Of a stretch of DNA of 46,940 bases, positions 1-46,940 are shown piece after piece. The notes under the pieces were generated by a model. The model saw nothing but the letters and a program-made list of their open reading frames with translations, was not told the DNA's origin and made no database searches. Location: the NCBI RefSeq assembly GCF_004010195.1, contig NC_057718.1, positions 70,074,428 to 70,121,367 of the forward strand. The letters run 5' to 3'. The first letter of the stretch is position 1; each line of letters begins with the position of its first letter. The translations under genes were made by a program, and so were the position numbers. This DNA comes from Chiloscyllium plagiosum (lineage: Eukaryota).

Positions 1-748
1 CCATCCATCCGATACCGACCACCCGACCATCCATCCGATACCGACCACCCGACCATCCATCCGATACCGACCACCCACCTGATACCGACCACCCACCCAC
101 CCATCCGATACCGACCACCCATCCAATACCATCCATGCATCCGATACCGATCACCCATCCATGCATCCGATACCGATCACCCATCCATGCATCCGATACC
201 GATCACCCATCCATGCATCCGATACCGATCACCCATCCATGCATCCGATACCGATCACCCATCCATGCATCCGATACCGATCACCCATCCATGCATCCGA
301 TACCGATCACCCATCCATGCATCCGATACCGATCACCCATCCATGCATCCGATACCGATCACCCATCCATGCATCCGATACCGATCACCCATCCATGCAT
401 CCGATACCGATCACCCATCCATGCATCCGATACCGATCACCCATCCATGCATCCGATACCGATCACCCATCCATGCATCCGATACCGATCACCCATCCAT
501 GCATCCGATACCGATCACCCATCCATGCATCCGATACCGATCACCCATCCATGCATCCGATACCGATCACCCATCCATGCATCCGATACCGATCACCCAT
601 CCATGCATCCGATACCGATCACCCATCCATGCATCCGATACCGACCACCCGACCACGCATCCACCCATCCACCCAATACCGACCACCCATCCACCCAATA
701 CCGACCACCCATCCACCCAATACCGACCACCCATCCAATACCGACCAC
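1..748. repeat. Minisatellite, 26-bp unit CCATCCATGCATCCGATACCGATCAC, with variant 26/22/18-bp units at the edges
   Basis: ATG recurs every 26 bp from 135 to 629 (about 20 near-identical units, 129-648). Three 22-bp units CCATCCACCCAATACCGACCAC at 665-730 and an 18-bp unit at 731-748. The array runs off the left edge. Confidence 0.98.
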
Positions 749-962
749 TGTAGCGGGCAGCTGGAACTGACAACTGGAAGCGGCAGATTTAAACCACTAC
801 AAATGCCGGAGGAAAAATCACAGAAGCGCTTCACAGGAGGTTTCCAAGCACTGAGGATGTCACCTAGACAGGGGACGAAACGTCTGCAACATAAATTCCC
901 TGCTCGGCAAACAGAACCACAACAACGAGCACCCGAGCTACAAATCTTCACACAGACTTTTA
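735..962 (+). mobile_element. Penelope-like element 3' end / pseudo-LTR remnant (family A)
   Basis: Contains a complete minimal HHR core at 851-884. The start (CCAATACCGACCACTG, reading YRPL) resembles the end of PLE GIY-YIG ORFs as I recall them. Confidence 0.75.
848..887 (+). ncRNA. Minimal type I hammerhead ribozyme motif
   Basis: GCA-CUGAGGA-U-[GUC A CCU agac AGG G GAC]-GAAA-C-GUC-UGC: both conserved core boxes, stem II, loop-less palindromic stem III (ACGU), GUC cleavage triplet and 3-bp stem I. Confidence 0.8.
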
Positions 963-1112
963 ACAAGTTCAGCCAGCTATGCATGCAATGTATACTGTCA
1001 TTATTACATTTGAATAGATTGAATTCAACATTAACAATGTTGACATCTGTTGATTATGGAGAAGAGCAGGACAATTTTTCTTGAACTAACATGAGTTGTG
1101 CTTCATGCTCAC

Positions 1113-1146
1113 CAGAGGGCAGTCTTCAATATACAATACTGCAGAA
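1113..1146 (-). other. Candidate 34-nt micro-exon; overlaps a CTCF-like motif at 1109-1122
   Basis: Minus strand reads ttttctgtgctgtttcag|TTCTGCAG...CCCTCTG|gtgagc, with two open frames (SAVLYIEDCPL or LQYCILKTAL). Confidence 0.3.
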
Positions 1147-1339
1147 CTGAAACAGCACAGAAAATGCTTTGGCTTTAAATTATAGCATCCACCTCTGTCA
1201 CTTTGCCATCCAATGTGTTCCTATTTCTGGAAAATCATTCAATTTCTCAAGCCTTATAAAAATTCAGTTTAATATAAAACACTGAATCATGTATATTTTG
1301 CAACTGTATATTACTTAATATAGCAAAACATCCCAAGTT

Positions 1340-1470
1340 CAGTTCTGAAGAAGGGTCACTAGATCCAAAACTTTAACTCTGCTTTCTTTCCACATATGTT
1401 GTGAGGTCTACTGAGTTTCTCCAGCAATTTCTATTTTTGTTTCTGATTTCCAGCATTGGTAGTTATTTGG
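1340..1470 (+). mobile_element. PLE terminal-repeat remnant (family B) with degenerate HHR
   Basis: CTGAAGA-AGGGTC-acta-GATCC-AAAAC at 1345-1371; downstream sequence is homologous to the minus-strand copy at 33197-33308. Confidence 0.65.
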
Positions 1471-1489
1471 TTTTTTAATAATTTATTTA

Positions 1490-1930
1490 ATTCCAGCTTA
1501 AAAATATTCTATGACCTTATCTTCACCACTCTGGGGAAGAGAGACCACAGACTAACAAACCTTGGAGAGAAAAAGATTCTCTTCATCTCCACTTTAATTA
1601 AGTGACCCTTAATGTAAACTGTGTACCCTAGTTCAACTTAACAGGATGCATCCTTTCAGTATCCACACTGCCAACTCCTGCCTTGGAATCCAATATGGAA
1701 TAAGATCAATAAGATTACCTTTCACATTTCTAAACTCCAATGAATACCAACTCAATCTGTCCAACCTAAGTCAACCCCTTCATCCTAGGAATCAGTCAAG
1801 TGACAATTCTCTGAACTATTTCTCATGCAATTACATTCTCACTTAATTAAGGAAACCAAAATTGTACCCAGTACTTCAGATGTGGTCTCACCAAGGCCCT
1901 TAAAATAGTTTCAAAATTTCTCTACTTTAG
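1490..1930 (-). mobile_element. Old CR1 LINE 3' fragment
   Basis: Decayed ORF2 C-terminal motifs (LVRPHLKYWVQFW-like) on the minus strand. Confidence 0.7.
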
Positions 1931-2089
1931 GAAGTTCTGTCAGGTATGATTTGCTGTTGTCCTTTCACACAGCTAAGTATTATTCTTTGTATGTAAGATG
2001 CACAGTTTTGATTACGACAATCCAAGAGGGTCAGATCATCATCTTTTTACAATGAAGAATAGAAGTGGTGATATTAGTACAAGCATCGT

Positions 2090-2540
2090 TTATGATGACT
2101 AATTTGGTTATTTGAGAGATCTTGATGGTGCCAGAGATTTTAGCTGCATGGTTAGATTGGAGAAGCTAGAATTGTTCTCCATGGAATAAAGAAATTGAGG
2201 GGAGATCTGATTCAGATACGCAAATTGTGACAGATTTAGGTAAGGTCAACAAGAAAATCTTCTCAATAGCTGGTGTTATGAAGATTAGTAGACACAGGTT
2301 TGGGCAAGAGATGCAGTGAGCTTGTGAGAGAACAATTTTACAGAAGAGGCAGGAATGACCTTGAAACTGCTCCCTGCAAAAGTGGTGAAAGCAGAGAAAA
2401 TGAATGAGTTCAAGATGTAAGCGCAATAAGCTTACAGAGCCATAAGGATGAAGCTAGAACGGGAACTGAACGGATTGCTTTACAATGAAGTTGGTGGGCT
2501 GAGTAGACTTCTTTTGTGCTTACTGACTTTATGACTTACA
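2090..2540 (+). mobile_element. Old CR1 LINE 3' fragment
   Basis: Decayed ORF2 C-terminus and a CR1-type 3' UTR ending (gggctgagtagacttcttttgtgct). Confidence 0.6.
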
Positions 2541-2627
2541 TAAGTTGCAGGTAATGGCCATCTCCAGCAAAAAAATCAAACATTCTCCTTTAACATTCAA
2601 TAACATTCCTATGTATGCTATACCTTC

Positions 2628-2851
2628 GAGGAGAAAGTGAGGACTGCAGATGCTGGAGATCAGAGCTGAAAATGTGTTGCTGGAAAAGCGCAGCAGGTCA
2701 GGCAGCATCCAAGGAACAGGAGAATCGACGTTTCTGGCATAAGCCCTTCTTCAGGAATTCCTGAAGAAGGGCTTATGCCTGAAACGTCGATTCTCCTGTT
2801 CCTTGGATGCTGCCTGACCTGCTGCGCTTTTCCAGCAACACATTTTCAGCT
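2628..2851. mobile_element. Fold-back PLE remnant (family C): 188-bp palindrome with two divergent HHR motifs and a 14-bp TSD
   Basis: Arms 2664-2757 and 2758-2851 are reverse complements with one mismatch, centred on GAATTC. HHR core CTGAAGA...GAAACGTC at 2761-2788 and its mirror. CTATGTATGCTATA occurs at 2609-2622 and 2850-2863. Confidence 0.9.
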
Positions 2852-3264
2852 ATGTATGCTATATTGTCAATATCCTGGATGTTTCCAGGATGTTTCCACT
2901 GACACACAACCTAACAGAACTGTTATGTATAGATCTGAAAGAGTTAATACATAACTGAGTGTAACAAGTATCACATGCCTTGATGATGTCATAAGGATTT
3001 AAAGGGAGGATGAAATAGGAGCTTGTTGGAAACAAACCTAAGACTACATTCCTGTCTTTTTAGTAGTCTAATGTAATATAACAATCTTAATATAACCTAT
3101 TCTTATAACCTGTAAATAATTGTGCAGATACACTAACTGCTTCTTAGTTACTTTATATGACCAGTAAGTAACTAGCACACTGGACCAAATAAGCCCCTAA
3201 AGAACTAGAAGACACATGACAACACATACAACACTGACCAAATAAAAGACAAAATTCCACAACC

Positions 3265-3635
3265 ATTGGATGTTCAAACCACTTTACAGTCAGTGTTTTT
3301 GAAATGTACTGCAAGAAATACTGCCACTAATTTGCATTCAGCAAACTCCCAAAAACAGCAAGAAGCAGATAATCTGCTTTTTGTGATGCTGCTTAAGTGA
3401 TAAATACTGACCAGGAAAATTGAGATAATTGTTCTTCAAAATATTGCAACAGGGTCTTTTACACCACTCCAACCAGTAGATAGGGCTTCGGTTTAATATC
3501 TCCTTTTAAGGGATTGATCTTCTAACAGTGCAGTGCCCCTTTCGTAATGCACTGGAATGTCTGCCTTGATTTCTGTGCTTAAGCTCAACACGGGGAACTA
3601 AACCCAATTTCTTATGACTCCGAGGTAAGTCATAC
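3265..3635 (-). mobile_element. Degenerate DeuSINE-group SINE (SacSINE1/AmnSINE/LF-SINE-like)
   Basis: Minus strand shows a tRNA-like head followed by central blocks (gcactgcactgttagaag, attaaaccgaagccc, gtaaaagaccc, atttatcac, acagattatctg) typical of this group. Confidence 0.65.
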
Positions 3636-3774
3636 TGATGCATTTTGCAAGTTCTTCTCCAAGCCATACGCTATCAATCTTTCCTCCATTGTCACTAGGA
3701 CAAATTCTGAACCTCCCTCCCATAAAAGCAATGTGCACACTGAAACCAAATAGATTGTAATGATTCAAGCAATT

Positions 3775-3908
3775 CACATGATGAAGGAGCAGCACTCCTA
3801 AAGCTTGAGATTTCAAATAAATCTGTTGGAGTATAACTTGACGTTGTGTGATGTCTAACTTTGCTCCCCCCGCCACCCAGGTTTACCAGCAGCACCTTCA
3901 CATCATGA
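3775..3908 (+). mobile_element. PLE terminal-repeat remnant (family D) with degenerate HHR, inserted in a LINE 3' end (about 3640-3985)
   Basis: aTGATGA-AGGAG-cagca-CTCC-tAAAGC, followed by aaataaatctgttggagtataacttg, which matches 23146-23200. Confidence 0.65.
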
Positions 3909-4259
3909 TTTAAGAGGACAGTTCATCATCATTTTCTCCCAGGAAACTAGGGATAGGTAATCAATGCTGGCCAGTGGCACTCGCCTCCTTAGTTCTCACT
4001 CCTTTTGTACCTCCTTTGCATTTTTCAATGTTTCTTCTGTAGTATCTTGTCCCATATCTTGTGGCAGTAAGCAATGACAAATTATTACACATATGCATGA
4101 GTAGTGCCTGGAGTCTCCAGTGTGGTCCAAGCTGAGGAAGCATTCTACACAGCTTAATGCCATTTAGAGTTCTAGTATGGCTTACATTTTACGTTTATCT
4201 TCTACCCACGTGTTCATGCTTTGAATACCACAATGATTTGCCAGATGACAATTGTAACA

Positions 4260-4560
4260 CTTGATGCAGAGGTTAGAGAAAGAGCGGAACTTTGAACAAT
4301 CTTTATCGCTACGGAAAATGTACTGAGCAAAATAATGAGTGAAGACAGAAGTCCCTAGGACCTAATAGCCAACATCCACAGTCATAAAGGAAGTGGCAGC
4401 AGAAATCAATCCATTGGTGAAAATATTCCAAATATCTCAGGATGTGGGATTGGTTTTAGGGGACAGAAAAATGCTTTTATCATACCCTTCAAAAATAGAG
4501 GGAGGCAAACAGTAGGAAACTATAGACTAGTTAGTTTAGCATGTGTTATTGGAAAATTCA
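4260..4560 (+). mobile_element. CR1 ORF2 fragment just upstream of the RT domain
   Basis: Decayed KSPGP..HP.V.KEVAAEI and GNYRLVSLACVIGK motifs. Confidence 0.7.
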
Positions 4561-5765
4561 TACAGTGTAGTAAAGGCTCTTTGGCCCATTGAGTCTGCAT
4601 CAACATAATTACCATGAAAAATAATTTACTAATCCTAATTTCTTTCACTTATCCAGTATCACTGCATGTTATGATTAGATTAGATTAGATTAGATTACTT
4701 ACAGTGTGGAAACAGGCCCTTCGGCCCAACAAGTCCACACCGACCCGCCGAAGCGTAACCCACCCATACCCCTACATTTACCCCTTTACCTAACACTACG
4801 GGCAATTTAGCATGGCCAATGATATTTGGAGTGCTCATCCAAATATTTTTTAAAGCTACTTTCTCAGGTGGTGCATTCCAGATTCCCAAACCCACTGAGT
4901 TTATTTTCCCAAATGCCCTTTGAATTCCTTGCCCCTTACCCTAAATTATGCTCTCTATTCACTTGTTCATACCCCTTTCTAATCTTATACATCTCAATCA
5001 TGTCCCCTCTCAGTCTTCTCTGTTGTAAAGAATACAATCCAAGCCTATCTATCCTGTGTGCACATCTCTATTTCCCCACCTTGAGCAACATCCTGGTGAA
5101 CCTCCTTTGTACCCCCTCCAGTGCTATCACATCCTTCCTGTAGTGAGGTGACCAGAACCCCACACGGCAGTCCAACTGTGGCCTGACCAATGCTCTGTAA
5201 AACTACAACAGTATCTCCTTGATGTTCCACTCTGTGTCACAACTGATGAAAGCAAGTGTCCCTTATGCATTCTTAACTATGCTATTCATGTGCTCTGTCG
5301 ACTTCAGGGATCTGAGAATTATTACCCCAAGATACCTCTGTTCCTCTAAGCTACCAAGTGCCCTGCTATTCATTAAATACTTCCTCATCTTGTTTCTTCT
5401 TTCAAAGTACATCACCTCACACTTTTCAGGGTTAAATCCCATCGGCCACTGGTTTGCCCATCTGACCAACCCATCTATATCTTCCTGTAATCTACAAATA
5501 TTTTCTTCACTATAAGCAAATTTGCTTAAAATTCCCCCAACATTTTCATTTATATCATTTATGTATATAGCAAACAATAAGGGTCCCAATACTGATCCTT
5601 GTAGAACACTGCTGGACACTGGCCTCCAATCACTCAAACAGTCTTCTACCATGATCCTTTGTCTCCTATTACTAAGCCAGTTTCTGATCCACCTCACCAG
5701 GTTTTCCTCTGTTCCATGTGCTGTAACCTTCTCAGTCTCCCATTTAGGACCTTATCAAAAGCTTT
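4560..5765 (-). mobile_element. CR1 LINE 3' portion (RT pseudogene), interrupted by an HE1 tail
   Basis: ORF 5263-5697: WIRNWLSNRRQR, QGSVLGPLLFAIYIND, FNPEKCEV. Confidence 0.92.
4673..4820 (-). mobile_element. HE1 SINE, 5'-truncated
   Basis: (TAGAT)n tail followed by CAGTGTGGAAACAGGCCCTTCGGCCCAACAAGTCCACACCG; near-identical to the other copies here. Confidence 0.92.
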
Positions 5766-6059
5766 ATTAAAAAAGTGCTGTTCTGAACTGAGAGCTTACA
5801 AGCACCTGTGTATATGACTGGATGGCAATCTTCTGAGTTTACTAGAAAATTGAAAATACGTGAATTTGGCTGTGAAATAGATACCTGAGTTAATTGCTGT
5901 TTTGACAACAATTTGAATTTAACCAATCAGTTTAACTTATGCCGCAGGATACTAAACCCCAATTGAGTTTGAATTTATTGTTTTGCCAATATCGGACCAA
6001 TGAGACGATCGATGTTGAGGACATCATGCCCATGTCTTTTCTGCCTGCTGGTCTGCCCT

Positions 6060-6860
6060 ACTATCCCTTTTATATCTAACAACCTTGCTGACAACTTTAC
6101 ATCTAGTCTGTACCCCATCTAACTGTCTAAATAGTTTGAAATCTCCCCAACAGCAAAAGCAAGCTGCCCAGTAAGGAAATTGGACACATTTTAGGTCAGG
6201 TGCAACCTGTCCGATTTGTTTATGTCCGACCTACCCAAGAGAATATCCCAGTGATCCAAAACGCTAGAGCTGTATTTAACCAGGCACTCAACTGACCTAC
6301 TTTCCTATTCGTACATTCAGCAGCTCATGGCACTGGAAGTAATCTGGAGATTACAACCATCAGAACCATTGCAACCCACCTCAGACAACTGACTCTGTGG
6401 AGTTTGCACATTCTCCCAGTGTCTGCGTGGGTTTCCACCGGGTGCTCCGGTTTCCTCCCACAGTCCAAAAGATGTGCAGGTCAGGTGAATTGGCCATGCT
6501 AAATTGCCCGTAGTGTTAGGTAAGGGGTAAATGTAGGGGTATGGGCGGGTTGCGCTTCAGCGGGTCAGTGTGGACTTGTTGGGCCGAAGGGCCTGTTTCC
6601 ATGCTGTAATGTAATGTAATGTAATCTAATCTAATCTAAAAGAATTCTCCTTGTTAATCTATTACCTAACTCTCTAAATTCCTGTCACAGGAGTGCATTT
6701 CTTTGTTTAACCCATATTGATGATATGGATATGTACCACGACAGTTGGCTGTTCACCAGGTCCCCTGAACATTACCTGGATCTTTGTATTAACAGTTATC
6801 GTCTAGACCATCAGCTCCCCTTACATCCCTATGATCAACGAATAACTTTTATCATCTATT
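6060..6860 (-). mobile_element. Old CR1 ORF1 (SGNH esterase) fragment, split by an HE1 SINE
   Basis: The reverse complement resembles the DHWD.FLGR.D...DRLHLT segment seen intact at 46830-46890. Confidence 0.6.
6375..6640 (+). mobile_element. HE1 SINE, head truncated
   Basis: V-domain GTGGAGTTTGCACATTCTCCC..GTCTGCGTGGGTTTCC, CR1-like tail and (GTAAT)n(CTAAT)n end. Confidence 0.93.
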
Positions 6861-7549
6861 AGGTAGCCTCTGGTGTCTCAAAGTGACACAAATGTTGATG
6901 GAACCATAGACTGAAAGAGTAAAAGCTACTGTGATTGGCCAGCATGATGCTTTGATCACATCACATGCCAGTTTCACATTAAAAAGTGGCAACCTTTGTA
7001 GTTTTATTACCATTCTAAACTTACATGTACACCTACAAAGTGATGGTGTGAATTTGCTGTACCCTGTACTGTAGGGAGAGCTACTATCCTGATCGTGCCA
7101 TATGTTGACAAGGATTGGCTATAGGCAGACGTTCAGAAGGGTCATCACTCCGTTCTGATGCCTGTCACAGTTCTCCCAATATCATAGCCAACAGAGATCG
7201 CAATCAATGTCACAGAAACAATCAATCAGTGGCCATTCATCCCACTGCTGTTTGTGCAATAATGTGAACATTGAAAATAGTTATTTTCCATTAAAATTGC
7301 TGTAAATATCTATTTGCAAAAAGTAATTGAAACATTTAACCTTAACTCCATTTAGAACAGGAAAGGAATTTAGATAGATAAAAGTTCATCCATACAAGCT
7401 CTAGTTCTGAGTTCTACGAGCAATTGGGAACATGAAAACTACACAAATAGCCCATGGTGCCAGTGCTGGTACTTTAAAAGATCAGTTGTATGTATATCCC
7501 CATTCCTTTTGGATTTGTGACTATCTTTATTCCTTATGATTAAGCACCT

Positions 7550-7945
7550 TAGGAATATAAGAACATAGGAATGTAGGAATAGGAGTTGGCCATTCAGCCC
7601 ATCATACCTGCTTTGTCATTTATTACGATCATGGCTGATTGAACACCTCAATGCCTTTTACCCACCTCATAACCCTGTACATCACTGGTAATCAGAAATC
7701 TATCAATCTCTAGCTTAAACATACTCGAAGATAGCCCTTCCACAATCATCTGTGATAGAGAGTTTCTAAGATTCACAGCCCTCTGAGTAAAAACAAGTTC
7801 TCCTCATCTGTGACCTAAGTGGATTTCACTTATTTTTAAAATGTACCCAGGGTTCTAGCTTCCTCAACCAGAAGAAACCTCTTACCTGTATCTACCTGTC
7901 TATCCCTTTAAGCATTTTGTATGTTTCAATCACATCAATGTTTCA
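7550..7945 (-). mobile_element. CR1 3' end
   Basis: Begins with the reverse-complemented CR1 tail (aagaacataggaat..ggccattcagccc), then ORF2 C-terminus. Confidence 0.75.
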
Positions 7946-8424
7946 AGGAGCATGTGGAGATTTACGTGGCATCTCCCCAAATCTTGAACCATTAATGCAT
8001 CCATGACGTTACTGATGTCATTTTCTTCATATCTTTCCTGTAATGATTACAGTTCTCAGCAGCTTAGACTTGGGATTCTCTTTCATTCCAGGCTGCCCCA
8101 ATTACAGGTGCTACCCACTTCACAGATATTGTTTTTTGAGTGCACTATCAACCTACAGAGTTTGTGAACTTCTACTCTATGAATGCTCAAATTAAATGTG
8201 ACAATGCCAAATTCAGGAAGTCCGCACCAGATATCCTGGGAGCTGACATGAATTTTGCAGGTTCATAGTTTCTTCCCAAGCCCTTGTTCTATACAGAAAT
8301 GGCTGCTGGGAGACGAGCCAAACATGACTCCTGTTATCTTTATGAAATCCTCAGACTGATGCAGAATGAAAATACAATACCAGTCATGTTTCAACTAAGG
8401 CTGTATTGGAACAGATCACAAGCC

Positions 8425-8640
8425 TCTGAAAATAAGACCATAAGACATAAAGCAAGCCATTCAGCTTGTCATATCTACTCGATCATTCAGTGACTTCCCT
8501 AATAATTATCAGCTCCACTCTCCAGCCTCTTCCCCATAATACTTGATTCCTTACAGATTCAAAATTCCTATCTCAGCCTTGAATATTCTTGACTCTGCCT
8601 CTATAGCCCTTTGCAGTAAAGAATTCCATTCTCCTCATCC
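8425..8640 (-). mobile_element. CR1 3' end
   Basis: Tail repeat (agaccataagacata) and gccattcagc motif. Confidence 0.65.
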
Positions 8641-10089
8641 CACCAGTCTAGGACTGGTTATGGGGCAGTTTTCCCTGCAATAGGACAAAGGGAGGGACTG
8701 AGTATATTGGAAATAGATGCAAGGCAATTAATGATGATGTAGGACATGTGGTGAGGTGATCCAACTGTGAGTGTGCAGAGGGCAGTCAGGGTAAAAAGTT
8801 GAGTGGTGAACATTGATAACTGGACATGATGCACACAGTACTGAGCATTTGGGATCCATAGGCCTTGGTGAAGTGCGTGTCCAGTAGCAGAGTTAAACTG
8901 AACTCTAGCCCAGTGAGTCTGAGGTAGCTAAGAAATGATAGTAGCACTTAGCTCTGTGGAAAAAAAGTAGATTATTGATCCATCTTTCTACACCATTGAG
9001 AATCCCAACTGACTTGTGACACAGCACTGCTGCAATTTTGGTCTAGGCTAGATGGGACTGTCATAATGGCCTCTTTAATGATCAGCAGGAAAATAGGACT
9101 GCTCTCCTCTCCACTATTCCATCTACCAGCATTTATCGATCCTGGAAGTTAACTAAACTTTCCATTTCAATGTTTTCAATGATAAGAAGAGCAGTACAGG
9201 TCGTTTGTGGCTTTCAGTGTCTGAAGTGGTGTGTAGCTGAACTTTCAATATGGTTCTAGGCACGTGGAAGCAGAAAGGTGCAATGTGCATTTCCACCTCA
9301 TAATCAAATTGGTGAAGTAAAATTTGAGAGATTGCATGAAAACATTTGTACCAACCCAAAGCAGACAGGGGACACCAAGTCCTACTTTAACTGCAAATGG
9401 GAAAACTCAGCCCCAAGTTTATATTGTAATTTGGAACAATCTAGAACTGTTTTTAAAAAAATTTTGTTCCCTATAAACTTTTTATAATAAATTTCTAGAG
9501 TTCTGCGAAATACAATTTGTTATTCTATTGTATTATGTATTTATATACATATACAAAGCTAGTTTTAATTTGCTTGCACTGATCATAAAGAAAAGTTGTG
9601 CAAGATACATGCACTTCTAATCAACTCAAGTAAAACGTGAAAATTATGAGTTGTATTGAAAGCCCAGAATTGAGTATCGTGGTAACACGTCTTCCTTTGC
9701 TGTGAAATTCACTCAAAATGTTTGGCATGTGGATTGTGATTTAAATGTTGTTCATTCATTCCAAAACTTGTGTCACGTCCCAACCTGCTTGTTTGCATAT
9801 GCCTGACCACCCATTTTAAAGAAATAAAGAAGGTTGAAGTGGCAGCTCTAAACTCTTATCTAGAGAAAGACATTGACATCCATTGATGTCCAAATTCGTA
9901 GCTGCTTTACCAAGAGTCAGTCACTTTCTCAGGTCTGTTATGGCCCTGAATTTACTAAACTGCAGGAGATGCTCATATAATATTATAACTTATGTGTATT
10001 TTTCTTTGAGTGGATTTTAAGGGCTGGGGAGGTGTGAACAAGATAGATTTGAGGAGTTCATGTATGTCGGTTGTGCATTAAATACAGTA

Positions 10090-10865
10090 ATTCAGGAAAT
10101 GAATATTGACATCACTAGCAGGACAAGAACAATGATCAAACAGAAGGTGTTATCATACATGAATTCAAATTCCTTGAGTTTTATTACAGCTGAATCCATC
10201 CAACTGAATGACAAGTATTTCACTGAATTCCTGAATTGATGGTGGAGATGGCTCTGCGGAGTCAAAGGATGAGCCACTCCGTGAACCCAGCATGTTCCAG
10301 CTGTGGCATTGATTTCATTCATTCTGATCTGAATTTTATAGAATTTTAATACAGAAAGCATTTTGCTTCTGGTCAGTGGCCACTCCCAAGAGATTTTTTA
10401 AAGGGGACTGAGCCACACTGAAGGATAGATGGAAGCTTTTCAGACGAGCATCATTACCTGGTGCCAATCTCCTGCTTTCTTCCTATACTCTAGCACACCG
10501 TTTCTATCCAAAATACCCTCTTGAATGATTCCGTTAACCAGCCTCTACCACACTTCAAGTTAGTGCATTCCATACCCTATCAACTCAGAGTGAAAAGGTT
10601 TTTTCTCACGTCACTCTTTCTTCTTTTGCACATCACTTTAAATGTGTCCCTCTCATTCTTTTCCTTTATGAATGAGAACAGCTTCAACTATCTACTCTAT
10701 TATGACTTTAAAAACCTCTACCAAATCTTGTCTCAACCTTCTTCCCTCCAAGGAGGACACCAAATGCTTCAAGCTATCCTCATAAGGGAAGTTTCTCGTT
10801 CCAGGAACCATTCTTGTAAACCATTTCTACACTCTCTGCAATACATTCACATCTTCCTATAAATT
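10090..10865 (-). mobile_element. Two adjacent old LINE fragments (CR1/L2-group at about 10090-10450; CR1 3' part at about 10460-10865)
   Basis: ORF 10092-10361 (QFRNSVKYLSFSWMDSA..LKE) is similar to the LINE segment at 37735-37820; 10460-10865 is paralogous to 18590-18970. Confidence 0.6.
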
Positions 10866-11119
10866 ATTCTTTGTACCAGACAGAATTCCAGCCCATTAGG
10901 CTTTTCTACTTGATTTACATTGACCAGTTTTGTTAACCCCCCTAGTAGCTTGCTCAGTAAATACTGCTGTTCACTCTCTTTGGCTATATCTAATTAAGTA
11001 TCTTCCCATTGACCAGATTTTCTTTTTCCAAAGACTCTGAACTAAATTCATTGAATTTTCAATTATGTCCGTTGGTCTTTTACAGATTTATTATGGTAAA
11101 CTCATTTGGATCTTTGATG

Positions 11120-12812
11120 TAGAACATAGAATATTATAGAACATTACAGAGTAGTACAGGCCCTTCGGCCCTCAATGTTGCGCCTACCTGTGAAACCAAT
11201 CTGAAGCCCATCTAACCTACATTATTCCATTATCATCCATATGTCTATACAACAATAATTTACAAACTTTGGCACCTTACACATGGCCCCCAACTCCAGA
11301 TCAAGTTTATAAATAGGAAATAATTGAGGTCCGATCCCTGAGGCACACCACTAGTCACTGATTTCCAACCATTTATCCCCACTCTTTGCTTCCTGTTGGT
11401 CAACCAATCTACTAGCTATGCTAACACTCAAAATGTAGTGTCATGCATCATTATCTTATGCAGCAGCCTCTTGTGCGGCACCTTGTCAAAGGCATTTTGG
11501 AAACCTAGGTACACCACATCCAATGGGTCCTTGTTGTCCACCTTGCTCATAATATCTTCATAGAATTCCAAAATATTTTTTAAGCATGACCTGCCCTTCA
11601 TGAATCCATGCTGCGTCTGCCCAATGGGACAATTTCTATCGAGATGCCCTATTTCTTCCTTGATAATAGACTCAAAAAGATCTTGGTCAAGACCCCAGCA
11701 ATGTCCTGTTGAGTCTCTCGATAAGCTGGAGTAGATGCCCATCAGGCCCTGGAGACATATCACCTTAATGCTCTTCAAGAGATCCAAAATCTCCTCTTTC
11801 TTGATCTCAAAATGCCCAAGCATATTAGCACAGCCCACAAAAGTCGCACTATCCTCCATATCTTTATCCTGGATGAATACTCATTTAAGGTCTCACCCAC
11901 ATCCTTTGCCTCCAAGCACAAGTTGTCTCCTTTATGCTTGAGTGGTTTTACCTTCTCCCTAGTTATCCTCTAGTTTTTAACATATTTATAGAATGCCTTG
12001 GGATTCCTTTAACCGTACTTGTCAAGGTCAATTCATGGCACCTTCTTGCTCTCCTACTTCCCTGCTTGAGTACTTTCCGGCTTTTCTTTATATTTCTCAT
12101 GGGTTCTGTCTGATTTTAATTTCCTAAACTTTACATATTCTCCTTTTGACTAAATTCAATGTCTGTTATTATCCAAGAATGCCTTACCTTACCATCCTTG
12201 TCCTTCCTCCTTATTGGAACATGCCAGTCTGAACTCATCAGCAGGTCATTAAGCAACTCCCACATGTCAAATATGGAGTTTCCTGATAACAGCTCCTCCC
12301 AATGTTGAGATTATTTGCTTTCCCCAGTTTAGTACTTTGCCACAAGGTCCTGACTTATCCTTATTCATAGTTATCTTAAAACTTAAGGAGTTGTGATCAC
12401 TGTTTCCAAAATATTCTTCCACTGAAAGGTCAGTCACTTGGCCAGACTCATTAGCCAATAAAAGGTCCAGTATGGCCCCTCCTCTATTTGGACTATCCAC
12501 ACACTATTTCAAGAAACCCATCTTGGATGCACTACCAAATTATGCACCAGGTAAGCCTCTTGTTCCAAGGGAGTCCCAGTCAATATTGGGGAAGTTAAAG
12601 TCACCCATTATGATAACTTTGTGTTTTTATTGCTACCTTCCATAATTTGCTCCATATTTGTTCCTTGATCTCTAGTTGTCTGTTGGAGAATCTATAGTAT
12701 AATCCTATCAGAATGATTGCATTCATTTTATGTTTGAGCTCAACCCATATTGCCTCAGTAGATGAGCCCTCCAGTAATACCTCTCCAAATGCAAATGTAC
12801 CATCCTCCTTGA
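11120..12812 (-). mobile_element. Composite of deleted CR1 fragments (tail, RT, endonuclease)
   Basis: QHGFMKGRSCL, DVVYLGFQNAFDKVPH (ORF 11428-11859); AILDLLL, GNSDHN (ORF 12267-12500). Confidence 0.9.
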
Positions 12813-12814
12813 TT

Positions 12815-14058
12815 ATAGAGTCATAGAGATGTACAGCACAGAAACAGACCTTTCAGTCCAACTTGTCCATGCCAACCAGATATCGCAAGCTAATCTAGTC
12901 CACCTGCTAGCACCTGGCCCATATCCCTCCAAATCCTTCCTATTTGTATACCCATCCAGATGCCTTTTAAATGTTGCAATTGTCCTATCCACCACCACTT
13001 CCTCTGGCAGCTCATTCCATACATGTAACACCTTCTGAAAACATTGCCCTTTAGGTCTCTTTTATATATTGCCACTCTCACCCTAAACCCCTCTAGTTCT
13101 GGACTCCCCCACCCAGGGAAAGGTCTATTTATCCTATCCATGCCCCTCATGATTTCATAAATCTCTCTTGGGTCACCCCTCAGCCTTTGATGTTCCAGGG
13201 AAAACAGCACTAACCTATTTAACCTCTCCCTATAGTTCAAATCCTCCAACCCTGGCAACATCCTTGTAAATCTTTTCGGAACCCTTTCAAGTTTCACAAC
13301 ATCTTTCTGATAGGAAGGAGACAACAATTGCATGCAATATTCCAAAAGTGGCCTAACCAATGTCCTGTACAGCAACATGATCTCCCAACCCTTGTACTCA
13401 ATACTCTGACCAATACAGGAAAGCATACCAAATGCCTTCTTCACTATCCTATCTACCTGCGACTCCACTTTCAAGAAGCTATGAATCTGTACTCCAAGGT
13501 CTCCTTGTTCAGCAACACTCCCGAGGACCTTGCTATCAAGTGTATAAGTCCTGCTAAGATTTGCTTTCCCAAAATGCAGCACCTCGCATTTATCTAAATT
13601 AAACTTCCTCTGCCACTTCTCAGCCTTTTAGCCCATCTGATCAAGATGCCATTGTAATCTGAGGTAACCTTCTTTGCTGTCCACTACACCTCCAATTTTA
13701 GTGTCATCTGCAAACTTACCAACCATACCTCTTATGCTCACATCCAAATCATTTATATAAATGATGAAAAGTAGTGGACCCGGCACCGATGCTTGTGGAA
13801 CTCCACTGGTCACAGGCCTCATGTCTGAAACACAGCCCTTTACCACCACCCTCTGTCTTCAATGTTTGAGCCAGCTTTGTATTCAATTGGCTAGTTCTCC
13901 CTGTTTTCTATGAGATATAACCTTATCCCATGGGGAATCTTGTCGAATGCCTTACTGAAGTCCATATAGATCACATCTACTGCTCTGCCCTCATCAATCC
14001 TCTTTGCTACTTCTTCAGAGAACTCAATCAAGTTTGTGAGACATGATTTCCCATGCCA
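12815..14058 (-). mobile_element. Younger CR1 LINE, 5'-truncated, RT to 3' tail
   Basis: GVPQASVPGPLLF, KFADDTKIGG, YRTLVRPLLEYC and an intact 3' tail. Confidence 0.95.
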
Positions 14059-15274
14059 AGATAATGTATCAAGAATGTTTTGTGAGGTTTACCTCAATTT
14101 GGTCTTGCACATATTGAAACTCTTCTCTAAAATATTTGGTGAACTTTACACACTTCAATGTAGGGGAATAGACTCTTCTCATATCAGACACCGAAAGCTC
14201 TAGCCAGCTCATGCCTTATGCTATATCAATTTTCTGATATTTACCACATTGCCTACAATTCAGGAATATGTTTGGTCTGCATGTATTCTTGCTAATATAC
14301 AAAGAAGGAGAGACTTGCCCAAATGCTTGCTACACCAAGTTTCACCCAAGTCTCACCTCCTAGTCCAACGTCTTCTTGTCACTACTCCCACTCTATGTGC
14401 ATCTAGTGGGTCTACATCCAAACTAGAAGGGACTTTTTTTTCCTTTTCAAATTTTCCCTTTGATTTATATGCAAATTAGATCTAAAATTACAATGTATTA
14501 CTATATTCATTTATGTAAAATGAACTCCTCAAATATGTTAAGTGTACAATAGACACTTTATTGATGTGCTTCCAATTAAAATTCTCAAGGTAGATTATAA
14601 TTCCAAGCAAAAATATTCTTTGAAACCACAAAGAGAGAGGAAATAAATAGATTTACATGTGAAAATACAATCAAGGAGTAGGAATAAGTCATTCAGCATC
14701 TCGAGCCTGCTCTACTCTTCAATAAGATCATGGCTGATCCAACTATAACTTAAGCCACATTTCCACCTATACCTTGCAACTATCACTATCACCTTTGGCA
14801 TTTCACTGAAAAGAATACAACAATAATGGTGAGATTTCTGCTTTCCCAAATAATGAATTAAAGATATTGTAGAAATGTTCTGGACAATCAGTACATATTA
14901 TTGTGTCCCACTTAAGGTTGCTTGATGACTGAGATTGCTGCTTCAATCAGCTGGAGCACCAGGCTGACTGCCTAGTCAACTGCTCCCACATAACCTTTAT
15001 TAGAAAGTCATGGATGCAAAGATCCTTAGTTCCACTATTTCACGATAACAGATAGAAAAGTACAGGCTGACAGTCTGCAGTTTTTTGATTAATGTCTGCT
15101 AAGTGTCCAGGTTAGAGACCAAACTTTTTGAACCTAAACTACACTACTCTGTAACAGAATTCTCTTTCAGGAATTTTGAAAATCTTTGTTATTATGTCAG
15201 TCTATAGTCTAAGAAGGTTTGAAAGGATTAGGCTGTGAGTGGCATAACAAAATGTGATGTCAGAGATCACACAT

Positions 15275-16560
15275 TCAGAATCACAGAATCATACAAGCAT
15301 GGAAACAGACCCTTCGGCCCAATCTACCTATGTTGACCAGGTATCTAAAACTGAACTAGTCCTATTTGACTGCATTTGGCCCATATCCCTCTCCATATAC
15401 TTATTTAATAGCCTTTTAAAGGTTGCGATTATGTTCACCTCTACTACTTCCTCTGAAAACTCATTTCAGAAATGCACCACCCGCTGTGCGAAAAAGTTGC
15501 CCAACATGACCTTTTGAAATCTTTCCCCTGTCACCTTAAACTTGTGCCCTCTAATTTTGGACTACCCTACCCTAGGGAAAATACCTTGGCTATTCACCTT
15601 ATTAATGCCTCTTGTGATTTTATAAACCTCTATAAGTCCACCCCTCAGCCTCCAAAGGGGAAAACATTTCCAGTCTATTCAGCCTCTCCTTATCACTCAA
15701 ACCTTCCAACCTCGGTAACATCTTCGTAAATCTTTTCTCACTCCATCTTCAGTTCAATCACATTCTTTCTATAGCAGGGTGACCAGACTTGCATGCAGTA
15801 TTCCAATTGTGGCCTTAACAATGTCTTGTACTGTTGTAACATGAATCCCAACTCCTGTACTCAGTACTGTGACTGGTGAAGGCTAGCATGCCAAACACCT
15901 TCTTCTATCTGTGATGCCACTTTCAAGGAACAATGTACTTGCACCCCTAGGTCTCTCTGTTTGACAACATTCCCCAGGGCCCTACCATTAACTGTAATGA
16001 AGTCCTGCCCTGGTTTATCTTGCCAAAATACAACTTGTATTTATCTAAATTAAACTTCATCTGCCATTTCTCTGCCTTCTGGCCCAGTTGATCAAGATCC
16101 CATTATACATTAAAGACATTTTGCCCAAACTTCAGTTATGTCTTCAGTACCTTCTGTAAATAGTTAATAGTTTGTAAATCTATCACCTTTTGCTTTTTGA
16201 TCAGTCTTTCCTAAATACTGATTATCCTTCCTCTGACTCCTTGCATAGGTTCCCATCTCACTGCCAATTAAATTTAAAGCCTCACCAACCACTCTAGCAA
16301 AACTCCCTCTTAGGGCATTTGTCCCAGTCCTGCCCAAGTGTAACCCATCCAGTTAGTACCGGTCCCACCTCTCCCAGAACTTGTCCCAATGCCCCAGGAA
16401 TCAGAAAAACCTGCCCTTCACACTATCTCTTTAGCCATGTGTTTACTCGATATATCCTACTATTTCAAGCCTAACTGGCACAAGGCACTGATAGCAATCC
16501 TGAGATCACTATCTTCGATGTCTTACTTTTCAGCTTGTTTCCTAACTTTCTGTATTCTGC
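15275..16560 (-). mobile_element. CR1 3' portion (15275-16110) joined to a CR1 ORF1 fragment (about 16200-16560)
   Basis: Collinear with 12815-13650; the second part resembles the WDKFWERWDRY.LDGLHL segment of ORF1. Confidence 0.85.
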
Positions 16561-17493
16561 TGAAAACAAGAAGGACTGGTGCGGCAGATGGAAAACATCT
16601 TGGTTCTCACTTCAAGGATTCTGCTCAGATCGCTTGTTCACAGGCATGAATGATATTGTTTCTATTCCGCTGTGCCTGCTGTGTGATGGAGAAAAGTAGA
16701 CATGACAGAGTTGGTCTGTTCAGAGGGAGACGGTCGAGTGAGGAGAAAGGATCTCAGCAGCAAGCTATATCTAACACACCTGCAGTCTGCTGTAGCCAGG
16801 GAAGAATTCCCTTAATTCAATCTCAATGAGGAAGTATCTGTAGCATCTGTTTCAGTGAGGAAGTATTCACTGATATCACCAGCCTTGCAGGCAGACCACA
16901 TAACTAGAGCTGGTGAGAAAAATATGGCCAAAGGCTGTTGAGTTGACCAAGACCTGGTTTTTCATCCCATCAGTCTCTCTTCAGACTGAAGCAGAACATC
17001 TTCAGTTTGCCATTCACATGGGAAGTTACTTACACTCTGAGTGCAGCGAGAAGGGTATACATTGCTTTCTCTGTTTCAGGGAGAAGCAAATTGACCATGT
17101 ACATGACTTTGCCTGGATAATTATATCACTGTGTCAGCAAGTAAATTTAGACTGTAAACCACAAAATCTTCCACCTGCTCCTTGTGTAGTTGGTGTGCAA
17201 CATGAGGTCACTGTCTGCTAATCTAGCGCAATTATGTTGCTTTTATTCTTTGTCAGTCTTGTGGGAGAGAGGAAAATGTGTCATAATGATTTTTGGGTGA
17301 TGTGTCTGTCGTGGGTGATTAACAAGACAGTGTATGCAAGTAGTGAGATGTGGGTGTGAGGCTTGCAGCAATGTGTGTGGGCATGAATCTGAGGTATGAG
17401 TCATTATTGATAGGGACTGCAGAAAAATGAGTGCAGCAGGGCTATTGACACAGACTGCAGAAAAATAAGTGAAGTAGAATCAATGAATTTAAT

Positions 17494-17648
17494 GAGGAGA
17501 AAGTGAGGTCTGCAGATGCTGGAGATCAAAGTTGAAACTTTATTGCTGGAACAGCACAGCAGGTCAGACAGCATCCAGGGAACAGGAGATTCGACGTTTC
17601 CCTGGATGCTGCCTGACCTGCTGTGCTGTTCCAGCAATAAAGTTTCAA
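17494..17648. mobile_element. Fold-back PLE remnant (family C variant) with 15-bp flanking direct repeat
   Basis: Arms 17532-17582 and 17598-17648 (one mismatch) with a 15-nt loop. TCAATGAATTTAATG at 17480-17494 and 17645-17659. Same left end as 2628. Confidence 0.88.
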
Positions 17649-17699
17649 TGAATTTAATGTAGAGTTGATGGTGGGATTGTAGGGATAAGATATTCAAAG

Positions 17700-17890
17700 G
17701 TGCATTCACTTGCCTTGACCTCTCATGTCATTAAACCTTTGCAGTATTGTATTCAAGCCCTCAGGTTTATACTGTTTGCTTTCTGTTTTTGGAGTCCACC
17801 AGGAAGCCCTTATATTGTACTGCGGATTAAACACCACTCTTATGTACCAAGACTTCCAGCAACCCTGCTTGAAGAATATCAAAGTTCCCA
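17700..17890 (-). pseudogene. Possible Harbinger-type Myb/SANT gene relic
   Basis: LEVLV-like and QRFNDMR..K segments recall the LEALV...CRKKFNDL motifs of these proteins; heavily decayed. Confidence 0.3.
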
Positions 17891-18504
17891 TTCCTCCCTA
17901 CTGGGTCACTGTTCTGTCTTCCAGTAGCTGTTCCAATTAAAATGCATCAAGCATTTGCAAGTGCAGTAGATTGGAATCATGGAATCAAGCAGTACAGAAG
18001 ATACCTATGGCCTATTGAGTCTTTACACTAAAAATATATTACCTACACTGTCTCTCTTTCCTGTATTAGGCTTTCAGCAGGGCAGGCCAACTTGAACAAA
18101 TGTTAACTTCTCATAACTTTGTGGCTGTCTGAGATGCAAAACTACTGGGTGGGAATTTACTTGAGAATACCATTCACCTGGACAATTCTTGTGCTATTTG
18201 CCACTTCCTACCCTGACAGATGGTAAAATTTAACTTTAGCATGGGGTAAAATGAATTGGTTGTTTGAATAATGGTTTTCCCACCAGTGCATTTTTGTAGG
18301 AAGGGAAGCCAGATTAACAAAATTCCATGAGGTTTCTTTCAAATATTTTTTAAAAATTTACCTATGAGTCAAGAGGAGAAGGAAGTCTCAGGCACCCTGC
18401 CAAGTGCCTTCTGGAAATGTGAATACATTATATGACAAGGCTTCCCTTTATCTACAGCACATATTACTCCTTCACAGAACTCCAATAAATTGATCAAATA
18501 TTAT

Positions 18505-19562
18505 TTCATAGAATTGTGACTGCACAGAAAGAGGCCATTTGGCCCATCATATCTGCACCAGCTTTTCAAAATGGCATCATGTAATGATGCCAATTTCCTG
18601 CTTTTTCTGCATGTACTCGCATACTAATTAACGTTAAAATATTCATCAATGCCCACTTGAATGCCTCAGTTGACACTGCCTCCATGACAGTTCCAGGTAG
18701 TGCCAATCAATTAGCTGAGTGAAAAGGTTTTTTCTCAAATCACCCTTGCATTTTTGCATTTCACTTTAAATCTATGCTCTCGCATTCTTTTTTCTTTTAT
18801 GACCAGGTAAGCTTCAATGTATCTACTGTATCCAGCCCTTCTCAAAATTCTTCTCTAGAAGGAGAACAACTCCAACTTTTTCAATCTATCCTCATAACTG
18901 AATATTCTCATTGGAACCATTCTGGTAAATTGCTTCTGTACTCTCTCCAATGTATTCACATCTTTCCTTAAACTTGGTGCCTACAACTGTACACAATACT
19001 CCACCTGAGGTCTTATACAAATACACCACTTCCTTACTCTGTGCCCTTATTAGTAAGGTCGGGGGCACTGTATATTTTATTAACAGTTCTCTCCACTTGT
19101 CCTACCACCTTCAATGGTCTACACACATGTACACTCAGATCCTATGCTCCTGAACTCCTTTTAGAATTGTACCCCCATTTTATATTTTATTTCAATGTTC
19201 TTCTGACCAAAATGCATCACCTCACACCACTCTGCACAGGAAATTCCTATCATTAATGTATATCAGGAAAAGCAAGGGTCTCAAAGCCAACCCCTGGAAA
19301 GCACCACTGCAAACTTTCCTTCAGGTTAAAAAATATCCATTGACCAATACTGTCTGTTTTCTTTCACTCAGCCAATTTTATATCCACATTGCTATTGTCC
19401 CTTTTATACTGTGACCTTTGACTTTGCTCACAAGTCTGTTGTGTGGGACTGAATCTTTAGCCTTTGGAAATTCTGTACTGTATATCGCACCAAAAAAATT
19501 ATTTTGTACATCACTATTTATAGAACTAGTCACAAAACCTTTCATAAATCCATGCTGTCTCA
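18505..19562 (-). mobile_element. Old, internally deleted CR1
   Basis: QHGFMKG, VPHNRLVSKVKGH (ORF 19378-19566); 3' tail near 18510. Confidence 0.8.
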
Positions 19563-19947
19563 ACATAAGGCCTGGGCAGTTTTAACTTCCAGTTCCATTT
19601 TAGTATGATCCACAGACAGACCACCTAATTGCATCAGTTAAGGGGCAGTCTCGTGTTCTCACCTGCCTCCCACATTTTTTTTGACAGGGCTCTCAGACTC
19701 CTGTTATTTAAAGCAGGAATGCACATTTTAAAGCAAGGTCCAGTTTTAACTAATAGCTGACACCATACAGATCAGGAAAAAAGGAACTCATTGACCTCAC
19801 CAAAAATTGAGGCCCAGAAATTTTAGTTCCCAAAGTTCATCTGTAAGACCCTTTTCAAATCCTATCAGAACCTGTTGGGCAGCATAAATTGGCAGTGGCC
19901 AGGAATAGGGTTCTTAGTGGCAGGATGCCATTGGTGAGATCAAATTG

Positions 19948-21502
19948 AATAGAACAAAGAACAGTACAGCACAGAAACAGGCCCTTAGGCCTATCAAGTC
20001 TGCATTGGCACTTTTGTCTCCTTGTGGTCCATATCCCACTATTCCCCGCCTATTCAAGCATCTGTCAAAATGCCTCTTAAATGTTGCTGCTGTATCTACT
20101 TCCATCATCTCCTCTAACAGCATTTACCACCTTCTGTGTAAAAAAACTTGCCTCTCACATCTCCTTTAAACTTTCCCCATTTTACCTTACCTTATGTCCC
20201 CTAGTAATTGATATTTCTACCCTGAGAAAGTGACTCAACTATCGATGCCTCTCAGAAATTTGTAAACTTCTATCAGATCGCCCTCAGCCTTTGATGCTTA
20301 AGTGAAAACAAAGCAAGTTTGTCCAAGCTCTCCTCATGGATAATACCCTCCAAACCAGGCAACATCTTGGTAGATCTAAATATGGCCTAACTAAAGTTCT
20401 ATACAGCTGCAATGTGACTTGACAATTTTTATAATCTCTACCCTGACAATGCAGGCAATCATGCCTTACATCATCTTGACTATTTTATCCACGTATGCTA
20501 ACACCTTTGGGGAACTGTGGACATGTATACTTGATCTTCTGCATGTTAATACTTCTAAGGGTTCTGCCATTTACTGTATACTTTTCTCCTGCATTTGGCC
20601 TTCCAAATGCATCATCTAGCATTTTTTCTGGATTAGATTCCATCTGCCATGCCTCCACCAAAGTGTCCAGCCTATGTATATTCTACTGTATTCTCTGGAA
20701 ATCTTCAGCTTCCCCAATCCTTGTATCATCCATAAATTTACCAATCAGACTACTGACATTCTCCTCCATATCATTTCTTTATATTGCAACCAACAGGGGT
20801 GCCAGCACTGATCCCTGAACACCACTGGTCACAGATCTCCAATCAGAAAAACACCCTTCTATTCTGTATCCATCTTAACAGCTCACTATGGATTCCATGT
20901 GACTTCACCTTCTATATCAACCTGCCATGACGGACCTTGCTAAAAGCCTTGTCAAAGTCCATATCAACAATATCCAGCACCCTGCCCTCATCAATCATCT
21001 TTGTCACTTGCTCAAAAAACTCAATCAGGTTTGTGAGACACCACCTCCCACACATGAAGTCATGCTACCTATCATTAATAAGTCCATATTTTTCCCCAAC
21101 TGTGAGTAAATCCTGTCCCTAAGGATCTTCTCCAATAATTTTCCTCCCACTGACATAAGGCGCATTGGCCTATAACTTCCCCGTTACCCTTCTTAAACAA
21201 AGGAACAACATTGGCGATTCTCTAGTCAGCTGAGACCTCTCCTGTGACTAAAGAGGATACAAGGTGCCAGCAATTTCCTTCCTTGTCTCCTTCAGTATTC
21301 TGGGATATATCCTATGAAATCTAGGAATTTGTCTACCTTAATGGTCTTCAAAACATCCAACACCTCCTCCTTTTTGTTTTTTAGTATGCCCTAGAATATC
21401 AACACATCACTCCCTGAAATCACTATCTGCAAAGTCCTTCTCTTTTGTGAATACCAATTCAAAGTATTTATTAAGGACTTCACCCATTTCCTCTGGCTCC
21501 AT
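19948..21502 (-). mobile_element. CR1 LINE, 3' tail through RT
   Basis: Tail (agaacaaagaacagtacagcacagaaacaggccc); DIVDMDFDKAFSKV and QGSVLAPLLVAI motifs on the minus strand. Confidence 0.9.
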
Positions 21503-21816
21503 AATCCTAGACAGCCAGATGACTGGTTAAAAGGGAGACATGAAACCCACTACAGTTGAGGCAAACAAGGTTTGAGGTTTTCTTAGGAGGTGGAACATGT
21601 GTTGGTCTTGGTCCGTTTTTAAAAATGAACTAGCCAAAATCTTAATTTTCTTCACTTATTCTGGCCCCACATACTTTACTGCGGCCTAGAAACCACTATT
21701 TTTCTTAGATAAATTGAAGAAAGTACTACAATCAGGATCTGTCACACACACTCTGAATTAGGTCCTAATTTTGTCAAATGACCTATTCAATGCTTTGCTT
21801 AAAAGAGGGACCTGCG

Positions 21817-22080
21817 TTTGAAAATGTTGCCTTGTACTCATCAGGACAGACATAAGAATACAATATCTAGAATGAATGAAACAACAAGCTGGGAGATAAG
21901 AATTCCCTGTTGTATTCACCGTAGCAACATCCTGACCAATTAGAATCAACTTGCCAAACAATCAACACTCTTTTCTCATGATGTATAAATTGTTATTCCA
22001 TTTGAAATTTGGTATTCATATGTCCATCCTGATGAATTCAAGATGAAGAACTTCAAATGTAGGTTTCCTTTTTTCAACAA
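21817..22080. mobile_element. Old PLE remnant (family E) with an inverted pair of degenerate HHR motifs
   Basis: CTTGTACTCATCAGGACAGACATAAGAATAC (21831-21861) is an imperfect reverse complement of GTATTCATATGTCCATCCTGATGAATTCAAG (22012-22042); both carry CTGATGA. Confidence 0.55.
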
Positions 22081-22353
22081 TAAATGAGTTCTGTATTACC
22101 AAGTAGCTATTTCTCCAAACCTTCCTTTACCAATGATAACTTATATATTTTGGTCATGGACATGAGCGTGTGAATTTATTGTGAGACTATCAATATTAAG
22201 TTCAAAACTGCTATAGGAATATTGGTGTTAATTGTGATATAATATCAGACAGTTAATTTCCCTTTGTTGGATCCTCTTTCAGAAAGGTGATAAGTCATAA
22301 AAAGAGAACTTTGATGTTTTCATTTTCTCAATAATTGGTTTCCTCTGTACCAG

Positions 22354-22459
22354 AAGCCTCCAAATATGCATTCAGTCAAGTTTATACAAAAGTAGAAAAG
22401 GTTGGAAGAAATGACGACGATGAATACTTTCAACTCACCACAGGAAATTTTTGTAAGAG
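22354..22459 (+). other. Candidate exon (106 nt) of an unidentified transcript
   Basis: Acceptor tttcctctgtaccag| and donor GAG|gtacgt; open frame ASKYAFSQVYTKVEKVGRNDDDEYFQLTTGNFCK; a further strong acceptor at 22717. Confidence 0.4.
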
Positions 22460-22824
22460 GTACGTATTGCACAGCAAAGCTAATCAAAAGAAGGAAGCTT
22501 CATGGTGACACTTTCCTTTCGCCTGGTTGTTGTTCAATTGGTTGTTGTTCACTACAAGCACAACTTGGCATGTAGTGATGAGGCTGGTTTTTTCCCCCCA
22601 ATTAAGAATATTGTTGACTGTAGTATTCTTTTGGAACTTTGAAGATAGTTAATATGTTCTGTGTACATTATTACTTTGTTTCCTTATTCCTTCCCTTTTT
22701 TTTTCCTGTGAACTCAGGTCAGATTTCACAATGCCATTTCAACATTGTTCCCGTCCAGGCTGGTTTCTCAGCCAAATGGTCATCCTTGATCTCTCAGCCA
22801 TAACACTTAATGTAACAGCTGTTT

Positions 22825-23680
22825 ATCAGAGTCATGCAACAACAGAAACAGGCCTTTCAGCCCAACTCGTCTATGCCAATCAGGTTTCCTAAACTGGCCA
22901 GTCCCATTTGCCTGCATTGACTGATACACATTTAAATCTTTCTTATCCACGTATGTGTCCAATTGTATTTTAAATGTTTAAATTGTACCCATCCTGACAG
23001 CTTATTCCAGATACACACTACCCTCTGTGTGAAAATATTGCCTCTCAGGGCCCTTTTAAATCTTTCCCTTCTCACATTTAAACCTGGTTTGGAGGTGCTG
23101 GTGTTGGACTGGGGTGAACAAAGTTTTTTTAAAAAAAAATCAACCAAATAAACCTGTTGGACTATAACTTGGTGCTGTGTGATTTTTAACTTTGTCCACC
23201 TTAAACCTAATAATTTACAACCCTCCAAGCTTTGGACTATCCTATCCTGGGGAAAAGATGTTGGCTATTCATCTTATGTGTGCCCCTCATAAATTTATAG
23301 ACCTCCATAGGTCCCTTCAGCATCTGGGGAAAAAGAATGTTCCAGCCTTTCTGGCCTCTCCTTATAACTCAAACTTTCCAGTCTCAGTAACATCTTTAAG
23401 TCCTTTTTGCACCCTTTCCAGTTTAATAACATCCTTCATATAGCAGAGTAACCAGAATTGTACACCATACTTCAAATGTGGTCTTACCAATGTCTTGTAC
23501 AGCTGTAACAAAATATCCCAATTCCTGTCTTCAATGCTCTGACCAATGAAGACAGACATGCCAAGCATGTCTACCAGTGACACACTTTCAAGGAGCTATG
23601 TATCTGCACCCCTAGGTCTCTCTGATTGACAACACTCCCCAGAGCCCTACCATTAACCGTGTAAGTCCTGTCCTAATTGT
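22825..23680 (-). mobile_element. CR1 3' portion, interrupted by a PLE remnant
   Basis: LYKTLVRPHLKYGVQFW, LERVQK; 3' tail near 22830. Confidence 0.92.
23086..23200. mobile_element. Asymmetric fold-back PLE remnant (family D)
   Basis: GGTGAACAAAGTT ... AACTTTGTCCACC inverted ends; TTAAACCT at 23078-23085 and 23201-23208. Confidence 0.7.
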
Positions 23681-24069
23681 CCTTTATGTTTTAAGTAAGA
23701 CAGGCAGTACTATTGTGTTGCAAAGGTGTTCCTTTAGCAGGTTGTCTGTGGAGACAGCACAGCAGAGCTCAATGTTGCCTTTAAGTTACATAAGTGTCAA
23801 CAAAATTTTAAAGTTCCGAAGTAAGATTACTCCATGGTTGTTGCTTCCATCCCAAAAGTATGCAGCCCTCATACTGTGTTCATTTCCAAGCTTGCAGCGT
23901 TCAGCCAGAGCTAAGTGCACTGTCAAGTATCTACATACCTGAGCGTGGTCTGCAGCATCATGAGAGATTAGCTATTTAATGGTCATCTGCACTAATTTAA
24001 ATGGAGATGCATTTTGACTGAAGCAGATGCTAAAATGTTTGAAGAAGAGTCTTTGACCTGTGTGAGTGT

Positions 24070-24200
24070 TGCCTTCACCACAACAAGATGGAGTGCAGCT
24101 GCAAGGCTCTCCAACACAACAGTAGAGGCCATTGTTCAGGAAATGGACAAGAAGAGAGAGCTCCTCTATCTATTGGAAATCAGGGGTCCTCCAAACAAAC
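24070..24200 (+). pseudogene. Harbinger-type Myb/SANT-like domain relic
   Basis: AAARLSNTTVEAIVQEMDKKRELLY resembles the N-terminal helix (APRFS...EALV.EV..RR..L) of Harbinger/MSANTD proteins. Confidence 0.45.
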
Positions 24201-24529
24201 ACATATAGGCCTACTTCTACCTCCCTTAGAACTGTGAAAATAATAAGGGAAAATAAGACACAGCAACATCTGACCCCACATTCCTAAACACCTACACTTA
24301 CCTCAGCCCTCAATGTTTCCCAATCTACAGCTAGCATTCTATGCTGGTAACATTTGGGTCTTGTTTTTACACTTCAGGCCTACCCTTCTTCACGAACCAG
24401 ATTTCACCAGTTTACTTAATTAGCTTAATCAGCCTAATTAGCTGCCCCAGGTGCTACACTTGCCTTAAGCCTCAGTTCCCAGCATTTCACTCTCTGCAGC
24501 AGTCCATTAATTAACATCTCTTGTTAAAG

Positions 24530-25480
24530 ATGGCCATTGCCTAGCACAAATGCCACTTGCCACTTCTCAGATGTAGCCTAAACATTGACAGTTCTAGAGG
24601 AGTTGCTAATGATGCTGAACTTTATGCAATTATCAACAAAGATTCCTACTTATTGTCTTACAATAGAAGGAAAGTCATTGACGAAGCAACTGCAGATGTT
24701 TGGGTCTAGGACACTACCCTATAGTATTCTAGGGCTCTTGTGGCACCACCCCTACCTTTGAACAAAGGTCCAGGTTCAGGTCCCACTTCCTATAGAAGTG
24801 TGCCTTAACATCTCTGAACAGATTGTTTGTAAAACACCTACTCTGTGGAACTCTGGCACTGATGCCCTGGGACTGAGATTATTGAACTCCAACAGCTGCA
24901 ACCGTCTTTTTTTTTAATATGCTGTTAGTCCAACAGAGAGTTTTCTCCCTGAGTTACCCCACTTTTTCTGCACAGATGATACTCAGCAATTACCGCATTG
25001 CCAAGTAAATGCCAGTGTTGCAACTCCACTGGAACAGCTTGGCTATAGCTAGATCTGAAGCACAAGTTTTCATTACTGGAATGTTCTTAGGGCCTACTTC
25101 CTTTGCAATTCCTAGTGCCTTCAACCATTTTGTTGATATCATACAAGGTGAATCAAATTGGCTAAAGACTGGCACCTGTGATATTGGAGACTTATAAACA
25201 AAGTTGAGCTGGATCATCCAGTTGGTGTTTGGGATTGAAAATGATTGCAAAAGCTTCATGCTTGCTTTTTGTACTCATGAGATTCTCCACCTTTGAAGAT
25301 GTTTATGGAACATCCTCCTATTTAATTGTTTTCCAACATTCCCATGATTATGGGAGGACTGCAGAACGTAGATCTGATAGAATGGTTGTGGGATTGCTTA
25401 GTTCTGTCTGTTGCATGCTGCTTCTCTGTTTAGAATATATGTAATCTTTTGCTGGAGCTTCACTATATTGGCACCTCATT
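24530..25480 (-). mobile_element. CR1/L2-group LINE fragment, same family as 35410-38485, with a short SINE-like insert at about 24725-24835
   Basis: WLKALGIAKEVGPKNIP, KTCASDLA, NTGIYL parallel 36735-36870; GSVLDPNICSCFVND. Confidence 0.8.
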
Positions 25481-25489
25481 CCATTTTAA

Positions 25490-26570
25490 ATCGACACTAG
25501 TTCCACATTCTATCCTTTGGCGCATAAACTTGAATGTTTTGACATTGCTTGTATTGCATCCAACTATCTTTTAAATGTTGTGGAGTTTCCCACCTCAACT
25601 GCCCTCCCAGTTAGCGCATTTCACCCTCTGGGTGAATTTTTTTTCACTTAAATCCCCTCTAAACCTCTTGCCTTTCACTTTAAAATTATGCCCTCTTAAC
25701 TCCCCTTAAATATGTGGAGAAAAGACATTACAGCTAAATTAGCAGATGACTCAAAGGTGGTTAGGAAAGTATAATGTAAAGAGAACACAAGGAGAATGAA
25801 GACTGGTATAGATAGGTTGAGCAAAAACCTGGCAGAGTATAATGTGGGAAAATACAAAGTCGTTCACTTTGGAAGGCAGAATAAAAATTCAACATATTAC
25901 TCAAATGGAGACTGACTGCAGAATTATGAGGTACAGAATCACATTAATAACAAATCATAGTATGGAGGTACAGCAAGAAATTCAAGCTAATGGAATGCCA
26001 TCCTTTATTACAAGAGAAATTGTACAAGAAAAAAGTAAGGATGTTCAGTTATATAGGGCTTTGGTGAGATCGTATCTCGAATATTTTGTGTTATTTTGGT
26101 CTCCTTTTTTAAGGAAGGCTGTAAATCAGTTGGAGGTGATTCAGAGGTGTTTTACTGTTTAGTGGCCCAGAAAATGTGGGTTGATTTTTGAGGGAAAGTT
26201 GGTCAGGCTAGGCTTGCTTCCTTTCGATTTTAGAAGAGTGAGGAATGATTTCATGAAAGTGTCAAGACTGTTTAAAATGTCATAAGGTTGTTTGGAAAGG
26301 TTGTTTCCTCTTGTGGGTGAGTGCCGAACTAGGGAGCACTGCTTAAAAATTAGGTCAGAGATGCTGATAATTTTGTTTAGCTCAGATGATTGTGCAACTT
26401 TGAAACTCTCTGCCTCAGAAGACAGTAGAGGTAGGGGAAGATAGATAGATAGATAAGGAATCAAAGGTTAGGGGAATAGATGGGAATGTGGAATTCAAAA
26501 CAGAACTTATTTAATGGCAGAGCAAAACTTGAGGAGCCAACTTCTGCTTCTAATTCATATGTTATATTCA
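25490..26570. mobile_element. Minus-strand CR1 fragment (25490-25710) abutting a plus-strand CR1 3' portion (25720-26570)
   Basis: KLADDSKV, LYRALVRSYLEYFVLFWSPFLRK; tail ending ttcatatgttatatt. Confidence 0.85.
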
Positions 26571-26829
26571 CATGTAGGCCACCACATGAGGGTGGTGGTA
26601 GAAGTCAGCCTTCATACCCATCGGGGAACTCTAGGACTTTTTGCAAGTGATACTTAATTACTGAGACACTGTTCGATTGGTCATGGACAGGTGGAATTCT
26701 CTATTACTTCCATTCATGTCCATACAGCAACTGTGGCAGCTCCAGAATGGACAGGAACATAAGGCAGCTATGCCAAGGTTTTCCCCCGTACTTGCTTAGT
26801 AAGTTGTTTTAACTGGAGATGGTGTCACA

Positions 26830-29620
26830 TAATGCAAATATCCATAGCTAAGCTCAACTTCAATGGCAGTAGAAATGCTTAATGCAGATTTCTCGTGTCT
26901 CTGGGTTCAGGAGTATGTTGTGAGCCTTCTGTAAGAATCCCATATATTTTTGAGGAGACAAAGTCACGTGGCTCCAGGAGTGACAGGGAAGGGTGTCATC
27001 TGACCTCCAATTCTGGCAGGGTGGCTACCTTGTTGGCACCTTTTTTCAATCTGAGATCTTAAGGTCCCAGGTGTGCCAGTGGTTCCCTTTGTGAACATCT
27101 TGGACGGAACCTAGCAGATGTACTTCTTTTGAAGAAGGCTCTATCAATGTGGGTGAACACATTCTTCTTGGGGGAGATTTCAATTGCGCCCTCCAGGGGA
27201 GGGACCGTGCAGTACCCAGAGGAGCTCAGCATTGATGGGGATGTTGAGAGACTTGGTTAACACCTTTTGACTTGGTAGACATCTGGTGAAATCTCCATTC
27301 CAATGCCATTACTTTTGTGAGGCCTGGGGTTGGAGTGTCCAGAATTGACCACCTGTACTTTTCCAGGGCATACTGCTCTTGTGTTCCGAAGCCCTCAACA
27401 CAACAGGTGCTGTTCTCTGATCACAGTCTGATGTGGGGAGAGCTTGTTCCATTCAATGCCAGGATGAGGTTGGTGTACTAGCACTTCTAACAACCTGCTG
27501 CTACAGGATGAACAGTTCCACTACTCACTTCATCACTTCTGGACCAGCTGGAGAAGGAAACAGGTCTTCCCTTCCTTCAGGCTATGGTGGGACATGGGCA
27601 AAGCTCACATCTGCATCTTCTGTCGGTACGAGTGTCGACAAAGCAGTAGAAACCTAGAATCAGGTTGAAGGACGTGCTTGACCTGGAGTCACATCTTGGT
27701 CAGCCTGATGTGGACTTAGCCCTGCAGTGCGTATATGAAAACAAAAAGGTCACACTTCGTGACCTGCAGCTGGTCAGGTCATGGAGTTCACTAGCAGTTC
27801 CTTGTGCTGCTACGGACGACAGATCTCTCACTTTGAATCAAGAGGGCATTGAGACCCAAGTGTAGGATCCTTCGAATGGGGAAGCTTTTTGTGGGAGGAT
27901 CTACCATAGGTCAGCCCAAAGTGTGTCGAGAGGCTCGACTCTCTTGAATCTGGCAGAGCTGACCGACACCTTTTTTGACTGACTTTCCAGGGGCAAATTC
28001 TCAGGACCGCACAGGCTAACTGTGTAGTCCCCTAGGATGTCCTGGGAAGTCTCGGTGGGAGGGGAGCCAATTATGTGCACATTCAGGAAGAATGTATTGT
28101 GACTGGAGCAATGTGTCTTTTTTGGTGCAGGGCAGTTTTCACTCTATTGTCCAAGAAGGTGGATCTCCATTTGTTTTAAAGAATTGGGGTCTATCTCCGC
28201 CCTCAGCACAGACTTCAAAACCTTCACTGGGACACTTTGAACTCCCCTCGGTACCATGCTGACTACACGGTCAACCCAGACCAGCTCTTTGTCCAGTTCA
28301 GAGCATCCATGACAACATTCTCCTGGTCCGGGGAATAAATCATTATTCCCAGAGGCTGACCTGTCAAGCACCTTTCCCCGATTCAAAAAAAGACAGTCGA
28401 CAGAGTGGATCATGAATATTTGTTCAGGATGCTACAGACTTTTGGGTTTGGGACTCACTTTGTTGCCTGGCTGAATGATGCAGACACAGGTGACTGCAAG
28501 GGCCTAAATCCACTTCTGGTTTGTGATCCAAGGCATCCAGAGCCAAATGGACAATGCAATCAGCCCCAACACCTCCCATGCGCTCAAGGTGGTTAGGTAC
28601 TGGACGAACTGACCTCTGTTTGTCTGGAACTCGACATCATCCCTGTGTCACAGGCCCTCTCACATGGCGCAGTGCCCTACAATCTGAGCAGTCTCAGGAA
28701 TATCATCCCTGTGCCCTTTTCTTTTTGGATGGCACAAAGGCACTATCTGTGTGGGCTGATGTTGCACTCTCTCCACTGCTGTGCCTTCACCTAGCACCCG
28801 GACACACCTTGGGGTGGCGCTTTTGCCCTCCAGCAGTGGAAGTCCGCAATGGAGGGTCCCCTACAAAACGGTTGTCCCCTCTCTTACATTGGGGATATAG
28901 GTTGGAGACTGCTCAATGTGTCTATCCCATACAACCAGTGACGAGGAAGATGTACTAGATGGCAGACCATGCATATTCTGTGCAGCATCCACAATCCCAG
29001 CGAGTACAGCTCAGCTACAATCAAAGTGGGTTCAGCTCATCCACAGTCCCAGTTTCATACAGGCATAGAGACATACAGCATGGAAACAGACCCTTCGGTC
29101 CAAGACAGTATTCCATATTTGTGTTGAGTGTGTCCAGTTACTTAGCTGTTTTTTTTTGAGGAGACTGTTCTTAAAATTCTGGTTGCACTTCAGTTCTACA
29201 CTCCAGTTCTACACTCCAGGGAGAAGCGGACAAGGCTGAGTCATCTTATGGCTTTGCTCCTGGCATAGTTCCAGACATAGCTGAGGAGGGGCTTGTTGTT
29301 TCTGACTGTCTGCCCCTATTTCACGGTTACATCCATGCTCTTGTGTTCCTGCTCAAGAGACATAATGCTGCTCTCCAATATGATGGAGATCTCATTTGAT
29401 TTTAGTTTGGTGCCCCAGGAAGAGTGCTGACTTTTTTTTTCTTGTTGTTGTATTGACTATGGACCCCTTGAAAGAGCCAAAGGGTCTTTTTATTTTAACT
29501 CTGTCTTGTCCCTGTCCCAGAAGTGTTTGATGGGGTCAATGTAATTTTCATTTGCAATGGGTAGAGGAGCCTTTTCCTCTGACTTTTTAGAACTTTTACT
29601 TTTCTGTTGTAAGAGTAGAG
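26830..29620 (+). mobile_element. Tx1-clade (L1-group) LINE ORF2 relic
   Basis: APE motifs IAKLNFNG, ILLGGDFNCAL, DLVDIW, VSRIDHLYFS, FSDHSL; WWDMGKAHI; RT motif DRVDHEYLFRMLQTFGFGTHFVAW. Many stops and deletions. Confidence 0.85.
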
Positions 29621-30124
29621 TAACCTTTTACACTTAACACAGTACTGTCCCTGGCCCAGGAGTATCTGATGGAGGCTGTCGAGGAAATTGCTTAGTCTTG
29701 TTTCAAGAACCTTTATTTTTCATGAGTTCACGGAAAGGCTGCCACACAGTCTCCACTGTCCCACAGCACTCCTAATCTGAACAAATAACTTTGCTTACAT
29801 TCCACACTCTGCTTATCTTTATCTTGAATTATTGTACAGTGCAGTTATCTCCTTGTTGCTCAAGGACAGAGAAGCTTAAGAGCTCAGGAAGCACCCCTAC
29901 TAACGAGTCTATGATATAGTCCCTATATTTTGCCAAAATGTGTAATTATAATCTCCCAGTCTTTATTTCCAGCAGTATTTTCCCACTAAAGCGAGAGACT
30001 GAGAGTCAAGATAGTTTTTTAGCTTGGTCAAGTATTCCATCATGCAGCACTATACCAAGTTCTTATTATTACCACAGGGGCATTGTCACGTGTTTTGACT
30101 TTTCTGGTTGAATCTTTTGTTTTA

Positions 30125-31460
30125 AGAGTAGAGGGTTGTTTTTCAGACTAGGGGCATGTGACCAGCATTGTGCCACAAGTGTGTCCATTTTCTTTCATTT
30201 TAGATAAAAGATTTGGACGAACATAAGAGACATGGTGGGAATAATGCTGAGCAGCTTCAGAGGTTCATTGACTTGTTGGCTAAATAGGCTGCAATTCAAT
30301 GTACAGAAATGTGAAGTGATACATTCTGATACAAGAAACAGGCAGAGACCATTCCGGCTCAATGGTATGACTTTGAGGGGAGTACAGGAGGAGGGGGACC
30401 TTAGGGTTCACATATCAGATTCTCTGAAGCTGGCCAGACAAATTGAAACAGTTAAGGCTTATAGCATCCTTGGGTTTATCAATAGAGGCAAAGTGTATAA
30501 AAGCAAGAACATGATCTCACACCTCTAAAAATCTTTGGTCAGATTACATTGGGAGTATTGTTTCAGTTCTGGGCATCTTACTTAAGGAAGGATATTAAAA
30601 TCCTGGAGCGAGTTTAAAGGAGGTTTACTAGAATGGTACCAAGAATGAAGGGTTTTTAGATGCAAGCGACGATTAGAGAGATTGGGCTTGATCTCCTTGA
30701 AGAAGAGAAGATTAAGAGATAGTCAAATTTATGAACCATTTTGACACCATAAAGAAGGATATTCTATTTCCACTTGCTAGTGTGTCAGTAACTAGGGGGT
30801 CACAACTTCAAGATTGACAGCAAGAGCACTAAGAGTGAGGGATGAGGAGAAACTTCTTTCAATCCAACAACAATCCAAGAGTTGTTAGGATTTGGAATGT
30901 GCTGCCTGGAAGAATGGTTGGATTCCACAGGAGGTTTCAAAAGAGAGCTGGATGTATATTTGAAAGGGACGAAGTTGGAAGACTATGGAATTAGGGCTGG
31001 ATAGGGCTGGGTAGCCTTTCTGGGAGCCAGTACAGACATGATGGGTTGAATGGTCTCCTTCTGACTTGTAAACTTCTATGAACTGGGCCAATGGGCTGAG
31101 GAATAGCAGATGGAGTTTTAATTAGATAAATGCGACATTCTCCATTTTGGTAAGACAAATTTGGTCAGCACTTAAATTATTAATGGTAGGGCCCTGGAGA
31201 GTGTTGTCAAACAGAATGATGTGGGTACATGTACACAGTTCCTTTGAAAGTGATGTCACAAGTAGACTGGGTGATGAAGGTCTTTGACATACTTGCCTTT
31301 ACCAGTCAGAGCTTTGAGTAAAGGAATTGGGAAGTCCTGTTACAGCTGTACAAGATATTGGTAAGGCCACATTTGGGGTACTGCATGCAATTCTGGTTGT
31401 CTTGCTAGAGAAAAGATGTTGTTAAACTGGAGAGGGTACAAAATAAATTTACAAGGATGA
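30125..31460 (+). mobile_element. Two consecutive CR1 fragments (30125-31080 and 31081-31460)
   Basis: FNVQKCEVIH, KAYSILGFINRG; tail near 31050-31080; the second piece carries LYKILVRPHLGYCMQFW. Confidence 0.88.
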
Positions 31461-31504
31461 GAGAATTTAGACCTCAGTTGCACGCAATGCTTATATGCTG
31501 GAAA

Positions 31505-32080
31505 CAGAGTCATAGATGTACAGCTCAGAAACAGACCATTTGGTCCACCTGTCCATACCAACCAGATATCCTAAATAAAACTAGTCCCATTTGCCAGCAC
31601 TTGGCCCATATCCCTCTAAACTCTTCCTATTCATTAACTCAGCCAGATGCTTATAAATGTAATTGCACCAACCTCCACCATTTTCCTCTGGCAGCTCATT
31701 CCATACAGTTGCCCCTTTGGTTCCTTTTTATATATTTCCCCTCTCTCACCCTAAACCTATGCCCTCTAGTTCTGGACTCCCTCCCATCCCCCCCACCCCC
31801 ACCCCCAATGCAGGGAAAATACCTTGTCTATTTATCTATCCACGTCCCTTATGATTTTATAAAACTCTAAGATCACCCCTCAGCCTCCAACACTCCAGGG
31901 AAAACAGCCCCAGCCTATTCAGCCTCTTCCTTTCAACTCGAATCCTGCAACCCTGGCAACATTCTTGTAATTCTTTTCTGAACTCTTTCAAGTTTCACAA
32001 AATCCATCCAAAAGGAAGGAGGTCAGAATTGCATACAATATTGCAAAAGTGGTGTAACCAATGTCCTGTACAGCCACAAC
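31505..32080 (-). mobile_element. CR1 3' portion
   Basis: Collinear with 12817-13378. Confidence 0.9.
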
Positions 32081-33196
32081 ATAGCTAATGATAGCTATAC
32101 CTGGTAATTTTGGACCTGATGCAGTGGTTATTGCTATCTTGATATTTACACCACCTCCATTGTTTTCCTGCTGCTTGGCCCTCAGCTGAGGGCATTCGGA
32201 CAGCCTTTCAGTGGGCCACAATGTATCCTCCTCAAACCTTGCAAACTCACCCATCATCCCGAAATGTAAAACAGCTGTGGAGGCAATTTACTAGTTGAGA
32301 TGTTTCCCATAAAGCATTGCCAGAAACCCTGGTTTTTCATCAAAAGGTGGCTGATCTTGGATATCACCTGATATTGGGTTACTATCCTGTCTAGCAAAAT
32401 TCAGCACATTGCCTGGTGCTGTTGAGAGGTATCTGATAGATTTCAGGCTTGTGTGCATTGGGCCAAATGTCCTACTTCCACACTGTCAGGATTATGTGAT
32501 CCTGAGTCACCTTCCTAGATACCAATCCCATTATTACCAAGTAGTTGCTTGGAACTGTTGGACATCTATAAAGAAACTCCATGATGAAATGGAGATATCC
32601 ACACCCCATTCCTGATGTTGAAATCAGTCTCCGCTTCTAGCTGAAAGCTTATCTTCTCCTCCACCTCCCTCTTTAAACAGCTTGCCTTCTGCTGTCAGGG
32701 ATCAGGGATCAAGCAGACTGAGCAGACCCTCAAAATTTTGACTAGGGCCTTCCTTGCATATCTTATGACTTCCTGTAAACTTCAACAACTCAAAGCAGCA
32801 GCACAAACCTGGAAGCACATCAAAAACTCAGCAGCAGCCTGTAGAACTCCAATGGTATCCAACCAGACAGTTGACAATCCCTTTTAACATTGCTGGTGGG
32901 CTTGCAGGTTTCGAGGAATGGGGATATTTCAAGTTCAGCTGTGTGAGATTAACAATAGCATTAGCTGCAATGTTGAGGATGAAAATGGCACAACATCAGT
33001 GTTGCCATTAAGCTGCCTTCTCTCTTCCATGCACAGTCACAGATGACCTACTTAAAATTGACTACAAAATTACTCAAACTAGAATTATGTATAGGTGGCA
33101 AGAACAATATGTTTGCACAAAACAGGCCCTTGTGGCACTGTAAGTACAAGCGCTGCATTTCCAACTTACGTAACTACACAATCTGAATCCTCCAAC

Positions 33197-33308
33197 AAAA
33201 TGCTGGAAATCTGAAACAAAAATTGAAATAGCCAAAGAAACTCAGCAAATCTGGCAGCACCTGTAAAACAGAGTCAACATTTTTGGGTCCAGTGCTCCTT
33301 CTTTAGAA
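33197..33308 (-). mobile_element. PLE terminal-repeat remnant (family B), degenerate HHR
   Basis: Minus strand reads CTAAAGAAGGAGCACTGGACCCAAAAATGTTGACTCTG..., homologous to 1345-1460. Confidence 0.6.
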
Positions 33309-33369
33309 GCCCTTTCTTCTCCTTTCTTTGTTTCTCTTTAATTTTTGCAACAGTTTCTAGAATACTGAA

Positions 33370-33542
33370 TGGACTCTCAAACTCAAACTCTTAACATGTG
33401 CCTGCACCTGTGCTTTTGTTTTTGCTGCTGTTTATCTATTATTTACTGATCTATGCTACTTTGTGATCTGCCTGTATTGCTCGCAAAACAAAGCTGTTCA
33501 CTGTGCCTCAGTACACGTGACAATAAGTTCAATTCAATTTAA
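33370..33542 (+). mobile_element. LINE 3' end (Rex1/Babar- or L2-like)
   Basis: AAAGCTGTTCACTGTGCCTCAGTACACGTGACAATAA followed by (TTCAA)n. Confidence 0.5.
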
Positions 33543-33871
33543 TTTTCCTTTCTCTCTCCTACACACTTCATTTTTTATCATTCTTTAATCTTTTCACACT
33601 ACAACCAAGGACCAAAATCACTCTAATATTTCTCCTCAAACTCTTCTATTTCAATCTCTCTATCTTCTATCTTTCACCAAAATTTATATTTTTCTATCTT
33701 TCTCTCTTCCTTTTAAGTAAGTCACATTCTCTCATCTTGCCTTCTCTCAGTCTTTAAACTTCATCTATTTCCTTTTACGTCTCTGTCTCTTACATTATAT
33801 CATTCTCATCTACACTTTTTCCACTGGAGTTGCTAAATAATGACTCGTGATTTACTTTTCGTTTCCCTTAC

Positions 33872-34090
33872 CTGCCCTATGTTTGTCATTTCACTGCGTG
33901 TGGCGATAGGTGTATGATCAGAAAGTTCAACAGGAAGTGTTCCATTAGTACTTGTAGGTGTATGCTCTTGCAGTGGAACAGTAGGTGGTCACAAGACTGA
34001 CGTGTGTGTCACTGGAATATTTCTTGGTATTTCCCCATTCGACTCAATCTTCAAATCAGTTGCAAAGTTCTGTGTTGTAAATATTGAAGC
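33872..34090 (-). other. Candidate 219-nt phase 0-0 exon, S/T/P-rich, with one in-frame TGA
   Basis: Acceptor tttctttctcacag| and donor CAG|gtaagg; 73 codons ASIFTTQ...THTSVL*PPTVPLQEHTPTSTNGTLPVELSDHTPIATRSEMTNIGQ. Confidence 0.55.
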
Positions 34091-34937
34091 CTGTGAGAAA
34101 GAAATCATAAACAAAGCTGTTGCAAAGTTTTATCCTGTACTACATATGATTCATTGTTTTTAAACTATACTACATTTCAGTGCTTCAAAGTTGAATTTTG
34201 CGGAAATATCAACAAAGGTTTGTCACTGAATAGCTAACTAAAGATTTGTAACCACAAACATCACAGCCAAGGGCAAGTCTGTCATGTTTTACAGCTACAC
34301 GTTGGCAATTTTCTTTTGCAATTTTAAAGAGCTAATATGGCAAGTCTACATTCTTGTGGTTTGAGAAGAGTTGAATCAGAACATCACGATAACCATAAAT
34401 AAAATAGACTATTCTTCCCATCATGATCCATCCATCCAGTTAGATTCTAGCACCCACATACCCATCCCCATATGAACATTCGTCATTGTAACATTCAATT
34501 CTTTCTCTCTAAAAGGGTGTTAGGTAGTTCATGATTCTATCAGACTGTTCACACCTATTATGTTTGACAAGTTAAATTTGAAGGGAATGCTGTCGGTGTT
34601 ATCTATATGGAATTTAATAAAGTGTTTTGACAAACCACCAAATAAAAGGCTGCTAAATAGAATTGTGGATCATGGAAAGGGATGTAGTATTAACTTAGCT
34701 ATTTTTTGCCCCTCAGCCAATTTTAAAAAATCAATTTGTGGTAAGTAGTACTCTTTTTGAGAATGAAGAATGGTAGACACTGCTGTTCCCAAGGCTTAGT
34801 GTTAGGTTAATGTTAAAACTCTGAATTGTATCAATAATTTTTCACACAAGGAAGAATTTCCTGTGTAGATTTCAGTCACTGACATGTCCACAATATCTGT
34901 GACTGCTGCAGTATATTTTCTGGAAAGCAATGCTTTT

Positions 34938-34982
34938 CCCCTCCCCTCCGCCGCACACCCATGCACCCTAATCTATTCCCCC

Positions 34983-35019
<37 letters not shown>

Positions 35020-35065
35020 NCCCCCCCTCCCCACCCCCCCCCCCCCCACCTGACACAACCCCCCA
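34938..35065. repeat. Poly-C tract containing an ambiguous base (N at 35020)
   Basis: Near-pure C run at 34978-35050. Confidence 0.95.
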
Positions 35066-35409
35066 AATATTGATTTTATTTTTAATATAAGTTCAGTGAT
35101 GATGGCATTGAATATCAAAGAGAGATGATTAGATTATTTGTCATTCACATGCCTGTTGTATCTGCGTGTAACATTTTATGATTTCTATGCAAGTATCCAA
35201 ATCTCTTTACAAAATCATCTCACGAAAAGAAGTTCCACCTATCCAGTCTTCATGCCAAAGTAGCTAATTTCACATAATATATTCATATTACATCTGCCAC
35301 CTTCATGCCCAATTACTTAATTGGTATAGTCTTTTGGAGCCTCTTTGTGTTCTTCTCAGAGATTATCTTTCCAATTTGCATCATCATCCGGCCTAGCAAG
35401 TCACTCAGT

Positions 35410-38400
35410 TCTATCAATCTAGATACAACTGCAAAGAAACAAAATTGGATAACCCACCAGGCATCAGAAACAACAATTCTTACTAACATCTGGAGGTTAG
35501 TGCCAAAATTGGAGAGCTGTCTCACAGACTAGTCAAGTATAATCCTGATATAGTCATGCTCATGGAATCATACTTTACACACACTGTCCCAGACACCACC
35601 GTCACTATCCCTCAATATACTTTGACTCACTAGCAAGACAGACACAGCAGAGATATTGGCACATTGGTATACAGTTGGGAGGGAGTTGCTCTGATAGTTC
35701 TCAGCATTGCCTATGGACCTCATGAACTCTCAGGGCATCAGGTTAAATATGGGCAAGGGAACCTTCTGCTGATTACCATATATTGTCCTCCCTTAGCTGA
35801 TGAATTGGTACTCCTCTGTGTTGAACAATAATTAGAGGAAGCACTGAAGATGGCAAGAGTGCAAAATCTACACTGCGTTGGGAATGTCAATGTCCACCAT
35901 CAAGAATAGCTCCGCAGCGGCAATACCGATCAAGCTGGTCAGATCCTAAATGACTTAGCTGCTAGACTGATTCTGTGGCAAATCATTGAGGAATCAACAA
36001 AAGGGAAAACCATACTAATCATGCCCTTACTTAATTTACTGGTTGCAGATGTATCTGTATGACAGCATCAATAAGAATGACTACCATACAGTCCCATGGA
36101 GATTAGGTCCTGCCTTCAAATTGAGAATACTCTCCATCATGTTGTATGGTACTATCATTGTGCTAAATGGAACAAGTTCCAAACAGATCTAAGCAACTTG
36201 AGACTGGGCATCCAGGAGACACTTGGGGGTCTTCAACAGCAGCAGAATCATACACCAATAAAATCTGCAACCTCATTGCCCAGTAGATATCCCACTCAAC
36301 CAAGACTGTCAAAGCAGGAGATCAACCACAATTCAATGGAGAGTACAGGAGTGCATGCCCGGAGCTCTACCAAGCATGCTGAAAAATTAGGTGTCGATGT
36401 GGGGAAGCTACTATACAGGACTAGATGTGTGCCAAACAACGTAAACAGAAAGTGATAGATGGAGCTAAGCAATCCTACAAACATTGGATCAATTCTAAGC
36501 TCTGCAGTCCTGCCAAACCCAGTCATGAATAGTGGACAATTAAACAACTCACTGGAGGAGAAGTGTTAACAGGTATCCCCATCCTCTATTAGGGAAAAGA
36601 CAAACATATCACTGAAAAAGATAAGGGTGAAGCATCAAGTAGATGATCAATCGCTGCCTCTTCCAATGGTCACCAGCATCACTGATGCCTGTTTTCAGCC
36701 AATTCAATTCACTCCATGCGATATCAAGAACTAGTTGAAGGCACTGGATATGCATAGGCTGACAACATTCAGCAATGGTACAAAAAACCTGTGCTTCAGC
36801 ACTTGCTGCTCCCCTAGCCCATATCTTAAAGCAGAGTTACGACACTGGCGTCTACCTGAAAATGTGGAAAATTGCCTATGTCTTGCACACAAAAGCGGGA
36901 CAAATCCAACCAGGCCAATTATCGTTACTTTCAATCATCAATGAAGTGAAGGAAGATCTTGTCATCAGTGCTGTCAAGCAGCACCTGCTCAACAATAACC
37001 TGCGCAGTGATGCCCAGTTTGCGTTCAGCCAGGGCCACTGGGCTCTTGACCTTGGTTACAGGCCTTGGTTCAAACATGGACAAAAGAGTTCAATTCCAAA
37101 GGTGAGAGTGAAAACCCTTGATATCAAGGCTGCAGTTGACCAAGTGTGGCATTAAGGAGCCCTAGCAAAACAGGAATTAATAAGTATTAAGACAAACACT
37201 CCACTGTTTGGAGTCATAGTTGACACATAGGAAGATGATTGTGGTTGTTGGAGGTCAGTCATCTCAACTCCAGGCATCTCTGCAGAGTTCTTTAAGGTAA
37301 TAGCCTGGACCCAACCATTATCAGCAGCTTCATCAATGACCTTACTTCCATTAAATGTCAGAAGTGGAGATGTTTGTTGATGGTTACATAATGTTCAAGA
37401 CCATTCACAATCCTCTGATAGGGAAGCAGTCCATGTTTAAATGCAACAAGATCCAATAATTTCCAAGTTTGGGCTAGCAAGTAGCAAGTAACATTTGTGA
37501 TATGTGTTAGGCATCTCCAATAAGAAACAAACTAACCACGCCCCTTGATATTCAACTGTGTTAACATCACTGACTCTTCCACTATCAACATCCAGGGGGC
37601 AGATTAAAATTCATCAGAAACTCAGGTGGATCACCATATAAATATAGTTTCTACAAGAGCAAGTCACCACTAGTTATATGGTAGTGAGGAACCCACCTCC
37701 TGACGTTCCAAAGCCTTTCCACTACCTACAAGACACAAGTCAGGTGTGTGATGGAATACTTCCCATTTGACCAGATGAGTGCCACTCCAACAACACTCAA
37801 GATGTTTGACACCATCCAGGTCAAAATAATCCCCAAACATCCATTCTCTGCACTGACTCTTAGTAGCAGACGTGTGTGCTATTAGATTAGATTCCTTACA
37901 GTGTGGAAACAGGCCCTTCGGCCCAACCAGTCCACACCGACCCTCTGAAGAAAAACCCACCCAGACCCATTTCCCTCTGACTAATTGACCTAAAACAATG
38001 GGCAATTTAACATAGCCAATTCACCTGATCTGCACATCTTTTGGACTGTGGGAGGAAACCCACGCAGACACAGGGAGAATGTGCAAACTCCCCACAGACA
38101 GTCACCTGACGCTGGAATCGAACCTGAAGCCCTGGTGCTGTGAAGCACCAGTGCTAACCACTGAGCAATTGACAAGATGTACTGCAGATCCTTAGATAAC
38201 ACTTTCAAACCCACAACCTCTTCAATCAAGGTCAAGAGTAGAAGATACATGAGAACACCACCACCTGCAAGTTCCCCTCCAAAACACTCACCACCCTGAC
38301 TTGGAAATATCACCTTACTTTAGGATCAAAAGGGTCAAAATCATGGAATTCCCTGCCTGATGGTGGTGCTGGAAGAGCTGGGTTGATCTAGAGCATCTCA

Positions 38401-38485
38401 AGAAGACAGCTCAAGAGTAACTAGATGCAGGTAATAAATACTGGCCAGCCAGCGATGCCCACATGCCAAGAATGAATAAAAGAAA
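35410..38485 (+). mobile_element. Near-complete decayed CR1/L2-group LINE ORF (APE + RT) with 3' end
   Basis: LVPKL..LSHRLVK..PDIVMLMESY; NLLLITIYCPP; GNVNVHHQE; DAQFAF; LDIKAAVDQVWH; MFVD; ends GCCCACATGCCAAGAATGAATAAAAGAAA. Confidence 0.88.
37881..38166 (-). mobile_element. HE1 SINE (older subfamily) nested in the LINE
   Basis: Tail, V-domain and B-box GGTTCGATTCC on the minus strand. Confidence 0.92.
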
Positions 38486-38496
38486 GTTTGAACATA

Positions 38497-38835
38497 TTAC
38501 ATTACATTATTACATTACATTACAGTGTGGAAACAGGCCCTTCGGCCCAACAAGTCCACACCGACCCGCCGAAGCGCAACCCACCCATACCTCTACATTT
38601 TACCCCTTACCTAACACTACGGGCAATTTAGCATGGCCAATTCACCTGACCTGCTCATCTTTAGACGGTGGGAGGAAACCAGATCACCCGGAGGAAACCC
38701 ACGCAGATACGGGGAGAACGTGCAAACTCCACACAGTCAGTCGCCTGAGGCGGGAATTGAACCCGGGTCTCAGGCGCTGTGAGGCAGCAATGCCGCCCGG
38801 TGGCACAGTGGTTAGCACTGCTGCCTCACAGCGCC
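38497..38835 (-). mobile_element. HE1 SINE with 5' inversion/duplication
   Basis: Minus-strand body to 38789, then a plus-strand head at 38798-38835; ACATAT at 38492-38497 and 38836-38841. Confidence 0.9.
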
Positions 38836-38914
38836 ACATATCAAATGCAGCCCAGCATCAAGTCATTGATATAGATTGTAAAAGCTCCTCTTTGTGGCAC
38901 TTTACACTATCATC

Positions 38915-39191
38915 TAGATTAGATTCCCTGCATTGTGGAAACAGGCCCTTTGACTCTCCAAAGAGTAACCGGCCCAGACCCATTTCCCTCTGACTAAAGC
39001 ACCTAACAGTATGGGCAATTTAGCATGGCCAATTCACCCAACCTGCACATCTTTGGATTGTGGGAGGAAATCAGAGGAAACCCATGCATACACATGGAGA
39101 ACTTGCAAACTTCACACAGACAGTCACCCAAGACTGGAATCGAACCTGGGACCCTGGTGCTGTGAAGCAGTAGTGCTAACCACTGAGCCAC
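38915..39191 (-). mobile_element. HE1 SINE (older subfamily, internal deletion)
   Basis: Tail, V-domain, and A-box (TGGCTCAGTGG) and B-box on the minus strand. Confidence 0.9.
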
Positions 39192-41313
39192 AGATTCCTT
39201 CAATTAGGTTTTGACTTATTAACCAATCTTCATTTGAAAATAGAAAACCCCAATTTTGAGGATTGTGTAGCAACTTCCTGAGCAGTACCTTTTTGAATGT
39301 CTACTGAAAATCCACATTTACTACATCACTGTTTTCCCTTTATCTGAACTGCTAGTTAAACCCAACATGTTGACTGAATTATGACTTGTCCAGTGAAATG
39401 GTACCAAAAGTCTTGTGAGCACTGCCAGCTAACACCCTAAAATGGATACGTGCTTGAACAATACTGACTCTACCCCTTCAGATTCTCATTTTCAGCCTGT
39501 TCCAACTGTGCCCAGAGTGCCAGGCCCTTCCCATGTTGCTATTCCATCTCCAGAAACCCAACCTTTGAATCCCTTTCTGGTCCGGAACTTCCATCCAGTT
39601 TGCCATTCTCTTGTTTCACTTGCTTGTTCCACTGAATTTACAAGCAACTGCACAAAGCTGAGTGTTGTAGGCCAATGTTAACCAGGAAGAATTTCTTCAG
39701 CTAGAAAGTGATGAATCTGTTGAACACTGCCACTAAAGGTTGTGGAGGCCAGGTTATTAAATTTATTTCAGACAGAGTTAGTTGGTTCTTGACAAGTAAG
39801 GGCTGCAAAGAGCAGGCAGGAGAATGGGGTTGAGAAACATATCAGACATGATCAAATGGTGGAGCAGACTCCATGGGTCAAATAGTCATAGAGATGTACA
39901 ATACGGAAACAGATCCTTCGGTCCAACTTGTCCACGCCGACCAGGTATCCTAAATTAGTCAATTCCCATTTGCCAGCACTTGAGCCATATCACTCTGCAC
40001 CCTTTCTATTCATGTACCCATCCAGATGTCATTTAAATGTTGTAATTGTACTAGCCTCCACCACTTCCTCTGGCAGCTCATTCCATAAATATACCAGCCT
40101 CTGCATGAAAAAGCTGCTCCTTAGATCCTTTTGAGATTTTTCCACTCTCACCTTAAACCCGTGCCCCCTTGTTCTGGAATCCACCAACCCCGGGAAAAGA
40201 TCTTGTCTATTTGCCCTATGCGTGCCCCTCATGATTGCTTAACCTCTATAAGGTCACCCCTCAGTCTCCGATGCTCAAGGGAAAAAAAGCTCCAGCCTAT
40301 TCAGCCTCTCCGTACAGCTCAAACCCTCCAAGCCCGGCAACATCCTTGTTAATCTTTTCTCAACCTTTTCAAGTATCACAACATCCTTCCTACAGGAAGG
40401 AAACCAGAATTGCATGCAATATTCCAACAGTGGCCTAGCCAATGTCCTGTACATCTTCAACATGATCTCACAACTCCTATACTCAATGGCCTGACCAATA
40501 AAGGGAAGCATAACAAATGTCTTCTTCACTATCCTATCTACCTGCGAATCCACTTTCAAGGATCTATGACCTTGCACTCCAAGGTCTCCTTGCTCAGCAA
40601 CTCTCACAGGACCTTATAATTAAGTGTATAAGTTATATGCTGAGCTACCTTTCTAAAATGCAGCACCTCGCATTTATCTAAATTAAACTCCATCTGCCAT
40701 TCCTCAGCCCATTGGCCCATCTGATCTAGATCCCAGTGCACCTTCACTATCCACAACACCTCCAATTTTTATGCCATCTGCAAACTTTCTAACTATACCT
40801 CCTATGTTCACATCCTAATCATTAATATAAGTGATGAAAAGCATTGGACGCAACACTGATCTTTATGGCATACTGCTGGTTACAGGCCTCCAGTCTGAAA
40901 AGCAACCCTCCACCATCAACCTCCGTATTCTACCTTCGAACCAGTTCTGTGTCCAAATGGCTAGCTATCCCTGAATTCCATGTGATCTAACCTTGCTAAC
41001 TAATCTACCATGAGGAACCTTGTTGATTGCCTTACTGAATGCACTTTGCCCTCATCAATCCTCTTTGTTACTTCTTCAAAAAATCTCAATCAAGTTAGTG
41101 CGACATGATTTCCCACGCACAAAGCCATGTTTACCAGTCCTAATTGGTCCTTGCCTATCCAAATACATTTAAATTCTGTCCCTCAGGATACCCTCCAACA
41201 ATGTTAAGCTCACCGATCTATCGTTCCCTGGCTTTTCCTTATTAACTTTCTTAAATAGCGGCCAACCTCTAGTCTTCTGGCACTGCACCTGTGACTACTG
41301 ATGATCCAAATAT

Positions 41314-41608
41314 TTAGATTACTTTTACAGTGTGGAAACAGGCCCTTCAGCCCAACAAGTCCACACCGACCCACCGAAGCGCAACCCACCCATACCCCTA
41401 ACCTAACACTATGGACAATTTAGCATGGCCAATTCACCTAACCTGCACATCTTTGGACTGTGGGCGGAAACCGGAGCACCTGGAGGAAACCCACGCAGAC
41501 ACGGGCAGAATGTGCAAACTCCACACACAGTCGCCTGAGGCGGGAATTGAACCCGGGTCTCTGGCGCTGTGAGGCAGCAGTGCTAACCACTGTGCCACCG
41601 TGCCGCCC
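41314..41608 (-). mobile_element. Full-length young HE1 SINE
   Basis: Head GGGCGGCACGGTGGCACAGTGGTTAGC (A-box), GGTTCAATTCC (B-box), V-domain and tail; ATAT on both sides. Confidence 0.95.
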
Positions 41609-42525
41609 ATATCTCCGCAAGGGGCCCAGCAGTCACTTCCCTAGCTTCCCACAGAGTTCTAGGGTACACCTGATCATGTCCTGGGGATTTAGCCACCTTT
41701 GTGTATTTTAAGACATCCAGCACCATGTCCTCTGTAATACGGACATTTTTCAATATGTCACCATCTATTCCCCACATTCTGTATCTTCCATGACCTTCTC
41801 CACAGTAAACACTAATGTAAAATACTCGTTTAGTATCGCACCCATCTCTTGCGGTTCCACGCATAGGCTGCCTTGCTAATCTTTGAGGAGTCCTATTCTC
41901 TCCCTTGTTACTCTTTTGTCCTTAATATATTTATAGAATCACTTTGGATTCTCCTTAACCCTATTTGCCAAAACTATCTCATGGTCCCCTTTTTGCCCTC
42001 CTGTTTTCCCTCTTAAGTATACTCCTACTGCCTTTAAACATTCAGGATGAACTCAATCTCTGTTGTTTATACCTTCCTTCTTTTTCTTGACTAAAACCTC
42101 AATTTCTCTAGTCATCCAGTATTCCCTGCACCTACCAGCCTTGCCTTTCACCCTAACAGGAACAAACTGTCTCTGGACTCTCATTATCTCATTTTTGAAG
42201 ACTTCCCATTTTGCAGCTGCCCCTTTGATTGCAAACATCTACACCCAACCAACCTTTGAAAGTTCTTGTTGAATACCATCAAAATTGATCTTCCTCCAAT
42301 TTAGAAATTTAACTTTTTTGATCCGGTCTATCCTTTTCCATCACATTTCAGACTAATAGAATTATGGTCGCTGACCCCGAAGAACTCCTCCACTGACATC
42401 TCAGTCATCTGCCCTGCCTTATTTCTGAAGAGTAGCTCAGGTTTTGCACCTTCTCCAGTAGGTACATCCGCATACCGAATCAGAAAATTTTCTCATCACT
42501 TAATAAATTCCTCTCCATCTAAACC

Positions 42526-42595
42526 GTGTGGACTTGTTGGGCCGAAGGGCCTGTTTCCACACTGTAAATAATCTAATCTAATCTAATCTAATCTA
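42526..42595 (+). mobile_element. HE1/CR1 tail-only insertion with 9-bp TSD
   Basis: ATCTAAACC at 42517-42525 and 42591-42599; (ATCTA)n tail. Confidence 0.9.
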
Positions 42596-44064
42596 AACCC
42601 TTAACACAATGGCAGTCCCAGTCCATGACTAGAAAGTAAAAATCCCCTACCATTACACCTTATTACTCTTACAGATTACTGAGATCTCCTTATAAATTTG
42701 TTTCTCAATTTCCTGCTGACTATTGGGTGGGGTGGGGGGAGTGTGCAGTGTCTAGATTACAATCCCAATAAGGTGATCATCCCTTCCTCGTTTGTCAGTT
42801 CCACCCAAATAGCTTCCTTGGAAATATTCCCAGGAATAACCCAGGAATATTATGGCCATAATATTATCTATTATTCCCTTATCAAAAACATCACTCCCAC
42901 TCTTCACTTGCGCCCAGACCCCTGACCCCACCCCCCAAAGCCACAATCCTTCCTGTAGCATTTGTATCCTGGAACATTAAGCTGCCAGTCCTGTCCATCC
43001 CTGAGCTATGTTTCTGTAATTGCTATGATATCCCAGTCCCGTGTTCCTTACCATGCCCTGAGTTCATCTGCCTTCCCTGTTGGGCCTCTTGCATTGAAAT
43101 AAATGCAATTTAATTTATCTCATTCTCTGCTTTGTTCCTGACTGTTTGACCTGCTCCTTTTCCCAACAGTACCATCTCATATTAATCTATTTCCTCACTG
43201 GGTCCCACCCTCTCATCTAATTAGTTTAAATGCTCCAGAGCAGCTCTAGCAAATCTTCCTGCCAGTACATTGGTGCCCTTCCAATTTGGGTGCAATCCAT
43301 CCTTTTGAACAGGTCACTTCTACCCCTGAGGAGATACCAATAATCCAAAAATGTGAACCCTTCTCCCCAGCACCAGCTCCTCAGCCATACATTCATCTGC
43401 TCAATCCTCCTATTCCTAGCCTCACTAACTCATAGCACAGGGAGTAATATAAATATTACTACCCTTGAGGACCTCCTTTTTAAATTCCTGCCAAACTCTC
43501 TATATTCTCCCTTCAGAATCTCAGCCTTTTCATTAGTTCCAATGTGTACAATGACCTCCTGTTCGTCTCACTCCCCTTTGAGAATATTTTGCACTGTCTC
43601 TGAGATATCCTTGATCCTGGCACCAGAGACGCAACATACCATTCTGATTTCTTGCTGTCGGCTGCAGGAACAGTTGTCTGTATCTCTGACTAGACAGTCC
43701 CCTAACACAATCGATTGCTTGGAACCTGACATACTCCTCGTTACATTAGAGCTAGTCTAAGTACCAGACCTTTTCCTGTTTGTGCTACATTCCCCTGAGA
43801 ATCCATCACCCCTACGTTTTCCAAAATCGGTACACTTGTTTGAGATGGGGATAACCACAGAGACTCCTGTACTACCTACCTCACACTCCTACCTTTCCTG
43901 GTGGTAACCCACCTACCTGACTGTTTCTGCAGTTTTTCTCCCTTTTTGTAATTGCCATCCATCACACCCTATAGATCCTGTAAATTCCTCATTGCCTCTA
44001 ACTGCCAACTGATCCATGCGATCTGATAGGATTCACAACCAAACACACTTACTGCAGACATAAC

Positions 44065-46270
44065 ACTTATCTCTGGCATCTCTCTGAAACTTGTCTCTAA
44101 TCGGCTTAAAATTATTCTCCCTTGGGATTGCCATTTCCACCCTGGGAGAAGGTCTCTGGCTATCCATTTTATCTATACCTCTCTTCATCTTGTACACCTC
44201 TATCAAGTCACTTCTAATCCTTCTTCACTCCAGTGAGAAAAGCCCTAGCTCCCTCAACCTTTCTTCATTAGACATGCCCTCCAGTCCAGGTAACATCCTG
44301 GTAAATCTCCTCTGCATCCTCTCTAATGCTTCCACTTCTTTCCTATAATGATGCAACCAGAACTGAACACAATATTCAAGTGTGGTCCAATCAGAGATTT
44401 ACAGAGTTGCAGCATAACCTCTTGGTGCTTAAGCACAATCCCCCACCAATGAAAGCCAAAACACCATACACCTTCTCCACCCTAAGAACTTGGGTGGCAA
44501 CTTTGAGGGATCTATGGATATAGACCCCAAGATCCATCTGTCCCTCCACAATGCGAAGAAACCTGCATTGAACCCTGTAATCTTCATTCAAATTTGACTT
44601 TCCAAAAGAAATCACTTCACACTTTTCCAGTTTGAACTCCATTTCCACTTCTCAGCCCAGGTCTGCATCCTGTCAATGTCCCATTGCAATCTACAGCAGC
44701 CCTCTACACTATTCACAATTCCACCAACCTTCAGGACAGTGGCAAACTTATTAACCCGCCCTTCCACTTCCTCATCCAAGTCATTTATAAAAATCACAAA
44801 GAGCAGAGGTCCCAGAACAGATCCCTACGGAACACCATTGGTCACCGAGCTCCAGGCTGAATACTTTCCATTTACCATCACCCTCTGTCTTCTATGGGCC
44901 AGCCAATTCTATATCCAAACAGATTTCCCTGTATCCCATGCCTCCTTACTTTCTGAATGAGCCTATCATGGGGAACCTTATCAAATGCCTTGTTAAAATC
45001 CACAGACACTACATCCACTGCTCTCCCTTCATCAAGGTGTTTTATCACATCCTCAAAGAATTCAATTAGGCTTCTTAGGCATGACCTGCCTCTTACAAAG
45101 CCATGCTGACTATCTCTAAGCAAGCTATGCTTTTCCAAATAATAATAAATCCTGTCTCTTGGAATCCTCTCCTCACCATCGACTTAAACCTGACTGGTCT
45201 GCAATTCCCAGAGTTATCCCTATTCCCTTTCTTGAACAAAGGAATAACATTTGCCACCCTCCAATCATCTGGTACTACTCATGTGGACAATGAGGATGCA
45301 AAGATCATCACCAAAGACGAAGCAATCTCTTCCCTTGCTTCCTGTAGAAACTTATATCCCATCTGGCCCAGGGGGGCTTATCTTTCCTTGTGTTTTTCAA
45401 AATTTCCAGCATATCTCCCTTCTTAACAGCAACCTGTTCAAGCATATCAGCCTGTTTCATGCTGTCCTCACAAATGAAAATGTCTTTCTCACTAGTGAAT
45501 ACTGAAGCAAAATATTCATTAAGGACATCCTCAAGCTCCTCTGACTCCAGGCACACATTCGCTTCACTATGCCTGATTGGCCCTACTCTCACACTGGCCA
45601 TCGCTTTGTTCCTCATATCAGTGTAGATTGCCTTGGGACTTTCCTTAGTCCTACCTGTCAAGGCTTTTTCATGTTCCCTTCTAGCCCTCTCAAGTCCATT
45701 CTTCAGTTCCTTCCTGATCACCTTGTAACCTTCTACAGCCCTGCCTGATCCTTGCTTCCTCAACCATTAAGTAAGCTTCCTTCTTCCTTTTGGCTAGATG
45801 TTCTACATCTCTTATCATCCAAGGTTCTTTCACACTAGCATCTCTTCCTTGCCTCAGTGGGACAAGTGCTCCCTAAAAAACCTCTACATTTTGTCATGCG
45901 TTTCCCTGAAAATATCTTTCCTAATTTATGCTCCACAGTTCCTGCCTAATAGCATTGTAATTCTGCCTCTCTCAATTAAATACTTTCCTATACTGTCTGC
46001 TCCCATCCCTCTCCATGATTACAGGAAAGGGGAGGGAGTTGTGAACACTATCACTGAAATGGTCTGACACTTGACCTGATTTGTTGCCAAGCACCAAATT
46101 CCTGAAGAAGGGCTCATGCCCAAAACGTCGATTCTCCTGCTCCTTGGATGCTGCCTGACCTGCTGCGCTTTTCCAGCAACACATTTTAAGCCTATCTACA
46201 TACTGAGTCAGGAATCCTTCCTGGTCACACTTGACAAAATCAGCTCCTTCCAAATTAGTTACACTAAGGC
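44065..46270 (-). mobile_element. CR1 ORF2 relic (late endonuclease through RT)
   Basis: SQHGFVRGRSCL, VDFNKAFDKVPHDRL, FVKCDQEGFLTQYVDR. Confidence 0.93.
46098..46190 (+). mobile_element. PLE terminal-repeat remnant (family C), single arm
   Basis: Nearly identical to 2757-2850; the HHR GAAA box is mutated to AAAA (CpG decay). Confidence 0.88.
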
Positions 46271-46289
46271 ATGACTTAAACCATAAGGC

Positions 46290-46940
46290 ATGAAGAAGCA
46301 GGCAGTGCAGGGTTCCCCTGTGGTCGTTCCCCTAAAAAATAAGTATACAGCTTTGGAAACTGTTGGGGGGGACAGCGTTGCAGGTGTAAGCTGCAGTGAA
46401 GGGGTCTGTGGCTCTGAGACTCAGAAGGGAAAGGGGGAGAGGAGGAGAGCGCTAGTTATAGGGGACTCTCTAGTTAGAGGGACGGACAGGCGGTTCTATG
46501 GACATGGGCGAGACTCACGGATGGTTTGTTGCCTCCCGGGTGCTAGGGTCCGAGACGTCTCAGACCGTGTATTCAGAATCCTTAAGGGGGAGGGTGTGCA
46601 GCCAGAAGTCGTGGTACACATTGGCACCAACGACATAGGTAGGAAGAGGGATGGGGAGGTCATTCAAGAGCTCAAGGAGTTAGGCAGGAAGCTAAAAGCT
46701 AGGACAGACAGAGTCGTCAACTCTGGGTTGTTGCCGGTGCCACGTGACAGTGAGGCAAAAAATAGGGAGAGAGTGCAGTTGAACACGTGGCTGCAAGGCT
46801 GATGTAGGAGGGAGGGCTTCAGATATTTGGACAATTGGACTGCACTCTGGGGAAGGTGGGACCTGTACAAACAGGACGGGCTGCACCTGAACCAGAAGGG
46901 CACCAATATCCTGGGGGGTAGGTTTGCTAGCACTCTTCGG
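46290..46940 (+). pseudogene. Young CR1 ORF1, SGNH/GDSL esterase domain, one premature stop; runs off the right edge
   Basis: VIGDSLVR (46461), LPGAR, HIGTND; TGA at 46800-46802; the same frame continues CRREGF..DGLHLN (46875-46886). Confidence 0.92.

Follow-up and report, generated by a model that had tools for sequence, protein, structure and literature searches.

A hybrid minisatellite probably seeded at the 5′ breakpoint of a Poseidon-type Penelope-like element and amplified after insertion

The stretch of DNA analyzed here (the window, 46,940 nt) opens with a tandem array that runs into a 5′-truncated Penelope-like element (PLE), and the array is probably a single-locus hybrid minisatellite that was seeded by the element and amplified by host DNA turnover after insertion. 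A preliminary description of this DNA had proposed instead that the element's reverse transcriptase (RT) wrote the array by telomerase-like re-priming on a short template, and had named slippage after insertion as an alternative. The features on which the argument draws are collected in Table 1.

Table 1. Positions of the array, the element fragment and the right flank in the window
Feature	Positions	Strand	Remarks
Mixed left part of the array	1..143	+	Units of 26, 26, 18, 26, 18 and 18 bp; core mostly ATACCGACCAC
Central block	144..637	+	19 identical 26-bp units, TA CCGA TCAC CCAT CCAT GCAT CCGA in 4-mer register
Junction-proximal units	638..737	+	38, 22, 22 and 18 bp; CCAA before TA as in the element; most element-like
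Seed core, ATACCGACCAC, at the element's 5′ breakpoint	738..748	+	Last base of an I codon, Y-R-P, first base of L
5′-truncated, high-copy Penelope/Poseidon-type element	738..960	+	Comprises the end of the ORF, a hammerhead-bearing pseudo-LTR, the start of the ORF and the tail
Decayed end of the RT-GIY-YIG ORF, coding for the C-terminal tail	739..867	+	YRPL...STEDVT; two in-frame stops
Minimal type-I hammerhead motif	848..887	+	CUGAGGA at 851, extra U, GAAA at 877; activity predicted
Likely ORF start	857..960	+	ATG where hammerhead stem II starts; 35 codons open to the element end
Tail between two family 3′ ends, 926 and 960	927..960	+	34 bp
Single-copy right flank	961..1368	.	Represented by orthologous contigs in organisms A, B and C

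The minisatellite described at the start of the window is indeed there, occupying positions 1–748 of the + strand as 30 units that each start with ATACC and reaching past the left window edge. TRF resolved it into a period of 26 (25.4 copies, 1–662) and a period of 22 (3.8 copies, 672–748). Its strand is strongly C-rich, as had been noted (C 340, A 207, T 123, G 78; n = 748; 45% C and 10% G). The motif ATACCGAYCAC, previously said to be kept by every unit, opens 29 of the 30, the exception being the unit at 126, and has no copy outside the array on either strand of the window. From left to right the units measure 26, 26, 18, 26, 18 and 18 bp, then 19 × 26 bp, then 38, 22, 22 and 18 bp, followed by a final core. 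A grading in size from 26 through 22 to 18 bp thus holds near the junction and is not one-way along the array, with further units of 18 bp at 64, 108 and 126 and one of 38 bp at 638. Identical 26-mers fill the center, with older-looking mixed units on both sides, and this central block is young or recently homogenized. The two 22-mers of the junction-proximal part are also identical to each other. At the right end the final core passes directly into the non-repetitive TGTAGCGGGC of the hammerhead-bearing element, in agreement with the preliminary description. Elsewhere in the window, an unrelated repeat with a 26-bp period lies at 28989–29052 (2.5 copies, 71% matches).

When the array is cut at each punctuating TA, the length of every segment (31 of 31) is a multiple of 4 nt, and the segments are built from seven tetramers: CCGA (56), CCAT (52), GCAT (21), TCAC (19), CCAC (18), CCAA (5) and CTGA (1). 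Such CC-rich 4-mers punctuated by TA are a slippage signature. Compared with a junction unit, the central 26-mer has three substitutions and two extra 4-mers; these changes must have arisen in single units before copying. The 19 identical units could be partly a product of assembly or polishing, but the 4-nt register and the nested-variant argument are independent of the copy number of the central block.

Copies of the neighboring element were surveyed in reads or contigs of 4 of the 24 listed sequencing runs (three DNA, one RNA), aligned to 700–1900 at 80% likeness. Summed depth is ~1e6 over 741–945, vs. 5–42 over 987–1314. The coding tail is 71% identical to residues 422–463 of P0004 (E = 7e-12), and 730–864, read through the two stops, shares 82% identity with the C-terminal end of a predicted Chiloscyllium punctatum protein. 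With the ORF tail as query, 36 candidates yielded eight proteins, each assigned by name to a carpet shark (Chiloscyllium, Hemiscyllium, Stegostoma). A search of representative proteins gave four matches, three of them already known; the fourth, P0011 (a ryegrass F-box protein), was rejected as spurious. The window itself covers only the last 42 codons of the element ORF, and the RT and GIY-YIG domains are seen in homologues: P0004, P0009 and P0010 carry MGSP, YVDD and then V[VI]YKIPCxxCxKHY[IV]GQTGR in one frame, that is, an RT followed by a C-terminal GIY-YIG. Pfam matches on the homologues (RVT_1, E = 3e-6 to 7e-3; GIY-YIG, E = 0.003–0.03) all lie below the curated cut-offs. A CX2-5CxxC finger within the linker that joins RT to endonuclease (EN) marks Neptune and Nematis (Craig et al., 2021, PMC8557442); it is absent from all four homologues scored, which have 0–1 Cys in 73 residues. 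Judged from these sequence features, the fragment at 738–960 reads as the 5′-truncated end of a Poseidon-type PLE, which bears out its earlier identification as a Penelope-like element with a hammerhead. No second copy of the family was found within the window by blastn or tblastn.

The predicted hammerhead would have a stem II at 859–876 (six of seven pairs), a palindromic ACGU, a GUC triplet ending at 884 and a stem I of 3 bp. An extra base between 9 and 10.1, a G10.1–C11.1 pair and a long stem II match the minimal type, for which a stem I of 4–5 bp is typical (PMC4209133). Rfam gave no match of any kind at the gathering threshold and no hammerhead at E up to 10, the free-folding z was 0.08, and exact patterns of the hammerhead region had no matches in viral, prokaryote or metagenome contigs. 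The likely start codon lies 28 nt ahead of the predicted cut site. Family loose ends in run X21 fall behind 926 (44 reads) and behind 960 (75 reads), delimiting the tail. In the Poseidon element PAc of the anole, the ATG is likewise at stem II, the cut is at 26 nt and the tail measures 30–40 bp (Frangieh et al., 2024, PMC11167929). More broadly, Penelope/Poseidon EN+ elements share with the present family an RT followed by a C-terminal GIY-YIG, a linker without Zn-finger, a hammerhead in the pseudo-LTR and strong 5′ truncation (PMC11167929; PMC8557442). In those elements the 5′ neighbor is a tandem or inverted copy, whereas here it is a minisatellite.

Several observations concern the family rather than this copy. 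Among the runs listed, no RNA run covers the locus; in the RNA run, of which 2% was read, all reads belong to the family, with 5 of 829 at least 99% alike and a depth of zero in 987–1314, a result uninformative about expression. Over 741–986, family reads of the single-cell poly(A) run X21, which do not come from this locus, are strand-biased ~7:1 with the first mate on minus, a bias that, provided the second mate corresponds to the RNA strand, would fit transcription of the family in sense orientation. Before 794, extra bases appear in the loose ends of 18 contigs of run X2, and these match a subfamily whose ORF tail is longer (RQRQATIN in P0004, P0005 and P0007). Two Chiloscyllium punctatum predicted isoforms, P0003 (NT5DC1) and P0008 (MAP3K7), end in ~100–170 residues of the element's GIY-YIG region, and these tails are possibly exonized intronic copies or gene-prediction artifacts.

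Where the element begins is central to the origin of the array. The preliminary description had it start at 749, but the breakpoint lies at 738, or at 735 should CCAA-TA-TA have lost one TA (2 nt). In each of the three DNA runs, family contigs align back to exactly 738 with loose letters before it (90, 109 and 81 contigs). The loose-end consensus upstream of 738 in run X2 is AATCAATAAGCACATCGACCTGGACCCAAT, with near-identical consensuses in the other two, and it encodes H-I-D-L-D-P-I, joining the window's A-TAC-CGA-CCA-CTG (Y-R-P-L). Homologous proteins read DPIYRPL in 6 of 10 cases and [DE]PIY in all 10. These comparisons support the earlier claim that the core belongs to the element, as the I/Y-R-P-L stretch after the GIY-YIG domain, and with it a seeding of the array at the 5′ junction. 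The element's opening bases, CCAA-TA-CCGA-CCAC, share their 4-mer register with the array, and the element-derived share of a unit amounts to 11–14 of its 18–26 bases.

Depending on the family letter at position 744, the core matches the family at 11 of 11 bases or at 10 of 11. There is a hint of the latter, with a family codon at the R position that is perhaps CGG, because W and Q stand there in 3 of the 10 homologues; a search of shorter proteins for further homologues gave no matches. For a fixed junction, the probability of the match arising by chance from the array composition is 2e-6 (11/11) or 6e-5 (10/11). If the junction could be chosen freely, on the assumption of a 3-kb element and 22 phases, the expected number of sites is 0.016 (11/11) or 0.54 (at least 10/11). 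The second figure keeps a chance long microhomology as a minor rival: a compound CCAY satellite with a TA-CCGA module would have come first, and the element cDNA would have paired with it by its 3′ end over a chance match of unusual length. For R2 junctions 11 bp of annealing is enough (PMC11331408), and the W and Q homologues would favor the more permissive figure. If the match is 11/11, however, a gapped extension by 3–5 more bases lowers the expected 0.016 sites further, the units nearest the junction are the most element-like, and the core has no further copy in 46 kb. In addition, summed depth in the bin 700–740 is ~300-fold or more under that of the element in all three DNA runs, though this is a weak bound, as short repeats assemble poorly. 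Taken with these points, a pre-existing satellite is distinctly unlikely.

The bases outside the core are harder to derive from the element. Besides the core, units carry 7, 11, 15 or 27 bases, and no more than 5 of these (gapped) agree with the template. For 7–15 bases of every common unit the adjacent template offers no match. Compared with the family's upstream sequence, the bases before each core match at 2–6 of up to 15 positions ungapped, and at a maximum of 9 of 15 with a 2-nt gap. Junction-proximal units reach 5–7 contiguous gapped matches (2-nt gap) vs. 2 for the 26-mers; the left-end unit at 126 also reaches 5. Element-likeness thus drops with distance from the junction. None of the six spacer words tested was found in 749–960 or in the 30 bases upstream in the family. 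Another part of the ORF, reached by a template jump, was rejected as the source of the spacers within the 563 residues of P0012, whose back-translation matched them no better than 40 shuffles (10 vs. 8–13 nt; 9 vs. 8–11 nt).

The right flank allows the insertion to be dated against relatives. A second individual of organism A (X2 record 12) has no differences over 931–1368. Over the same interval the organism C contig (X13 record 6, depth 30.8) has 16 differences and 3 gaps in 439 nt, or about 3.7%. This contig starts 30 nt inside the element tail, and 14 of its 16 differences are listed at 972–1301, so that no more than 2 of the 30 tail bases can differ. The organism B contig (X9 record 18) spans 956–1368 with 14 differences and overlaps only the last 5 element bases. 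Since the tail of the element stands at the same site in organism C, the insertion is common to species ~3.7% diverged and hence old. No empty allele was seen at the locus in the three DNA runs. At 8 listed positions within 738–960, and also at 961, this copy departs from the letter of the family majority. Taking 7e-10 mutations per base and generation as the shark rate (PMC10587355), one arrives at face value at an age of many millions of generations for the insertion. Over 494 nt, units of insertion age should have gathered ~9 differences at 1.8% per lineage, and none is seen (P = 1.1e-4); at 4.0% the same zero-difference test of the central block gives P = 1.5e-9. This test covers the 19 central units, the four short junction units being outside its reach. 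Nineteen identical units beside an old insertion therefore imply that the central block grew or was homogenized well after the element had inserted, unless assembly produced part of it.

These observations bear directly on the re-priming proposal. In telomerase repeat addition, each repeat is copied from one short RNA template window. By analogy, the PLE RT would have re-primed repeatedly on a short RNA stretch during insertion, writing the array with a G-rich cDNA strand. The core is the template sequence where cDNA synthesis ended, CCA flanks it on both sides (735–737 and 745–747) as a possible realignment site, and PLE RTs and telomerase RT have a common ancestry (PMC8557442; PMC3846280). 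EN-minus PLEs at telomeres (PMC3846280; PMC8557442) resemble the present case in their G-rich cDNA strand and in the position of the repeats, next to a PLE truncated at its 5′ end, but the family here has an endonuclease and the units are not copies of one template window. Such copying predicts that each unit is one contiguous stretch of template, whereas the units observed are not, and they change in length by multiples of 4 nt. Moreover, the nested substitutions of the 19 central units are missing from the junction copy, and these units are much younger than the old insertion, or were homogenized since. The accessible part of the only in vitro PLE study describes no repeat addition (PMC11167929). 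A reading as telomeric repeat was rejected as well, TTAGGG being absent from the array (0 copies). Telomerase-like copying as the source of the array is scarcely credible, and for the array as a whole it is essentially excluded; as the origin of a seed of two or three units it is possible but unneeded.

A narrower proposal confines synthesis at insertion to the junction. The first few units (638–748) would have been made by iterative templated synthesis at the 5′ junction, through polymerase theta alternative end-joining or through template jumps and non-templated additions of the element RT, and host slippage would then have expanded them. The four junction units are short, imperfect, element-like and right at the breakpoint. 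Polymerase theta leaves multiple imperfect flank copies by iterative synthesis of 3–8 nt (PMC2895639), 5′ junctions of R2 include extra-nucleotide, snap-back and extra-template classes (PMC11331408), and template jumps have been proposed for Penelope (PMC3846280). Conversely, the strict 4-nt register of the segments is explained more simply by slippage, the two 22-mers are identical despite the age of the insertion, and there is no direct sign that dates the junction units to it. We therefore regard synthesis of these units at insertion as rather unlikely, although copying at that time is a possible source of the first duplication. A specific form, in which two to four junction units (638–748) were written by the PLE RT after it stalled at CCAAT, the cDNA 3′ end being realigned to the CCA of CCAC and the same 10–14 template bases recopied with slips, is highly improbable. 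If true, the units would be a relic of repeat addition of the telomerase type, left by a PLE that carries an endonuclease, and such seeds would recur at the family's 5′ junctions as a source of new minisatellites.

Slippage after insertion, offered earlier as an alternative, fits the 4-nt register and the age contrast best, and seeding by the element followed by host amplification can be set out in four steps. A Poseidon-type PLE inserted, was reverse-transcribed from 960 and was truncated ~223 nt upstream, within the P-I-Y-R-P-L codons. Its 5′ end would then have been placed against CCAY (CCAT/CCAC) 4-mers, most simply those of a short host microsatellite, joined via 3–5 nt of microhomology (CCA or ACCCA) with the loss of one TA. 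Thereafter, slippage between the element's CCAC (745–748) and upstream CCAY, which would be enabled because the element's opening bases lie in the 4-mer register, may have duplicated the junction module into 18- and 22-bp units. Further 4-nt slips and point changes in single units (CCAA to CCGA, CCAC to TCAC, CCAT to GCAT) preceded the multiplication or homogenization of one 26-bp variant to 19 copies, probably by slippage or unequal exchange, long after insertion. Some features of this scheme have precedents. In one EN+ PLE the 5′ junction arose through microhomology (PMC3846280), and some PLE clades favor microsatellites, though those clades and motifs differ from the present case (PMC8557442). 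The scheme is weakened because a Poseidon element prefers AT-rich DNA in vitro, not CCAY (PMC11167929).

Minisatellites derived from transposable elements (TEs) are not new. Alu-derived minisatellites have reportedly been described by Jurka and Gentles, and Haber and Louis are said to have proposed seeding by direct repeats. Direct-repeat seeding is an established but minor route; TEs are the source of 23% of human mini/satellites, with flanking direct repeats as the route in some of them, while known models account for only 6% of human TE-derived repeats, and repeat initiation has been suggested to be tied to retrotransposition (Ahmed and Liang, 2012, PMC3389668). As in those cases, the unit here shares the sequence of the adjacent element beyond fixed-junction chance, local duplication probably proceeded over time, and short direct repeats would have served as slip points; it differs in that the unit straddles a 5′ truncation point and that the donor is a PLE, and the element-derived share of its units places the array below the criteria of that study (70% similarity or one-period overlap) (PMC3389668). 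Non-LTR retrozymes also form vertebrate tandem arrays from PLE terminal sequence, but with units of 51–972 bp that each carry a hammerhead, in contrast to units of 18–38 bp without one here (Li et al., 2026, 10.64898/2026.07.22.740005). A retrozyme array was accordingly rejected: the sole match in the window to the hammerhead motif pattern used lies at 851, outside the array. A survey of titles and abstract openings, in which most subscription papers were outside coverage, found no account of EN+ PLEs adding repeats, nor of a minisatellite located where the 5′ end of a PLE joins its target.

The remainder of the window holds further repeats. A second high-copy short repeat at 1339–1456 (summed depth 1e5–1e6; ends at 1339 and 1453–1456) has many opposite-strand joints at 1343/1411, opens with a degenerate hammerhead-like CTGAAGA, and is likely another Penelope-type stub. 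Another short repeat, hammerhead-like at its center, was revealed by self-blast in copies that are palindromic or incomplete at 2628–2854, 17494–17647 and 46097–46191, and Rfam at E up to 10 gave sub-threshold hairpin matches near 2700–2820. A 70-bp near-pure poly-C tract at 34978–35047 contains the window's only N (35020) and is a possible assembly weak spot. No host gene was found in the window, and 3 of the 14 frames scanned gave domain matches: RVT_1 fragments at 5266–5751 (−; E = 8e-12) and 11431–11880 (−; E = 6.4e-5), and a GDSL/SGNH esterase-like frame at 46287–46940 (+; PF13472, E = 8.9e-7, below cut-off), which we take to be ORF1 of a CR1-type LINE.

The array behaves as a transposon-seeded minisatellite, which is a known kind, and it implies no function. 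A single locus is insufficient to demonstrate a new enzyme activity; if breakpoint-derived repeats recurred at many junctions of the family, they would point to repeat addition in the retroelement group closest to telomerase. The initiation of minisatellites is in general poorly explained (PMC3389668). This locus offers a clean worked example of the birth of one, with seed, intermediate units and amplified variant in order along 750 bases, in which the seed is a retroelement breakpoint that happens to read in a 4-mer register and whose insertion can be dated against relatives.
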